Shown: positions 1 to 64,000, counted from the stretch's first letter. The stretch is 64,000 nucleotides of DNA from an uncultured Chloroflexia bacterium (GCA_963797095.1 CAWCNY010000007.1:1-64000); one strand, 5' to 3'. Translations and numbers: made by a program. Notes: generated from the letters alone by a model not told the origin.

Positions 1-1101
1 ATTTATGATATCGCCGTCTTTGACTGTGTAGGTCTTGCCTTCCATGCGGACTGTGCCGTGCTTTTTGGCTTCGGGCATGCTGCCGGCGGAGATCAGGTCG
101 TCGTAGTGGACTACCTCGGCGCGGATGAAGCCACGCTCAAGGTCGGTGTGGATGGCACCGGCTGCGTGCTGGGCATTGGTGCCCTGGCGGATGGTCCATG
201 CACGCACTTCATCTTCGCCTGCGGTGAGGAAGGAGATCAGGCCGAGGAGTGAGTAGCTTTTGCTGACTACTTCGGCGAGGCGGGAGGGGCCAACACCCAT
301 CATTTCGCGGAACTCGGCGGCATCTTCTGAGGAAAGCTGGCCGATCTCCATCTCAAGCTGGGCGGGTATGGCGATCACGTCGGCGGAGGCGTTGCCGAGG
401 GCGGCACGCACCTTTGCTTCGAGGTCGGGGCCGGAGTTGAGGTTGTTTTCGCCCAGGTTGACCACTACGAGGAGGGGCTTGGCGGTGAGGAAGCCGTAGT
501 TGCGGATGGCTTTCTCGTCGTCTTCGGTGAGGCCCATATCGCGGATGGTGGCACCATCTTCGAGGGTGGGCACGATTCGGGTGAGCACGTCCTGCTCGCG
601 CTCGCGGGTCTCGCGCTCGACCCCTTTCATCTTGGGTATCTCGGCCTTGAGGCGCTCAAGACGGCGCTCGATGATGCCGAGGTCGGAGAAGGTCATTTCG
701 AGCATGACCGTCTCGGCATCGCGAGCGGGATCGACGGTGTCAACACCTTCGGGGAGGGGCACGGTGGGGTTGTCGAAGGCGCGCACTACGAGGACCAGGG
801 CCTCCATACCGCCCAGGAAGCCGAGGGTCTGGCGGCTGATAGGTTCTTTGCTGCCGCTCTCTTTGGCGGCGGCAGTCATACCCGGCACATCGGTGAACTG
901 CACGTCGGCGGGGGTGGTCTTGCGAGGGTGGTACATGGTGGTGAGCACGTCGAGGCGGGGGTCGGGCACTTTGACGACGGCTACATTGGGCTGGTCGCCC
1001 GATGAGTAGGCGGAGGTCTGGGCGTGCGAGCCGGTGATGGCGTTGAAGAGGGTGGTTTTGCCGCTGCCTTGCAGGCCGATGATACCGAGGTTGAGGGACA
1101 T
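1..1101 (-). CDS. ychF: Obg-like ATPase YchF (3' end runs off the window)
   Basis: Manual translation from ATG at 1101: MSLNLGIIGLQGSGKTTLFNAIT (P-loop), KVPDPRLD, FTDVPG, FLTAGEDEVRAWTI, AGAIHTDLERGFIRAEVV, RMEGKTYTVKDGDIIN. Absent from the ORF track because there is no stop inside the window. Confidence 0.93.
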   Translation of the reverse strand, partial: MSLNLGIIGLQGSGKTTLFNAITGSHAQTSAYSSGDQPNVAVVKVPDPRLDVLTTMYHPRKTTPADVQFTDVPGMTAAAKESGSKEPISRQTLGFLGGMEALVLVVRAFDNPTVPLPEGVDTVDPARDAETVMLEMTFSDLGIIERRLERLKAEIPKMKGVERETREREQDVLTRIVPTLEDGATIRDMGLTEDDEKAIRNYGFLTAKPLLVVVNLGENNLNSGPDLEAKVRAALGNASADVIAIPAQLEMEIGQLSSEDAAEFREMMGVGPSRLAEVVSKSYSLLGLISFLTAGEDEVRAWTIRQGTNAQHAAGAIHTDLERGFIRAEVVHYDDLISAGSMPEAKKHGTVRMEGKTYTVKDGDIIN

Positions 1102-1516
1102 ATGTGGTTACTCCAGGCTCCAAAGCGCCAACGCGCTAAAGCGCTAAAGTAGGTCTTATTTGCGATGATCCCTTTATTGTACTGCAAAGGGGCAGAGTCG
1201 AACCACAAAGACATACAGGGATTTTGTGCACGAAGAAACGAGGTTTGGCGAAGGGCACGAAGATTTCTTTGGGGTTTGAGTTTGAAGTTTGAGGTTCGAG
1301 GTCGGCAGGTGACGTTTTCGTATCCTCGGTTTGTTATTGGTAAGGTGCGCGACGTAGTGCGGTGGAGCGGTACACGGTTATATATGTTTGATCTTAGCAC
1401 ATATGTTTGCATTTGCATACGGCCATTTGGGTAGTTTTCTCTGCGATTTTGTGCGCTTACGTCAGGAATCCCAGGGCGCGTGGAAAGGGCGAGGCATGCC
1501 TCGCCCCTACAGCGGA

Positions 1517-3691
1517 TCAGCGAGGCACCAGGGGATAGAGTTGGTGGTAGCGGAAGGTGCCTAGCTGGGATAGGAGCACTTCATAGGGCGTGCCCGATAG
1601 TTCGGGGTGGAGTTCTAGGACGGCGCGCTCGAAGTACTGCACTGGGTACGGTTTGCCGTCCAGGTCGCTGATCTCGGTGAACTCGTCGGAGATGGGATAG
1701 CCTAGCTGGGTCAAGCCGCCGTGCTGCTGCCAGTACTGGAGGAATGTGCCTCCGAGGCGCTTGCCTGTTTGGGGGAAGAGGACGGAGCCTTCAGAGGTGT
1801 TGGGGGTCTGACCGGGCGCGCCTTGCAGGTATTGTTCTTTGTAGCGGAAGGTGCCTAGTTGCGAGAGGAGCACCTCGTAGGGAGTATCAACGTATTCGGG
1901 ATGGTACTCGAACACTGCGCGCTCGAAGTATTGGACTGTGTAGGGCTTGCCGTCCAGGTCTGAGACTTCGTTGAAAAGGTCGGAGATGGGATAGCCTTGC
2001 TGTAGGAGACCGCCGTGGTTGTTCCAGTAGTCGAGGAAGATGCCTGAGAGGGTGTGGCCTGTTTCGGGGAAGGTACGGCTGCCGATGCCTGGGAGAGTAA
2101 TGGAGGGTGTTGGGGCGGGGATCAAGGTTGGTGGTGGCGTGCTCCCTGGGGGCAGGATTTGCAGGAAGATGGCAGAGATAAGCCCCCAGCTTCCAAGCCC
2201 CTCGTAGTCGTTGACGCCGTGGCCGCGCACGAAAATGATGTGTTTGCCGGGGGAGAGAGCAGCCGTGTCGATGGAGGCCTGGACGGTTTCGGTGGGGGAG
2301 TCGAAGCTGCCATCCATTGGGCTCATAGGGATGGCAACACCACCGGCCCAGGGAGGGGTATCTATGTAGTATTCAGCGCCGCCTGCGTTCTGGAGGTAGT
2401 TGTTGAAGCGCCAGTTGTAGTTGATGGTGGCAGTGATGATGGGAGATTCGCCCGCGACGACTACGTGGGCAAGAGTTACATTGTTGGTGTCGGGGCCGCG
2501 AGCGAGGAGATAGGGTGTGCGGGCTATTTTCGCCATGTAGATCAGCATCTGCCTGTTGTTTTCCCATAAGGAGTTCAGCTGATCGTATGGAAGCGTATAG
2601 CCGGTTCCCGCAAGCTCGGTGCTGAATGCAGGCACCCCCAATTCGCCATAGGCCCAATCGATCTCGGTACCATCTGTGGGATAAAGGCACCCAGGCACGC
2701 CAAGTTGACAATATGTGTAGCCGTTGCCGCCTGCCTGGGGCGTGCTCATGTGCAGGGCGATGCTATCCAGGTCGGTTTTGTTACCGGCAGGGTTCGCTTT
2801 GAAACCCCAGGGATAGAGATCAAGCTTGGCGTAGTTGTGCATATCTTGCAAGATACCGGTGGCGGTGAGGGGAGCCGCGGCATCATCGTCCTCACCCCGC
2901 TGGTCGGGAAACAAGGCGCTGACCTGCGCCACGAGCGCCTGGGTCTCGTCCTCCGATGCAGGTGAAGGGCCGCGATAATTGGGCGCACACGGGTCGTCGG
3001 AAGCGCCGCTACAGCACGCCCATTTGAAAGGGAAGTTGCGGTTGAGATCGGTGCCCATCATGTTGAGGAGGGTGGGCGGGTAGGTGGCACAGCGGTGAGT
3101 ATTGTCGGCGTTCTTGCGCTGGACGTAAGTGGCCGGGGTTGCCTCCACGATGTGGTGGCCGTCGGGGTTGATTATAGGGGCTATCCAGATGTCGTGGTAG
3201 TCAACGAGCCAGTGGGCATCGGCGTTGGTATCATAGCCGTCGAGGAGCCAGGAAATGAAGCGCATAGCGATCTCAGGCGGGGTGATCTCGTTGGGATGTA
3301 TGCCCGCATCGAACCAGAAGACGGGCTTGGGGCCGGGAATGTCGCGGTTGGTGATGTGGAGCACAAGGAGGTCATAGCCGTCGAAGCCGGGGGCCGGGTT
3401 GGGGCATGGGGAGTGGGTCTTGCACCAGGAGTCTCCGAAATCGACCTTTTCGGCGAGGGTGGGGTGAGCGGCAACCTGGCTATCGAGGAAGGCCTGCTCT
3501 CCTTCGACGGTCTTGTAGCCGCCGTAAAAGGTTTGGGGGGCGGCTTGTTGGGCGGAGACACTTTGAGGTTGGAGGGTGGAAGTGTTAGCTGTGGCCTCGG
3601 CGGTAGCTCCGGAGGCGGAGGCGAAGAGCAGTGCTATCAGGGTGGTGGCGGAGAGGATGAAGGCTGCGGGTCGCTTTGCTGGTGTTGTCAT
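1517..3691 (-). CDS. Secreted M14 zinc carboxypeptidase (carboxypeptidase T-like) with duplicated C-terminal Chloroflexota-type surface module
   Basis: Signal peptide; DAGIHPNE (HxxE zinc ligands), NPDG, RKN, DLNRNF, DMHNY, FSTEL; Pro/Thr linker; two FPETG..GYPIS..YFERA..HPE repeats. Confidence 0.88.
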   Translation of the reverse strand: MTTPAKRPAAFILSATTLIALLFASASGATAEATANTSTLQPQSVSAQQAAPQTFYGGYKTVEGEQAFLDSQVAAHPTLAEKVDFGDSWCKTHSPCPNPAPGFDGYDLLVLHITNRDIPGPKPVFWFDAGIHPNEITPPEIAMRFISWLLDGYDTNADAHWLVDYHDIWIAPIINPDGHHIVEATPATYVQRKNADNTHRCATYPPTLLNMMGTDLNRNFPFKWACCSGASDDPCAPNYRGPSPASEDETQALVAQVSALFPDQRGEDDDAAAPLTATGILQDMHNYAKLDLYPWGFKANPAGNKTDLDSIALHMSTPQAGGNGYTYCQLGVPGCLYPTDGTEIDWAYGELGVPAFSTELAGTGYTLPYDQLNSLWENNRQMLIYMAKIARTPYLLARGPDTNNVTLAHVVVAGESPIITATINYNWRFNNYLQNAGGAEYYIDTPPWAGGVAIPMSPMDGSFDSPTETVQASIDTAALSPGKHIIFVRGHGVNDYEGLGSWGLISAIFLQILPPGSTPPPTLIPAPTPSITLPGIGSRTFPETGHTLSGIFLDYWNNHGGLLQQGYPISDLFNEVSDLDGKPYTVQYFERAVFEYHPEYVDTPYEVLLSQLGTFRYKEQYLQGAPGQTPNTSEGSVLFPQTGKRLGGTFLQYWQQHGGLTQLGYPISDEFTEISDLDGKPYPVQYFERAVLELHPELSGTPYEVLLSQLGTFRYHQLYPLVPR

Positions 3692-3861
3692 GATTGATCC
3701 TCTTGGGGTGCGTTTTAGGATATGGTCTTTAGCCGTAACGGGGCGATTCAGGAGGGGAATCAGTAGTTGATGGCGCGCTATTTGCTTATTATGCCGGACA
3801 GAAGAACGGGTTTGTCAAGACATTCATACAGAGAATCGGGGTAGATTCTGATCGCAGGATG

Positions 3862-3870
3862 TGGTACAAT
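3862..3870 (+). promoter_or_regulatory. Extended -10 promoter (TGGTACAAT) upstream of the VanW gene
   Basis: TGnTAcAAT; a near-identical element (TGGTATAAT) precedes sucD, tRNA-Gly and dedA. Confidence 0.5.
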
Positions 3871-4056
3871 TCGACCGAAAACTACCCGCCACTGTCACGC
3901 GGCAGGACCTCAGCACTTGCCCGGCAGAGGCTGCAACCTTACTCTCACACGAACGTTTTAATGAGACCTAATAGGACGCGGCTATCTGCCTGTAGAGTGC
4001 AGGCAGTAGCTGTAGTATTCCATTCTCTAGAGATAATATAAAGAGCGAGATATAAC

Positions 4057-6324
4057 ATGCAACGTACCAACACCGCAAAGCCCCCAGCAGTGCATGCATC
4101 CCATATTAATGCCCACGACATTGAGCTAGGCAATCAAAGACCCCGGAATATATTGGTAATCACGCTGATAGCGGTGGTTGGACTGATCGCCGCCAGCGTA
4201 GGAACAGTGGCGTGGTATTCGCTGTCGCATGACGGCAAGGTATACAACGGCGTCAGCGTGCTTGGCACAGCATTGGGCGGGATGTCGCGTGAAGAAGCGC
4301 AGGCAGCGCTCACGGAAGCATCGAGCGGATATCCGAGCGGGACGGTTGACGTGAGGGGCGCAGATAAGTCGTGGCAGTTCTCGACCGCCGACCTGGGGGT
4401 GGCGCTGGACGTGGAGCGGACCGTTGATGCGGCTTTCGGAGTTGGGCGCAATGGCGATACGCTGTTGAGCGACCTGGGCACGCAGATGGGAACACTGTTC
4501 AATGGCGTGGAGGTCGCTCCGGTGTTGAAGAACGACCCGGCATTGATCGCGGCAGCGGCAGAGCGGGTCGCGGGGGAGGTGGACAAGCCCGCGGTTGACA
4601 GCCGGTTGGAGAAGGGCGCAGACGGTGTGGTTATGGTCACTCCATCGGCGAGCGGCCTGAGCGTGGATCAGGATAAGCTGAGCGCGGATTTGACGCTGGC
4701 AGTGGTGGCCGAGCCGTTCGGCGGGGTGCAGGTTCAGACCAGGGTGGAGGCTCCGCAGATCGCGGAAAGCGACCTGGGAGGGACGAAAGCGCAGGCGCTG
4801 CTGCTGACGGAGCAGCCTGTGACGCTGACGGCGGGCGATCAAAATTGGACGCTGACGAGCGAAGATTTGCGCGGGATGCTGGTCATCGGCCACGATGGAG
4901 AGTCAACAGGGGCCGCGCTGGCTGAGGATGAGATAGAGGGATATTTAGCTCCGGTGGCCGAGGCTTTGCACACGGAGCCTGTGGATGCTTCGATTTCTAT
5001 AGGTAACAGCACGGTTACATTGGACGAGGATCAGCCGGGGCAGGACCTGGATGTGAAGGCGGCGGCGGCGGCTATAGAGCAGGCCGCAGCCAGCGAGGAT
5101 GCGTCGGGGCGCGTGGTGGCTCTGCCTTTGAAGGAAGTGCCTGCGGGGGGGAGGACCGAGCAGTTGCGGGCGGTCTACGACAAGGCAAGCGCGCTGGTGG
5201 CAAACGGCGTGCGCGTGCGCTATGGCGAGGATACGTATATCATGCGGGCCAATTCGGTGACGGGCTTCATCAGCGTGGAGCCTGCACAGGGCGGGCCTGG
5301 GCGGATGGTGATCAAGGTTGACGAGGACGCGCTGGCGTACCGGATTTCGGGGATCGCCACTACTTATGTCAACCGGCAGCCGTCGGATGCACGCTTTAAG
5401 GTGATAAATGGAGTGCCGCAGAAAGTGGCCGATGCGATGGTGGGTGTGACGGTGGACGTGGACGCATCGGTGGCGAACGTAGAGAAAGCGCTGGAGACCT
5501 ACGGGGGCAACGGCACTATGGAGGCCGACCTTGTGGTGTCGACAGCGGAGCCTTCGGTGAAGGACGCGGACCTCGCCAATATCAACACGCCCGATATGCT
5601 GGCCTACGGGCAGACATCGTATGCGACCTCGTCGGCCAACAGGCGGTGGAATGTGGAATTGGGCGCGAGGAACATCGATGGCACGCTGGTGCCGCCGGGC
5701 GGGATTTTCTCGACCGTGGACACGATTGGGCCGCTGACTCTGGACGCGGGTTTCAAGATGGGGTTCGCGATCCAGGGAGATGGAGAGGGCGGGCTGACGA
5801 CCGTACCTGCGGAGGCAGGCGGTATATGCCAGGTGTCTACCACGCTGTTCCACGCGGTGTTCAGGGGCGGGTTGGAAGTGGTTGAGCGCAACTGGCACTC
5901 TTACTGGATCAACCTGTACGGAATAGCGCCCACCGGGTTGCAAGGGCTGGACGCGACTATCGCGCCGCCTTATAAGGATTTCAAGTTCAAGAATGACACG
6001 GGCAACTGGCTGCTGATCAAGGCGATACCGGACGGAAAGAATCTTACTTTCCAGCTATGGGGCGTGAACCCGCACTGGACTGTGGCTATCAGCAAGCCTG
6101 TGATCACGAATGTAAGGCCGACCACTCAGGCCGATATTATTGAGTACTCGGCGGATTGGCCCGCGAGCGCGGGCAAGGTGATGGTAGAGCATGCAGCCGA
6201 TGGGTTCGACGCAAGCATCCACCGGGTGGTGACCGACGCGAGCGGGAATGTGATCGATGATTGGGTTGCTAAGAGCAGCTACCAGCCTGCACACAACAGG
6301 TATTTGATCGGGACAGGGAAGTAA
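4057..6324 (+). CDS. VanW family protein with N-terminal TM and peptidoglycan-binding (PG_binding_4-like) repeats, YoaR-like
   Basis: TM followed by GVSVLGTALGGMSREEA; C-terminal NRRWNVELGA..IDGTLVPPGGIFS, GGICQVSTTLFHA, ERNWHSY, GLDATI, DFKFKNDTG. Confidence 0.88.
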   Translation: MQRTNTAKPPAVHASHINAHDIELGNQRPRNILVITLIAVVGLIAASVGTVAWYSLSHDGKVYNGVSVLGTALGGMSREEAQAALTEASSGYPSGTVDVRGADKSWQFSTADLGVALDVERTVDAAFGVGRNGDTLLSDLGTQMGTLFNGVEVAPVLKNDPALIAAAAERVAGEVDKPAVDSRLEKGADGVVMVTPSASGLSVDQDKLSADLTLAVVAEPFGGVQVQTRVEAPQIAESDLGGTKAQALLLTEQPVTLTAGDQNWTLTSEDLRGMLVIGHDGESTGAALAEDEIEGYLAPVAEALHTEPVDASISIGNSTVTLDEDQPGQDLDVKAAAAAIEQAAASEDASGRVVALPLKEVPAGGRTEQLRAVYDKASALVANGVRVRYGEDTYIMRANSVTGFISVEPAQGGPGRMVIKVDEDALAYRISGIATTYVNRQPSDARFKVINGVPQKVADAMVGVTVDVDASVANVEKALETYGGNGTMEADLVVSTAEPSVKDADLANINTPDMLAYGQTSYATSSANRRWNVELGARNIDGTLVPPGGIFSTVDTIGPLTLDAGFKMGFAIQGDGEGGLTTVPAEAGGICQVSTTLFHAVFRGGLEVVERNWHSYWINLYGIAPTGLQGLDATIAPPYKDFKFKNDTGNWLLIKAIPDGKNLTFQLWGVNPHWTVAISKPVITNVRPTTQADIIEYSADWPASAGKVMVEHAADGFDASIHRVVTDASGNVIDDWVAKSSYQPAHNRYLIGTGK

Positions 6325-6336
6325 GGGCGAACCAAC

Positions 6337-6526
6337 ACCCCCGCACCCCCGCCCCTCTCCCCGCCTGAGGCGGGGAGAGGGGAGTTTTGTTAAGGAGAGA
6401 GTTGGGGGGACACCCCAAACCCCCCGGCAGGCAGTTCCGCCTGCACCCCCTTGAACTTGGGAGGCGAAAGAGGGGTTGGAGAGAACACCCGAACCCCGGC
6501 AGGCTGTTCCACCTGCACCCCCTTTC
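6337..6526. repeat. Composite REP-like palindromic element
   Basis: Perfect hairpin CCCCTCTCCCCGCC-tga-GGCGGGGAGAGGGG (6352-6382), then two imperfect direct copies of a G.GTTGG.G.ACACCC..ACCCCGGCAGGC..TTCC.CCTGCACCCCCTT unit; a related copy lies at about 57003-57113. Confidence 0.7.
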
Positions 6527-6549
6527 CGAGAAACATGCGATAATCGGGT

Positions 6550-7299
6550 ATGACACCTGAGTTGGCTGCGTTTTCGGATTGGGTGCTGGCGGTTGTGCCG
6601 CGCCTGTTTTTGTATCCCGGCGGGGTGTGGATGGTGGTTGGGCTGGTAATTATGCGGGCTGTCGGCGGGGGCGAAAGGTCAGGGCCGGGAGGATGGGTCG
6701 GGGAGTTGGCGCGAGTGAACCTGGGGGCGGCGGCTTGCGGTTGGGTTGCGCTGGCTTTGCTGCCGATGCCTGGAGCGCAGGCGCTGCCGGCTCCGGTGGA
6801 CAGGTGGGTGCTTAGTGCGCTGGTGGCGCTATCGCTGCTACTTGACCTGGACGCAGCGGATGTTGAGGCTCGCAGGTGGCGCGTGCTGGCGGGTGCCGAG
6901 ATCACGCTGGCGTTGCTGGCCCCACTGGCTAGAGGTGAGGCGTTGCTTGTGGGTGGAGAAGGGTTGGAGGCGAGTTGGGCTGCCTGGATCGCCATCCCTG
7001 CTGTGGCACTGGGGATGGTGGCGCTGGTGTGGTCGGGGGATGTGGGGTTGGGGAGTGGAGTGAGGGGGCTTGCGTGGGCAGGGTTGGGGCTTGCACCGCT
7101 ATGGCCTTTGCTGCCCGATAGCTGGTTGACAGCTACATTGGTGGTATTTGGGGTCGTGTGCCTGCTGTGGTGGGCAGCACGCAGGACGGCGCGACAAATG
7201 GAAGGCCGGGAGGCGCAGAGGTTAATTGGGACGGTGGTGGCTAGCCTGTGGCTTCTGGCGCTGGGATCGTTGCTGGCTGCGCTTCTTTTTGCTCGGTGA
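6550..7299 (+). CDS. Hypothetical multi-pass membrane protein
   Basis: 249-aa, very hydrophobic ORF with about 7-8 TM-like segments; its 3' end overlaps the convergent PLD gene by 59 nt. Confidence 0.65.
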   Translation: MTPELAAFSDWVLAVVPRLFLYPGGVWMVVGLVIMRAVGGGERSGPGGWVGELARVNLGAAACGWVALALLPMPGAQALPAPVDRWVLSALVALSLLLDLDAADVEARRWRVLAGAEITLALLAPLARGEALLVGGEGLEASWAAWIAIPAVALGMVALVWSGDVGLGSGVRGLAWAGLGLAPLWPLLPDSWLTATLVVFGVVCLLWWAARRTARQMEGREAQRLIGTVVASLWLLALGSLLAALLFAR

Positions 7300-8374
7300 A
7301 CTCGCCCGACTGGGCCGCGTATTTGCTCACGATGGAGTGGATGTAGTCGCGATAAGTGTCGGCGAGGAGAGTCGAGCGGATAATGAGGGAGTTTTCGGCG
7401 TTCTTCTGGGCGTGGCGCGAGAAATTGTAGGAGCCTGTGAGCACGGTATCGTCGAGCACCATGATCTTATTATGCATATAGTCGTGCTTGCTCGAAGGGT
7501 TGTAAGGAGTGCTGTGCTTGCCCACCAGGTTGCCGTAATGGACGATGCTGGCGAACGCACCTATCTTCCAATTGTTGGCCGGGACCAACTGCCACTGGTA
7601 TTTGACCCCCTCCATCTGAGTGAGGTCGTAGATGCCCTCGATGTGGACGCCGCGCTCCATTGCGTCGAGGAGGGCGCGGATTATGCGGGTGGAGGTTATT
7701 ACTACGGCGGCGATGGTGATCATATCTCGGGTGCGATTGATAGCATTGGCTATGCTTTCGTCTATCCAATCGCCTTCGCCCGGTGAGAAGTTGACCAGGA
7801 CGTAGGCGGGCTTGCCCCCGTAGACCAGGGTGGCCTCCCCGCTGTCCATGACGCCCTCGGACTCGATGCGGGAATCGATCCAGAGCTCTTCGAAGTCTTT
7901 GAGATAATACTGAGCCAATTCCTGGGAGCGAAGGATGATGACGTTGTTTTCTTCGAGGTCCCAGCTATCGTCGGTGAAGTTGGTGGACCCCGTCCAGATG
8001 GCAGCCTGGGGGGTTTTGCCGTCCAGGATGATGTATTTGTGGTGCATGAGGGCGCGGTCGCCCTCGATCATCCTGGAGGGGAAGCCGAGAGACTGGACGA
8101 AGAGGGGGGTGCCCAGATCGCAGGGGTCGTTGTGCCACGCACCAGGGGGCTGAGGGTTGGCGGCGTCATAGGCGATGCGGATTTTGACCCCGGCGGCGGC
8201 ACGCTCCTTGAGAGCCTCCATAATAATGTTGCGCTCGTTGGGGCAGAGGTTGAAGGAATAGGCAGCTATCTCAATGGTCTGTGTGGCCTGGGAGACATAA
8301 GTGGCTATTTTTTTGGCTACATCATCGGTTGACTGGCAACCTTCACAAAGGAAGTAGGTTTCTATTGTGTCCAT
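7241..8374 (-). CDS. Phospholipase D-like domain protein (two HKD motifs)
   Basis: MHHKYIILD...WTGSTNFT and MHNKIMVLD...TGSYNFS. Confidence 0.9.
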   Translation of the reverse strand: MDTIETYFLCEGCQSTDDVAKKIATYVSQATQTIEIAAYSFNLCPNERNIIMEALKERAAAGVKIRIAYDAANPQPPGAWHNDPCDLGTPLFVQSLGFPSRMIEGDRALMHHKYIILDGKTPQAAIWTGSTNFTDDSWDLEENNVIILRSQELAQYYLKDFEELWIDSRIESEGVMDSGEATLVYGGKPAYVLVNFSPGEGDWIDESIANAINRTRDMITIAAVVITSTRIIRALLDAMERGVHIEGIYDLTQMEGVKYQWQLVPANNWKIGAFASIVHYGNLVGKHSTPYNPSSKHDYMHNKIMVLDDTVLTGSYNFSRHAQKNAENSLIIRSTLLADTYRDYIHSIVSKYAAQSGEFTEQKEAQPATIPAPEATG

Positions 8375-8479
8375 AATTTGAGTGTTGGATTTCGGATTCT
8401 TTTTTGTACACGAAGATATGAGGGAGGACGAAGGGCACGAAGGGTTTTAGGGTTGCAGGTTGGGAGTGTAGTGTGTGGA

Positions 8480-8824
8480 TCAGGTCTTAGGTTTTGGGTC
8501 GTCGGTGGGCTTTATTTCTTCAGGAGGCAGGTTGATTTTATCCGCTATGAGGAAGCGGAGGCCCAGGAGGATCGCGAGGGCCAGGACAAAGAGGAACATG
8601 ATAGTTATGTCGGAGGAGTCGAGGGTGGCATAGTCGCTGAACGAATGATACGCTATGATGAGGCCAACCGCAACTACGCCCAAAGGTATATAGGGGCGAG
8701 GATGGACAGTACGCCCGGCGGCTTCGACGCGCCTGTCGGCGTTGGCGGAGCGAATCAGCATGTAGACGCCACCGGAGGCTATGGCAAGCCCGGCAGCGAC
8801 AAGCAGAAGTTCGACAAAGCTCAT
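8480..8824 (-). CDS. Small hypothetical membrane protein (3 TM)
   Basis: 114-aa ORF co-directional with its neighbours; three hydrophobic segments. Confidence 0.65.
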   Translation of the reverse strand: MSFVELLLVAAGLAIASGGVYMLIRSANADRRVEAAGRTVHPRPYIPLGVVAVGLIIAYHSFSDYATLDSSDITIMFLFVLALAILLGLRFLIADKINLPPEEIKPTDDPKPKT

Positions 8825-8846
8825 GAATGGAGAATATAGAGCATCG

Positions 8847-10913
8847 TTATTTTAGCCTCTTCTTTTTGCTCGCCACATAGTCCACCAGGATATACTCGCC
8901 GAGGGCTTCGGGGGTGGCGTAGAAGGCGCGGCCTTTGTTGATCTTGGTCATTTGCTCCACGAAGTCGGCCATATAGTAGCTGCGCTCAAGCATGAAGGTA
9001 TTGATCACGATGCGGTCGCGGGTGCAGCGTACCACCTCGCGCAAGGTCTCCTGGATGGTGCGGAAGGTTGGCGGATAGTTGAAGAAGACATCGCCATCTT
9101 CGAGGTGGGCGGTCGGCTCGCCGTCGGTGACCACGATCACTTGCTTGTTGGGGCTGTTGCGCCTGCCAAGCAGCTGGCGAGAGAGCATGAGGGCGTGCTG
9201 GAGGTTGGTGCCGTACTGGTACTCGCTCCAATCGAGCTGAGGGAGCATCTCGGGTTTTAGCTCGCGGGCGAGGCCGGAGAAGCCGACTATGTAAAGATCA
9301 TCCTTTGGGAACTGGGAGCGAATCAGGTGGTTGAGGGCGAGGGCGACCTTCTTGGCGGCCAGGAAGCAGCCGCGCAGCAGCATCGAGCGGCTCATGTCGA
9401 TCAGGAGGACGGTGGAACTCTGGGTCATGTACTCGGTCGAGTAAACCTCGAAATCAGGAGGCTCTAATTTGACGGGCGTGCCGACGCCGGTGCGGGCCAG
9501 GGCGTTGCCGAGGGTGGCGCGCAGATCGAGGTGGAACGGGTCGCCGAACTCATAGGCTTTAGAGTCGTAGGTGCGCTCACCGCCCCTACCGCGAGTGCTG
9601 ATGGCGTGCTTGCCGAAGGCGTCGCGCTTGAGGTAAGCGAAAATATCCTGGAGGGCTTTTTGCCCAAGCTTGCGGGTGGCGCGGGGGGTTAGCTGCATTT
9701 CGGCACCCTTCCACTCCAGGTAGCCTGCTTCTTCAAGCTGGCGGGCAAGCTCACGTAGTTGGTCGAGGGCTTGCTGGGCGTCAGAGCCCAATAGCTCAGC
9801 CACCTTGTCACGGTCTATGTCCTCGATGCTTTCGCCACGGCGGGCAGCGTTCAGGTCGCGCTCAAGCTTCTCCAGTTCGTCCAGTTGCTCCATGATCTGC
9901 ATGGCTTCGGACATAGAGAGCGATTCGTCGGGGTCGCCGGAGAAGCGATACTGTCGGCCTGAGTGCATCGGCATAAGAGCGCCGAGGTTTTCGGCAAGTT
10001 CCTGCATCTCGGCCTGAAGCCCGGCATCCTGCATGAGACCCTGCATCATGCCCTGAAGCTGGGCGCGCTGCTGGGGCGACATCGACTCGAGCATGTTTTC
10101 CATGCGCTGCATCTGGTCGCGCAGGTGCTCCAATAGCTGGTCGATGTTCTCGATACCGGGCGGGAAGTGGTGGCCGTGCTTCTGCATGAACTCGTTGAAA
10201 TGGGGGTCGCGACCCTCCTGGTGGGCGCGAAGCATCTGGTTGAGATCGCGCAGCATCTCGCGGGTGGCTTCCATAGCCTGGGGGTTGGACTGCATCTGCT
10301 GCATGCTCTCTTGCAGGCCGGAGAAGGTGTTCTGGACCATCTGCTGTTCGAGCATATTCATGAGGTCCTGGAACTGCTGGCGGGCATCGGGGTCCATAAA
10401 GTCGTATTCTTTTAGACCCTTGATCTGCCCTGAGAGGTCGGGAGGAAGGTTGTCTAATTGCTCTTTGCGGCGGGCGGCCATGCTTTCGAGCATCTTCTGA
10501 AAGGCCTGCTGCTCTGCCGCCGATGGATGACTTTCGGAGGACGAAGGATCCTGTTCGCTTGCGTTACCTTCGTCCATCGCCTTTCGTCCTTCGTCCACTT
10601 TGCGGTCGATGCCTGCGCGCTCGGTCTCTTTGATCTTTTCGAGGCGCTCGCGGATGTCGTTGACCACGGCGTCCATATTGTGGCGGCGCAGGGTCTCCTG
10701 GCGGGATTGCTTGAGGCGGTCGAGGAGGTCGCGGAGGCCGGGCATGCGCTCGCCCGTCTGGAAGCGATAGCCCTGCTGCATCAGCTTTTCTAGGGCGCGG
10801 TTGATATCGCCGTGAGCGAGGATGTCTTCGGAGATGGCATCCATGATGGCTTCGGCGTCAAAGGGCATTATCTGCTGGCTACCGTCCCAGCGGGAATAGC
10901 GGAAAGAAAACAT
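8847..10913 (-). CDS. VWA domain-containing protein (coiled-coil N-terminus, YSRWDG start; Rv0959-like)
   Basis: MFSFRYSRWDGSQ; MIDAS DMSRSM, GTNLQHAL, VVTDGEPTAH. Confidence 0.88.
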   Translation of the reverse strand: MFSFRYSRWDGSQQIMPFDAEAIMDAISEDILAHGDINRALEKLMQQGYRFQTGERMPGLRDLLDRLKQSRQETLRRHNMDAVVNDIRERLEKIKETERAGIDRKVDEGRKAMDEGNASEQDPSSSESHPSAAEQQAFQKMLESMAARRKEQLDNLPPDLSGQIKGLKEYDFMDPDARQQFQDLMNMLEQQMVQNTFSGLQESMQQMQSNPQAMEATREMLRDLNQMLRAHQEGRDPHFNEFMQKHGHHFPPGIENIDQLLEHLRDQMQRMENMLESMSPQQRAQLQGMMQGLMQDAGLQAEMQELAENLGALMPMHSGRQYRFSGDPDESLSMSEAMQIMEQLDELEKLERDLNAARRGESIEDIDRDKVAELLGSDAQQALDQLRELARQLEEAGYLEWKGAEMQLTPRATRKLGQKALQDIFAYLKRDAFGKHAISTRGRGGERTYDSKAYEFGDPFHLDLRATLGNALARTGVGTPVKLEPPDFEVYSTEYMTQSSTVLLIDMSRSMLLRGCFLAAKKVALALNHLIRSQFPKDDLYIVGFSGLARELKPEMLPQLDWSEYQYGTNLQHALMLSRQLLGRRNSPNKQVIVVTDGEPTAHLEDGDVFFNYPPTFRTIQETLREVVRCTRDRIVINTFMLERSYYMADFVEQMTKINKGRAFYATPEALGEYILVDYVASKKKRLK

Positions 10914-11025
10914 AACGATTCTCCAATGTGCGGACCCGGTTTTATTCGCCGCAGAGGCGCAAAGAACGTGGAGGTTCGCGGAAGTCTATTTGCGGGGATT
11001 ATGAATAAGGAGAGCGTGCGGCCTT

Positions 11026-11994
11026 TTATGAAATATTGCTGTGAGTGGTGGCAAGTTCTTTCTTTTCGTGTGGGAAAGCTTCTTCGCTGTGGCCGTTGCG
11101 GCCTTTGGTGTGTGGCCCCTGATCCTTAGTATAGTCTTTATCCCAGATGCGCTGCAATACCACCCACTGGTCGGGGGCTTTGAGGATGTAGGTTTCGAGG
11201 ATGCGGGCGACCTTGCACATATTGATGCGAACGTCTACTTCGCGGTCACCTGTGCGCTCCAGGGTTATGGGATCGTCGAGGATGACGACGGAGGTGTTGT
11301 CGGGGAGGCGGAGAGTGTAGCCCGGGAGGAGGACCGCGCCTGTGCGAAGGGCGAGGGCCACAGCGCCCTGGGGCATGTCGGCGGGGGCATCGAAGAAGGG
11401 GACGGGCATGCCTTCGTTGGTGACATCGCGATCTATGGCGAGCATGAGGACTTCGTTGTTGCGGAGGAGCTTGTAGATAGTGCGGACCTCGGAGCTGCCC
11501 ATTTTGAGCATCTTGAGGCCGAAGTGGCCGCGCAGCTTGTTCACATAGTCGTACAGTTTGGGAGGCTCTATATCTTCGGCGACGACGGAGACGTTGTAGT
11601 CGCGGGCGGCGGCAAGCTGGGCCACGATGCTGAAGTTGCCTATGTGGCCGCTGATGATGATCACGCCTTTGCCCGATTTTAGAGCTTCATCTATGTGCTC
11701 GATGCCATGAATAGTGATGGTACGTTCAAGGTCGGCGGCGGACATGGTGGGGATGCGGATCACGTCGTAGTAGTTCTTGACGACGTTGCGGATGATGCGG
11801 CGGGCGAGGACGCGCTTGAGGCGGCGGGAGGACTTGGGGAGGACGTGGCGCACGTTATCGAGTACATCGTCGCGCACGCTATGGTTGAGGGTGAAGATGA
11901 TACCACCTATAAGAGAGCACAGCCAGTAGGCCAGGCGTAGAGGCACAAACCTGACAACGACGGAGGCTATGCGGAGCAGGTAGTAAGTTTTCAT
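11026..11994 (-). CDS. Lysophospholipid acyltransferase family (LpxL/PatA-like)
   Basis: GKGVIIISGHIGNFS, LAIDRD, VPFF..PA.MPQGAVALA.RTGA, PDQWVV. Confidence 0.85.
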   Translation of the reverse strand: MKTYYLLRIASVVVRFVPLRLAYWLCSLIGGIIFTLNHSVRDDVLDNVRHVLPKSSRRLKRVLARRIIRNVVKNYYDVIRIPTMSAADLERTITIHGIEHIDEALKSGKGVIIISGHIGNFSIVAQLAAARDYNVSVVAEDIEPPKLYDYVNKLRGHFGLKMLKMGSSEVRTIYKLLRNNEVLMLAIDRDVTNEGMPVPFFDAPADMPQGAVALALRTGAVLLPGYTLRLPDNTSVVILDDPITLERTGDREVDVRINMCKVARILETYILKAPDQWVVLQRIWDKDYTKDQGPHTKGRNGHSEEAFPHEKKELATTHSNIS

Positions 11995-12107
11995 GATCGC
12001 GGACTTGGGGTGTTGGTACGATCCTCTGCCTGATTATATCATGCTATGGGAAATGAGCCATATAACCTATTGCGTTTCTCGAGGATGCACCCTAAGATTG
12101 GAGGGAA

Positions 12108-12980
12108 GTGCGCGGTCAGGATGTGGCGCGGATGGGAACTCCCTCCAAACGAATCAGAACCGGTCGTATTGAGGCATTGCCGTTTGTGGCAATGGTTTCG
12201 GCTGTGGTCGTTGTGCTGTTGTTTGCAGTAGCTTCGTGTGATTCGTCGCCAACAAGATATGCGGCCGGTGTTGATACAAACACGAGTATCGCTTCGCCGG
12301 TAACGCCTACAAGCCGCGTTATGCCGCAGATGCGGCCAACCTCCCAATCCACGGAGACAAGGCCCCTGTTGGCTACTATGGAGCGTACTCTGATACCGGG
12401 CACACAAGCTCCTACCAGGGAAGGACAAACAAGAACTCCTGTATATGCGCCTACACGTGGGCTTGGGGCTCCCAATCTTAAGACTGCTGCGGACACACGA
12501 GTAGCGCAGAACCAGGCGACCAGATGGGCCGCTCTCGCATTAACCCCCTCCAGCACTCCAGGGTCGCCAACTGCAACTTACACCCCGGCGCCTACTGCCA
12601 CAGAAATCATTGGCTTCCTGTATTGTGGAGGAGCAAGAAACTCGGGTGACCCTCAATATGGAAGTTGCTGGCAGTTGACAATGAACGGACAACTCTACCT
12701 TGTCAGAGCCGGGCGTTGGGGAACCTATGGTGACCTGGGGGAGGGCATTCTCACGGTCAGCGTATTCGGCCCTGACAATCGGTACCATGATATTGGGACT
12801 TATCTGACACCATACAGGCAGGGGCCTGTGGAGATAGCCGCTCTTGACGGCACGAGGGTGTATCTGGATCGCTGGGCTGAACCTCAGCCACCGGGCATAA
12901 ATTGGCAACAGCAGGTAACACCTGTCCCCAATTTCGTGTTTGTGTTCGACCTGGCAACTTTGCAGTGGGTCAGCCCTTAG
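12108..12980 (+). CDS. Hypothetical lipoprotein (true start probably downstream of the ORF-track start)
   Basis: Hydrophobic stretch ending in lipobox-like LFAVASC; Thr/Pro-rich stalk; beta-rich C-terminal domain with two Cys. Confidence 0.6.
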   Translation: MRGQDVARMGTPSKRIRTGRIEALPFVAMVSAVVVVLLFAVASCDSSPTRYAAGVDTNTSIASPVTPTSRVMPQMRPTSQSTETRPLLATMERTLIPGTQAPTREGQTRTPVYAPTRGLGAPNLKTAADTRVAQNQATRWAALALTPSSTPGSPTATYTPAPTATEIIGFLYCGGARNSGDPQYGSCWQLTMNGQLYLVRAGRWGTYGDLGEGILTVSVFGPDNRYHDIGTYLTPYRQGPVEIAALDGTRVYLDRWAEPQPPGINWQQQVTPVPNFVFVFDLATLQWVSP

Positions 12981-13115
12981 CTGCCTTAACGAAACCTGAG
13001 GCATCCCGAATTTTAGGTTTCATGCATAAAACAGATTGGTAACAACCAAAGGCCCCTCCCCAACCCCTCCCCGGGATGCCGCATATTACATTTCCGGGCT
13101 GAGTAGCAACGTGGC

Positions 13116-14105
13116 CTAGCTTGCCATTTCTACTTTGCGCTTGCCGCCCCAGAAACGCTTCTGGCGCACTTCGGCGTCGTGGGATTCGGTGCGGGGCCAC
13201 ATCTCGCGGAACATGTACCATTGGTCGGGGTACTTGCGGATCACACCTTCCATCTGGGTGACTATGGCCTGGGTGATCGCCTGGATATCGTGCTGTTTGT
13301 CGCCGGTCAGGAGGGATTGGTATTCGATTGGAGGCTCTACCACGCCCATGAAGGTCTTGTTGCCGGGCCTGCGCACGCAGTAGCCGATCACGACGGAGGC
13401 CCCGGTTTTGAGGGCGATGGCGGCGGGGCCCGCCGGGAGGTAGGCGGTTTCACCGAAGAAGTGGACGGGCACGCCCTCGGAGGGGTCTTCGGGCCTGTCG
13501 AAGAGGATGGTAACGGCCTCGTTGTGTTTGAGGGCGGTGAAGATCTGGCGGAGGGAGTTGGTTTCAAGGCGGATGATCTTCATACCCACCTTTTCGCGGG
13601 TGCCGTTCACAAGGTCGTCCATCTTTTTCGGCTCGTGGGTCTCGGAGACGGCATTGAGGGGGATGCCGTAGCTAACGAAAAGACCACCCGCCAGGTCCCA
13701 GTTGCCGATATGGCCCGTGATCACAAGCACGCCCTTGCCGCGCTCCCTGGCCTCGAAGAGGTGGTTGACGCCCTCGCGGATGGGAACGGCCTTGCTGACG
13801 TCGTGTGGGTCGAGGTGGGGGAAGCGCAGGAAGTCGACGATGGTCATCGCGTAGTTGCGAAAGGACCGGCGGGCGGTGTGCTTGACCGTCTGCCATGAGG
13901 CGTCGGGGCCGAGCACGCGCCGCATATTGCTGACGGCGTTGGCCGAGTGGCGCTTCCAGGTAAGGTAGATGAGGTCGCCGATCCAGTTGCCGACCCTGTA
14001 GGTTATGCGGCGTGGTGTGTGAGCCGATACCCAGCTAACGCTGCGAAACAGGTAGTATTTGAAGTTCACCCAGACAGTATGGACCGCCTCTTGCAGGAAG
14101 CTCAT
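13116..14105 (-). CDS. Lysophospholipid acyltransferase family (PatA/LpxL-like)
   Basis: Start moved to ATG 14105 (CAGGAG SD upstream); GKGVLVITGHIGNWD, ILFDRP, PVHFFGETAYLPAGPAAIALKTGA, PDQWYMF. Confidence 0.88.
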   Translation of the reverse strand: MSFLQEAVHTVWVNFKYYLFRSVSWVSAHTPRRITYRVGNWIGDLIYLTWKRHSANAVSNMRRVLGPDASWQTVKHTARRSFRNYAMTIVDFLRFPHLDPHDVSKAVPIREGVNHLFEARERGKGVLVITGHIGNWDLAGGLFVSYGIPLNAVSETHEPKKMDDLVNGTREKVGMKIIRLETNSLRQIFTALKHNEAVTILFDRPEDPSEGVPVHFFGETAYLPAGPAAIALKTGASVVIGYCVRRPGNKTFMGVVEPPIEYQSLLTGDKQHDIQAITQAIVTQMEGVIRKYPDQWYMFREMWPRTESHDAEVRQKRFWGGKRKVEMAS

Positions 14106-14115
14106 TATGTTCTCC

Positions 14116-14232
14116 TGAAACGTGATACGTGATTTGTGAGGGCGAGTGGCGAGTGGCGAGTGGCGAGTGTAGATTACGCAGTATGCAGTATGCAATAGTT
14201 CACGTATCACGTTTCACGTTTCACGTATTACG
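14116..14232. repeat. Nested heptamer arrays with 17-bp inverted arms
   Basis: TGAAACGTGATACGTGA (14116-14132) and TCACGTATCACGTTTCA (14200-14216); the interior holds (GGCGAGT)4 and (GCAGTAT)2. Confidence 0.9.
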
Positions 14233-14234
14233 CT

Positions 14235-15452
14235 CTACTTCCGTCCGTTGGTTGAGACGGACGGCGCTACCTCTGTCGGCACGGCGGGGATGCTCTCGGA
14301 GGTGGGGGTTGTGGGCGGTTGGGAGACCGTTTCGGCCAGTTCTGCCATGTGCTCTTCGGCTTTGCTGCGGGTAGGAGCGTAGCGGATAATGAACTCCTCT
14401 ACGGCATCGTGGGCCTCGTCGTCGGTGTACTGCACGGGCGGGCTTTTCATGAAGTAGGAGGAAGGTCCTTCCAGCGCACCGCTTAAGCCGTTGTCGAGGG
14501 CCAGCTTGAGGCAGCGGATCGCATCGATCACAACGCCAGCGCTGTTGGGGCTGTCCCACACTTCGAGCTTTAGCTCCATATTGAGGGGCACATCGCCGAA
14601 GGTCGTGCCTTCGATGCGGATGTGGCACCACTTGCGGTCTTCGAGCCAGGGCACGTAGTCGCTGGGGCCAACGTGTACGTTCTGCTCGCCCAGGTCGTAG
14701 TCAAGCTGCGAGGTGACGGCGTTGGTCTTGCTGATCTTCTTCAATTCGAGCCGGCTGCGCTCAAGCATGTTGTAGAAGTCCATGTTACCGCCGAAGTTGA
14801 GCTGGTAGGTGCGGTCGATCTTGACGCCGCGCTCGCGGAAGAGGCGGGTGAGCACGCGGTGGGTGATGGTCGCGCCGACCTGGCTCTTGATATCGTCGCC
14901 GATGATGGGCAGACCTTTGTCCTCGAAGCGCTTGCGCCAGTAATCTTCGCGGGCGATGAAGACCGGAATGCAGTTGATGAAGCCAACGCCAGCCTCCAAA
15001 GCCTGCTCGACATACCACTTGGTAGCCATCTCGCTGCCGACCGGCAGATAGTTGATGATCAGGTCGGTCTTGGTCTCGCGCAGGACGTTGACAATATCGG
15101 CGGTCTGGCCGGGGGCCTTCTCGATCACCTGGGAGAGATACTGGCCCAGACCATCGTGGGTCATGCCGCGCATGACAGGCACGCCGAGGTTGGGTACATC
15201 GCTGAACTTGAAGGTGTTGTTAGGCTTGGTGAAGATAGCTTCGGAGAGGTCTTTGCCAACCTTGTTCTTGTCGATGTCGAAGGCAGCGCTAAACTCGATG
15301 TCGCTTATGTGATAGCCGCCGAGGCGCGTGTGCATGAGGCCTGGGATAAACTGGTCGTCTGGGGCGTCCCTGTAGTATTGTACGCCCTGGACGAGGGATG
15401 AAGCGCAGTTACCCACGCCGATAATTGCAACCCGGATCTTCTTTTTAGCCAT
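14235..15452 (-). CDS. ino1: myo-inositol-1(3)-phosphate synthase
   Basis: [69 protein letters not shown]; SD AAGGAG. Confidence 0.95.
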
Positions 15453-15474
15453 TGGTGTTGTTGTCTCCTTTTGG

Positions 15475-15627
15475 AAGTTCCAAGTTCCTGGTTCCTGGTT
15501 TTTGGTTCCTGGTTTTTGGTTCCTGGTTTTTGGTTCCTGGTTTTTGGTTCCTGGTTTTTGGTTCCTGGTTTTTGGTTCCTGGTTTCTGAAGGTTCATAGC
15601 AACTTAGGAACTTGGAACTTGGAACTA
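15475..15627. repeat. Heptamer array (GTTCCTG/GTTTTTG, 15 units) bracketed by 15-bp inverted arms
   Basis: AAGTTCCAAGTTCCT (15475-15489) and AGGAACTTGGAACTT (15606-15620); six exact 14-mers inside. Confidence 0.92.
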
Positions 15628-16017
15628 AAGGTCAGTTACCCACTGGAATAAGTCCCGATATTCCTGCAACCGTTCGCGGTTGAGGCGATAGATGCGCTGG
15701 CGGCCCTGGTTGGTGGGTGCGACCAGGCGGGCGCGCTTCAGGATGTGGAGATGCCACGAGGTGAGGGGCTGGCTGAGGACGAGGCGGTCGGAGAGGTCGA
15801 GGACGCTCAAGCCGTCTTCGCTTGCCAATTCCTGAAGGATGGCAAGGCGGTTGACGTCTGCTATTGCCTTGAGGAAAGCCTTAAGGACGCGCATGGCAGC
15901 GGCCTGCTCATCCGTGAGGATGGGCGGCACATATTCTTCCACCTTGCGGCGTGGGTGTGCGCTCCTGTCAGACTCCTGCTGGACTCCGCCGACCGATGAT
16001 GATAAACCTCTATCCAA
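15625..16017 (-). CDS. ArsR/SmtB family transcriptional regulator
   Basis: FLKAIADVNRLAILQEL...SVLDLSDRLVLSQPLTSWHLHILKRARLV...GRQRIYRLN. Confidence 0.88.
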   Translation of the reverse strand: MDRGLSSSVGGVQQESDRSAHPRRKVEEYVPPILTDEQAAAMRVLKAFLKAIADVNRLAILQELASEDGLSVLDLSDRLVLSQPLTSWHLHILKRARLVAPTNQGRQRIYRLNRERLQEYRDLFQWVTDL

Positions 16018-16178
16018 ACCTCATGACTCCTATCTCAGGCATTTCCCGAAGGCCCCATATAAAGGACCTTTTATATAGTAAACCATTTATATGTCGTTGT
16101 CAAGGCGGGATGAGCCCGCATTCTGCATTAGCAAAAACGGTCCAAACTGCGTAGGCGAGATTACCATAGATTACGTAT

Positions 16179-17300
16179 ATGATGTGCGCGAGCGAGGATT
16201 ATAATGACCGCGTGAACGCGCTGCCCTTCTCAACGTTTGGTAGTAAGACGGTGTTGTCCGTGTTGCTATTCATAGCGATTACCCCCTGGATGCTCATTGG
16301 TGCGCCTACGAGCATGGGCCAAATCCTGATGCAGCCGCCTTTGCAGGCAGCGGGCGGAAGCCGTTATTTCACGCAGACGGGGAAGACCGTATCGGGCGCA
16401 TTTCTGGCAGCATTCGACAGGTATGGGCTGGAGCGAACGGGCTGGCCTCTCAGCGACGAGATGGTAGAGGACGGGATGCGGGTGCAGTATTTTGAGCGGG
16501 TGAGGATGGAGTACCACCCTGAGATGGCGAGCAAGGGTAATTCGATTGAATTGACCAGGCTGGGAGCGGAGTTTGTGGCCCAGAGGCAAACGGCAGCGGT
16601 CAAGCCGTTCGCCAGCAGCAAAAGTAAGGCTTATTTCAGGGAAACGGGGCATTCGCTGGCGGATCCGTTCCTCCAATTCTGGCGAGATCATGGGGCAGTA
16701 GAGGTGTTCGGATATCCGATTTCGGAGCCGGTGTGGGAAGACGGTTTGAAGGTCCAGTGGTTCGAGCGCGCGCGCATGGAATATCACCCGGAGATGGCGA
16801 GCAAGGGCTGGGGCGTGCAACTGACCCGGTTGGGCGACCTGGCGCTGAGCAGGTTGAGAGGGGCACCAAGGGGGAACCTAATCAATCAAAGTCTCCAACC
16901 TTCAGATAATGAAAAGACGCTGCTGGACCTGATTAATGCAGAACGAGCGAAGGCGGGAGCCGGGCAGATAGCTTATTTGCCGGAGCTGGAAGAGGTGGCA
17001 CGGAGCCGCAGCAGCGATATGGCGGCACGCAACTACTTTGCGCACACCACGCCTGATGGGCTGAACGTGTTCGATATGCTGCGCTGGCGCAACATCGCGT
17101 TCGCATATGCAGGCGAGATCATTTCGAAGAGTATGAATGTGGAGGACGACCAGACGGCGCAGGTGGCGCTTCAAGCGTTCTTAAGTAGCTCAGGCCACAA
17201 GGCGATTATGCTCGACGGCCGGTATAAATTTGCGGGCGTTGGATATGCGCGTACCGCTGACGAGGTGAGCTATTTCACGGTAGTGTTTGTGCAGAGGTAA
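16179..17300 (+). CDS. Secreted CAP (SCP) domain protein with two N-terminal Chloroflexota-type surface modules; start uncertain
   Basis: YFTQTGKTV..GWPLS..VQYFERVRMEYHPE twice; LINAERAKAG, ARSRSSDMAARNYFAHTTPDG, GEII, SSGHKAIMLD, GVGY. Confidence 0.85.
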   Translation: MMCASEDYNDRVNALPFSTFGSKTVLSVLLFIAITPWMLIGAPTSMGQILMQPPLQAAGGSRYFTQTGKTVSGAFLAAFDRYGLERTGWPLSDEMVEDGMRVQYFERVRMEYHPEMASKGNSIELTRLGAEFVAQRQTAAVKPFASSKSKAYFRETGHSLADPFLQFWRDHGAVEVFGYPISEPVWEDGLKVQWFERARMEYHPEMASKGWGVQLTRLGDLALSRLRGAPRGNLINQSLQPSDNEKTLLDLINAERAKAGAGQIAYLPELEEVARSRSSDMAARNYFAHTTPDGLNVFDMLRWRNIAFAYAGEIISKSMNVEDDQTAQVALQAFLSSSGHKAIMLDGRYKFAGVGYARTADEVSYFTVVFVQR

Positions 17301-17326
17301 GCTGGCGATAAAGAGGGAATCGCCTG

Positions 17327-18448
17327 CTATTTGAGTTTCAGCTCGACAATGCGGATCTCGCCTTCGAGGGCGGCGGTAGGGTGGTAGTAAGTGATGTAGA
17401 TTGTCTTGCCGCCGTCCCTGGCAAGCTCAGGATGTTCATAAGCGCTGTAGTCCCGGTCCTGAACTGAGGAGGTTTGGCCTGTGAAGGCTTCAACAGGATC
17501 GGACCAGGGGCCTTCGGGGGCGGGGGCGGAGCGCAAGAATACTTTATTGGAAGCGATGTCCGAGTAGGTCGCCAGGTAGCTCCCAATGTAGGGATTCCAG
17601 GAAACGGTGAGGCCGCCGGCTGGTCCGTGAAGGACTACGGCGGCCTTATTTATATCTTGGACCCAATCTTTGCCGTCCCAGAAGGTGTAGACTGAGCGCC
17701 CTATCACGTTATCTACGGGGGCGCTGGCTATCTTGCATTCTGAATCGAGGGCGCTCACCGGCGTACAGGCATAGATATTAAGATAGCTACCTGACACCAG
17801 CGCACCCTGGCCGAATAGAGGGTCGGGCGATTCAAAAAGAAGATCGGGTTCGCGAGTGGCAATGGTCGCGTCCCGGTCGATCTGTGCCTGGCCCGAGCCT
17901 ATGAAATTGAGACCTCCAGGCTCGATCAGCAGTTTGGAATAGAAGATCAGGCCGGTGCCGTCGCGCTGGCGAACCACGGAGGACGGCCAGAGAGCATAGC
18001 GGTCGTCGTCTTTGTCACCGTGGGTTTTGTTGTAGTCCAACTCCTCCTGGTTATATGGAAGGAAGGGCAGAGGCGCGCCCGTCGTGTCGAGGTTGATGGT
18101 ATCAGTTGGGCTTATGACGAAAGGAGTTGTAATGAGGGCGAGAGATGCGGAGTTGGAGATGCTGCTGAGGCCCTGCTCGTCGGGTTTTGTGAGAATGGTG
18201 TCACCGAAGAGCCAGAGTACATTGCTGCCGATGAAAGCGGAGATACCGCCGTCGCGGGTGCGGACGGAAGGGGGGTTCCCGAGCACTCCGAGGTCCTGAA
18301 CCAATTCGACGGCGAGGCCGCCTGGGACGTGGGTTGGCAGGGGCGGAGGAACGGTGGGAGCGGGCGTGAGACTGGGCCCGGAATCGCAGGCAGCGACGAG
18401 TAGAACGAGCGCAAGTGCTATCAAAGTAAGACCGGGTTTCCGGGGCAT
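17327..18448 (-). CDS. DUF4185-like lipoprotein (putative beta-propeller glycosidase)
   Basis: Lipobox LVAAC; RDGG.S, WLFGDT, VSWNPY.G.YLATY, LRSAPAPEGPWS, YSAYEHPEL; SD GAGGAGG. Confidence 0.7.
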   Translation of the reverse strand: MPRKPGLTLIALALVLLVAACDSGPSLTPAPTVPPPLPTHVPGGLAVELVQDLGVLGNPPSVRTRDGGISAFIGSNVLWLFGDTILTKPDEQGLSSISNSASLALITTPFVISPTDTINLDTTGAPLPFLPYNQEELDYNKTHGDKDDDRYALWPSSVVRQRDGTGLIFYSKLLIEPGGLNFIGSGQAQIDRDATIATREPDLLFESPDPLFGQGALVSGSYLNIYACTPVSALDSECKIASAPVDNVIGRSVYTFWDGKDWVQDINKAAVVLHGPAGGLTVSWNPYIGSYLATYSDIASNKVFLRSAPAPEGPWSDPVEAFTGQTSSVQDRDYSAYEHPELARDGGKTIYITYYHPTAALEGEIRIVELKLK

Positions 18449-18495
18449 TGAGCCTCCTCAAGAAAGCGCAGGTGGGATCTAGTGTAATGGAATTG

Positions 18496-18510
18496 TGTGC
18501 ACATTGCACA
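18496..18510. promoter_or_regulatory. Palindromic candidate operator TGTGCA-cat-TGCACA
   Basis: Perfect 6-3-6 inverted repeat in the divergent intergenic region upstream of the PucR-type HTH/mod operon. Confidence 0.45.
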
Positions 18511-18566
18511 TACGAGGAGGTTTCCGCTATGGTAGAAAGACTCTATGTGCGGATAAGGCGGGAGTT

Positions 18567-18920
18567 ATGAGCGACGGAGATAGGGAGGAGAAAGGCGGAC
18601 AGGGTGAGCATCTTGCGCCGCTGCTTGAGGCATTAGCCGGCGACCCTGAGAGGGCACGGTATTATCTGGGGTTGTTGAAGTCTTTGCAGGAGCACGACGA
18701 CGCTCACTATGGCGACCTGGTGAAGACGCTGGCGGCATATCTCAGGCACGGGGGGAACTCGACACAGACGGCGGATGCGCTCTTCATGCATCGAAATTCG
18801 CTGAGGTACAGGCTGGCCCGGATAAGAGCTATCACAGGGCTGGACCTGGACGACCCCGACAGCAGGTTGGCTTTGCAGGTGGCAGTGTTGCTATTGAAAA
18901 GTCAGGACAAGAGCGGATAG
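18567..18920 (+). CDS. Stand-alone PucR/CdaR C-terminal helix-turn-helix protein
   Basis: DLVKTLAAYLRHGGNSTQTADALFMHRNSLRYRLARIRAITGLDLDDPDSRLALQVA; probable start ATG 18567 after GGGAG. Confidence 0.8.
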   Translation: MSDGDREEKGGQGEHLAPLLEALAGDPERARYYLGLLKSLQEHDDAHYGDLVKTLAAYLRHGGNSTQTADALFMHRNSLRYRLARIRAITGLDLDDPDSRLALQVAVLLLKSQDKSG

Positions 18921-18934
18921 GAACAGGGCAAGAC

Positions 18935-19210
18935 GTGCCCACAAAGAAAGAGGAGCAGGTAGAGATGGAAAACGAAGGTGTGACCCGAACGAGCGCAAGG
19001 AATAAGTTGCCAGGGGTGATCACTGCGCTAAAGCGCGGAGATGTGGTGTGCCAGGTGGAGGTGCAATCGGGGGACAACCACATTGTAGCTGTGATCACAA
19101 CCGAGGCTGCCGATGAGATGGGGCTGCATGAGGGGATGGAAGTGGTGGCGACATTCAAATCTACTTCGGTGATGATCGCGACGCGTACAGGTGAGGGGAG
19201 CGGGCTATGA
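18935..19210 (+). CDS. TOBE/Mop molybdate-binding protein
   Basis: SARNKLPGVI, IVAVITTEAADEMGL, VVATFKSTSVMI. Confidence 0.88.
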   Translation: MPTKKEEQVEMENEGVTRTSARNKLPGVITALKRGDVVCQVEVQSGDNHIVAVITTEAADEMGLHEGMEVVATFKSTSVMIATRTGEGSGL

Positions 19211-20019
19211 CGAGGGGCCGATGGCCGGTGCGATTGGCAGCATCGGCCGCCTTGATGAGTACGACCCTGGTGTCGGCTGCATGCTCGCAAACGGAGAGCA
19301 CACCCACGGTCACGACGCAGATGGGAGAGGTAACGGTGTTTGCCGCTTCATCCCTTACTGATGCGTTCGGGAAGATGGGCACCGATATCGAGGGCAGGGG
19401 AGATGGGAAGATCACCTTCAACTTTGCCGGATCGCAGGCGCTGGCGACGCAGCTGTCGCAGGGAGCCAGGGCCGATGTGTTCGCCTCGGCGGACAGCAAG
19501 AATATGGACATAGCGGTGACGGCGGGGGTAGTGGAAACAGGCACGCAAGAGCAGTTGCTCACTAACAAGCTGGTGGTAGCGGTGGAGTCCACCGGAAGCC
19601 AGGTGGCGACGCTGAAAGACCTTGCGAAGCCTGGGGCAAAAGTAGTGCTGGCAGCGGATAGCGTGCCGGTGGGCAACTATAGCTTGCAAGCCCTGGACAA
19701 GCTGGCTAGCGCACCCGATTATGGGGCGGATTTCAAAGATAAAGTGCTGGCGAATGTGGTGTCGCGGGAAGACAACGTGCGGCAGGTGGTCGCCAAGGTA
19801 GAGTTAGGCGAGGCGGACGCCGGGATAGTGTACGTCACAGACGCCACGGGCGCGAATGTGGGGATGGTGCGGATACCCGACGAGTATAATGTGATAGCGC
19901 ACTACTATATCGCGCCCGTGAAGGGCGCACCCAATCCGGAAGGCGGGCAGAAGTTCATCGAGTATGCGCTTTCGGACGACGGGCAAAAGGTGCTGGGAGA
20001 ATTCGGGTTTGGGAAGTGA
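19207..20019 (+). CDS. modA: Molybdate ABC transporter substrate-binding lipoprotein
   Basis: Lipobox SAAC; VFAASSLTDAF, NFAGSQALATQ, GARADVFASAD, VPVGNY, DNVRQV, DAGIVYVTD. Confidence 0.93.
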   Translation: MTRGRWPVRLAASAALMSTTLVSAACSQTESTPTVTTQMGEVTVFAASSLTDAFGKMGTDIEGRGDGKITFNFAGSQALATQLSQGARADVFASADSKNMDIAVTAGVVETGTQEQLLTNKLVVAVESTGSQVATLKDLAKPGAKVVLAADSVPVGNYSLQALDKLASAPDYGADFKDKVLANVVSREDNVRQVVAKVELGEADAGIVYVTDATGANVGMVRIPDEYNVIAHYYIAPVKGAPNPEGGQKFIEYALSDDGQKVLGEFGFGK

Positions 20020-20921
20020 GGTCACCGGTTTTGAGAACAAGGGTAGAGGAGAGAGCGGTTTCTGAGCACGAGAGTGGGGGAGAGACAGCGCGCATGGTAG
20101 CCGGTGGGACACCTGATTGGGGGGAGGTGGTCGGGCGGGCGGCGCTGGCGCTGGCTATTGCCCTCTTTGTGGCCTTTTTGAGCCTGCCTATTATCGCGCT
20201 GTTGCTGCGCGTACCCCTCACCAGCCTGCCTGACTACCTGGGCAGGCCGCTTGTGCTCGATGCCCTGCTGTTGAGCCTGGGAACCAGCCTGGTAAGCCTG
20301 GCGCTGATGGTGGGGTTTGGGACGCCCCTGGCGTTCGTGCTGGCGCGGCGGAACTTCGTGGGCAAGCGAGTGCTCGATACGCTCGTTGACCTGCCGCTTG
20401 TGCTGCCACCCGCCGTGGCAGGGATCGCGCTGTTGCTGGCGTTCGGGAGACGGGGATTGCTTGGTCCCACTCTGGAGGGAGCGGGAATAGAGATAGGTTT
20501 CAGCACGGCAGCGGTGGTACTGGCGCAGATGTTCGTGGCATCGCCATTCTATGTTAAGGCGGCGCGAACCGCTTTTCAGGACTTGCCAAGAGAGCTTGAG
20601 GAAGTAGCAGCGACCGATGGAGCCAGCGCCTGGGCGAGGTTCAGGCACGTGCTTCTGCCTCTCGCTTTGCCCGGCATGGCAAGCGGGGCGATCATGGCGT
20701 GGGCGCGGGCGCTGAGCGAGTTCGGGGCGACGATACTGTTCGCTGGGAACTTCCAGGGCAGGACACAGACTATGCCGCTGGCGATCTATACGGCACTGGA
20801 AAGCGACCTCGATGCGGCTATTGTGATCTCGGCTGTGCTGCTGGTAGCTTCGCTGGCGATACTGATTGCCTTCAGGCTCCTTTCGGGCAAGCATTTCGGG
20901 GTGGTGGGGTTTGGGGAGTAG
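20016..20921 (+). CDS. modB: Molybdate ABC transporter permease (start may be downstream)
   Basis: DLPLVLPPAVAGIALL, WARALSEFGAT..FAGN..GRTQTMPLAIY. Confidence 0.92.
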   Translation: MRSPVLRTRVEERAVSEHESGGETARMVAGGTPDWGEVVGRAALALAIALFVAFLSLPIIALLLRVPLTSLPDYLGRPLVLDALLLSLGTSLVSLALMVGFGTPLAFVLARRNFVGKRVLDTLVDLPLVLPPAVAGIALLLAFGRRGLLGPTLEGAGIEIGFSTAAVVLAQMFVASPFYVKAARTAFQDLPRELEEVAATDGASAWARFRHVLLPLALPGMASGAIMAWARALSEFGATILFAGNFQGRTQTMPLAIYTALESDLDAAIVISAVLLVASLAILIAFRLLSGKHFGVVGFGE

Positions 20922-20971
20922 AGGGGTCAAAGCCAACAGGAGAACGGAGCAACAAGAGAGGGCGAGAAATA

Positions 20972-20980
20972 TGGTATAAT
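20972..20980 (+). promoter_or_regulatory. Extended -10 promoter for sucD
   Basis: TGGTATAAT 50 nt upstream of the start codon. Confidence 0.6.
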
Positions 20981-21030
20981 GCCGCGCTACACGTAAATCC
21001 TAGACCGGACGAGGGGGTTCAAATAGCGCG

Positions 21031-21888
21031 ATGAGCATACTTGTAGACAAGAATACGCGTTTGCTTGTGCAGGGTATCACCGGACGCGAGGGAGCGTTCC
21101 ATACTCAGCAGATGATCGAGTACGGCACTAACGTGGTAGGTGGCACAACGCCCGGCAAGGGCGGCACCGAGACGATGGGAGTGCCGATTTTTAATACGGT
21201 GAAGGAAGCAGTCAAGGAGACGGGGGCCAATGTTTCGATTATTTATGTGCCCGCGCCCTTCGCGCCCGATGCAATATTGGAAGCGTATGACGCGGAGATA
21301 CCGCTGATTGTGTGCATCACCGAGGGCATCCCCGTACTTGATATGATGAGGGTATGGGATGCGCTGAAGGGTGGCAAGAGCAGGTTGATAGGGCCGAACT
21401 GCCCCGGCCTGATCACGCCGGGAGAGGCGAAGGTGGGCATTATCCCTGGGTATATTTGCAAGCCCGGAGGGGTAGGGCTCGTGTCAAGGTCGGGCACTCT
21501 CACTTATGAGGTGATCTGGGCGCTGACCGAGGTGGGCATGGGCCAATCGACGGCGGTCGGGATCGGAGGCGATCCGATCAACGGCACCAACTTCATCGAC
21601 TGCCTGCGGATGTTCCAGGACGACCCTAACACTGAGAGGATCGTGATGATGGGGGAGATCGGCGGCGACGACGAGGAGAAAGCAGCCAGCTTTATCAAGG
21701 AGAATGTGACCAAGCCGATGGCGGGCTACATCGCCGGGCGAACCGCGCCGGAAGGGCGCAGAATGGGCCACGCGGGAGCCATCATATCGGGCGGCGCGGG
21801 CACAGCCCAGGGCAAGATCGACGCCCTGGAAGAGGCGGGTGTGAAGGTAGCACGCATTCCCACGCAGATACCGGGGTTGTTGAAATAG
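21031..21888 (+). CDS. sucD: Succinate--CoA ligase subunit alpha
   Basis: [43 protein letters not shown]. Confidence 0.97.
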
Positions 21889-21961
21889 TAGTCGATAGTC
21901 GGAGGACTGAGGTTCCTGGTTCCTGGTCCTCCGGCTACCGGCTACCGGCTACCGGCTACCG
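21886..21961 (+). repeat. Inverted heptamer bracket (TAGTCGG.. / (CCGGCTA)4) with GTTCCTG loop units
   Basis: TAGTCGGAGGAC (21896-21907) pairs with GTCCTCCGGCTA (21926-21937), using a G-U wobble on the sense strand. Confidence 0.88.
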
Positions 21962-21972
21962 AAAGTGGACCA

Positions 21973-22503
21973 ATGAACATCCGACCTGCTTCCCTGACCG
22001 ATGCGCCGGCTATCGCTGTCGTACACGTAGATAGCTGGCGTAACACTTACCGTGGGTTGGTATCGGACGAGTTCCTGGATGGAGTACGCATCGAGGATCG
22101 GGTGAGGCGCTGGGAGCAGAGGATGGCCGATGCGGAAAGCGGAGAGTTTGTGTTCGTGGTGGAGGATGCAGGTGGGGATGTGGTGGGGTTCGGGTCGGGT
22201 GGGCCTGAGCGAACCGGGCACGAAACGTACAAAGGCGAATTGTGGGCGCTGCACGTAGCGAAGGAATACCAGGGGATAGGGATGGGAAAAATGCTGCTGG
22301 CGGCGGTCGCGAGGCGATTGAGCGAGATGGGTATCGACTCGATGCTGCTGTGGGTGCTGAAAGGGAACCCGGCGTGTGGGTTTTATGAGAGATTGGGCGG
22401 GGTGTACGTGACGGAAAGGGTGGAGGAGTTCGCCGGTGGCACCGTGGAAGAGATCGCATACGGCTGGGCCGATCTGGGTCCGCTGTTGCAGGTGCAACGG
22501 TGA
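21973..22503 (+). CDS. GNAT family N-acetyltransferase
   Basis: IRPA...DAPAIAVVHVDSWRNTYRGLV, GELWALHV...QGIGMGK, LWVLKGNPACGFYERLGG. Confidence 0.9.
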   Translation: MNIRPASLTDAPAIAVVHVDSWRNTYRGLVSDEFLDGVRIEDRVRRWEQRMADAESGEFVFVVEDAGGDVVGFGSGGPERTGHETYKGELWALHVAKEYQGIGMGKMLLAAVARRLSEMGIDSMLLWVLKGNPACGFYERLGGVYVTERVEEFAGGTVEEIAYGWADLGPLLQVQR

Positions 22504-23049
22504 AGACACGCCCGGCCACACCCGACGATGCGATGGATATCGCGTACATCCACACCGACACGTGGCAGACCGCATACCGGGGGGATGGTGCCTGATAGCT
22601 ACCTGGATAACATCTCGCTGGCCAGGAGGGGCAACTGGTGGCAGCGCGTGTTGACCAACTCGGAAAATCAAACCTTTCTGTTCGTGGCAGAGGATGAGAC
22701 GGGTCAGCCGGTGGGCTTTGTGGAAGGCGGACCACAGCGCGACGAGAACTATTCGTATGATGGGGAATTGTACGCGATATACGTGCTGAAAGAGCATCAG
22801 GGCAAAGGGATGGGGCGCGAATTGATGCTGGCGACCGCTCGTGAATTGAAAAATCGTGGGGCACATAATATGCTGCTGTGGGTGCTGAAGGACAACGCGC
22901 CATCGCGCAGATTCTACGAGAGTATGGGTGGGCAATTCGTCGATGAGAAAGAGTTTGAGCTGGGCGGCGCCACCCTGTCAGAGGTTGGATACGGGTGGGA
23001 CGATATCAATATGCTGGCTAAGTTAAGTAAAGGAGGAACCCAGGCATGA
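22500..23049 (+). pseudogene. Second GNAT paralogue, frameshifted by one extra G
   Basis: GTG 22500 gives MKTRPATPDDAMDIAYIHTDTWQTAYRG. The run of 6 G at 22579-22584 has one G too many to continue into MVPDSYLD...GELYAIYV...RRFYESMGG. Confidence 0.8.
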
Positions 23050-23708
23050 GTGATCAGATGCGAAATATAGACGATTATATAGAGTCGCTCAACCCGCCCG
23101 ACGAGGCGCTGCAACACGCGCTCGAAGAGACCGAGAAGAACGAGCTGCCGCAGATCAATGTGTCGCCCAATGAAGGGCGGCTGTTGCATCTCCTTGCCAG
23201 GATATGTGGGGCGCGAAAGATACTGGAGATCGGGACGTTGGGCGGGTTCAGCGCGATCAACCTGGCGAGGGCGCTACCCGAATATGGGAAGTTGATCAGC
23301 CTGGAATACAGCACCAAGCACGCCGAGGTGGCCCGCGCCAATATCAACTACGCAGGGCTATCAGACCGGGTGGAGATCAGAGTAGGGGCAGGGCTTGACT
23401 TGCTGCCGCAATTGCAGGAGGCGGGCGAAGGGCCGTTCGACCTCTTTTTCATCGACGCGGACAAAGTGAATTACCCCGGCTACCTGGAATGGTGCATCAA
23501 GCTCTCAAAGCCGGGGAGCGTGATCCTGTCGGACAACCTGATCCGCGACGGGAAGGTGATCGAGCCACCGCCTGATGATGAAGCCGCCGTCGCCATCAAC
23601 GAGTTCAACAAGATCCTGACAAGCGATCCCAGGCTAGAGACGGTTATTTTGCCCATTATCAGGGAGTCCGTTGACGGGCTGGGGATCACAGTCGTGCGCG
23701 AAGTGTAA
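23046..23708 (+). CDS. O-methyltransferase (caffeoyl-CoA/catechol OMT family 3)
   Basis: ILEIGTLGGFS, FDLFFIDADK.NY, VILSDN. Confidence 0.9.
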   Translation: MSDQMRNIDDYIESLNPPDEALQHALEETEKNELPQINVSPNEGRLLHLLARICGARKILEIGTLGGFSAINLARALPEYGKLISLEYSTKHAEVARANINYAGLSDRVEIRVGAGLDLLPQLQEAGEGPFDLFFIDADKVNYPGYLEWCIKLSKPGSVILSDNLIRDGKVIEPPPDDEAAVAINEFNKILTSDPRLETVILPIIRESVDGLGITVVREV

Positions 23709-23728
23709 GGGCATCTTCAGCACAGAAC

Positions 23729-23759
23729 GAAGGGGGGGCCGTGACGCGGCCCTCCCTTC
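23729..23759 (+). terminator. GC-rich hairpin after the O-methyltransferase gene
   Basis: GAAGGGGGGGCCG-tgacg-CGGCCCTCCCTTC; weak U-tail. Confidence 0.5.
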
Positions 23760-23844
23760 ATGTTCGAATGTGTACTACAGGCTTTGTGTAGAGGTGGGTC
23801 AAACTGATATACTTAGCTGACATACAGATCGGGGGATACATAAA

Positions 23845-24961
23845 ATGTCTACAACACCACTTTCAACAGAAGATCTCGCACAGAGTATAGAGGAGATCGG
23901 ATCTCGGATAGGCGAGATCGGGAGGCGTCTTTGACCTCGCCACTATCGAGCGCGAGATAGAGAGCCTCACAGAGCAGTCACAACAAACGGATTTTTGGGA
24001 CGATCCCAGGTCGGCGCAGGGCTTTATGCGCAAGCTGACTCGGCTTCAAGAGCAGGTTGACAAATGGCGCGGGCTTGAAATGCGCGCCGCTGACTTACAG
24101 GAATTGCTCACACTGGCGGTTGAAGAGGGCGATGAAGGGGTGATCGCCGAGGTAGCCGCCGATACCAACAAACTCAAGCACGAACTGGATGCTATCGAGC
24201 TATCGCTGATGCTCGACGGACCCCACGACGACAGCAACGCGATCCTGTCGGTGCACGCGCGCGAGGGCGGCACCGAGGCTCAAGACTGGGCGCAGATGCT
24301 GATGCGCATGTACCTCAGGTGGGCCGAGGACCGGGGTTATGGGACCGAGATACTGGACCTGACCGACGGAGACGAGGCGGGTATCAAGAGCGTCACTATC
24401 CTGATGAAAGGGCTAAACGCCTATGGGTACGCCCGCGCCGAGGCGGGCACGCACAGGCTTGTGAGGCTATCGCCTTTCGACGCTGCCCACAGGCGGCATA
24501 CGTCCTTCGCACTGGTGGAGGTAGTGCCCGAACTGGAAGACGAAGGCGAGGTGGAGATCAGCCCCGACGAGATCGAGGAGGATTTCTACAGGTCGACGGG
24601 CGCTGGCGGGCAGAACGTGAACAAGACCTCTACAGCGGTGCGGTTGAGACACTTACCGACAGGGATCGTGGTGACGTGCCAGAACGAGCGCAGCCAGATA
24701 CAGAACCGCGAAACCGCCATGCGTATCCTGAGGGCGCGCCTGTGGGAGATCGAGGAGGCAAGGCGGGCTGAAGAACAGGCGCGATTGAAGGGAGAGCACG
24801 TGCCTACCGGCTGGGGCAGCCAGATCAGGTCGTATGTGCTGCACCCATACACGCTCGTCAAGGACCACCGCACTGGGTACGAAGATACCAACCCAGCGGC
24901 TGTGCTGGACGGAAACATAGACGGGTTTATCGAAGCTTATCTACGCTGGAAGATCTCTTAA
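23845..24961 (+). CDS. prfB: Peptide chain release factor 2, programmed +1 frameshift
   Basis: ATG 23845 reads MSTTPL...GRRL, then GGGAGG-cgt-CTT TGA C (23920-23935); the +1 frame continues DLATIERE...FWDDP; SPF and GGQ motifs are present. Confidence 0.96.
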
Positions 24962-25188
24962 GCGCCGGATTTAGTCGTCGTCAGTGTTATGCAAACGAAA
25001 ACATGAGTGCTGCGCTAATGAAAACATGGCTAGACGCCCTCCCATATCACCTGTCATCCTTCACTTCGTTCAGCATGACAACCTCCTTGTTGGTTCGTTT
25101 CTTGCCACAATCTCGTTAGCGAAGTACTGTGTGGGGCTTCGGTCAGTGCTTCGCTAGCCGAGCGAAATCAGTGAGGCATATAGGTCGT

Positions 25189-26469
25189 ATGCAGGTCCGA
25201 GGAAAGCTGGTCGGGATTGCATTCATGCTTGCGTCTGTGATAGTACCGGTGCAGACCTTGCAGGCTAGTGTAGTGCGCGCCCCGCTTTCCGCGTTGCAGG
25301 TGAAAGAGCAAGATGCGGCCCCCCACTTCCCCGATAGCGTAGATTTTACCCTGAAGACTTCCGGGTTCGAGGCCAATCGCGCTGAGTTGAACTACCAATT
25401 GGTGGGCGACGCTGTGACGGTCGGCGTTGGCGCGGATATGTCCGGGCCAACCGACAGCGTGGACACAAGTGTGCAGCTTGACCTACGAACCGACTACATC
25501 CCGCCGGGAGCGGAGGTGAACTATTACTGGAGGCTAACGTCGCCCGATGGAGAGACGACAGACACGCCCGTTAAGTCGTTCCAGATGGAGGACGAGGGGT
25601 TCAGCTGGCGCACGCTCACCGACGTTAAGAACCGCGTGAGAATACACTGGTATAACGGCAATTCGGCGTTTGGGCAGAAGCTGTTGGACACGGCGACCGA
25701 GGCATTGGACAGGCTGGAAGGGGAGATCGGAGCAACGCTAACCAGGCAAGCCGAGATATGGATATACGGCAATAGCGATGATCTGTTCTACGCGCTGCCG
25801 CTCCACCAGCCTGAGTGGGTAGGCGGGCAGGCGTATCCGGACCTGGCGGTGGTGCTGGCGGCTATTCCCAACGACGAGTCTGCCGATTCGGAGACAAAGC
25901 GTACGGTCCCGCACGAATTAAGCCATCTGGTGCTGTACCAGGCGACCGAAAATCCATATAATTCCCCTCCTGCGTGGCTGGACGAAGGGTTGGCCGTTCA
26001 CAACCAGGAAGCGGATGCCGGTTTCGAGGAAGATGCTTTACGGCAGGCGGCAGAGCAAGGAACGCTTATTCCCCTCAAAGCCCTCTCCGGTTCGTTCGGG
26101 GCCGACGAGCAGGAGGCCTTGCTCGCATACGCCGAGAGCGGAAGCGTGGTAGACTTCATCCTCAGCGAGCCCCGCTACGGCAAGGATAAACTGGCAAAGA
26201 CGGTGGCGGCCTTCAAGGACGGAGTAACCTATGACGACGCGCTGGAGGCGGGTCTGGGCGTTACTACAGATGAATTAGATGAGCAGTGGCGCGATTCGCT
26301 GCCGTACCAGGTGTTGCCACCGGGGAGCGCACCATCAGGTGTGGGGGCCACACCCGCATGGGTGATGCCGTTGGTATATAGCGCGCTTGGTGTGGTGGCG
26401 GGGCTGTTCGTCGCGGGTGGGATTGTGACCGTGTGGGTGATTGCGAAGCGAAGAAGAGCCAGACGCTAA
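25189..26469 (+). CDS. Peptidase MA-like (gluzincin) secreted metallohydrolase with C-terminal TM anchor
   Basis: Signal peptide; VGGQAYP, PHELSHLV (HExxH), PAWLDEGLA, AYAES; TM plus KRRRARR tail; probable start ATG 25189. Confidence 0.85.
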   Translation: MQVRGKLVGIAFMLASVIVPVQTLQASVVRAPLSALQVKEQDAAPHFPDSVDFTLKTSGFEANRAELNYQLVGDAVTVGVGADMSGPTDSVDTSVQLDLRTDYIPPGAEVNYYWRLTSPDGETTDTPVKSFQMEDEGFSWRTLTDVKNRVRIHWYNGNSAFGQKLLDTATEALDRLEGEIGATLTRQAEIWIYGNSDDLFYALPLHQPEWVGGQAYPDLAVVLAAIPNDESADSETKRTVPHELSHLVLYQATENPYNSPPAWLDEGLAVHNQEADAGFEEDALRQAAEQGTLIPLKALSGSFGADEQEALLAYAESGSVVDFILSEPRYGKDKLAKTVAAFKDGVTYDDALEAGLGVTTDELDEQWRDSLPYQVLPPGSAPSGVGATPAWVMPLVYSALGVVAGLFVAGGIVTVWVIAKRRRARR

Positions 26470-26499
26470 GCGTAGCACTTTAGCGAGCAGGTAAATCAG

Positions 26500-26964
26500 A
26501 TGCCAAAGGTAGTTGCGACAGTAGAGGTAGAAGGAGAACCACAGAAGGTGTTCGACTATCTGGCCGATTACCACAACATCCCGCGCTTGCAACCTCACTT
26601 CGAGTCGGCACGGCTCTTGACCGAGGAAGCTCAGGGAGTGGGGGCGGTAGTGGAGTTGCACGGGCAATTCCACGGGATGCCGATGCGAGTGCAGAACAGG
26701 ATCATTACATTTACGCCACCCACCAGGTTGGTAAGCATCAGCGAGGGCACGGTGTTGAGCCGGAACGTGTGGGAATTGCGCCCTGCAGAGCAAGATGGGA
26801 ATAAGGACGCGACAGAGGTGACTTTTTCGGTCGAGTACAAGATCAGCGGGCCGCTGGGAGGTGTCTTCACAGGGCTTGCGTCCTCTCTATTCCATAGCGA
26901 GATAGAGGAGATGGCGGACGAGTCGTTGCGGAGGTTGCAGAAGGTGTTTGCCGGACAAACTTGA
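26500..26964 (+). CDS. SRPBCC family protein
   Basis: PQKVFDYLADYHNIPR, GVGAVV, TEVTFSVEY, C-terminal helix ESLRRLQKVF. Confidence 0.8.
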   Translation: MPKVVATVEVEGEPQKVFDYLADYHNIPRLQPHFESARLLTEEAQGVGAVVELHGQFHGMPMRVQNRIITFTPPTRLVSISEGTVLSRNVWELRPAEQDGNKDATEVTFSVEYKISGPLGGVFTGLASSLFHSEIEEMADESLRRLQKVFAGQT

Positions 26965-26988
26965 AAAATAACATAGATTTGGTATAAT
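26961..26988 (+). promoter_or_regulatory. Sigma70-type promoter of tRNA-Gly
   Basis: TTGAAA-N16-TATAAT with TG extension, 10 nt before the tRNA. Confidence 0.7.
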
Positions 26989-26998
26989 GCATCAAATC

Positions 26999-27074
26999 GC
27001 GGGTGTAACTCAGTCGGCAGAGTGTTTGCTTCCCAAGCAAAATGTCGTGGGTTCGAATCCCATCACCCGCTCCA
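26999..27074 (+). tRNA. tRNA-Gly (CCC)
   Basis: GCGGGTG/CACCCGC acceptor stem, anticodon arm TTTGC-TTCCCAA-GCAAA, T-loop GTTCGAATC, encoded CCA. Confidence 0.97.
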
Positions 27075-27097
27075 TACTGACTACCCACACCCCACCC

Positions 27098-27134
27098 CAA
27101 CCACCCTCCTTCCCCCAGGAGGGTGGTTGCGTTT
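27098..27134 (+). terminator. Hairpin after tRNA-Gly
   Basis: CAACCACCCTCCT-loop-AGGAGGGTGGTTG followed by CGTTT. Confidence 0.65.
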
Positions 27135-27204
27135 AAGCAGTTGACAGGGTAGATGCGAAAGGGCGCGCCTTCTCTTATAATTGGGGCGATATAAGGAGCC
27201 TGAG

Positions 27205-28026
27205 ATGGATGAAGCATACCGAAAATCTAACCTGGAGCTTTGGAACAGCTGGGCCGAAGTCAATGCGGCTTCCGAATCCTATGATGTGGAGGGCTTCAAG
27301 GCGGGCAAGCAAGGCTTGAACCCGCTTGAGGTCGAAGAAGTGGGAGATGTAAGCGGGAAAACAGTGCTACATCTGCAATGCCACTTCGGGAAAGACACGC
27401 TTTCGTGGGCCAGTAGGGGAGCCATTGTCACTGGGGCTGATTTTTCGGATAGGGCGATTGAGATGGCGCGTGCGCTCGCGAAAGACCTGGGCATAGAGGC
27501 TACCTTCGTGCAATCAGACCTTTACGAATTGCCCTCCATCCTGCAGGGCCGATTCGATATCGTGTTCACCAGCTATGGGGCGATCTCCTGGCTGCCCGAC
27601 ATGCACAGGTGGGGCCAGATAGTGGGCCACTTCCTAAAGCCTGGAGGGACATTCTACGTGGCCGAGTTCCACCCGTTCGCCTATGTGATGGATAACGTCG
27701 AAGGCGACGCCGACCTGCACGTTATGTACCCATACAGCAGCCCACTCAACGAGCCGCTCCGGTTCGAGACGAGGGGCAACTACGCCGATCCATCGTCGGA
27801 AGTCGAGGGAGTGGAACATACATGGAACCACAGTATGGCCGACATCGTGAACGCCATCATCCAGGGCGGGATGAGGATCGAGTTCCTTCACGAGCACCAT
27901 TTCAGCGTGGAAGGCACTATGTGGCGCGGCCTGGTACGCAGTGAGGATGGCTATTACCGTTTTGAGGACGAGCGGCTGAGGCGGGCTATCCCGCTTCTAT
28001 TCTCGATAAAGGCTACCAGGGAATAG
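27205..28026 (+). CDS. Class I SAM-dependent methyltransferase
   Basis: VLHLQCHFGKDTLS, VTGADFS, FDIVFTSYG, LKPGG; SD AAGGAG before ATG 27205. Confidence 0.9.
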   Translation: MDEAYRKSNLELWNSWAEVNAASESYDVEGFKAGKQGLNPLEVEEVGDVSGKTVLHLQCHFGKDTLSWASRGAIVTGADFSDRAIEMARALAKDLGIEATFVQSDLYELPSILQGRFDIVFTSYGAISWLPDMHRWGQIVGHFLKPGGTFYVAEFHPFAYVMDNVEGDADLHVMYPYSSPLNEPLRFETRGNYADPSSEVEGVEHTWNHSMADIVNAIIQGGMRIEFLHEHHFSVEGTMWRGLVRSEDGYYRFEDERLRRAIPLLFSIKATRE

Positions 28027-28580
28027 TGGACGTTCAAGGCGACAACCTTGACGCGAGATTAGCCCCCGGCGAGGTGGTGCTGTGGCGAGGCAAACCCGTT
28101 CGGCAGGCTTTTGTCTTTCGCACATGGCCGCTGAGCATTTTCGGCGCGGTGCTGATAGTGTCCGTAATAGCCTACGAGACAATAGTGCTGACAACCGAAG
28201 CGCCCGATCTCCTTGCGCTGGTGGGGATACCCTTGAGCCTGGCTGCTCTCTACATGGCGGTTGGGCATTTCCTTGTGACGGCAAGCGAATGGCAAAACAC
28301 CGAGTATCTGGTGAGCGAGAGGCAAGTGCTCATACGACACGGCATATTCCGGCCAAGCGTGACTATGTTCAGCCTTCTGGGATTGCCGCATACCATTGTG
28401 GAGATGCATGGCGAGGACATCGGTAACGTGATGTTCAGGCCGCGTGAGGGGCAGGGTTACGGCCCATATCCAGGCTACCAGAATATGTGGCCCTACACGC
28501 CTGGTTATGTGGTGGGATTCCTCTATATAAAGGACCCTGAGCAGGTGCAAGCGTTGATCGAGCGGGCGCGGGGAAGGTAG
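28026..28580 (+). CDS. Membrane protein with bacterial PH (bPH_2-like) domain
   Basis: L.PGEVVLWRGKP, two TM segments, TEYLVSERQVLIRHGIF, GNVMF, F.YIKDPEQV. Confidence 0.7.
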   Translation: MDVQGDNLDARLAPGEVVLWRGKPVRQAFVFRTWPLSIFGAVLIVSVIAYETIVLTTEAPDLLALVGIPLSLAALYMAVGHFLVTASEWQNTEYLVSERQVLIRHGIFRPSVTMFSLLGLPHTIVEMHGEDIGNVMFRPREGQGYGPYPGYQNMWPYTPGYVVGFLYIKDPEQVQALIERARGR

Positions 28581-28662
28581 GAATATGGTATAATCGCAAA
28601 AATGTGCATGCCGCCGGGTGCGGCTGATTTTATGGCAGTACGTCCCATAACAGGAGGATCGT

Positions 28663-29316
28663 TTGGAGTTCCTGCACCAGGTCGAAGAGAGTGTAGTTTG
28701 GCCCTTTATCGAGAATATCTATCACGGATTCGGGTGGCTTGGCGTGGTCATTATGATGACTATAGAGAGCGCCTGTATCCCCCTGCCCAGCGAGGTAATC
28801 ATGCCTTTCGCTGGGCAGTATCTAGTAGGCAGTCCAGACAACTGGGGCGCGATACTGCTGGCAGGGCTTTACGGGGCGCTGGGTTGCACTATAGGCTCGA
28901 TTATCGCCTACGTTGTTGGGGCGTTCGGAGGCAGGCCCATCGTTGAGAAGTACGGCAAGTACGTGCTCATAAATACTCATCACTTGCATACTGCTGATAA
29001 ATGGTTTGAGAAGTACGGAGAGGCCACCGCTTTCTTCTCCCGACTGGTGCCCGTGGTGAGGACCTTTATCTCGTTCCCGGCGGGTGTGGCGCGCATGAAC
29101 TTCGGCAAGTTCGTGCTTTACACGTTCCTGGGGTCGTTCCCCTGGGCGGCGGCGCTCGCGTGGGCGGGAGCGATGTGGCAGCCGAGGGCAATCCGCGAGG
29201 CGCTCCGACCTTTGGATGTCCCGATTGCTATCATTATTGTCCTGCTGATCGTGTGGTTTATCGTCCGGAATCTCATGAACCGCAGGCGCAACAAAGTAGC
29301 CGAAAACGAAGCATAA
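28663..29316 (+). CDS. DedA family membrane protein
   Basis: IESACIPLPSEVIMPFAG, WFEKYG, SRLVPVVRTFISFPAG; SD AGGAGG; TGGTATAAT at 28586-28594. Confidence 0.93.
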   Translation: MEFLHQVEESVVWPFIENIYHGFGWLGVVIMMTIESACIPLPSEVIMPFAGQYLVGSPDNWGAILLAGLYGALGCTIGSIIAYVVGAFGGRPIVEKYGKYVLINTHHLHTADKWFEKYGEATAFFSRLVPVVRTFISFPAGVARMNFGKFVLYTFLGSFPWAAALAWAGAMWQPRAIREALRPLDVPIAIIIVLLIVWFIVRNLMNRRRNKVAENEA

Positions 29317-29373
29317 CAAACGAAGGACGAACGACGCTAACCAATACTCGTCACTAACAACTCGGTACTCACT

Positions 29374-30363
29374 ATGCTAGAAAATGTATCCCAAAGAAAT
29401 GCGCTTATCGCCGCCATTGAGAAGGCGCGTGGTTCGTCTTTGATCGCGTATATGCTGCACGATAACGCAATGATCGCGGACGACGCGCTGCCTCAACTCT
29501 ATGACAAGCTACAATCGCTTGGACGGCGAGAGCAGATCGACCTGCTGCTCCTTACGCGAGGCGGGGTCACAGAAGTTTGCTGGCGGGCGCTCAACCTTTT
29601 GAGGGAATATTGCAATCACCTGGCCGTGATCGTGGGCACGCGGGTGCTTGGGGCCGGGACGCTGCTGGCGCTGGGGGCCGACGAGATCGTGATGGGGCCG
29701 CTGTCCGAGATGGGCAGCATGGAGTTGGTGCGCAAGCACCCCCTCATGCCGAAGGATGAAGCAGGCCAGCCGCTGCCCGTGACGCTGGGGGAGATACGAG
29801 CGCTCGGGCTGGCGGGCAAGCGACCGAAGGAGGAAGGGAGCGGGCAGGATAACGGCGACCAGCAGGAGATCCCCGATTTCATGTTCCAGTATATCCATCC
29901 TTTGGTGATCGGGAACCTGATGCAGTCTGAGGCTTTGTCGCGGGATGTGACGCGGAAGGCCTTGCAGATGCACATTCCGATGGACGACGAGGGGAAGATC
30001 GAGAGGCTGGTGGACCTGTTCAACGGGGGTTTTCACTCGCCCGCGTACACAGCAAGCCGGACGGAATTGCAGGAGGCAGGGCTGCCGGTTATGGCTCCGG
30101 ATAAGGAGTTGTGGGGGCAGATCTGGGGCCTGGTCCAGTTGTACCAGGCCGCACTTTATAACGACAGGCCCGACCAGACGGCCCCCGGCACATTCTTCCG
30201 CTACGTGTGCCTGATCGAAAGCCAGGGCCGCTCGACAGGGCTGCGGCAGGTTTTCGCACACGTAGATGGGCAGGAGCGGGTAGTGCAGATGGGGTGGGAA
30301 ACGGCGATCAAGGGACCTGGACCTGGGCCTTCGATTGGGCTGGGTGGGATGTCGAATAATTGA
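29374..30363 (+). CDS. SDH-family Clp-fold (SppA/ClpP-class) protein, catalytic residues apparently lost
   Basis: LIAAIEKARGS.LIAY, IDLLLLTRGG, GAGTLLALGADEIVMGPLSEMG, IHPLVIG. Confidence 0.7.
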   Translation: MLENVSQRNALIAAIEKARGSSLIAYMLHDNAMIADDALPQLYDKLQSLGRREQIDLLLLTRGGVTEVCWRALNLLREYCNHLAVIVGTRVLGAGTLLALGADEIVMGPLSEMGSMELVRKHPLMPKDEAGQPLPVTLGEIRALGLAGKRPKEEGSGQDNGDQQEIPDFMFQYIHPLVIGNLMQSEALSRDVTRKALQMHIPMDDEGKIERLVDLFNGGFHSPAYTASRTELQEAGLPVMAPDKELWGQIWGLVQLYQAALYNDRPDQTAPGTFFRYVCLIESQGRSTGLRQVFAHVDGQERVVQMGWETAIKGPGPGPSIGLGGMSNN

Positions 30364-30385
30364 GGGGACGAAGGACAACATTATT

Positions 30386-31033
30386 ATGGAACAGAACAGC
30401 GTACAGAGTATCGGGGAAGAGTTGATCAAGGTGCTGGAGGCCAAGAACCGGGCACGCGAGATGGCCCTTACCAATAGCCGGGCTACTATCAGGCACTGCG
30501 CGCACTCGATCAGGGCGGCGCATAGGGGTGAAATGGAAGCAGCAGCAGAGCTGATCAAGGAAGCCGGGACGATAGTGGCGGCCAGCCGAGAGGCATTGCT
30601 GGATTCGCACCCCGATATCTATTGGGCCGGATACGTGCAGGATGCGCAGAAGGAATACGCCGAAGCCTGCGTGGTGTCGGCGGTGATCGGAGGCAAGGAG
30701 ATTCCAAGAGCGGGCGATCTCGGCCTTGAGCCTGCGGCCTATCTGAACGGCCTGGGCGAGGCGGCAGGCGAGATGAGACGCTATGTGCTCGACATCATCC
30801 GGCATGGCAATACGCCCGCCAGCCGTTGTGAGGAAGTGCTCGGCGTGATGGAGGACATTTACTCGCTCCTGGTGACCGTGGACTTCCCCGACGCTATCAC
30901 AGACGGCTTGCGCCGCACCACCGACATGGTAAGGGGAGTGCTGGAGCGCACAAGGGGCGATGTGACCTTCGCCTTGCAGCAGAGGGAGTTGACGCGCGCG
31001 CTGGGAAAGGGACGAGTGACGAGTGACGAGTGA
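30386..31033 (+). CDS. Translin/TRAX family protein
   Basis: REMAL..SR..IR.CA.SIRAAHRGE, DAQKEYAEA, YLNGLGEAAGEMRR, LRRTTDMVRGVLERT; start ATG 30386. Confidence 0.85.
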   Translation: MEQNSVQSIGEELIKVLEAKNRAREMALTNSRATIRHCAHSIRAAHRGEMEAAAELIKEAGTIVAASREALLDSHPDIYWAGYVQDAQKEYAEACVVSAVIGGKEIPRAGDLGLEPAAYLNGLGEAAGEMRRYVLDIIRHGNTPASRCEEVLGVMEDIYSLLVTVDFPDAITDGLRRTTDMVRGVLERTRGDVTFALQQRELTRALGKGRVTSDE

Positions 31034-31419
31034 CGAGTTATGGACGATGGGCTATTGTGGAATAGGGTGTGATGGTGAATGAGGAGGCGAAGCGATTCCA
31101 CGTTCGCAAGATGAGGTCAGGATAATCAGGGCCAGCGAGATCGGTGAATATGATTATTGCTCGCGGGCGTGGTGGTACAAACACGTGGCGAAGGTCTCGC
31201 CGGGCGAAGATGTCAGCGGGCGTTTGGAGAGAGGCCGGGAGGAGCACCGGAGACACGGACAAGTCGTAGCTCTATCGGCAAGATTACGGGTCGTAGGGAT
31301 AGCACTATTGCTGTGCGGGTTGCTCTTGCTCGCACTGGCAGTTATACTGCTGAGCAGATAATGCAGGGCTTAAGCAAGCCTTGCTTTTTCCATACACATA
31401 ACCACTCGTCACTCGTCAC
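31011..31419. repeat. Inverted heptamer arms (GACGAGT)4 ... (ACTCGTC)2AC flanking the small gene
   Basis: 31011-31038 and 31404-31419 are reverse complements over 16 nt; the left arm contains the translin stop codon. Confidence 0.8.
31095..31361 (+). CDS. Small membrane-anchored protein with Cas4/PD-(D/E)XK-like N-terminal motif; apparent ATT start
   Basis: Not in the ORF track. GAGGAGG-N7-ATT opens an 88-aa frame (M)PRSQDEVRIIRASEIGEYDYCSRAWWYKHV...RLERGREEHRRHG...C-terminal TM, ending TAA 31359-31361. Confidence 0.7.
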   Translation: MPRSQDEVRIIRASEIGEYDYCSRAWWYKHVAKVSPGEDVSGRLERGREEHRRHGQVVALSARLRVVGIALLLCGLLLLALAVILLSR

Positions 31420-31437
31420 GTATCAAGGAGGATACCA

Positions 31438-32301
31438 ATGGGTAGGATCGCATTCATGACCGACAGCACGGCAGGTCTGCCTGCCGACCAGGTGAAGAAG
31501 TACAACGTGACCGTTGTGCCGTTGCAGGTTATCTTCGGAACCGAACAATATCGGGACGGCGTGGACCTGACACAGGCCGAGTTCTTCGCCAAGCTGAAGT
31601 CGGCCAAGACCCTGCCCACTACTTCCCAGCCTGCCGCAGGTGACTTCGAGGAAGCGTACACTCGCCTGCTAAACGACCCGGAGGTGGACAGCATTATAGC
31701 GGTGCACCTATCGTCGCGGCTGCCCAGCGGCACCTACAGCCTATCGGCCACCACCGGCGAGCGGCTGAGCCAGGGCACCGGCAAGAAGGTGACGGTGATA
31801 GATAGCTGGCAAGCCTACATGGCCGAGGGCCTGATGGTGATAGACGGGGCGCGGGCGGCAGAGAAAAGCGCCACCCACGACGAGGTGGTGAAATTAATCG
31901 AGGGTATGCGGCCCACGACCAAGATATTGCTGCTGGTAGATACCCTGGAGTATTTGCAGAGGGGAGGGCGCATAGGGGGCGCGCAAGCGTTCGTCGGCGG
32001 CCTGCTGAATATAAAGCCGATCCTGCAAGTGAGTGATGGGCGCATTGAGCCGATGGAGAGAGTGCGCACGCGCAAGAAGGCGATGGAAAGGCTGGTGGAA
32101 CTCGGCGCGGAGATCGTGAAGGGGAAGAAGTGCCAGATCAGCGTGGGTCACGCCGAGGCCGAGGAAGACGCGAAACAGCTAACCGCCATGGCTAAGGAGA
32201 AGATAAACGTAATCGAGGAGTTCACCAGCGACCTTGGCCCCGTAATCGCCACCCACACAGGCCCCGGAGTGCTGGGCTTTGTCCTCTGCCCGGTCGATTG
32301 A
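31438..32301 (+). CDS. DegV family fatty-acid-binding protein (FakB-like)
   Basis: TDST.GLP, PTTSQP, LSSRLPSGTY, VIDS, TLEYLQRGGRIG, LNIKPIL, IATHTGPG. Confidence 0.93.
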   Translation: MGRIAFMTDSTAGLPADQVKKYNVTVVPLQVIFGTEQYRDGVDLTQAEFFAKLKSAKTLPTTSQPAAGDFEEAYTRLLNDPEVDSIIAVHLSSRLPSGTYSLSATTGERLSQGTGKKVTVIDSWQAYMAEGLMVIDGARAAEKSATHDEVVKLIEGMRPTTKILLLVDTLEYLQRGGRIGGAQAFVGGLLNIKPILQVSDGRIEPMERVRTRKKAMERLVELGAEIVKGKKCQISVGHAEAEEDAKQLTAMAKEKINVIEEFTSDLGPVIATHTGPGVLGFVLCPVD

Positions 32302-32355
32302 CGAAAGACGAACTTGGGACATCTCGAACTTCGGATGCAGGCTTGCGGGCACTCC

Positions 32356-33609
32356 CTACTCCTCATAGCGAGAGAGGATTAGCACCGCGTTGTGCCCCCC
32401 AAAGCCCATGCTGTTGGACATCGCGTACTGTATATCTGCGCGGCGAGGCACATTGGGGATATAGTCGAGGTCGCAATCGGGGTCGGGCACTTCCTGGTTG
32501 ATCGTAGGCGGGAGCATCCCTTCCAGCAGAGCCTGGATGCAAAAGACAGCCTCCATCGCACCCGCAGCGCCCAGCATGTGCCCGGTCATGCTCTTGGTCG
32601 ATGAGATCGGCACATGATAAGCGTGGTCGCCAAGAGCGCGCTTGATAGCCATCGTCTCGTACTTCTCGTTGAGTTGCGTGCTCGTGCCGTGAGCATTGAT
32701 GTAGCCTATGTCTTCCGGCCGCAAGCCTGCGTCATGCAACGCATAAGACATAGCACGTGCCGCCCCTTCGCCCCCCTCGGCTGGGGCTGTGATATGAGAG
32801 GCATCTGCCGTAGCGCCGTAGCCCACTACCTCGGCCAGAACTCTAGCGCCACGTGCCTGCGCGAACTCCAGGTCTTCGAGGATAACCGCCGCAGCACCCT
32901 CACCGAGGACGAAGCCGTCGCGCAGCTTGTCGAAAGGGCGAGAGGCGTGTTTGGGGTCGTCGTTGCGGGTGGAGAGCGCGCGCATCGCCCCGAAAGTTGC
33001 GAGGCCAACAGTACATACGGTGGCTTCGGCGCCGCCCGCGATAATTGCCTTAGCTCGCCCCCGCCGGATGATCTCGGCGGCCTCGCCAATGGCATGAGCC
33101 GAGGAGGAGCAGGCGGAAACAATCGCGAAATTCGGCCCCTTCAGGCCCATGTGGATCGACACCTGCCCAGCCGCAAGGTCGATAAGGAGCATGGGGATAG
33201 TGAAGGGGCTGACCTTTGCCGGACCTTTATCTCGTATGGTCAGCACGGCTTCGGTGAGGCTCTCGATGCCGCCAATGCCCGAACCCATGATCACCCCAAT
33301 GTCGTTGGCGTTCTCCTCCGTGACTTGCAAGTTGGCATGGGCAGCGGCCTGCTTGCTGACGGCTACGGCGTAGTGGATGAAGCGGTCCATGCGCCGGATT
33401 TCCCTGGCGGGGATGTACTCTTCAGGATTGAAGTTCTTGATTTCGGCCCCGATCTTCGTATCGTAGAGGGAGGTGTCGAACTTGGTGATCAGATCCGCAC
33501 CCGAGCAGCCATTGAGCGCAGCCTGCCATGACGATTGCACGTCGTTCCCGATAGGAGAGACCGCTCCCAGGCCTGTTATTACTATCCTACGTCTCTCGCC
33601 ATTACCCAT
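32356..33609 (-). CDS. fabF: 3-oxoacyl-ACP synthase II
   Basis: RIVITGLGAVSPIG, SACSSSAHAIG, INAHGTST, TKSMTGHMLGAAG, SNSMGFGGHN. Confidence 0.96.
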   Translation of the reverse strand: MGNGERRRIVITGLGAVSPIGNDVQSSWQAALNGCSGADLITKFDTSLYDTKIGAEIKNFNPEEYIPAREIRRMDRFIHYAVAVSKQAAAHANLQVTEENANDIGVIMGSGIGGIESLTEAVLTIRDKGPAKVSPFTIPMLLIDLAAGQVSIHMGLKGPNFAIVSACSSSAHAIGEAAEIIRRGRAKAIIAGGAEATVCTVGLATFGAMRALSTRNDDPKHASRPFDKLRDGFVLGEGAAAVILEDLEFAQARGARVLAEVVGYGATADASHITAPAEGGEGAARAMSYALHDAGLRPEDIGYINAHGTSTQLNEKYETMAIKRALGDHAYHVPISSTKSMTGHMLGAAGAMEAVFCIQALLEGMLPPTINQEVPDPDCDLDYIPNVPRRADIQYAMSNSMGFGGHNAVLILSRYEE

Positions 33610-33994
33610 TTCCTATTCCTCCACTCTCGCCATCCCAATTCTCACCCAATTATATCATCTCTGACGAACATACCATCATGCCTCTTTACAAGATAGGCCG
33701 GTCATGCCATATAATAATAGCATGACTGCCGACAATTTGCAGGGCCTTATATACCTATCCCCTCTCTGCCCTTCCCTTCTGGGGAAGGGCTATTCCGCAC
33801 GTTAGCGCGAGCGAGCAGAGGGCATGCTCCTCGACGCGATTTTTCCTGACTGCCAAACAAGCCGATATTGACTGATGATTGTGCGCTACCAGAGCCGGTG
33901 GCGTGCCATAACGCCGACGGCTCGATCAGGGCGCGGCATACCAATCCCTACAGCGGTATTGATAAAATGGGATGGGAGATAAGAGGTAATAACT

Positions 33995-35743
33995 ATGAAA
34001 ATGAGCAGACTATTCAGCCAAACATGGCGCGAAACTCCAACTGAGATCGAGGTTGAAAGCCATCGCCTGCTGTTGCGAACGGGCTTTATCCGGCAGTTGG
34101 CGGCAGGGATATTCAGCTATTTACCACTTGCGAAGCGCTCGTTGAACAAGATCGAGCGGATCATGAAGGAGGAGATCGACGGGATCGGCGGGCAGGAGGT
34201 CGAGATGCCTGTGGTGCACCCTGCTGACCTGTGGAAGGAGACCGGTAGGTGGTACAGCATCGGCTCGGAATTGGGCAGGTTCAAGGATAAGACCGGCCGA
34301 GATATGGCCCTTGCGATGACCCACGAAGAGGTGGTGTCGGACCTGACGCGCAAGGAGATCAGAAGCTACAGGCAGCTTCCGCAGTTGATTTACCACATCC
34401 AGACCAAGTGGCGCGACGACCCCAGGCCAAGGGCAGGGTTGATCCGTGGGCGCGAATTCACCATGCTCGATAGCTATAGCCTGGATGCCGACGAAGAAGG
34501 ATTGGATAAGCAGTACAGGGCGCACTATGACGCGTACTTCCGAATCTTCGGACGGTGCGGGGTGCCTACCATAGCTGTCGGCTCAGACGTGGGGATGATG
34601 GGCGGAAGCCTGGCACACGAGTATATGTACCTCACGCCAATCGGCGAGGACACCCTGGTGCTGTGCGACCCCTGCGGCTACGCGGCCAACCGCCAGATCG
34701 CACGATTCCGAAAGCCAACTGTAGAGAAAGAAGAGCAAAAGGCGATAGAGAGGGTAGCAACGCCCGGAGTGACCACTATAGCGCGACTGGCAACGTTTCT
34801 GGCCGCGGACGCGGCGAGAACGGCGAAAGCTGTGTTCATGGTGGCAACCATCAACGAGGGGGAGAAGGAGATTCAGAAGACCGTGTTCGCGGTGGTTCGC
34901 GGGGATATGGCGGTGAATGAGACCAAGCTGGCAAATGCGGTGAAGGCAAGTGAATTGCGCCCGGCGCGAGAGGACGAGATCAGGGCCATCGGGGCGGAGC
35001 CGGGATATGGGTCGCCTGTAGGAGTGCACGATGCGCTGGTGGTCGTTGACGACCTGGTAGCCGAGTCGCCGAATCTGGTGGCGGGGGCCAACGATGTCGG
35101 GTATCACTTGCTGAACGTCAATTACGGGCGGGATTATCAAGCGGATATCGTGGCGGATCTCGCTCTGGCGCAAGAGGGCGATAAGTGCGTAGAGTGTGGC
35201 GAACCGTTGAGGCTGGTAAACGGCGTAGAGGTTGGCAACATCTTCAAGCTGGGCACTCGATACAGCGCGGATATGGGCTGCACCTACCTCGACAGAGACG
35301 GCGAGTCGCGCCTGGTGGTGATGGGGTCCTACGGGATCGGCACCACGCGCCTGCTGGCCTGCGTGGCAGAAGAGCACCACGACGAACGGGGGCTAACATG
35401 GCCGATCTCGGTCGCCCCATATGAGGTGCATCTGGTATCGCTGGCCGGAGAAGGCACGCAAGGCGACGAAGTGCGTAAAGCCGCCGGCACTCTCTATGCC
35501 GCGCTACAGGCCGCCAATATCGAAGTCCTCTACGACGACCGCGACGCTACTCCCGGCGTAAAGTTCAACGACGCAGACCTGATCGGGCTGCCGCTGAGGG
35601 TCACTGTCAGCGCGCGGTCGCTACGGAACGGTGGTGTAGAGGTAAAGCGTCGGAAAAACGACAAGCTGGATATTGTCTCCGTAGTCGATGCTTGCCTCGC
35701 CGTGAAGACGATTTTGCGCGAAATGTGGAGTTCACCAGGCTAA
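33995..35743 (+). CDS. proS: Proline--tRNA ligase (bacterial type with editing insertion)
   Basis: SHRLLLR.GFIRQLAAGIFSYLP, THEE, QTKWRDDPRPRAGLIRGREF.M.DSYS, GVEVGNIFKLG, MGSYGIG, YDDR...GVKFNDADLIG.P. Confidence 0.96.
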   Translation: MKMSRLFSQTWRETPTEIEVESHRLLLRTGFIRQLAAGIFSYLPLAKRSLNKIERIMKEEIDGIGGQEVEMPVVHPADLWKETGRWYSIGSELGRFKDKTGRDMALAMTHEEVVSDLTRKEIRSYRQLPQLIYHIQTKWRDDPRPRAGLIRGREFTMLDSYSLDADEEGLDKQYRAHYDAYFRIFGRCGVPTIAVGSDVGMMGGSLAHEYMYLTPIGEDTLVLCDPCGYAANRQIARFRKPTVEKEEQKAIERVATPGVTTIARLATFLAADAARTAKAVFMVATINEGEKEIQKTVFAVVRGDMAVNETKLANAVKASELRPAREDEIRAIGAEPGYGSPVGVHDALVVVDDLVAESPNLVAGANDVGYHLLNVNYGRDYQADIVADLALAQEGDKCVECGEPLRLVNGVEVGNIFKLGTRYSADMGCTYLDRDGESRLVVMGSYGIGTTRLLACVAEEHHDERGLTWPISVAPYEVHLVSLAGEGTQGDEVRKAAGTLYAALQAANIEVLYDDRDATPGVKFNDADLIGLPLRVTVSARSLRNGGVEVKRRKNDKLDIVSVVDACLAVKTILREMWSSPG

Positions 35744-35783
35744 CAAGTAGAATCGTGGTTATCAGGGGCGCACCACAAACAGC

Positions 35784-36209
35784 CTAGGCCGGAGGAGGTG
35801 CGGCCCCGGCGAGTTGTTGCGTGAGACCCAGCATGTCCAATTCAGACCATAGCTCCGCGATCTTGCCACCCTCGATACGATAAACGTGCATCTCAGTCCA
35901 GGTCACAGGCTTGCCCGTAGGGGGGATGCCTGCGAAATCACCTTTGCTCGTGGCATGGGCCGTGATGCGCTCCACAACTTTGTCTCCGTCGGCCAGCAGG
36001 TCCTCGACCGTCACATGCACGTCCGGGAAGGCCGAGGAAACTAGCGCCCCAACCTGCTTCATCCCTTCGCGGCCCGGGGCCAGGCCAGGGATCGGAAGGT
36101 GGTACACAAAGTCGGGTGTAAATAGCTCATCAACTATTGCATGGTTCCCCTTATTCTTGAATTCTTCCGAAAAGTGGCGGACGACCGATTTATTCTCTGT
36201 TGGGGTCAT
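35784..36209 (-). CDS. SnoaL-like ester cyclase family protein
   Basis: ENKSVVR, AFPD.HVTVEDL.ADGDKV, GIPPTGK, GKIAE.W...D.LG. Confidence 0.88.
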   Translation of the reverse strand: MTPTENKSVVRHFSEEFKNKGNHAIVDELFTPDFVYHLPIPGLAPGREGMKQVGALVSSAFPDVHVTVEDLLADGDKVVERITAHATSKGDFAGIPPTGKPVTWTEMHVYRIEGGKIAELWSELDMLGLTQQLAGAAPPPA

Positions 36210-36233
36210 GAAAAGGTCCTCACATCTTTATTA

Positions 36234-36707
36234 TCAGGCCATGATGGTTGCCAGGGGATCAGGTCCAGGGTCGCGACCCTCGGCTATCGCCAGCAGCCGT
36301 GGCAGATAGTGATCCCAGCCTGCGCCCTGGTGGTCGCGCTCATGGTCAGGCAGATCCAGATGGCGCAAGCGCAGGATTGTCCCATCGCCATCTTCCGAAA
36401 GGGTGATCTCGACAGTGCTTGCCCCTGTCCGCACGGGCGCTCCCGCTCCTTCCCAACCCCACGTGAATGCTACACGCTTGTTGGGAGTCACTTCCACAAA
36501 GCGCCCACTTACGATCACAAAGCGCCCACTTACGATGTCGTGCTCATTGATGACGACCCGATAGATCCCACCGGGCTGCGGCTCGAGAAGAGCCTCCACA
36601 CCCATCCAGCGCAGCATCTTCTCAGGCTCTACCAGGAAGGCGAATACCTTCCCAGACCGGGCTGCAATGCGTACCTCACGCTCGACAATGTTGCTATCCC
36701 CGATCAC
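36234..36707 (-). CDS. SRPBCC/AHSA1-like domain protein
   Basis: VEREVRIAA...VFAFL.EPE...RW, FTWGWE, STVEITL, GWDHYL.RL; contains an in-frame IVSGRFV duplication. Confidence 0.85.
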   Translation of the reverse strand: MIGDSNIVEREVRIAARSGKVFAFLVEPEKMLRWMGVEALLEPQPGGIYRVVINEHDIVSGRFVIVSGRFVEVTPNKRVAFTWGWEGAGAPVRTGASTVEITLSEDGDGTILRLRHLDLPDHERDHQGAGWDHYLPRLLAIAEGRDPGPDPLATIMA

Positions 36708-37020
36708 TTCTTTCCTCGCGTTTGCGTTCTTCAGCTTCCGCCGCTAGCTTGAGCAGTTCCGGCCTGACGGGCCAGAACCCCTCCAGGAAGTCACGAAGTT
36801 CTGCCAACCCTTCCGGTCGTGCCCTGTAAAGGTGGCGCGTTCCCTCCTTGCGGAGGCTAACCAGGCCCGCGTCGGCGAGCACTTTCAGGTGTTGCGAGAT
36901 GGCCGGACGTGTAACATTGAAATGCGAGGCGATCTCGCCGGAGCTAAGCTCTTCGACCTGGACAAGCCGCAAGATCTCCCGGCGGTGAGGTTCGGCAATA
37001 GCATCGAGCACTGCATCCAT
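36694..37020 (-). CDS. ArsR/SmtB family regulator
   Basis: AIAEPHRREILRL, SGEIASHF.VTRPAISQHLKVL..AGLV. Confidence 0.9.
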   Translation of the reverse strand: MDAVLDAIAEPHRREILRLVQVEELSSGEIASHFNVTRPAISQHLKVLADAGLVSLRKEGTRHLYRARPEGLAELRDFLEGFWPVRPELLKLAAEAEERKREERSDRG

Positions 37021-37029
37021 GACAGTGTT

Positions 37030-37058
37030 ATTTTAGCATATACTTACGTAAGTGTCAA
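37030..37058 (-). promoter_or_regulatory. TTGACA-N17-TAAAAT promoter with overlapping palindrome ACTTACGTAAGT
   Basis: -35 at 37058-37053, -10 at 37035-37030, 9 nt before the ArsR ATG; palindrome at 37042-37053 (likely autoregulatory operator). Confidence 0.7.
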
Positions 37059-37160
37059 CTAATATATTGGGCAAATCCTGACCAGAAATCCTGACCAACT
37101 TCATATCACAAACATGGGCATTCCAAATTTTAGATGCAGGTTCGCGTATGTAAGATCCGT

Positions 37161-37213
37161 TTCTAAAAAGAGCGAAAATGGCGGCTCTGCTTCCATTTTC
37201 GCTCTTTTTAGAA
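37161..37213. terminator. Long hairpin with A/T tails (bidirectional terminator-like)
   Basis: TTCTAAAAAGAGCGAAAATGG ... CCATTTTCGCTCTTTTTAGAA. Confidence 0.7.
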
Positions 37214-37251
37214 TTACCTCTCCCAAATTTGGGAGGTTCTAAGAGACAGCT

Positions 37252-38091
37252 TTACCCGACCGAAGCCGGGCCTACTTGCCGCGCTGCGCTCCCGCGCCTG
37301 CCCCAGAGCGCGCTTCCCAACAAGAAGAACCCTGCCAGGAACAGTACAATCGCCGACATAAAGAGCACAATCAGGGTCGTGCCTATCGCCCCCTCGTTGA
37401 TATCCGGCACAAAGATCGACAAAGCAATTACGGCCAACCCACCTATGCCGCCCGCGACTATAGGTATAACGGCCATAGCCGCCAGTATATGGTGGCGCGC
37501 GCCTGCGATAGCGAAAAGCGTCATCCCCACAAATAGCCCGATCAACCCAAGCATCAGCAATGTCCACCAACCCGAGATGTCTGCTCCCACCGTCTCCATC
37601 ACCGATCCTATAGAGCCGGTTGTAAGACCGATCAGCCCGGTAAGAGCTACCAGCAGAGCAACCTGGCCCAGGCCACCGGAGCGCCTGGCATAGGCGAACC
37701 CGAAGCCTGCAACACCCACCAGCATGAGTATTGAACCGACCAGCAAAAGCGCAGATGCCACGACATCTTCCGCGCCATATGTATAAGGGTAATCATCATC
37801 GGAAAACACGCTCGATCCGATCATGCCAAGCAGGAGAAGCACACTGCCAACCATAGCGGCCATCCCGCCCCACTGGGTAAAAGTTGCCCTGTTCATAAAT
37901 AGCCTCCTCTCCGCGCTCACACCCGTGGCCGTCAGTTGCGGCCTCAGGTGAGCATCCAACGCCCCAAGCGCCACGTCCGCCACATCCAGAAGCGATGTGT
38001 GACTTTGCTCAAGGAGCGCCGTGAATTCGTCTTCATACCTCGCCCGCCATTCGCGGGGATACAATCGCAGGAGGAAAGTTTCCAGTTTCAT
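37252..38091 (-). CDS. PadR-associated multi-pass membrane protein
   Basis: N-terminal LLRLYPREWRARYEDEF motif, then about 7 TM segments; ATGA overlap with padR. Confidence 0.75.
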   Translation of the reverse strand: MKLETFLLRLYPREWRARYEDEFTALLEQSHTSLLDVADVALGALDAHLRPQLTATGVSAERRLFMNRATFTQWGGMAAMVGSVLLLLGMIGSSVFSDDDYPYTYGAEDVVASALLLVGSILMLVGVAGFGFAYARRSGGLGQVALLVALTGLIGLTTGSIGSVMETVGADISGWWTLLMLGLIGLFVGMTLFAIAGARHHILAAMAVIPIVAGGIGGLAVIALSIFVPDINEGAIGTTLIVLFMSAIVLFLAGFFLLGSALWGRRGSAARQVGPASVG

Positions 38092-38414
38092 AGGGTCGCC
38101 AGCCTTTGCAAACCTGCCGTGGCGAAGTCGCGCATCGTACTGAGTTGCTCTCGCATAGCCGAAGCCCCCGCGCCCGTAAGCTTGTAGGGCCGCCTGCGGT
38201 CGTCGCTAGCGAGCGACTCGATCCAGCCGCGCTTTTCGAGCCGTGCCAATGCCCCGTAGAGCGTTCCCGGACCAAGACGCAGCCCGCTCAATTGCTCTAT
38301 ATCTTCGATCATGGCATAGCCATGCTTATCGCCACCCGCCAGGCTCACCAGGATCAACAAAGCAGGTTCGGTAAAGCGCCCCAACTCGGACAGATCATTG
38401 CCGGTCGTACCCAT
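38088..38414 (-). CDS. PadR family transcriptional regulator
   Basis: LLILVSL...KHGYAMI, LGPGTLYGALARLEKRGWI, RRPYKLT.AG; start ATG 38414 after GGAGG. Confidence 0.9.
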   Translation of the reverse strand: MGTTGNDLSELGRFTEPALLILVSLAGGDKHGYAMIEDIEQLSGLRLGPGTLYGALARLEKRGWIESLASDDRRRPYKLTGAGASAMREQLSTMRDFATAGLQRLATL

Positions 38415-38433
38415 GCCTCTATACCTCCACACA

Positions 38434-38471
38434 ACTATTACGTTTCACGATATATCGTCTGGCGTAATAGT
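38434..38471. promoter_or_regulatory. Nested palindrome, candidate PadR operator
   Basis: ACTATTACG-tttc-ACGATATATCGT-ctgg-CGTAATAGT, directly upstream of padR. Confidence 0.65.
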
Positions 38472-38606
38472 AGCACAGAACAAAAGGCTTGTCAATACCC
38501 ATTTTGGAGAGATAGTACGCCCTCTGATCAACCTTCCGAGATCCGGATCGCTGACTGTACTAAATTACATGTAATCACCCTACACCTGCCACATCCCCGC
38601 CACAAT

Positions 38607-38690
38607 AGGAGCGGCATTGAAGGAGCGGCATTGAAGGAGCGGCATTGAAGGAGCGGCATTGAAGGAGCGGCATTGAAGGAGCGGCATTGA
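38607..38690. repeat. 14-bp tandem repeat, six exact copies
   Basis: (AGGAGCGGCATTGA)6. Confidence 0.97.
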
Positions 38691-38763
38691 GGAACAGGCT
38701 AGGTCGCAACGCAACAAAACAGGTCGAGAAAGGACTACAGATGTAATGACAAAACCCGATGTA

Positions 38764-39546
38764 CTAGCTCCCACCAGCCTCGGCAGAGCATATAAGGTGC
38801 TCGCGGATGCGGTCGATATCGCCCTGCGGCACCCCTATCGCCTTCAGGTAACCTTCCACGCCGCCGTACTTTTGGTCCAGATGCTCAAGCGTGCCCTGCA
38901 TAGTCTCAGGGCGCGAGTACATCCACCTGGGCCTCTCCACGGGTTGCCCTTGCACCTGGGCTTGCTCCTCCAGCCATGCGGAATAGGCAGGTTCCAGTTG
39001 GGCCTCGCTGATCGCATAATCTTCGGCTATCATCCGGCGCGGCACACCGGCCAGCGACAACAGCAAGGCCACCACGATCCCGGTGCGGTCTTTGCCCCCA
39101 TGACAATGCACCAGCACCCCACCCTTCTCCAGGGCTTCCGCCACGGCCTTGATTATCGCGGCCACACGCGGCTTATTAGCCTCCAGGATGATGATGTAAT
39201 CTTCCTGCATCGTAGAGGCGGCATCCATAGCCTCGATAGTCGCGGGGTCGTGCATGGGCAGGTTCACATAGCGCGGCCTGTCGTCCGTCCCCTGCTGGGC
39301 GGCAAAGGGGTTGGGGTGCCTTTCCAGTTCGCGCTCCATGCGCAGGTCGATGATGGTGCATACCCCATAATCGCACAAAGCCGACTCCCCTTCGGGCGTA
39401 AGACGGTGCAGATTGTCGGCGCGGACGAGGGTACGCCAGCGTATACGCTTCCCATCCTCGGTTGGATAGCCTCCAACCTCACGAACATTCAAACAGTCGG
39501 TCCATGCCAGGTAACGGTTTTGTTGGTCTTCTTGCGTCATACTCAC
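38764..39546 (-). CDS. Tyrosine-protein phosphatase (Y_phosphatase3/PtpB-like)
   Basis: NVREVGGY, LVRAD, IIDLR, LVHCHGGKDRTG (HCxxGxxR), DYAIS. Confidence 0.9.
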   Translation of the reverse strand: MSMTQEDQQNRYLAWTDCLNVREVGGYPTEDGKRIRWRTLVRADNLHRLTPEGESALCDYGVCTIIDLRMERELERHPNPFAAQQGTDDRPRYVNLPMHDPATIEAMDAASTMQEDYIIILEANKPRVAAIIKAVAEALEKGGVLVHCHGGKDRTGIVVALLLSLAGVPRRMIAEDYAISEAQLEPAYSAWLEEQAQVQGQPVERPRWMYSRPETMQGTLEHLDQKYGGVEGYLKAIGVPQGDIDRIREHLICSAEAGGS

Positions 39547-39573
39547 ATTATTCTCACTTATAACTCTACAAAT

Positions 39574-40335
39574 TTAGGCTGGGGCGGAGAGCAGCTTTTC
39601 CAGGTTGCGCAGGCTGCGCTCGGTATCGGCAAGCGGCTCATTAGGGTGATCTTGCTCCACAATGTACCATTCCGCGCCCGCCGCAGCACACGCTTCGAGC
39701 ACGGCAGGCCAATCGAATATGCCTTCACCCACGGGCGCATCCCTGGGCGTTTCGCCCGCCGTCATATCTTTTACGTGCACCAGGGGCACGCGCCCGGTCA
39801 AGCGTCGGAGCATCGCCAGCGGGTCGACACCTGCGTAGCGCACCCAGTACAGATCAAGCTCGAAGGCCATAAGGCCAGGGTCCATCTTAGCCAGCAAAAC
39901 ATCGTAAACCGTGGTGTCGCCCAGCGGTGCGAATTCGAAGGCATGGTTGTGGTAGGCAAATTTAAGCCCATCGTCCCGGCACATTTTGCCTATGCGTGTA
40001 AACGTATCCACCACCTGATCCATTTGTTCGACGCCCTGCCTGCGCTCTTCTCTCAGGTGGGGCACAACCACATAAGTGCAGCCCAACGCCTTCAGGTCGG
40101 CCAGCACCTGCCCTGGGTTGGCCTCCAAGTCGTCCAGCCCGACATGCGCGGCTATGGCCTGTACACCAAGGTTGTCCAGAGCGGCACGCAAATCGGGGAC
40201 GGTCACGCCCCCAAACCCGGCAAACTCAACAGCTTTGTAGCCCTGCTGCGCGACCTGGGCCAGCGTGCCCACCATATCGAGGGCTGTATGCGAGCGAACG
40301 GTATACAATTGCAGCGCGATTCTATCCTTATTCAA
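39574..40335 (-). CDS. Sugar phosphate isomerase/epimerase (TIM barrel)
   Basis: ALQLYTVR, GYKAVEFAG, YHNHAFEF, ELDLYW, VHVKD, VGEG, IVEQD; TTG start with GAGGAGG. Confidence 0.88.
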   Translation of the reverse strand: MNKDRIALQLYTVRSHTALDMVGTLAQVAQQGYKAVEFAGFGGVTVPDLRAALDNLGVQAIAAHVGLDDLEANPGQVLADLKALGCTYVVVPHLREERRQGVEQMDQVVDTFTRIGKMCRDDGLKFAYHNHAFEFAPLGDTTVYDVLLAKMDPGLMAFELDLYWVRYAGVDPLAMLRRLTGRVPLVHVKDMTAGETPRDAPVGEGIFDWPAVLEACAAAGAEWYIVEQDHPNEPLADTERSLRNLEKLLSAPA

Positions 40336-40359
40336 TGCAATCCTCCTCGGATCTATGCT

Positions 40360-40972
40360 CTAAGCGGTCTGATCAATCGATATAGGGTTTTCCGCGGGCA
40401 GCGGTTCAGGGCGGGTGCAGGTGCTGGTCATCTCGATCTGCCGCCCCTGCTCGGAGGCATCGTGGATGGCATGCATAATGTCAAGCACGTGGTAGGCAAG
40501 CTCACCGTTGGCCCGGTGTGGTTTGCCCGTCCTCAGAGCTTCGGCGAGGTCGGCGGCGACCAAGCCACGGATGTTGTCGGTGTGCCCGTGCGTCAGCGGT
40601 ATTTCCTCCCATTGGCCTGCACCCACCCGTCTCAGGCGCGCCGGGCCTCCAAAGGTATTGGGGTCGGGGAGGCTGAGGGTACCTTCACCACCACAGATTT
40701 CGATGCGTGGCACCTCGGCAGCCCACACGTCGAAGCTTGTGACCAGTGTCGCGACAGGGCCACCTTCAAAATCGAGCACCGAGGCTACGTGCGTGGGTGT
40801 TTCCACCTCGATAATCGCGCCTCGCTTAAGCTCGCTGCCGATTATGCGCTCCGGGAAGCTGATGCGAGCGGAACCGGTAACGCGCCGCACGGCTGTTGGC
40901 CGTGTGCACAGTCACCAGCTTGGTGGTGCAGGCCGCCGCCCAGGAAGGTGTCGGGAGCGCACCCCACCCGCA
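40360..40972 (-). pseudogene. Gfo/Idh/MocA oxidoreductase remnant (N-terminus missing, internal segment replaced)
   Basis: Fragment RVGCAPDTFLGGGL (about 40972-40929) and, in another frame, [15 protein letters not shown]...SFDVW...PDPNTFGGP...[15 protein letters not shown]; no Rossmann N-terminus. Confidence 0.8.
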
Positions 40973-41460
40973 TGGAGGGCGGCCTGGTGGGCGATGGCAT
41001 CGATGCCTCTTGCCAGGCCGGATACGATGGTGACGCCGCCTTCGGCAAGCTCGGCTGACAGTTGGGAGGCGGCGGCGCGTCCATAATGGGTGGCCCGGCG
41101 GGTGCCGACGACCGCCACCGACCAGCTATCCTGAGGCTCGATGCTGCCTAACACGTACAGAACGGGGGGAGCATCGTCCACTTCGCGCAGGCGTTCGGGG
41201 TAGTTCTCACTCTCCCAGGTGAGAGCCGTCGCGCCTGACGAAATCAACCGGTCCATCTCGCGGGAGGGGTCGGTGATGCGGCGGGAGACAACAGGAGCCT
41301 CGGCGGTACGCGAGTTGATCCCTGCTGAAATCAGGTCAGCATAGATGGCATGCCAGGCGATTTCAGCGTCGCCGAAGTAGTCAAGCAGACGGCGGAAACG
41401 GGCCTGGCCAATACCGTTTACGCGGGACAGGACGAGCCAGTAGGGTGTTTGGTCGGGCAT
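40963..41460 (-). pseudogene. dprA: DNA-processing protein DprA, C-terminally truncated
   Basis: YWLVLSRVNGIG..RF, YPERLREVDDAPPVLY, VAVVGTRRAT.YG, IVSGLARGIDAIAH.AAL.AGG, then an abrupt switch to oxidoreductase sequence. Confidence 0.85.
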
Positions 41461-41652
41461 AGGGGACGATGGATGATGCTAACGAGTGACGAGTGACAAG
41501 TGGTGAATATTGTGGGCAGACCGGACGATTATACTACAAACCCTGGTGCATTAGCGTGGATTATAATGGGGCAACATTCCTTCCGAAATCTTTGTGCTCT
41601 TTGAGTCTTTGTGGTTCTAATAACCATACTTGTGTGAGAAAAGGAGTCAGAC

Positions 41653-42750
41653 ATGTTACTTTGGCCTGAGCTTGATACACCTACTTTAAGGATAGATCTG
41701 GAGAAGATGGAGCGGAACCTGGAGGAGATGGCGGCGCTTGCGCGAGCGCATGAGGTGAAATTGAGGCCGCACACCAAGACCCACAAAATGCCCCAGATCG
41801 GGCGACGGCAGATGGACCTGGGGGCGATGGGGCTGACGGTAGCGAAGTTGGGTGAGGCAGAAGTGATGGCACGCGCAGGTCTGCGCGATCTGTTTGTGTG
41901 CTATCCCCTGGTGGGCGAGCACAAGCTGCGAAGGCTGCGAGACCTGACCCGCGAGGCGAACATTATGACCATCGTGGAAAGCGCGGAGGGCGCACGCGGG
42001 CTATCGGAGGCGATGGCGGGAGAAGGCAAAGCTCTGGACGTGCTGATCGACCTTGAGGTGGGATATGGGCGCGTGGGCGTGATGGAGGAGAAGGCGGAAG
42101 AGCTTGCGCGGCTCGTGGACGCCCTGCCCGGGTTGCGTTTGATGGGAGTGTGCATACACGAAGGCAACGTGTATAGCGAACCGGACACCGAATGCAGGGC
42201 ACAGTTAGCAAGAGGGCAGGTTGAGCACATGCTGGGCATCGCCCACAACCTGGCCGCACAGGGCCACAACATGGAGATTGTCAGTTGCGGCTCCACCCCA
42301 GGTGCGAGATTCACGGTGGAAGCAGATGGAATAACAGAGCTCAGGCCCGGAAACTACGCATTCTATGACGCGATGCAGGTGGCGCTCGGAACAACCGATG
42401 TCGAGCATTGCGCCCTATCGGTCGTGACAACGGTGGTGAGCCACCAGGAACCCGGTAGAGCCGTTATCGACGCGGGAGCCAAGGCGCTAGCACTGGACAA
42501 AGGCTTGGGCCTCGCGGCCAGGAGCCACGGGATCGTGCGGGATCACCCAGGGATAATAGTTGAGAAACTGTCGGAGGAGCACGGGTGGCTCAAGTTGGAG
42601 GAGGGCGAAACGGTGGCAATCGGTGATAGGCTTGATGTGATCCCGAACCACGCCTGCGTAGTAACCAACCTGTTCAATGAGGTGGCGGTGACGCGAGGAG
42701 ATGAGGTTGTGGACAGGTGGAAGGTAGCGGCGAGGGGGATGCTTGCCTAA
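41653..42750 (+). CDS. PLP-dependent D-threonine aldolase / D-serine dehydratase-like enzyme (fold type III)
   Basis: LDTP, LRPHTKTHK, GSTP, TELRPGNY.FYD, IDAGAKAL, LSEEHG, IPNHAC..TN. Confidence 0.88.
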   Translation: MLLWPELDTPTLRIDLEKMERNLEEMAALARAHEVKLRPHTKTHKMPQIGRRQMDLGAMGLTVAKLGEAEVMARAGLRDLFVCYPLVGEHKLRRLRDLTREANIMTIVESAEGARGLSEAMAGEGKALDVLIDLEVGYGRVGVMEEKAEELARLVDALPGLRLMGVCIHEGNVYSEPDTECRAQLARGQVEHMLGIAHNLAAQGHNMEIVSCGSTPGARFTVEADGITELRPGNYAFYDAMQVALGTTDVEHCALSVVTTVVSHQEPGRAVIDAGAKALALDKGLGLAARSHGIVRDHPGIIVEKLSEEHGWLKLEEGETVAIGDRLDVIPNHACVVTNLFNEVAVTRGDEVVDRWKVAARGMLA

Positions 42751-43187
42751 AGGTCTTGCTCAGGCAATTCGGGGTTGTCGGCGGCAACCTTGTGGCGTGC
42801 GTACAGCCTGGAACCAAGCATGAACAGAAAGTAGCCGAAAACTGCGCCAACGAGATCCATCAAAAGATCGATCACTTCGCCGAAGTTTGGGAGTCTTCTC
42901 AGAGAAATCTCAAGCAATTCCTGGCCCGAAGCCATTATGAACATTATGACGACATATAGGGCCACACGCTTGCGCAGGTCAGGAACCAGTAGTAGGAGGG
43001 AAATACCCACGACCAGGAACAGGACAATGTGCCCCAGACTCTGGACCTCAGGCGTGGGAAGGAAAGTGTGGACCAGGCGGTTAAAGAAAGACCATCTGCG
43101 AGCATACCCTGCCGCAATAACCAGAACTATACCTGTTAGCGGAAGCAGCAGATAGCGCACCTTGTTCTTGTTCGGCACTTTCAGCAT
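42747..43187 (-). CDS. VanZ-like membrane protein
   Basis: GHIVLF, QELLEI, DLLMDLVGA; four TM segments. Confidence 0.6.
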   Translation of the reverse strand: MLKVPNKNKVRYLLLPLTGIVLVIAAGYARRWSFFNRLVHTFLPTPEVQSLGHIVLFLVVGISLLLLVPDLRKRVALYVVIMFIMASGQELLEISLRRLPNFGEVIDLLMDLVGAVFGYFLFMLGSRLYARHKVAADNPELPEQDL

Positions 43188-43191
43188 TCTG

Positions 43192-43947
43192 CTACTTGAA
43201 AGGCCAAATATCGAGTATCCACACGATCAGGGGAGCGATGCCCAGGCCCGGCAGATAGTTGGCAAGCTTTAGCTCTTTGATATTGAGAAGCTTGAGACCG
43301 ACACCCAGGATTATGAGGCCACCAACTGCTGTCATCTCGACGATGTAGGGATTATCGCGGCTGGGGATGCCGGATGCAGCGAAAAAGGCGATCATGCTGA
43401 TTATGCCCTGGTAAAGAAAGACAGTACCGGCGGAAAGAAAGACGCCCCACCCCAGCGCGGCGGTGAAGGCAAAGGCTGCGAAGCCGTCCAGGAGCGACTT
43501 AATCGCCAGGAAATTGATGTCGCCGTTGATACCATTCTGGATTGAGCCTAAGATGGTGAGTGGGCCAACACAGAAAACGAGGCTGCTGGTGACGAAAGCT
43601 TCGCTGACCGTAGAAGCGCCTTTGCGCCGCCTGGGGGCAGATTCGCCCTCTATTGCGGCGAGGTCCGGCGCGCTGCCGAAGCGACGTTGAAGGTAGCTGC
43701 CGAGAGCGTCGAGGCCGTCCTGAATGCGGAGGGCTTCACCGAGGAGGCCGCCAACCAGAACGCTGCCGATCATGATGAGCGAGTTGCCGGTAATGGCGTT
43801 CTGCACGCCAATCACAAGGGTAGCGAGGCCCAGGCCGCTCATAACAATAGCGTGGAAGCGTGCAGGCAGGCGCTCACCGATCAGGAGGCCGAGCAAGGCC
43901 CCCAGGAGTACAGCCGAAACATTCAGGATGGTGCCGGAGATAGGCAT
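43192..43947 (-). CDS. DUF554 (YdfK/YqgA-like) membrane protein
   Basis: GTILN..AV, FVTSSLVFCVGPLTILGSIQNG, KSLLDGF, YQG, GGLII, NYLP. Confidence 0.9.
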   Translation of the reverse strand: MPISGTILNVSAVLLGALLGLLIGERLPARFHAIVMSGLGLATLVIGVQNAITGNSLIMIGSVLVGGLLGEALRIQDGLDALGSYLQRRFGSAPDLAAIEGESAPRRRKGASTVSEAFVTSSLVFCVGPLTILGSIQNGINGDINFLAIKSLLDGFAAFAFTAALGWGVFLSAGTVFLYQGIISMIAFFAASGIPSRDNPYIVEMTAVGGLIILGVGLKLLNIKELKLANYLPGLGIAPLIVWILDIWPFK

Positions 43948-44005
43948 AGCTTACTTGTAAGTTATCAGGACCATCGTCTTCCGTCCTTCGTCTTTCATCC
44001 TCCGA

Positions 44006-45664
44006 CTACCGCCGTAAGCGGCTGGTTACTTTGGTCAGTATTAGCTCAACTTCGGGGAGGCGCATACGCCACACCAGGATGGCATAAAGAGCGCCGCCGA
44101 GGAGGGTAGGGATGCCCAGAAGTAGAGCCTGCGATACTAGATTATCAGGTTTCAGCATGCCGGACAAGAACCACCATGAGCCGAAGCTGACCACAGCCAG
44201 GGAAATGGATGCGCCGCCCGCCCTGAGAGCAGTTGAGCCGATCCCGTAGCCCCTGAGTCCTCCCGCTGCGCGCATGGAGCGCAATAGAAACACAGCTGTT
44301 ACTATGGCATGGAATGCAAGCTGAGCGGACCAGGCCAGCACCAGGCCCGGTAGGCCCCATGTTTTGTAGGTACCGAACGCGATAACAAGGTATACGGCGA
44401 ACTGGGCGATGCCGATCATCGCGGGGGTGAGGGTGTTCTTGCGAGCGTAGAAAGCGAAAATAAGGATCTGATCGACCGCACTGAAGGGGAGTCCAATCAC
44501 GTATATGCGGAGGGCCAGTTCGGTCAGATCACTATCGTGCTGGGTGAACGCGCCGTGCCCGAACAGCAGTGCCACTATTGGCCCGGCGAGAGCCAGGAGC
44601 AGACCCGCCACAGGGAGGACGAGGACAGTCACGAGACGCAGGCCGGAGGAGAGGGTACGTTTGAAAGCGTCGGTGTCACCTGACGTGAAATGCTGGGATA
44701 ACGATGGAAGGGAGGCCACCGAAATGGCAGCCGATACTAACCCCAGGCCAAGCTGGATTACCGTGGTGGAGAAGCGCATGGCGGCGATGGCGCTATCATC
44801 GATCTGCGAAGCGAGGTTGCGGTCGATCACAAGGACGACAGAGCTAACTACAACGCTAAGACCAATAGGGGCATAAAGGCGCAGGATCTTCCTTACAGCA
44901 GGGTGGCGTAGATCGAGCCCAGGACGAATCGGAATATCACGCAGGCCTGGAGCTTGCAAAGCAAGCATGGCGAACGCCCCCACCACCAGGCCAATCGCCA
45001 GGCTTCGCACGCCGAGCACACCCGCGAGGGTAAAGGCACAAAATATGATCGCCAGGTTGTACAACACCGAGGTGAAGGCCGGAAATACAAAGCGATGGAG
45101 CGAATAGTGAGCGGCCATGACCACACCCGACAGCCCCATGAAAAGCACGCCAGGCAACACCCATTGTGTCATGGTGACCGCAAGTGCCTGGGCATCGGCA
45201 GGCAAACCCTCGCTCATAAAGCTGGCGAGAGGGGCAGCGAATATCTCCAGTATGGCGACGGAGAGGAGGAGGAAAACGGCGGCAAAGGTCAGAACTGTGC
45301 CCACCAGCCTCCCAAACTCAGACCGGTCTCTTCCGCTGGTGGTATATTCGCTGAACACAGGAACGAGAGCCGCGCTGACAGTGCCCGACATGAGCAGGTC
45401 GAACACGATAGTGACAACGTTATTGGCGACCGAGAAAGCACTCACATCGGCCCCACCGCCGAATAGATAGGCAATCGAGCTTTCGCGGCCCAGCCCTATG
45501 ATGCGGCTCAGTATCGTGCCGGCCATCAGGATAATGGCAGCGCGAGCGATACGTCCAGCCGTAGACGGTGTGCGCTCGGAGAATGCGCCCGCTTCCACCT
45601 CGGCTTGTAGCTCGGCGGCTTCGGTTTGGGGGTCGTTCAGGGTTAGATCTGTGTTGGAGAGCAT
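44006..45664 (-). CDS. murJ: Lipid II flippase MurJ (MviN)
   Basis: SRIIGLGRE..IAYLFG, SAALVPVF, LPSLS, LFGHGAF, FYARKNTLTP; about 14 TM segments. Confidence 0.9.
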   Translation of the reverse strand: MLSNTDLTLNDPQTEAAELQAEVEAGAFSERTPSTAGRIARAAIILMAGTILSRIIGLGRESSIAYLFGGGADVSAFSVANNVVTIVFDLLMSGTVSAALVPVFSEYTTSGRDRSEFGRLVGTVLTFAAVFLLLSVAILEIFAAPLASFMSEGLPADAQALAVTMTQWVLPGVLFMGLSGVVMAAHYSLHRFVFPAFTSVLYNLAIIFCAFTLAGVLGVRSLAIGLVVGAFAMLALQAPGLRDIPIRPGLDLRHPAVRKILRLYAPIGLSVVVSSVVLVIDRNLASQIDDSAIAAMRFSTTVIQLGLGLVSAAISVASLPSLSQHFTSGDTDAFKRTLSSGLRLVTVLVLPVAGLLLALAGPIVALLFGHGAFTQHDSDLTELALRIYVIGLPFSAVDQILIFAFYARKNTLTPAMIGIAQFAVYLVIAFGTYKTWGLPGLVLAWSAQLAFHAIVTAVFLLRSMRAAGGLRGYGIGSTALRAGGASISLAVVSFGSWWFLSGMLKPDNLVSQALLLGIPTLLGGALYAILVWRMRLPEVELILTKVTSRLRR

Positions 45665-45685
45665 GGGAGGGAAAGGTTAGGGATG

Positions 45686-45743
45686 GCGAGTGGCGAGTGG
45701 CGAGTGGCGAGTGGCGAGTGGCGAGTAGCGAGTAGCGAGTAGC
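45686..45743. repeat. Heptamer array (GGCGAGT/AGCGAGT, about 8 units)
   Basis: Intergenic between rfaE2 and murJ; no inverted partner seen. Confidence 0.9.
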
Positions 45744-45749
45744 AGGTGA

Positions 45750-46229
45750 TCAGGTATTGCCCATCTTATCTATTAGCTCGGTGGCACTATGGCCTTCTAC
45801 GTAGGGGATGATGTGGACCTTGCCCTCGTATGCTAGCACGGCATCGGCTTCGGGGAGCGGTTTCCCCGCGCCCGTGTAGTCGCCACCCTTCACATAAAAG
45901 TCGGGTTGTAAGGTTTCCACCAGATGAACGGCGGTCGGCTCATCGAAGATGGTCACATAATCGACGCAGCGGAGGGCGGCCAGGATCTCGGCGCGCTCGT
46001 CCTGTGGGACGATGGGACGGCCCGGCCCTTTGTACCCTCTCACCGACATGTCGGAGTTGACGCCGACTACCAGGATGTCGCCGAGCGCGCGGGCCGCTTG
46101 CAGGTATCGAACATGGCCCACGTGCAACACATCAAAGGTGCCGTTGGTGAGGATAAGGGTCTTGCCGCTGCTGCGCCATTGCGGGCGTAACGCGGCAAGT
46201 TGGGAGAGAGTTACTACTCGATCTGTCAT
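45750..46229 (-). CDS. rfaE2: RfaE domain II adenylyl/cytidylyltransferase
   Basis: TNGTFDVLHVGHVRYL, GVNSD.SVR.YKGPGRP, YVKGGDY, SAT.LI. Confidence 0.85.
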   Translation of the reverse strand: MTDRVVTLSQLAALRPQWRSSGKTLILTNGTFDVLHVGHVRYLQAARALGDILVVGVNSDMSVRGYKGPGRPIVPQDERAEILAALRCVDYVTIFDEPTAVHLVETLQPDFYVKGGDYTGAGKPLPEADAVLAYEGKVHIIPYVEGHSATELIDKMGNT

Positions 46230-46234
46230 ATTTA

Positions 46235-46363
46235 GTACACGAAGAAGCGAAGAAGAGAGGAGTACGCGGAGATTCTTAAGGGCTTATACGTGGAAGCCAC
46301 TTTATGAGGGGAAAACAATGACATACCTTCGTGCTCTTCGTGCTTCTTCACGTCTTCGTGTAC
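46235..46363. repeat. Inverted bracket of the CACGAAG (about 9-nt period) repeat family
   Basis: GTACACGAAGA (46235-46245) and TCTTCGTGTAC (46353-46363); related single arms at about 1228-1262, 8406-8443 and 41590-41616. Confidence 0.75.
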
Positions 46364-46372
46364 CAACACCGA

Positions 46373-47395
46373 TCACACCCCAACGAGAGTCTTTTCATCT
46401 TCGGCGGTAGGTAAGTTGGAGATGCTGCCCAATCGGCGCTGAGTAATCGTAAGGGCAATCAGCCCCAGGCCCACGCCGAACCAGAGGGTAGAGAACCTGA
46501 TCAGCAAGGTAGCAGCGACCGCAATATTTTGGGTCATATCGAAGGAGGTGTAGCGCGGGATGAGAAACTGGAGCATGCCTGTGATGCTGGCATCCGCAGT
46601 GCCGAGACCACCGGGCAGGAGAGTGACAGACCCGATGAGGCTGGAGGCCGACAGGATGAACGCGCAGATCACCAGCAGTATCCAGGAGAACTGCATACCC
46701 AACCCGAGCATCACCAGCACGAACGCAATAACTTCGCCCGACCAGGAGATAACGCCGATAGCGACACCGAAGAGGAGATTAGGAAGGCGAAAAAGCACGT
46801 AGGAACTATCGTAGAAAGCGTGGAAATGGTGGACGCCCTTGGAAACGACAGGCAGGCGCTCGCCCAGGGCGAGAAGGCGGTCGAAGAGAGCGCGGTTCTG
46901 GAAGACGAAGAGGAAGGCTACAGCGAAGATGGCGATACCCACCAGGATGGGCGTGCCATAGTCAAAGAGCACCAGCCCAACCGAAGCAAGCACCAGCATC
47001 GCCAGACCGTCGGTGAGGCGTTCGGCCATGACTATGGGGGCTGAGGTGGCGATGGGCGTGCCGCGCACCTGTTTAAGGAGGTAGGACTTGACGATCTCGC
47101 CCACCTTGCCGGGGGTCATAGCCATTGCCATGCCGCTCAAGAAGATCATGGCAGAGTCGCGCTTGGAAACGCCTGTTGCCCCAACGAGACGCAGATAGGT
47201 GTCCCATTTGTAGAAGCGCAGCAGATAGTTGAACAGGGTAAAGAGGAGGATGAGGGGAAGAAGCCACCAGTTGAAGGTGCTGAGGACCTCCAGCATCTTG
47301 GTGAAATCGGCGTAGACAGCGAGGCCTGCCACCACGACAAGGCCAAGCACCAGACCCAGGATCAGTTTACCCCGAAGGTTGCCAAGAGCACCCAA
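46373..47395 (-). CDS. Lysylphosphatidylglycerol synthase TM domain / flippase-like protein (UPF0104)
   Basis: NYLLRFYKW, TPGKVGE..K, ERLTD, PGGLG..D, R..TLWF; probable TTG start at 47395. Confidence 0.85.
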   Translation of the reverse strand: MGALGNLRGKLILGLVLGLVVVAGLAVYADFTKMLEVLSTFNWWLLPLILLFTLFNYLLRFYKWDTYLRLVGATGVSKRDSAMIFLSGMAMAMTPGKVGEIVKSYLLKQVRGTPIATSAPIVMAERLTDGLAMLVLASVGLVLFDYGTPILVGIAIFAVAFLFVFQNRALFDRLLALGERLPVVSKGVHHFHAFYDSSYVLFRLPNLLFGVAIGVISWSGEVIAFVLVMLGLGMQFSWILLVICAFILSASSLIGSVTLLPGGLGTADASITGMLQFLIPRYTSFDMTQNIAVAATLLIRFSTLWFGVGLGLIALTITQRRLGSISNLPTAEDEKTLVGV

Positions 47396-47471
47396 ATTCG
47401 CATCCCTTCCACAGTTCGACGGATAGCGTCTGTATCTTCCAGTGTAACAAAGGGAGATGTGGATTACAAGC

Positions 47472-47512
47472 ACTCAAGGGCAGCACCGGCGCATATGGTG
47501 CTGCCCTTGAGT
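47472..47512. terminator. 16-bp hairpin downstream of the NHL-repeat gene
   Basis: ACTCAAGGGCAGCACC ... GGTGCTGCCCTTGAGT. Confidence 0.6.
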
Positions 47513-47535
47513 TGTTATCTGTTGCCTGGCAGATT

Positions 47536-49173
47536 CTACTTCTGGCTGAACTTCAACACCCTGTTGCTATAGGAATCAGAAACGTAAAGATTGCCTTCGC
47601 TATCCAGAGCCAGGTAGCCGGGCCCCAGGAACTCTCCTTCGTCCGAGCCTGGAGGGCCTGTTATACTGCCCAGCAGGCGCCCATATTTGTCGAACTTCTG
47701 CACTCTGGGATGCGAATCGACGCCGGGGTACTCCTTGAGCCAACCATCGATTATGTAGATATTATCCTGATTGTCTACTGTGACCCCAAGCGGGCGGCTA
47801 AACGTCGCCACGATGGGGCTATCTAACTGGTTGCCTTCACTGTCGTACTTCACGACGGTGTTTGTGTTGTACGTGGTGATATAGATGTTATCCTCGCTGT
47901 CGACAGCGAGGTTATCGGTGCTGGGGGCCTGCCACCACTTCACCAGGTTGCCATTGCTGTCAAACTTGTTCACCCGGTTGCGGGCGTCATCGAGCACGTA
48001 CAGGTTACCCTTGCTGTCGAAGGCCAGGTCAAGCGGCCACAGCAGCCTGCCACCCTCAACAGTGGTGTCTCCGAACTTGCGGAGGAAGTTGCCGTTGTTA
48101 TCGAAAACCTGGATGCTCGGCTCGCTCAGTGGATCGCCATGCGATGGGTTGTCACTGTTGGCAACATACACATTGCCCTCCTTATCGACAGCCACACCAC
48201 CTACTTCATCAAAGTTGAACAGGCCATCGCCCCGACCCTGGCTGCCAAACGCCATAACGGGGTTGCCCGCCTTATCAAACTTCTGAACACGGGAGTTCTT
48301 GCTGTCAACCACAAACATGTTGTCCTTGGCATCAAATGCTATTCCGCTGGGGCTGGACAGATCCCCTGTGATCTCCGATAGATACATGAATGTGGCCGAT
48401 TGCACCGGAGGCAAAGGCCCTGTGGGCGTCGAAGTAGGCCGGGGAGCAGGTGTGGTCGCTGTGGGGTTAGGCTCAGGCGTGCTGCCGCTCTGCCCACCTG
48501 ACCCGCCCTGCTCGTATTTGGCCTTGTAGCGGAAGGTACCGAGTTGCGACAGCAGGATATTGTAAGGAGCGGCATTCTCAGGGTGAAGCTCGAACACCGC
48601 CCTCTCGAAATACTGCACCGTATAAGTCTTGCCATCCAGGTCCGACTTCTCCTGGAACTCATCGGAGATCGGAAGCCCTTGCTGGGCAAGGCCGCCGTGA
48701 GCATCCCAGTAATCGAGGAAAAGACCACCCACGCTCTTACCGGTCTCGTCAAATAGTCGCGAACCCGCTTCGTTGTTGGGAGTTTGGCCGGGCGCGCCAC
48801 CCGGGTATTTCTGATTGTAGAGAAACACACCAAGCAAGCTCAGTAGTACTTCGTTGGGGGTCCCTGCGAACTCAGAGTGAAGCTCGAAGAGGGCACGCTC
48901 GAAATACTGCACCATATAAGTCTTGCCGTCGGTATCCGACACTTCCTCCATCTCGTCAGAGATCGGATAGCCCTGCTGGGCAAGACCGCCGTGAGCATCC
49001 CAGTATTCCAGAAATCGTCCCGCCAACGTTTTGCCTGTTTCAGCGAAAGTGCGGCTATCCGCCCGGGCTTTGCTCTGCAAAGGCAGCAAGAAGGCGACAA
49101 GCAGCAGGGAAATAAATAGAACAACGGACCTTCTGCCTGACAGGATCCTCAATGAAGTGGAGTTGAATCTCAT
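47536..49173 (-). CDS. Secreted NHL-repeat beta-propeller protein with two N-terminal Chloroflexota-type surface modules
   Basis: Signal peptide; FAETGKTL..GYPISDE..YFERA..H.E twice; P.GIAFD..DN.FV.D..N.RVQKFD repeats; start ATG 49173 after GGGAG. Confidence 0.87.
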   Translation of the reverse strand: MRFNSTSLRILSGRRSVVLFISLLLVAFLLPLQSKARADSRTFAETGKTLAGRFLEYWDAHGGLAQQGYPISDEMEEVSDTDGKTYMVQYFERALFELHSEFAGTPNEVLLSLLGVFLYNQKYPGGAPGQTPNNEAGSRLFDETGKSVGGLFLDYWDAHGGLAQQGLPISDEFQEKSDLDGKTYTVQYFERAVFELHPENAAPYNILLSQLGTFRYKAKYEQGGSGGQSGSTPEPNPTATTPAPRPTSTPTGPLPPVQSATFMYLSEITGDLSSPSGIAFDAKDNMFVVDSKNSRVQKFDKAGNPVMAFGSQGRGDGLFNFDEVGGVAVDKEGNVYVANSDNPSHGDPLSEPSIQVFDNNGNFLRKFGDTTVEGGRLLWPLDLAFDSKGNLYVLDDARNRVNKFDSNGNLVKWWQAPSTDNLAVDSEDNIYITTYNTNTVVKYDSEGNQLDSPIVATFSRPLGVTVDNQDNIYIIDGWLKEYPGVDSHPRVQKFDKYGRLLGSITGPPGSDEGEFLGPGYLALDSEGNLYVSDSYSNRVLKFSQK

Positions 49174-49438
49174 TAATTTGTCTCCCTGTAGACTCTGAAC
49201 TATCTGCGTACAAAGGCGATGGGTGACATGCTCATAAGCCATCGTTCTGATAGTAAGAGCAGGAATTATTCAATTGCCAGTTCAGGTAGTGCCCATTTTG
49301 TGTTCAATTGCCTGAATATGGCGCAGCCAAAGGAAGGCAAGCACAGCCAGGCTAAAGTTAGCGTGCAGTAAGCCGTCTTAAAACGAACCACCGGAGCAGC
49401 TTAGCCGCCCCGGTGTCTCTTTATCTATTCGTTGGATG

Positions 49439-50311
49439 CTAACCTCGCCAGGCTACTACGGCAGCAACAGCGAGCGCTATAGTCACCAGCAACAACCCGA
49501 TCTCTGCGGCAATCTGCAGATTGAACTCTTGCGCAGATCGCGCCTCCACAGGAGCCGATTCGGCGCTGTAGGGCTCTGAGCCTGTTATGCCCGGAGGCGA
49601 GTTGTCGGGGGTTTTCATGCTGTAAAGGGCTTCACCCGAAGGAACAGTAGTAGGGCTGAGTGCGCCGCTATTTGCTATCGATGTATTAGGCGTTACCTGC
49701 GCTTCAGATGATGCTCCGCCTGCTGCCGGTGGCGCGGTTGGCACCGGCGCGGGGGGTTCGCTCGGATTAGCAGCCGAAGCGCCCGTGTTGGCGGTATCGG
49801 TATCGCCCGCCACGCCCACGCCCGTGGTGGCAGTAGGTTCCGCCATGAGGGTCATAGGGGTCAACCCCTCCTCACCTGAGTTGCGGTTGGTATCCGTAGC
49901 CCCAATTTTCGGCGTGAATGCCACGGACTGAGGTTGTTCGGCATTCATGCCGGAATTGAGCGTCGCCAGCATGAAGATAAGCACCAGAAAAGCCACCACC
50001 GAGCCTGTGGCAAAGGTCGGTGCGAGCCTTGGCGAGAAGATCCGCTCCCACAGAGATGTTTTGCGGGCCTTGGCGGCCATCTCAGGCGTAAGGGTAAAGG
50101 CACGCGGAACGGCGGCCACCGGCATACTCTGCAGCAGGCGCTGAGTAGCCTGAAGCTCTACTAAGTCGGCGCGGCAATCAGCGCACCCTTCAAGATGGGC
50201 ACGCACACGCGCGCGGCCAGTCTCGTCAAGCGACTTATCGATATATGCCGATAGGAGGTCTTGAACGTGGCCCTCGCTGTCTATTTCGTTGTCTCTGTAT
50301 GACTTACCCAT
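49439..50311 (-). CDS. Zinc-finger (zf-HC2) anti-sigma factor
   Basis: H..DLLSAYID..L......VRAHLEGCADC, PRAFTL, one TM, low-complexity external region, C-terminal TM. Confidence 0.85.
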   Translation of the reverse strand: MGKSYRDNEIDSEGHVQDLLSAYIDKSLDETGRARVRAHLEGCADCRADLVELQATQRLLQSMPVAAVPRAFTLTPEMAAKARKTSLWERIFSPRLAPTFATGSVVAFLVLIFMLATLNSGMNAEQPQSVAFTPKIGATDTNRNSGEEGLTPMTLMAEPTATTGVGVAGDTDTANTGASAANPSEPPAPVPTAPPAAGGASSEAQVTPNTSIANSGALSPTTVPSGEALYSMKTPDNSPPGITGSEPYSAESAPVEARSAQEFNLQIAAEIGLLLVTIALAVAAVVAWRG

Positions 50312-50380
50312 TTCTTGCTTTCTATAAATTGAGGGATGGTATAGATGAGTTCAGTATTACGGATTCTCAGTTGTAAGCAT

Positions 50381-51052
50381 CTATCGTGCATCATCCCCCG
50401 TTAATGAACGCTCTCCACGAGCGGAAAGTTCCCCCGATGAAGGCGAAATTCCACGCTCGCGAAGGTAGTCACGCATACGGAGGCGCGCCCGGTTTACACG
50501 GGATTTGACCGTGCCCAGGTTCGCGCCTGTTATGGTGGCAGCCTCCTCGTAGCTCAGGCCCTGCACGTCGACCAGTACAAGGGTCATCCGCTGGTCATAA
50601 GGCAGGGAATCGAGACCCGCCTGGATTGTGCCCATGGTTTCAAGTCGAAGGACGTTCGTTTCAGGGTTCACCGTCGGATCTACATCAGCAATGGGCAACG
50701 GGTCTAAACCTTCCTCGCCATCGTCGGGCGAGCGCCACGAGTTGAGAGGCATAGAAGGTTTGCGCTTCCTGCTTCTGAGCATATCGAGGCACGCATTGGT
50801 GGCGATACGGAGTATCCACGTGCGGAAGCCCTCGCCCTTGAAGCGGGGCATAGCCTTATATGCCGAGAAGAAGGCTTCCTGGGTGGCATCGGCTGCCTCA
50901 TCCGGATCAGAGAGCATGCGAAGGCAAAGGTTGTAGACGCGAGTCTGATATTGAAGAACGAGCCAGTTGAAGGCATCGAGGTCTCCCTTGCGGGCGGCCT
51001 CAATCCGGCGTGGCTCCTCCTCGGCGCTGATGTCGTGCCATGCTGCGGGCAT
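50381..51052 (-). CDS. ECF (sigma-70 group 4) RNA polymerase sigma factor, probably leaderless
   Basis: GDLDAFN.LV..YQ.RVY, DATQEAF, FRTWILRIATN.C.D, GLSYEE.A......GTVKSR.NRAR; TGCTATACT 6 nt before ATG 51052. Confidence 0.9.
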   Translation of the reverse strand: MPAAWHDISAEEEPRRIEAARKGDLDAFNWLVLQYQTRVYNLCLRMLSDPDEAADATQEAFFSAYKAMPRFKGEGFRTWILRIATNACLDMLRSRKRKPSMPLNSWRSPDDGEEGLDPLPIADVDPTVNPETNVLRLETMGTIQAGLDSLPYDQRMTLVLVDVQGLSYEEAATITGANLGTVKSRVNRARLRMRDYLRERGISPSSGELSARGERSLTGDDAR

Positions 51053-51082
51053 GGATAAAGTATAGCAGGTTCTGTTGAGGTG

Positions 51083-51116
51083 AAAAAAGCCGCGCCCTGT
51101 ACGGGCGCGGGCTTCG
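51083..51116 (-). terminator. Intrinsic terminator of the small NHLP-like gene
   Basis: Minus strand AAGCCCGCGCCC-gtaca-GGGCGCGGCTTTTTT. Confidence 0.8.
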
Positions 51117-51137
51117 GGTTGCAAACGGTACGATAAT

Positions 51138-51485
51138 CTATCCGGAGCGCGGACGCTGCAAGGAGGTAGGGTCATAACCGGAACCTGTCATAGCGTTTGC
51201 TCCGTGCACGCCCATCCTGGGCGCTCCCTCGGTGCTCACCTCGTTTTCATCAAGCGCACCAGTGCCACCGACATGGCCGGCGGTCCAATCGATACCGACG
51301 CGGGCCGCGAGGTCGCGTATGGTGCTGTCGTTACCTGTCGCTATGGCCTGAGCAAGTGCCTGACGCTCCTGATCATCCAGGTCGTACAGGCCGAGGGTCT
51401 GTACCGGGTCCTGCGCAATGAGAGCCGCAAAACCGGGATCATCGTGGAGTTGTTGCAAGGCCAACAGCAGTCCTCTGTCACTCAT
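51138..51485 (-). CDS. Small protein with NHLP-clan (Os1348/Franean1_4349-like) leader; possible RiPP precursor
   Basis: MSDRGLLLALQQLHDDPGFAALIAQDPVQTLGLYDLDDQERQAL fits the D..F...L..DP...L..YDL...E...L pattern; strong SD AAGGAGG; own terminator. Confidence 0.65.
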   Translation of the reverse strand: MSDRGLLLALQQLHDDPGFAALIAQDPVQTLGLYDLDDQERQALAQAIATGNDSTIRDLAARVGIDWTAGHVGGTGALDENEVSTEGAPRMGVHGANAMTGSGYDPTSLQRPRSG

Positions 51486-51598
51486 GTTTTCCTCCTTTTG
51501 TGGGCCGCACCGTGCGGCCATAGCTGCCTACAGGGCAAGAAATGTGCCAGGTATTGCGACAGCCAAAATGGTAGCAGGTATGATACAATAACTGCTCA

Positions 51599-53254
51599 AT
51601 GAGCACTGATGCTGATGTAATAGTCGTAGGCGCTGGACTGGCGGGGCTGGTAGCTGCTGCCGAGTTGGTGGACGCCAACAAAAAGGTGATCCTGCTCGAC
51701 CAGGAGCCGGAGGCATCGCTGGGCGGGCAGGCGTTCTGGTCGTTCGGTGGGCTGTTCCTGGTGGACTCGCCGGAGCAAAGGCGGATGCGCATTCGCGACT
51801 CATACGCCCTTGCTGTGCAGGATTGGCTTGGCAGCGCGGGGTTCGACCGGGAGGAAGACTACTGGCCCAGGCGATGGGCGGAAGCGTACCTGGCTTTCGC
51901 GGCTGGCGAAAAGCGGTCGTGGTTGCATAAGCAGGGAGTTCGGTTCTTCCCTATCGTGGGGTGGGCCGAGCGCGGTGGGTATCTTGCCACGGGTCATGGC
52001 AACTCGGTGCCGCGCTTTCATATAACGTGGGGCACAGGGCCCGGCGTAATCGAGCCGTTTGTGAGGCGGGTGCGCGAAGGTGAACGGCGCGGGCTGGTAT
52101 CGTTGCCCTTTCGACACCGAGTAACCGGGCTGCTCGTGAACGGCGGCACGGTAGAAGGTGTACATGGCGATATCCTGGAGCCGAGCTATGTCGAGCGCGG
52201 GGTACGAAGCTCGCGGGAGGTAGCGGGGGAATTCACGGTGCGGGCGCAAGCCGTCGTTGTCACCTCCGGAGGGATCGGGGGCAATCACGAGTTGGTGCGC
52301 CACAACTGGCCGAAGAGGATGGGCGAGCCTCCGAAGAAGATGATCTCAGGGGTGCCCGACCACGTTGACGGGCGAATGCTCCAGGTAGTGCAGGAGAGCG
52401 GCGGGCGAGTGATCAACCCCGACCGGATGTGGCACTATCCTGAAGGTATAGTGAACTACGCGCCGATCTGGACCAATCACGGCATACGGATCTTGAGCGG
52501 GCCAAGCCCGTTGTGGCTGGACGCGCACGGCCATCGCCTGCCTGAGCCGTTGTTCCCGGGGTTCGATACCCTGGGTGCGCTGCGGCATATCAACGCTACA
52601 GGGTACGATCACTCGTGGTTCCTGCTCAACCAGCGCATCATTGAGCGCGAGTTTGCCCTCTCAGGGTCCGAACAGAACCCCGACCTGACGGGCCGTAGCG
52701 TCAAATTGATCCTGAGCCGTATCGGACCGGGCGCTCCTCCGCCGGTGGAGGCGTTTAAGGAGCGTGGGGTCGATTTCATAGTCAGGAAGACGCTGCCCGA
52801 ATTGGCGAGCGCTATGAACGAGCTAATAGGCGAAACCCTGATCGATCCCGCACAGTTGAGGCGGGAAGTGGCAGCGCGAGACCGGCAGATCGACAACGAG
52901 TTCGGCAAGGATGCCCAGGTGATAGCGATCAGAGGGGCGCGTGCCTATATTGGCGATAGACTGGTGAGGGTGGCGAAACCGCACCGCATACTCGATCCTG
53001 AAGCGGGGCCGCTGATCGCGGTGCGGCTATGGATTCTCACGCGCAAGACCCTGGGCGGGCTGGAAACCGACCTGTCGGCGCGGGTGCTTGGTGCGGATGG
53101 GCAGCCGCTACCGGGCCTATATGCCGCCGGAGAGGTGGCAGGCTTCGGGGGCGGTGGTATGCATGGCTACCGCGCCCTTGAAGGGACTTTCCTTGGCGGG
53201 TGTATTTTCTCAGGCCGCACGGCAGGGCGAGCAGTAGCCGGGGCTGTAATTTAG
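51599..53254 (+). CDS. FAD-binding dehydrogenase (KsdD-like / Rv0785-type)
   Basis: DVIVVGAGLAGL, LGGQAFWSFGGLF, GNSVPRFHITWGTG, LTRKTLGGL.TDL, GLYAAGE, LEGTFLGGC.FSGR. Confidence 0.9.
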   Translation: MSTDADVIVVGAGLAGLVAAAELVDANKKVILLDQEPEASLGGQAFWSFGGLFLVDSPEQRRMRIRDSYALAVQDWLGSAGFDREEDYWPRRWAEAYLAFAAGEKRSWLHKQGVRFFPIVGWAERGGYLATGHGNSVPRFHITWGTGPGVIEPFVRRVREGERRGLVSLPFRHRVTGLLVNGGTVEGVHGDILEPSYVERGVRSSREVAGEFTVRAQAVVVTSGGIGGNHELVRHNWPKRMGEPPKKMISGVPDHVDGRMLQVVQESGGRVINPDRMWHYPEGIVNYAPIWTNHGIRILSGPSPLWLDAHGHRLPEPLFPGFDTLGALRHINATGYDHSWFLLNQRIIEREFALSGSEQNPDLTGRSVKLILSRIGPGAPPPVEAFKERGVDFIVRKTLPELASAMNELIGETLIDPAQLRREVAARDRQIDNEFGKDAQVIAIRGARAYIGDRLVRVAKPHRILDPEAGPLIAVRLWILTRKTLGGLETDLSARVLGADGQPLPGLYAAGEVAGFGGGGMHGYRALEGTFLGGCIFSGRTAGRAVAGAVI

Positions 53255-54453
53255 CCCGCATCCCTGGGCATCGGCCCGGCGTTGCCTTCCATCCAGCTCA
53301 TCGGGTAATTCGGATCGTCGTATTCCTGCGCCCATTTGGTCAGCTTGAGGGGGCGGAACGTATCGACCATCACGGCCAATTCTTCGGTCGATTCTTTGCC
53401 TATGGATGCCTCGGCTGTGCCTGGGTGAGGCCCATGAGGGATGCCGTGCGGGTGTAGCGTGAAGGAGGCAACATCAATGCCCCGGCGGCTCATGAAGTTG
53501 CCGTTGACGTAGTAGATCACTTCTTCGCTGTCGATGTTGGAGTGGTTGTAAGGGGCAGGTATAGATAGTGGGTGATAGTCGTACTTGCGCGGCACGAAGG
53601 AGCAAACCACGAAGTTGTGCGCCTCGAAGGTCTGGTGAACGGGTGGGGGCTGGTGAACGCGGCCTGTGATCGGCTCAAAGTCTTCGATATTGAATATGTA
53701 GGGGTAGAGGTAGCCGTCCCAACCAACCACGTCGAGCGGGTGATGGTCGTAGTAATAAGAGGAGAGCATATCATTGGCGCGGATCAGCACCCGGTAAGGG
53801 CCTTTGCCCGCCTCGTCGCCCGTGATGGTGACAAGCTCTTCGGGCACGCGAAGGTCGCGCTCGCAATAGGGAGAGTTCTCAAGTAGCTGGCCGAAGCCAT
53901 TGCGGTAGCGTTTGGGGAACTGGATGTACTTGCCCTCGACCACGAGCCAGCGCTGTGGCTTGCCCTCGTCGGCTACGATGCGATAGATCGTGCCGTGGGG
54001 CAGGAAAACGTAGTCGCCTTCCCGGTAGGGGAGGGTGCCGAAATTGGTCTCGAAGCGGCCTGTGCCCTGATGGATGAAGTATAGCTCGTCGGTCTGGCCG
54101 TTCTTGTAGAAGTAGTCCATAGGCTCGGCGGGGAGCACGATGCCCAGGCGGCAATCGCTGTTGTACATGAGGATGCGTCTGCCTGAGATGGGATCGCCCT
54201 GGGGCTGTGCGGGCTTGGTGCGGGTATGGACGTGGCGCTGCACCGGAAGCTGCCACTCCTGCAACGGCTCGGCCTCGCACGGCTCTATGTTCACCACGCG
54301 CACGGGTGGGTGGTGGTGATAGAGCAGCGAGGAGTTGCCGCTGAAGCCCTCGGTGCCGAATAGCTCCTCGGTGTATAGCTCACCGTCAGGGCGGCGAAAC
54401 TGGGTGTGTCGCTTATGGGGTATTTTGCCTAGTTTGTGGTAGTAGGGCATCAT
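53251..54453 (-). CDS. hmgA: Homogentisate 1,2-dioxygenase
   Basis: IPHKRHTQFR, EGFSG.SSLLYH, HPLDVVGWDG, VHQPPPVHQTF, PYNHSNIDSEE, HPHGIPHGPHPG. Confidence 0.93.
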   Translation of the reverse strand: MMPYYHKLGKIPHKRHTQFRRPDGELYTEELFGTEGFSGNSSLLYHHHPPVRVVNIEPCEAEPLQEWQLPVQRHVHTRTKPAQPQGDPISGRRILMYNSDCRLGIVLPAEPMDYFYKNGQTDELYFIHQGTGRFETNFGTLPYREGDYVFLPHGTIYRIVADEGKPQRWLVVEGKYIQFPKRYRNGFGQLLENSPYCERDLRVPEELVTITGDEAGKGPYRVLIRANDMLSSYYYDHHPLDVVGWDGYLYPYIFNIEDFEPITGRVHQPPPVHQTFEAHNFVVCSFVPRKYDYHPLSIPAPYNHSNIDSEEVIYYVNGNFMSRRGIDVASFTLHPHGIPHGPHPGTAEASIGKESTEELAVMVDTFRPLKLTKWAQEYDDPNYPMSWMEGNAGPMPRDAG

Positions 54454-54529
54454 TGCACCTCCGGTTAGTTCTTTAATCTCAGCGCTTTATTTCATCCCAA
54501 ATCAACTATGCCTTTAAGGGTTATTATGC

Positions 54530-55567
54530 TCATGAGTGCGGGCCTCCCTCCGCAGTCAGCTTATTCCTTATCAGCCCCAGCTTTTCGATCTCCATCGCCA
54601 CTACATCGCCGGGTTTGAGCCAACCGCCGGTGTTTTCGGGGCGTAGCTCGAGGATGCAGCCTGTGCCTACTGTGCCCGATCCGAGCACATCGCCTGGGCG
54701 GAGCCACACATCGGTGGAGGCCCATTCGATCATCTGGGCGAAGGTGTGAGTGAGAGTATCCGCGTTGCCACGCGATAGCTCTTTGCCATTGACGCGAGCC
54801 ACCATTTCGAGACTGTAGCGAGTTTCTGCGGCTTCGCCCTTGCGGCGATCTTCCAACTCGTCGGGGGTGACTAGCCAGGGGCCGAGGGTGGTGGCGAAGT
54901 CTTTGCTCTTGGCGGGGCCCATGCTCAACTTCGCCTCGAAGTTGCGCCAGGTGTCGCGGGCCGACCAGTCGTTCATGATCAGGTAGCCTGCTATGTAGTC
55001 GTTGGCATCTTCGGCCGAGATGTCTTTGCCCGGTTTGCCGATTATGCAGGCGATCTCAAGCTCGAAATCGACTTCGTGGGAGCCGCGAGGGTAATCTACG
55101 TCGTCGTAGGGGCCGTAAACGCAGCCGGGGTTGGAGTAGTAGAAGACCGGGTGGTCGTACCACTCAAGGATCATTTCGAGGCCACGGAGGGCGCGGGCGC
55201 TCTTAACGTGCTGTTCGAAAGCGTAGAAGTCGCGGATGGTGCGAGGGAAGGGTAGAGGCGAGAGGAGCATAACATCGTCAACGGGTTGGGACGACTCCCA
55301 CAGCCCTTCCTCGTCGTCACAGACGGTTTCGGCGAGGCCGAGCACCCGCTCCATAGCAGCCTGCCCGCCATCAAGCAGTTCAAGCATCGTCATCGGCGGG
55401 CGCAATCCAGAATCACGAGAATGCTTCTTATTGAGCCAGTCGTGGGCGGCTTCGAGATTAAGAACGCGGGGCATCTCGCCAGGCAGGTAGATGCCTACGT
55501 GGGTGTCCTGCCCTTCGACGCGGTCGGGGGCGGTACGGTGGAGGTGGGAGAAGGTTACGAGTTTCAT
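54530..55567 (-). CDS. Fumarylacetoacetate hydrolase family protein
   Basis: RDFYAFEQHV, PVFYYSN, DFELEIA, NDWSARD, KSKDFAT.LGP, GSGTVG.GC.LE; lies between hppD and hmgA. Confidence 0.9.
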   Translation of the reverse strand: MKLVTFSHLHRTAPDRVEGQDTHVGIYLPGEMPRVLNLEAAHDWLNKKHSRDSGLRPPMTMLELLDGGQAAMERVLGLAETVCDDEEGLWESSQPVDDVMLLSPLPFPRTIRDFYAFEQHVKSARALRGLEMILEWYDHPVFYYSNPGCVYGPYDDVDYPRGSHEVDFELEIACIIGKPGKDISAEDANDYIAGYLIMNDWSARDTWRNFEAKLSMGPAKSKDFATTLGPWLVTPDELEDRRKGEAAETRYSLEMVARVNGKELSRGNADTLTHTFAQMIEWASTDVWLRPGDVLGSGTVGTGCILELRPENTGGWLKPGDVVAMEIEKLGLIRNKLTAEGGPHS

Positions 55568-55651
55568 GGTAGTCGGTAGTCGGTAGTCGGTAGTTCCTGG
55601 TTCCTGGTTCCTGGTTCCTGGTCACTCATTACAGGTCCGACTACCGACTGC
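55568..55651. repeat. Inverted heptamer bracket (GGTAGTC)3 ... CCGACTACCGACT with (GTTCCTG)4 interior
   Basis: 13-bp perfect stem between 55571-55583 and 55637-55649. Confidence 0.9.
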
Positions 55652-55658
55652 TATTCTC

Positions 55659-56846
55659 CTAAAGATTCCCTCGGAGTTCTTGCTCGCGCTCGATGGCTTC
55701 AAAGAGGGCGCGGAAATTGCCTTTGCCAAAGCCTCTGGAGCCGTGGCGCTCGATGATCTCGAAGAAGACGGTGGGGCGGTCCTGCACAGGCTTGCTGAAG
55801 ATCTGGAGCAGGTAGCCTTCGTCGTCGCGATCTACCAGAATGCCAAGATCCTCCAGCTTCTCCATGTCTTCCTTGATCTGGCCGACGCGGGTGGGGGCTT
55901 CCTCGTAATACTCGTGGGGCACGCGGAGGAACTCCATGCCGTTGGCTTTGAGGGTGGCGACCGTGCCCAGGATATCGCCTGTGATAAGGGCTATGTGCTG
56001 CACGCCGGGGGTGCGGTAGTAGTCGAGGTATTCCTCGATCTGCGACTTCTTCTTACCCTCGGCAGGCTCGTTGATGGGGAACTTGACACGCCCCGTGCCG
56101 TCCTGCATTACCTTGGACATAAGGGCCGAATATTCGGTCGAGATATCCTTATCCTCGAACGAGATCAACTGGCTGAAGCCCATAATGCGGGCGTAATATT
56201 CTACCCACTCGTTCATCTTGCCCAACTCGACGTTGAGCACCTGGTGGTCCACAGCCTTGACGCCTGTTGGCGTGCCGGGAATATCGCGCTTGTGGTAGCC
56301 GGGTGCGAATGTGCCGGTGTACTGGTCGCGATTGATAAGGGTGTGAATGGTTTCGCCGACGGTGGAGATGGCGGCCTCACGGATGCGGCCCTTTTCGCTT
56401 TCGACCCAGTGAGGCTCGGTGACGCCATGCGCGCCGCGCTCAAGGGCGGTCTTATAGGCCCAATCTACGTCGGGAACGCGCAGAGCTATATCCTTGACGC
56501 CGTCGCCATGCAGCTGAACATGGGCGGCGATAGCGCCTTCGGGCTGGAGGGGAGCGGTCAACACGAAGCGGATCTTGCCCTGTTCAAGAACGTAGGAAGC
56601 GCGGTCGCGCACCTTTGTCTCAGGACCGGCATAGGCGGTTATGCTGAAGCCGAGGACGGTGCGGTAGTAGTGGGCGGCCTGCTTGGCGTTGCCCACGTAA
56701 AACTCTATGTAATCTATGCCCTGGATAGGGAAAGGATCGGTACCGTTGGTCTTATGGCCGCTGGTGGCAGGGGTGGTATCGGCGTCCATTTCGGCAACGT
56801 CGCTTCCAGAGATTGTATCGAGTTCGATGGTCTCTTCGGGTTTCAT
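55659..56846 (-). CDS. hppD: 4-hydroxyphenylpyruvate dioxygenase
   Basis: DYIEFYVGNAKQAA.YY, HGDGVKDIAL, DHQV.NVE, YSALMSKV, PINEPA.GKKKSQIEEYL, GVQHIAL, GYLLQIF, FGKGNFRALFEAIEREQ; probable start ATG 56846 after GGAGG. Confidence 0.96.
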   Translation of the reverse strand: MKPEETIELDTISGSDVAEMDADTTPATSGHKTNGTDPFPIQGIDYIEFYVGNAKQAAHYYRTVLGFSITAYAGPETKVRDRASYVLEQGKIRFVLTAPLQPEGAIAAHVQLHGDGVKDIALRVPDVDWAYKTALERGAHGVTEPHWVESEKGRIREAAISTVGETIHTLINRDQYTGTFAPGYHKRDIPGTPTGVKAVDHQVLNVELGKMNEWVEYYARIMGFSQLISFEDKDISTEYSALMSKVMQDGTGRVKFPINEPAEGKKKSQIEEYLDYYRTPGVQHIALITGDILGTVATLKANGMEFLRVPHEYYEEAPTRVGQIKEDMEKLEDLGILVDRDDEGYLLQIFSKPVQDRPTVFFEIIERHGSRGFGKGNFRALFEAIEREQELRGNL

Positions 56847-56865
56847 TAATGCCTCCATTGGTTGA

Positions 56866-56885
56866 TGTGCGCTTCATTGCGCACA
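56866..56885. promoter_or_regulatory. Palindrome TGTGCGC-N6-GCGCACA upstream of hppD
   Basis: Perfect 7-bp arms just 5' of the hppD SD; candidate operator or leader hairpin. Confidence 0.4.
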
Positions 56886-57002
56886 ATGGCTGGATTTAAG
56901 GACACTCCTATTCTAGCACCACGAGGGGTAAATAGCCAACAAAAGTATGATGTAGGCGTTCAGACTTGGGGTGGAGGGATCTCGCTTGATTGAAAACCAA
57001 GA

Positions 57003-57113
57003 CCCACCCCCAGCCCTTCCCACGTATGGGAGGGGAGAAGTAAATAGTGGGGGAAGAGTTGGGGGACACCCCCAAGTCCCCCGTCATGGGGCTTCGCCCC
57101 CTGCACCCCCTTT
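57003..57113. repeat. Second copy of the composite REP-like element
   Basis: CCCCCAGCCCTTCCCA..TGGGAGGGGAG hairpin, then GAGTTGGGGGACACCCCCAA...CCTGCACCCCCTT, matching 6337-6452. Confidence 0.65.
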
Positions 57114-57293
57114 ACCCCAAATTGGAGCGCGGTTTTGTGAAAGTAGCGTGGTTCTCCCCTCACATCCTAAATGACCTTGGTGGGACAAAACAGGACAGGT
57201 TTTAGGGTGTGCTTTGGTACAGTTTTTTCGGTTGACTGGGTTGGGCTAATGCCTTATAACGGTCGTCAGGCGCTATTTTCTGGGGCTAGAAGT

Positions 57294-57869
57294 ATGATAA
57301 GCAAGAGGCGTATCGAGATCGTGGAATACGACCCGACATGGCCCGACACATTCGAAGAGCTCAAGGATGTGATTGAGAGGGCGGTGGGCGACCTGGCGCT
57401 GCGGATCGAGCACGTGGGAAGCACCTCGGTGCCAGGGCTGAGCGCCAAGCCGGTCATCGACCTGGATGTGGTGATGCCATCTTATGAAGCGCTGCCGGAA
57501 ATAGTGGCCCGCCTCAGTACGCTGGGGTATATGCACGAGGGCGACCTGGGCATCAAGGGGCGCGAGGCTTTCGCGCGCGAAGGGAGAGACGTGCCGCGAG
57601 ATGGCCGGGGCGGCGAGTGGCCGAGCCACCATCTTTATGTATGCCCGCCGGATGGTGAAGGATTGATAAGGCACCTGGCGTTTCGGGACTACATGCGGTC
57701 ACACCCGGAAGAGGTCGCGGCTTATGAAGCGGTGAAGCGACGCCTGGCCGAGCAGTATCCCTACGACGCGGAAGCGTATACGGAAGGCAAGACGGAGTAC
57801 ATCGAGGGGATATTGAGGCGGGCCGGCGTGGAGTTGGACCAAGCAGATAGAGGAGGGCAAGACAAATGA
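57294..57869 (+). CDS. GrpB (UPF0157) family protein
   Basis: IEIVEYDPTWP, IEHVGSTSVPGLSAKPVIDLD, HHLYVC, HLAFRDY.R, YTEGKT. Confidence 0.92.
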   Translation: MISKRRIEIVEYDPTWPDTFEELKDVIERAVGDLALRIEHVGSTSVPGLSAKPVIDLDVVMPSYEALPEIVARLSTLGYMHEGDLGIKGREAFAREGRDVPRDGRGGEWPSHHLYVCPPDGEGLIRHLAFRDYMRSHPEEVAAYEAVKRRLAEQYPYDAEAYTEGKTEYIEGILRRAGVELDQADRGGQDK

Positions 57870-59254
57870 ACGCAACAGAGAATACGGAACTTACAGGGGA
57901 TCAGCAGAAGTACCTGGGCGAGCTTAGCGAGTTCCTGAGAATACCGTCCGTGAGCACGCTCACAACGCATAAGGGTGATGTGAGGCGAGCAGCCGAGTGG
58001 GTGGCGAACAACCTGCGAAAATCTGGGATTGAGAACGTGCGCCTGATAGAGACGGAAAGCCCAATGGGCCACCCGCTGGTGTACGGCGACTGGCTGCACG
58101 CCGATGGGCATGGGCAGCCGACAGTCCTAATTTATGGGCATTTCGATGTGCAGCCTCCCGACCCGCTGAACGAATGGAAATCGCCGCCGTTCGAGCCGAC
58201 ACTAAGGGATGGGAACCTGTTCGCCAGGGGGTCGGCGGACGATAAGGGGCAGCTTTATTGCCACTTGAAGGCGGTAGAGAGACTGATGCAGGAGGGGGGC
58301 GGGAAACTCCCCGTGAACGTGCGCTTCTTGATCGAGGGGGAGGAAGAGGTTGGGGGCGAAGGCATTGAAGATTATGTAAAGCAGCATCCCGGTGAATTGA
58401 CGTGCGATGCCGTGCTGATCAGCGACAATTCGATGTTCTCAGATGGGTTGCCCGCGCTGGATGTGGGGTTGAGGGGGATGGTGTACACGGAGATCACGGT
58501 AAGGGGGGCCGAGCACGACCTACATTCGGGGATGTACGGCGGAGTGGCTCCCAACGCGATCAATGTGTTGTGCCATATCATCGCGCAGTTGAAGGACCTG
58601 GACGGGGTGATACAGGTGCCGGGTTACTACGACGACGTGCAGGAACTGACCGCCGAGCAACGGGCAAGCTGGGGCGCGCTGCCTTTCGATGAGGAGGAGT
58701 TGCGCACGCACGAGATAGGGGCGAAGGCTCTGGCGGGCGAGACTGGGTATTCGGCGCTGGAGAGGATTTGGGCAAGGCCCACCCTCGATGCGAACGGCAT
58801 TATCGGGGGTTTCACAGGCGAGGGCGCGAAGACGGTGATCCCGGCAGTGGCGAAGGGCAAGGTGAGCATGAGACTGGTGCCGAACCAGGACCCGAACAAG
58901 ATTTGGGCGAGTTTCAAGGAGTACGTGGAGAGCCTTTGCCCATCTTATGCCGAGGTAGATGTGCAGTACATACATGGAGCAGATCCGGTGCTGCTGCCGA
59001 CCAACTCGGTCTATATGAAGGCCGCTGTGGAGGCATTGAGAGAGGTGTTCGGGAAGGAGCCTGTGCTGATGCGGTCTGGTGGGTCCATACCAATCGTGTC
59101 ACTGTTCAGCAGTGTGCTGAACGCCCCAAGCGTCCTGATGGGCTTCGGGCTGCCCGACGACAACCTCCACGCGCCGAATGAGAAGATGAAGCTGGCGAAT
59201 GTGTTTGGGGGGATCGAGGCGTCGGTGCGGTATTTGAAGCTGCTTCGCCGGTAG
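57866..59254 (+). CDS. M20 family dipeptidase (ArgE/DapE-like)
   Basis: FLRIPSVS, YGHFDVQP, ARGSADDKGQ, EGEEEVG, DLHSG.YGG, GGSIP, HAPNEK. Confidence 0.93.
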   Translation: MNATENTELTGDQQKYLGELSEFLRIPSVSTLTTHKGDVRRAAEWVANNLRKSGIENVRLIETESPMGHPLVYGDWLHADGHGQPTVLIYGHFDVQPPDPLNEWKSPPFEPTLRDGNLFARGSADDKGQLYCHLKAVERLMQEGGGKLPVNVRFLIEGEEEVGGEGIEDYVKQHPGELTCDAVLISDNSMFSDGLPALDVGLRGMVYTEITVRGAEHDLHSGMYGGVAPNAINVLCHIIAQLKDLDGVIQVPGYYDDVQELTAEQRASWGALPFDEEELRTHEIGAKALAGETGYSALERIWARPTLDANGIIGGFTGEGAKTVIPAVAKGKVSMRLVPNQDPNKIWASFKEYVESLCPSYAEVDVQYIHGADPVLLPTNSVYMKAAVEALREVFGKEPVLMRSGGSIPIVSLFSSVLNAPSVLMGFGLPDDNLHAPNEKMKLANVFGGIEASVRYLKLLRR

Positions 59255-59808
59255 CCGGTAGCCGGTAGCCGGTAGCCGGAGGACGATGGAGCATGATTGT
59301 GATTATTTGAGGAGGCACTGATGGCTGGACAAACTTATAGAGATTTGGAAGTTTGGCAGAAAAGTATGGACCTCGTAGTGCAGATATATGAGGTATCCAA
59401 ACTGTTCCCTAAAGATGAGCAATTCGGGTTGACAAACCAGATCCGTCGGGCCGCTGTGTCTATACCGGCAAACATTGCAGAAGGGCAGGGAAGATTGCAC
59501 GAAGGGGATTTCGTTCGCTTTCTTTCGATTGCTGGAGGCTCACTTACTGAAACTGAAACACATCTATTGATCGCAATTCGCTTAACTTGTGTTAGGAAGG
59601 AACAGGTCAGGAAAGCCTGGGAACTGGCACAGCAGGTAGGCCATATGCTGAACGGCCTTATCAGAAGTAAGAGAAGCTATATCGAAGGTAATGGCAAAAT
59701 CTCGGAAACCGCCGCACCATCTAGGAGCGATCACGATCCTGACCAGGAATACCCTCTATCCGGTAGCGACCTGTGAAACCGGCTACCGGCTACCGGCTAC
59801 CGGCTACC
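59250..59808. repeat. Perfect 30-bp inverted heptamer arms flanking the four-helix-bundle gene
   Basis: GG(TAGCCGG)4 at 59250-59279 is the exact reverse complement of (CCGGCTA)4CC at 59779-59808. Confidence 0.95.
59321..59776 (+). CDS. Four helix bundle protein (23S rRNA-IVP / TIGR02436-type family)
   Basis: YRDLEVWQKSMDL...IY......FPKDEQFGLTNQIRRAAVSIPANIAEG..R.....F.RFL.IA.GSL.E.ET.L; SD GAGGAGG. Confidence 0.93.
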   Translation: MAGQTYRDLEVWQKSMDLVVQIYEVSKLFPKDEQFGLTNQIRRAAVSIPANIAEGQGRLHEGDFVRFLSIAGGSLTETETHLLIAIRLTCVRKEQVRKAWELAQQVGHMLNGLIRSKRSYIEGNGKISETAAPSRSDHDPDQEYPLSGSDL

Positions 59809-60951
59809 AGTCCCCTGGCGGGCATCCTCGTCGCCGACTTCTCTCGCGTGCTGGCGGGGCCTTACTGCACTATGATGATGGGCGATTTGGGGGCAGACGT
59901 TATCAAAGTGGAGTCGCCTGAGGGGGATGATACGCGCAAGTGGGGGCCGCCTTACCAGGGAGGCGAGTCGGCTTATTATTTGGCGTGCAACAGGAACAAG
60001 CGAAGTGTGGTGCTGGACCTGAGGAGTGCACAAGGACTCGGGTGGGCGCGCAGGCTGGCCTTGCGGAGCGATGTGCTGGTCGAGAACTTCCGGCTGGGGG
60101 CAATGGAAGAGTGGGGGCTGGGGCACGAACAGCTAGCGAAAGAGAACCCAGGGTTGATCTACTGCTCTATTTCGGGTTACGGGCGCACGGGGCCGAACGC
60201 CGACCTGCCCGGATACGATTATGTGATCCAGGGAGCGGGCGGGATCATGAGCATCACGGGGGAGGCAGATGGGCCACCCATGAAGATTGGCGTGGCAATC
60301 GTGGACCTGACGGCGGGGATGTTCGCGCTTTCGAGTATCCTGGCGGCGTTGCGGGTGCGGGACGCGACAGGCAAGGGGCAGAAGATAGACATCTCGCTGT
60401 TCGATTCGCACCTGGCCTGGCTCGCCAATGTAGGGGGCGGTTATTTGGTGTCGGGGGAGACGCCTGGGAGATATGGCAGCGGACACGCCAATATTGTGCC
60501 TTACCAGACGTTCCGTGCGGAGGACGGGTGGCTGGTGGTGACGGTGGGGAACGACAAGCAGTGGGCACGTATGTGCAACGCCGTGGAGAGACCCGACCTG
60601 TTGGCCGATGAGAGGTGGGCAACCAACGAAGCGCGCGTCCGCAATCGGGGGATGCTCGTTCCAATTCTGGAGGAATTGTTCGCGGGCAGAAATGTGGATG
60701 AGTGGCTGGCGCTGCTGAAAGAGTGCGAAGTGCCGGCAGGGCGCGTGAACACGGTGGGTCAGGCGCTGAACGACCCGCAGACGATAGAACGCGGGATGGT
60801 GCAGGAGGTCGAGCACCCTGGGATCGGCCCATTGCGGATGGTGGCATCGCCGCTCCATTTGCAGGATACGCCTCCGACCATCAGGCGACACCCGCCAATG
60901 CTGGGGGAGCACACCGAGGAAGTGCTGGGGTGGTTGGCGAGTGACGAGTGA
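59773..60951 (+). CDS. CaiB/BaiF family III CoA-transferase
   Basis: PLAGI.V.DFSRVLAGPYCT, DLGADVIKVE, NRNKRS, DVLVENFR, YCSISGYG, GYD, VD...G; the N-terminal ATGYRLPAT is encoded by the repeat arm. Confidence 0.92.
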   Translation: MKPATGYRLPATSPLAGILVADFSRVLAGPYCTMMMGDLGADVIKVESPEGDDTRKWGPPYQGGESAYYLACNRNKRSVVLDLRSAQGLGWARRLALRSDVLVENFRLGAMEEWGLGHEQLAKENPGLIYCSISGYGRTGPNADLPGYDYVIQGAGGIMSITGEADGPPMKIGVAIVDLTAGMFALSSILAALRVRDATGKGQKIDISLFDSHLAWLANVGGGYLVSGETPGRYGSGHANIVPYQTFRAEDGWLVVTVGNDKQWARMCNAVERPDLLADERWATNEARVRNRGMLVPILEELFAGRNVDEWLALLKECEVPAGRVNTVGQALNDPQTIERGMVQEVEHPGIGPLRMVASPLHLQDTPPTIRRHPPMLGEHTEEVLGWLASDE

Positions 60952-61022
60952 CGAGTGGCGAGTGACGAGCATTAGATACGCAGCACGCAGCACGCAGCAC
61001 GCAGCACGCAGTACGCAGTACG
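60937..61022. repeat. Heptamer arrays (G[A/G]CGAGT)n and (ACGCAG[C/T])6
   Basis: The first array supplies the CoA-transferase stop (…ASDE*); the second follows it. Confidence 0.9.
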
Positions 61023-61035
61023 TACTAGAGATTGC

Positions 61036-63501
61036 TTGTATATGAAAAGACCTCGTGCCAGGCGGATAAATTCGATCAGGAGGGCAATCGGAAGGCGATG
61101 GTCAATTGCCCGGCGTCCTCCGGCTTTCGCCCGCCGTCCTGCGTCGGGCACGCGTCGCCCGACCCGCATCCAGAGCCTCAGGCCGCAGATGGCGCAGGCT
61201 TACAGGCTTTTGCGGGCGGCATCGCGGCTGGGCGTGCCGGGGTCGCTGCCAGCGCCTCCTGAGTTACTGCCTGCCGGGGCGCGAGTGCTGGCGCAGGGGT
61301 ATCTCAACAGGTTCGCGCTGCCGCTGCTTGGCGGGTGGATGCTGCCGAGATGGATGAAGGAGCAGATCGACCCTGAGAGCGATTGGTTCGTGCCACGCAG
61401 CGTGACGAACTTGATGGCAAACCAGACGCGGCGCAACTGGACCGCGCTTGGTTTGCCGGGGCGCGAACACCCAATCGAGAGCATTGTAGATAGGTGGGGT
61501 TTGCTAACCCCGGTGCCCGGCGGGCCGTCGCTTGATTGGTGGGTGCAGGTGGACGATGGCAAAGAGGGCAGGATGGCCGCGAGCGATGGGCGAGGGACGC
61601 TGCAAACTTTGCAGGGGGGTTTGCCCATCGTTGTTACCTCATACGAGGCAGATGGTATGCGGGTAGTGAGCGAGGCGTGGCTGCTGGCAGCGGAGGATGG
61701 GGACTGGGCTGCTATGCAGGTCGTGTTGTTCAATATCGCGGACGTGCCCTTGAGTGGAACCTTCTCGTTCGCGTTGCGGCCCTACAACCCGGAGGGTATA
61801 GCGCCTATCTACGATATCGCATACGACGAAGCTGAGACGACCCTGGTGGCCGACGGGTATGCGGGGCCGTACACGTGGCCCGCGCCTGACGAGTGGGCTT
61901 TGTCGGGGATCGTGGGGGAGGACCTATTTGCGGGGGACGAAGGACGAAAGCCGAACGACGAAGGACGAGTGGGGGTGGCTGCGGCGCGAAGCACACATTT
62001 GCACGATGCGAAGGGCTTCGCTCATGGGGTGCTCAACTTCCGCTTTCAGATCGAGCCGTGGGAGGAGGCGGAGTACCTGGCGTTCATGCCTGTGACGGGG
62101 CGAAGGACCAAAGCCGAACGACGAAGGATGTCGCAGGTCGCGAGTTATGAGTTGAGGGAGGCGGAACGCGCTTCTGATAAGAGGAACCCCAAGACTGAAG
62201 CGCGAAACCCGAAATACTACAGCCGGGTAAAAGCTGAGACCACATTGCGGTGGCAGGAGTTGTTGGGCGGCGCGGGAAGGATGAAGATTGAGGTCCCGCA
62301 CAGGGAGTTGCAGGCTTCGTGGGACGCGAACAGGGCGCATCTGCTGGCGTTGCACGACGGGCCGATCATCACGCCGGGGCCGGACCTGTACCACAGCTTC
62401 TGGCTGCGAGACGGCGCATATATGACTTACGCGCTGTCGGCTTGCGGCTTTCGAGAGGAGGCGGCGGAGCTATTGCGGGGCTTCGCCCGGATGCAGAGGC
62501 GCGATGGGGCCTTCGTATCGCACCAGGGAGAGTGGGACGGCACAGGACAGGCATTGTGGTGCATGGCGCAGCACCTGGCGCTATACAGTGACCGAGTGCT
62601 GGCGGCGGAGTTGAGGCCGCACGTGAGACGAGGCGGTCAATGGATCATAGAGACGCTGGCAGGATCGCCTGGAGGGTTGATGCCGCCTGGGGTGTCGTCG
62701 GAGCACCTGGGGCCACCCGATAGCTACTACTGGGACAGTATATGGTCGCTGGCGGGGCTGAGGTCGGCGGAGGCGATCACGCGCAACCCGGCGTTCGGGC
62801 GGGCGGCTGCACGCCTGCGAAGTCGGCTGGCGAGCGCATGGGCCACCGACATGGCCGCGTTGGGGCGTGAGGCGCTGGTGGGCGCGCCAGGGCGGGGGAT
62901 CGATATGGGGATGGTCGGGACGCTGGCGGCGTGGTTTCCTCTGAGGCTTGTGCCCGCCGACAGCCCGCTACTGGAAGGGACACTGGCGGCGCTAGAGGAG
63001 AAGTTGTTCTACAAGGGGGCGCTGCTGGTGAATACCGGGCATTCCGGGTGGGGGACCTATTTGAACATGAGGCTGGCTGGGTGCAGGCTGTTGCAGGGAT
63101 CCCCGAAAGGGTGGGAGCTTATGAAGTGGCTGCTGGCGCATGCGTCGCCCACTTACAACTGGCCTGAGGCGATCCACCCGAAATCGGGCGGAGGGAGCGC
63201 GGGGGATGGGCACCACGGGTGGGCATCCGCCGAGTGGCTGATGCTGGTGCGCGCTATGTTGCTGGAGGAGGGCGAGAAAAGCATAACCCTTGCGCCTGGG
63301 GTGCCCGCCGAGTGGCTGGAGAGAGCAGGCGAGATAAAGGTTGAGGGCGCGCCCACGCGCTTTGGGACGGTCTCATACCGGATCGAGTGGGAAGACGGCG
63401 GCCGCAATTTACAAATACGTGCAGAGCGCGAGGGAATCAGGAAGGGAGTTGCTGTGCTGTGGCGCGATCCCAGGACGGGAAAGATTGAGACGCCCGCATG
63501 A
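61036..63501 (+). CDS. Putative six-hairpin (alpha/alpha)6 glycoside hydrolase-like protein; start uncertain
   Basis: PGPDLYHSFWLRDGAY, GEWDGTGQALW, GLMPPG.S.EHLG, YWDSIWSLAGL, WPEAIHP..GGG..GDGHHGWA, C-terminal APTRFG.VSY beta domain. Confidence 0.65.
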   Translation: MYMKRPRARRINSIRRAIGRRWSIARRPPAFARRPASGTRRPTRIQSLRPQMAQAYRLLRAASRLGVPGSLPAPPELLPAGARVLAQGYLNRFALPLLGGWMLPRWMKEQIDPESDWFVPRSVTNLMANQTRRNWTALGLPGREHPIESIVDRWGLLTPVPGGPSLDWWVQVDDGKEGRMAASDGRGTLQTLQGGLPIVVTSYEADGMRVVSEAWLLAAEDGDWAAMQVVLFNIADVPLSGTFSFALRPYNPEGIAPIYDIAYDEAETTLVADGYAGPYTWPAPDEWALSGIVGEDLFAGDEGRKPNDEGRVGVAAARSTHLHDAKGFAHGVLNFRFQIEPWEEAEYLAFMPVTGRRTKAERRRMSQVASYELREAERASDKRNPKTEARNPKYYSRVKAETTLRWQELLGGAGRMKIEVPHRELQASWDANRAHLLALHDGPIITPGPDLYHSFWLRDGAYMTYALSACGFREEAAELLRGFARMQRRDGAFVSHQGEWDGTGQALWCMAQHLALYSDRVLAAELRPHVRRGGQWIIETLAGSPGGLMPPGVSSEHLGPPDSYYWDSIWSLAGLRSAEAITRNPAFGRAAARLRSRLASAWATDMAALGREALVGAPGRGIDMGMVGTLAAWFPLRLVPADSPLLEGTLAALEEKLFYKGALLVNTGHSGWGTYLNMRLAGCRLLQGSPKGWELMKWLLAHASPTYNWPEAIHPKSGGGSAGDGHHGWASAEWLMLVRAMLLEEGEKSITLAPGVPAEWLERAGEIKVEGAPTRFGTVSYRIEWEDGGRNLQIRAEREGIRKGVAVLWRDPRTGKIETPA

Positions 63502-64000
63502 ACAAATTCCCGGTGTCGCTGATAATGACTGTGAGGAACGAGGCAAACAGCCTGCCCGGACTGCTGGAAAGCATCCTGACGGGGACGGCATTGCCCTCAG
63601 AGATCGTGATTGTGGATGGAGGGTCGAGCGACGGCACGCCGGATGTGGCGCGAGCCTACGCAGATAGGTTGCCCATAAGGCTCATTGAGAGGCCGGGGGC
63701 GAATATATCGGAGGGGCGTAACGCGGCTATCGAGGCGGCGCAATACGAGGTCATCGCAGCCACAGACGCGGGGGTGCGCCTTGAGGCCGGGTGGTTGGAA
63801 GCACTGGTGGGGCCGTTCTTTGAGGACGGAGGTTCGGTTGATGTCGTGTCGGGTTTCTTCGTGGCCGACCCGCGCACTCCCTTCGAGCGGGCTATGGGCG
63901 CGACCGTGCTCCCTGCTCTGGAAGATATAGAGCCTGAGAAGTTCCTGCCGTCAAGCAGGTCGGTGGCGTTTCGGAAGGAAGCGTGGGCCGAGGCGGGGGG
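63498..64000 (+). CDS. Glycosyltransferase family 2 (3' end runs off the window)
   Basis: MNKFPVSLIMTVRNEA...EIVIVDGGSSDGT...NISEGRNAAI...IAATDAG; ATGA overlap with the upstream gene. Confidence 0.9.
   Translation, partial: MNKFPVSLIMTVRNEANSLPGLLESILTGTALPSEIVIVDGGSSDGTPDVARAYADRLPIRLIERPGANISEGRNAAIEAAQYEVIAATDAGVRLEAGWLEALVGPFFEDGGSVDVVSGFFVADPRTPFERAMGATVLPALEDIEPEKFLPSSRSVAFRKEAWAEAG

Follow-up and report, generated by a model that had tools for sequence, protein, structure and literature searches.

Inverted heptamer arrays enclosing a four-helix-bundle gene in an operon of an uncultured Chloroflexia bacterium, a candidate mobile cassette

The dipeptidase-CoA-transferase locus

The DNA examined here (the window) is a stretch of 64,000 nucleotides from the genome of an uncultured Chloroflexia bacterium (G000). 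A gene for a four-helix-bundle (FHB) protein was identified on it between a dipeptidase gene and a CoA-transferase gene, enclosed within the operon by a pair of inverted heptamer arrays (arms), as the first-pass annotation had described. The features of this locus, along with two heptamer hairpins of the window that hold no such gene (termed empty), are as follows:

57866..59254, + strand: upstream host gene, an M20-family dipeptidase (NF006053 score over cut-off), with its stop codon inside the left arm
59247..59279, + strand: left arm, a G-rich heptamer array (GGTAGCC-type, 4.7 units), with the perfect inverted partner of the right arm at 59250-59279; a stop in every frame
59280..59320, + strand: leader, with a GGAGGAC cap beside the arm and a Shine-Dalgarno-like GAGGAGG ahead of the FHB ATG
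59321..59776, + strand: FHB gene (TIGR02436 / PF05635), 151 aa, 47.8% GC, under purifying selection relative to its orthologue in genome G017
59778..59808, + strand: right arm, a C-rich heptamer array (CCGGCTA-type, 4.4 units), with the perfect inverted partner of the left arm at 59779-59808; likely translated as the CoA-transferase N-terminus
59773..60951, + strand: downstream host gene, a family III CoA-transferase (PF02515), whose GTG overlaps the FHB stop
21886..21961, + strand: empty heptamer hairpin directly after the stop codon at 21888, with a right arm of GGTAGCC type as at the FHB locus and a variant left arm
55568..55651, - strand: empty heptamer hairpin with GGTAGTC-type arms and a GTTCCTG array in its loop, between hppD-like and FAA-hydrolase genes

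Genes were called with a purpose-made hexamer ORF caller, from which small errors are expected (the start of a second FHB gene, on contig C6, was set by hand).

Each arm (59250-59279 and 59779-59808) spans 30 nt; the two are 100% complementary, are separated by 499 nt and were confirmed as exact reverse complements on recheck. The dipeptidase stop codon (TAG, 59252-59254) lies within the left array as had been noted, with the arm starting 2 nt before this codon and not inside it. The right array begins 2 nt beyond the FHB stop codon (TGA, 59774-59776), in agreement with the earlier description. The AT-richness reported for the enclosed DNA was also borne out, its GC content being 47.5% compared to 59.1% for the dipeptidase and 62.5% for the CoA-transferase, and the FHB ORF was found to be AT-richer than 99.6% of 4430 called genes. 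The right arm is free of stop codons in all three frames, while the left arm has a stop in each, and the GTG at 59773 that overlaps the FHB TGA is in frame with the CoA-transferase. This GTG is probably the start codon in use, in which case the right arm would encode approximately ten N-terminal residues. A consensus scan identified no sigma-70-like promoter ahead of the FHB gene.

The hairpin at 21886-21961 had been described as having the same arms as the FHB locus; this applies to the right arm, which shares the unit, while the left arm is a TAGTCGA/TAGTCGG variant ending in the same GGAGGAC. The arms at 55568-55651 are, as stated, a variant, here GGTAGTC with a partner array of two units.

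The FHB protein scored 129.3 bits against the TIGR02436 profile (cut-off 24) and 136.2 bits against PF05635 (cut-off 33.8), and clearly matches XCC0516, a solved pentamer (PDB 2gsc; E 3e-24, five chains). Its closest relative among named records is from the class Chloroflexia. An AlphaFold model from the sequence alone was of low quality (pLDDT 46.6) and played no part in the conclusions. Comparison with the orthologue of G017 gave a dN/dS of approximately 0.04-0.055, with dS near saturation, indicating that the protein is kept.

Arrays and enclosed genes in this genome, its relatives and other phyla

Exact tandem arrays of at least 21 nt were found in the genome 409 times with period 7, 61 times with period 6 and 7 times with period 8, and a degenerate score identified 695 heptamer arrays in 6 Mb, with 624 of these at or between gene ends. 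Such a strong and mostly intergenic excess of period 7 is characteristic of intergenic heptamer repeats of the STRR type. As heptamer arrays abound across the genome, arms alone are not special. The GGTAGCC-type unit of the FHB locus accounts for 17 of the 409 exact arrays; the commonest units are ACGAGTG (90 arrays) and ACCGACT (71), and a cognate FHB gene for either was not identified in the 93%-complete assembly. G-rich arrays lie 20 nt or less from a stop codon in 162 of 196 cases, and arrays also precede starts.

A gene was then scored as enclosed if both of its flanks have period 7 and form an inverted match scoring at least 14. Nine of 5019 called genes possess matched arms of this kind and both FHB genes of the genome are included (2/2, compared to 7/5017 other called genes; Fisher p 3e-6), that at 59321-59776 ranking first. 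Chance would not account for this pairing, despite the abundance of arrays. Five of the non-FHB cases were read, three of which proved to be a full hairpin in the flanking spacer and not true enclosure. The second FHB gene, on contig C6 between mraY-like and murD-like genes, has arms of a different unit (GATTTTG/CAAAATC) and was missed by tblastn with the first as query, the two genes being distant from one another.

Arms of GATTTTG/CAAAATC also occur in both 23S rRNA gene copies of the genome, on an ORF-less insert of approximately 110 nt at Rfam position 1218 that lacks an FHB gene and is predicted to form a single hairpin (z -3.87). This position is presumably that of helix 45, the classical helix for intervening sequences (IVS). 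The region was located in 11 of 16 related 23S loci, three being extended with heptamer-like arms (G000, G014 and G003) and eight being short (including that of the unpublished G021).

Of the 219 co-directional spacers that contain two arrays, 71 have matched inverted arms (11% in a swap control), with the G-rich arm first in 60 of the 71. A strand preference of the G-rich arm after stop codons was considered and dropped, given that the order of G-arm then C-arm is identical on both strands; the G-rich arm is also first in convergent (10/13) and divergent (7/7) spacers.

Among relatives, TIGR02436 gave 122 rows in 41 genomes. The set analysed comprised 88 loci of published genomes, namely both G000 loci, the best match of each genome and 60 further loci, mostly full-length (three loci of unpublished genomes were excluded); 83 of them had enough flank. 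Inverted arms (match of at least 14) were found at 73 of these 83 loci of the same order, 68 having period 7 on both sides, compared to 17/400 (4%) when flanks of different loci were paired as a control. From other phyla 80 loci were returned, leaving 78 after two duplicates were dropped; 71 were scored, and 38 of these passed the arm threshold (both flanks having period 7 in 26; control 3/400, under 1%). An enrichment of TIGR02436/PF05635 genes for inverted arms, which the first-pass annotation had suggested testing for, is thus seen in both sets, with 10/83 and 33/71 loci below the threshold. The 5' arm is the G-rich one in 67/73 and 35/38 armed loci, respectively. Co-orientation of the upstream gene with the FHB gene was seen in 69 of 71 called cases, against a baseline of 71%. 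In 56 of 69 the left arm begins between -8 and +12 nt from the upstream stop. Selection of the arms as three-frame stop cassettes was rejected as a candidate, with stops in 39/79 left and 24/79 right units compared to 43% and 26% in shuffled ones.

Matches to TIGR02436 within this one order range from 0 to 12 per genome, at scattered sites. Genomes were classed as array-rich by an author-set threshold of at least 10 matches to one degenerate pattern, which covers only some units. On this basis 35 of 61 genomes have both arrays and FHB genes, 18 have neither, three have arrays only (these being 66-79% complete) and five have FHB genes only; without four unpublished genomes the counts are 32, 18, 2 and 5. 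FHB genes are therefore present in 35/38 array-rich and 5/23 array-poor genomes, the kin among these not being independent.

Filled and empty junctions and the weighing of explanations

Of 24 CoA-transferase loci in the genus, the dipeptidase gene adjoins in four (G000, G017, G014 and G015). Filled and empty alleles, which the first-pass annotation had proposed to compare, are both present: the junction holds an FHB gene in G000 and G017 and is without one in the other two. The G017 orthologue is also armed (GGTAGTC/GACTACC), with both arms changed relative to G000, a left arm of 75 nt and a right arm still in frame. The junction of G015 is 121 nt with inverted GATAAGT arrays, and that of G014 is 318 nt with mixed arrays. 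In a CoA-transferase tree of 19 rows (omitting five of the 24 loci: three from unpublished genomes, one broken and one a fragment), the branching among G000, G017 and the pair G014 and G015 is not separated, giving no order of gain and loss. At mraY-murD, an FHB gene is present in one (G000) of 22 junctions with mraY located (a count that includes the unpublished G016), and G009, G019 and G017 have empty GATTTT-type hairpins there from the same stop as the G000 FHB cassette. By parsimony this empty hairpin would be an insertion target, as a single gain into a cognate hairpin is preferable to many losses. Empty brackets had been proposed to be derivatives or scars of the cassette; this is one possible direction, but they need not be scars.

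Sixty distinct units were identified among 79 arms. At non-orthologous sites unit similarity rises with protein identity (Mantel rho 0.28, 0/999 permutations, 66 proteins); pairs matching in at least 6/7 unit bases make up 1-3% below 50% protein identity, 28% at 60-70% and 53% at 70-80%, though this matching may be due in part to host relatedness. Loci L005 and L008 share a 501-nt stretch of 82% identity that reaches from one arm to the other, between unrelated host flanks. No near-identical recent copies were found, the closest non-orthologous pair being 82% identical, nor does this genome hold dispersed near-identical copies, its two distant FHB genes having different arm units. The arms have the form of the terminal inverted repeats of an IS or MITE. 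Neither a transposase nor an integrase was found inside the arm-gene-arm unit (a search of the genome for the Y1 family alone gave four transposase matches elsewhere), and visual inspection of the 20 nt beyond either arm showed no target duplication, there being no clean pre-insertion allele to compare. Family-wide enclosure, the matching of unit to protein, homology that ends at the arms and the filled and empty alleles support the view that gene and arms behave as a unit. This part of the initial proposal of an autonomous unit was retained, whereas the autonomy itself found no support.

The arms had further been proposed to form a stem that loops out the gene. A fold of the whole cassette is indeed predicted to pair the 30-bp arms (z -4.85; 0/20 shuffles as stable), although any inverted repeat folds. 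If the arms were kept for transcript pairing, as an IVS in mRNA, RNase III would excise the loop with the FHB gene, so that the operon mRNA is divided and its two halves are tuned. The genome has an RNase III gene, FHB genes are in strict sense orientation, an armed insert exists in its own 23S rRNA and, in Coxiella, RNase III cuts a 23S IVS with this layout (PMC4990558). Nothing indicated, however, that pairing is selected for in the mRNA. Arm mismatches showed no G-U excess, with 36 G-U compared to 46 A-C in relatives, 20 to 27 in other phyla and 11 to 34 in empty operon hairpins (p 0.0008, opposite to the direction of RNA pairing), a test that is weak and not decisive because the count of within-array variants is flat (14 to 11). 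The stronger duplex was the sense one in 35 and the antisense one in 37 of 73 arm pairs in relatives (11 and 22 of 38 in other phyla), and translation of the right arm, which is likely, would open the stem. Retention of the arms for this purpose is considered unlikely. The arms look to owe their exactness to a process that is neutral to strand, for instance arm-to-arm copying or recent insertion. RNase III may still cut the stem in the transcript, by analogy with Coxiella, although this need not be what preserves the arms. Two sets of DNA contigs at low coverage contained no joints, which has no bearing on excision as neither spans the segment.

The FHB protein could instead be a post-transcriptional regulator of the host that acts on gene-end arrays, with its own arms being autoregulatory and the gene moving only by ordinary horizontal transfer. 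The proximity of arrays to stop codons (162/196 G-rich arrays within 20 nt) and their presence ahead of starts, the purifying selection on the protein, the co-occurrence of arrays with FHB genes and the regulatory role proposed for TAACTGA arrays (PMC4679880) are in keeping with this. It fits poorly with the scatter of FHB sites and copy numbers within one order, with arrays that switch unit or vanish at orthologous junctions, with dominant units that have no cognate FHB gene in the genome and with homology limits that coincide with the arms, and such a regulon appears quite improbable. Chance placement of an AT-rich foreign gene between two like heptamer microsatellites, common in the spacers of this lineage, was already disfavoured and is judged very improbable. 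Some 700 degenerate arrays in 6 Mb, the seven non-FHB genes that are also scored as enclosed and the heptamer excess with inverted pairs known from Xanthomonas (PMC4692102) would allow for it, but the enclosure of 2/2 FHB genes compared to 7/5017 others, of which three of the five read are spacer hairpins, the low swap controls (4% and under 1%) and the joint switch of unit in both arms at an orthologous site argue against it.

On balance, the 560-bp segment is probably a copy of a widespread, sense-oriented arm-gene-arm cassette situated at a host stop codon, which likely moves between sites as a selfish element and whose Avd-like protein likely binds its own arms. Pointing to this are the enclosure of both FHB genes and the arms at 73/83 and 38/71 loci, units that track the protein at non-orthologous sites together with the homology of L005 and L008 that ends at the arms, co-orientation (69/71) and stop adjacency (56/69), filled and empty alleles at two junctions, the low dN/dS, the co-occurrence with arrays (35/38 compared to 5/23) and the armed 23S insert. 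Heptamers in the Coxiella IVS stem (PMC4990558) and the S23-like, RNA-binding pentamer of Avd (10.1101/2023.10.23.563531) are also consistent with it. Speaking against the cassette are the lack of near-identical recent copies, of a transposase or integrase in the unit and of a target duplication by eye, the ACGAGTG and ACCGACT units without a cognate FHB gene in the 93%-complete assembly, the 10/83 and 33/71 loci that miss the arm threshold, five array-poor genomes with FHB genes and three array-rich ones (all under 80% complete) without, the possible share of host kinship in the unit-protein matching, and a dipeptidase-CoA-transferase junction that does not order gain and loss.

Proposed mechanism and relation to known systems

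The cassette would be promoterless and expressed from the host operon. The left arm would terminate translation of the gene before it, and coupling between the FHB stop and the CoA-transferase start would let the operon survive insertion. The FHB protein may form a pentameric ring like those of XCC0516 and Avd that holds single-stranded arm repeats, and this ring could promote an arm-directed homing in which the loop is copied into hairpins that have the cognate unit, the chemistry of copying being left to host enzymes. ORF-less hairpins (approximately 70 in operon spacers and one in the 23S rRNA) would be empty state, target and remnant alike. A broader proposal, put forward tentatively and held to be possible but rather doubtful, is that TIGR02436 is the trans-acting factor of a class of transposase-free mobile elements, its ring reading the cognate heptamer, directing the gene to hairpins of matching unit, both at stop codons and in rRNA helix 45, and leaving or seeding empty hairpins. 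If so, one element would explain TIGR02436, both ORF-bearing and ORF-less rRNA IVS, and the excess of 7-bp repeats in bacterial genomes, so that three questions hitherto apart would be joined (what the S23p protein is, where 23S IVS come from and why heptamers are in excess in bacteria). A large family without known function would also gain a specific and cheaply testable candidate ligand, namely its own heptamer. This locus lends itself well to testing, with its perfectly matched 30-bp arms, an orthologue in which both arms have another unit, two relatives with empty alleles and the armed 23S insert of its own genome.

In the literature searched, to which subscription journals and supplements did not belong, an operon-borne, unit-matched and apparently mobile FHB cassette was not found, and the name TIGR02436 gave no match. 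The parts are known separately, as IVS with S23p and heptamers, as intergenic heptamer excess (PMC4692102, PMC4679880) and as MITE-like repeats (PMC2229807). The family assignment and the links to IVS and Avd given in the first-pass annotation are upheld by the profile scores and by what is described for the Coxiella IVS (PMC4990558) and for Avd, a pentamer that resembles S23 proteins and binds RNA (10.1101/2023.10.23.563531).

To the Avd of diversity-generating retroelements (DGR) the FHB protein is only a distant sequence match (E 1e-6, 2e-5), scoring below cut-off with the Avd models NF033474 (28.7 compared to 80) and PF22296 (25.3 compared to 40). Unlike DGR Avd, its neighbours are metabolic genes; no reverse transcriptase (RT) with template repeat was found beside it, and none of the 24 PF00078 matches of the genome lies on contig C7. 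A DGR or dedicated RT partner was rejected, none being adjacent and the two best-scoring RTs appearing group II intron-like (2/8 RT loci read). The protein falls outside Avd, and the cassette, of which the genome holds no near-identical dispersed copies, does not look like a classical IS. With Correia/NEMIS and ERIC elements it shares terminal inverted repeats, co-transcription and possible ORF fusion, and effects of RNase III or RNase E on mRNA have been proposed for these (PMC2229807). Their terminal inverted repeats are fixed in sequence, with TA ends, a duplicated target and helpers of IS type (PMC2229807). Here the arms consist of tandem heptamers in many different units, a duplication was not seen, and the gene of the full form is not a transposase gene.

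The 7-bp repeats of Xanthomonas and Nostoc (PMC4692102) and of Beggiatoaceae (PMC4679880) are likewise intergenic, occur in inverted pairs and lie beside gene ends. They differ from the present arrays, which comprise 60 units that track the enclosed protein, and a link to a four-helix-bundle gene was not found in the available parts of either source.

The closest likeness is to the S23p IVS of Coxiella burnetii in helix 45, which has an S23p ORF, a 28-bp terminal stem with GACAGAT heptamers of variable number, and a cut by RNase III (PMC4990558). The two have in common the protein family, a size of approximately 0.45-0.55 kb, inverted termini of approximately 28-30 bp and tandem heptamers, which at the 5' end of the Coxiella IVS vary in number (PMC4990558). 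ORF-bearing 23S IVS are also cited for Leptospira, Brucella and Xanthomonas (PMC4990558), and PF05635 ORFs of CPR bacteria are spread over several rRNA insertion sites (10.1101/2024.02.27.582315). In contrast to the Coxiella IVS, the cassette lies in a protein-coding operon with a strong RBS, has an arm that is likely translated and is at most a candidate for excision; its protein is under purifying selection, whereas the Coxiella ORF is reported as decaying (PMC4990558). With inverted repeats that enclose a PF05635 ORF, flanked by dipeptidase and CoA-transferase genes and not by rRNA, the cassette is IVS-like in layout and outside the IVS class by location.

Further heptamer-armed elements of the genome

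Among the contigs of the source genome, a second four-helix-bundle gene cassette was identified in a cell-wall operon, between mraY and murD, and an insert bounded by heptamer arms and devoid of an ORF was found in the 23S rRNA gene, with a further copy on contig C1.
C6, 697641-698120 (locus L002): mraY-murD four-helix-bundle cassette
C3, 465717-465825 (locus L058, 2833-2941): insert in the 23S rRNA gene

The right arm of the mraY-murD cassette likely encodes the N-terminus of the murD-like gene. The heptamer of this cassette was identical to that of the 23S insert arms, and the rRNA carrying the insert may be fragmented. Additional, smaller inserts of this 23S rRNA were situated close to Rfam positions 283, 312, 582 and 1084.

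Arrays in the window and the CoA-transferase upstream region

More arrays with a period of 7 or 14 were identified in the window, including the four listed below. The window also contains a cluster for tyrosine catabolism.
15489-15585, 38607-38690, 45684-45740 and 60938-61022: arrays
53251-56858, reverse strand: hppD-like, FAA-hydrolase and, presumably, homogentisate dioxygenase genes

Several of these arrays were located at stop codons, and composite arrays displayed an ordered switch of unit.

A conserved promoter-like motif (TTGACT-N17-CATACT) was found 5' of the CoA-transferase in most members of the genus (loci L037-L052), often immediately 3' of a C-rich heptamer array. It was missing upstream of this gene in the four-genome clade in which the dipeptidase lies in front.

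Reverse transcriptases, possibly duplicated hairpins and a similar enclosure

Reverse-transcriptase matches in the source genome numbered 24 (contigs C1, C2, C3 and C5), several of them arranged in nested pairs approximately 1.3 kb apart. The two whose sequences were inspected resemble group II intron proteins, and one of these (L230) carries a frameshift.

At two four-helix-bundle loci, L025 and L028, long repeats flank the gene on both sides (scores 64 and 54). As either flank is a complete hairpin by itself, this suggests that insertion was accompanied by duplication of the whole hairpin.

An ACGAGTG pair encloses a different gene.
C2, 1357738-1358649, reverse strand: 303-aa gene

Its G-rich arm comes first and its C-rich arm second, as in the four-helix-bundle cassette, but a short partner arm is also present in its upstream spacer.
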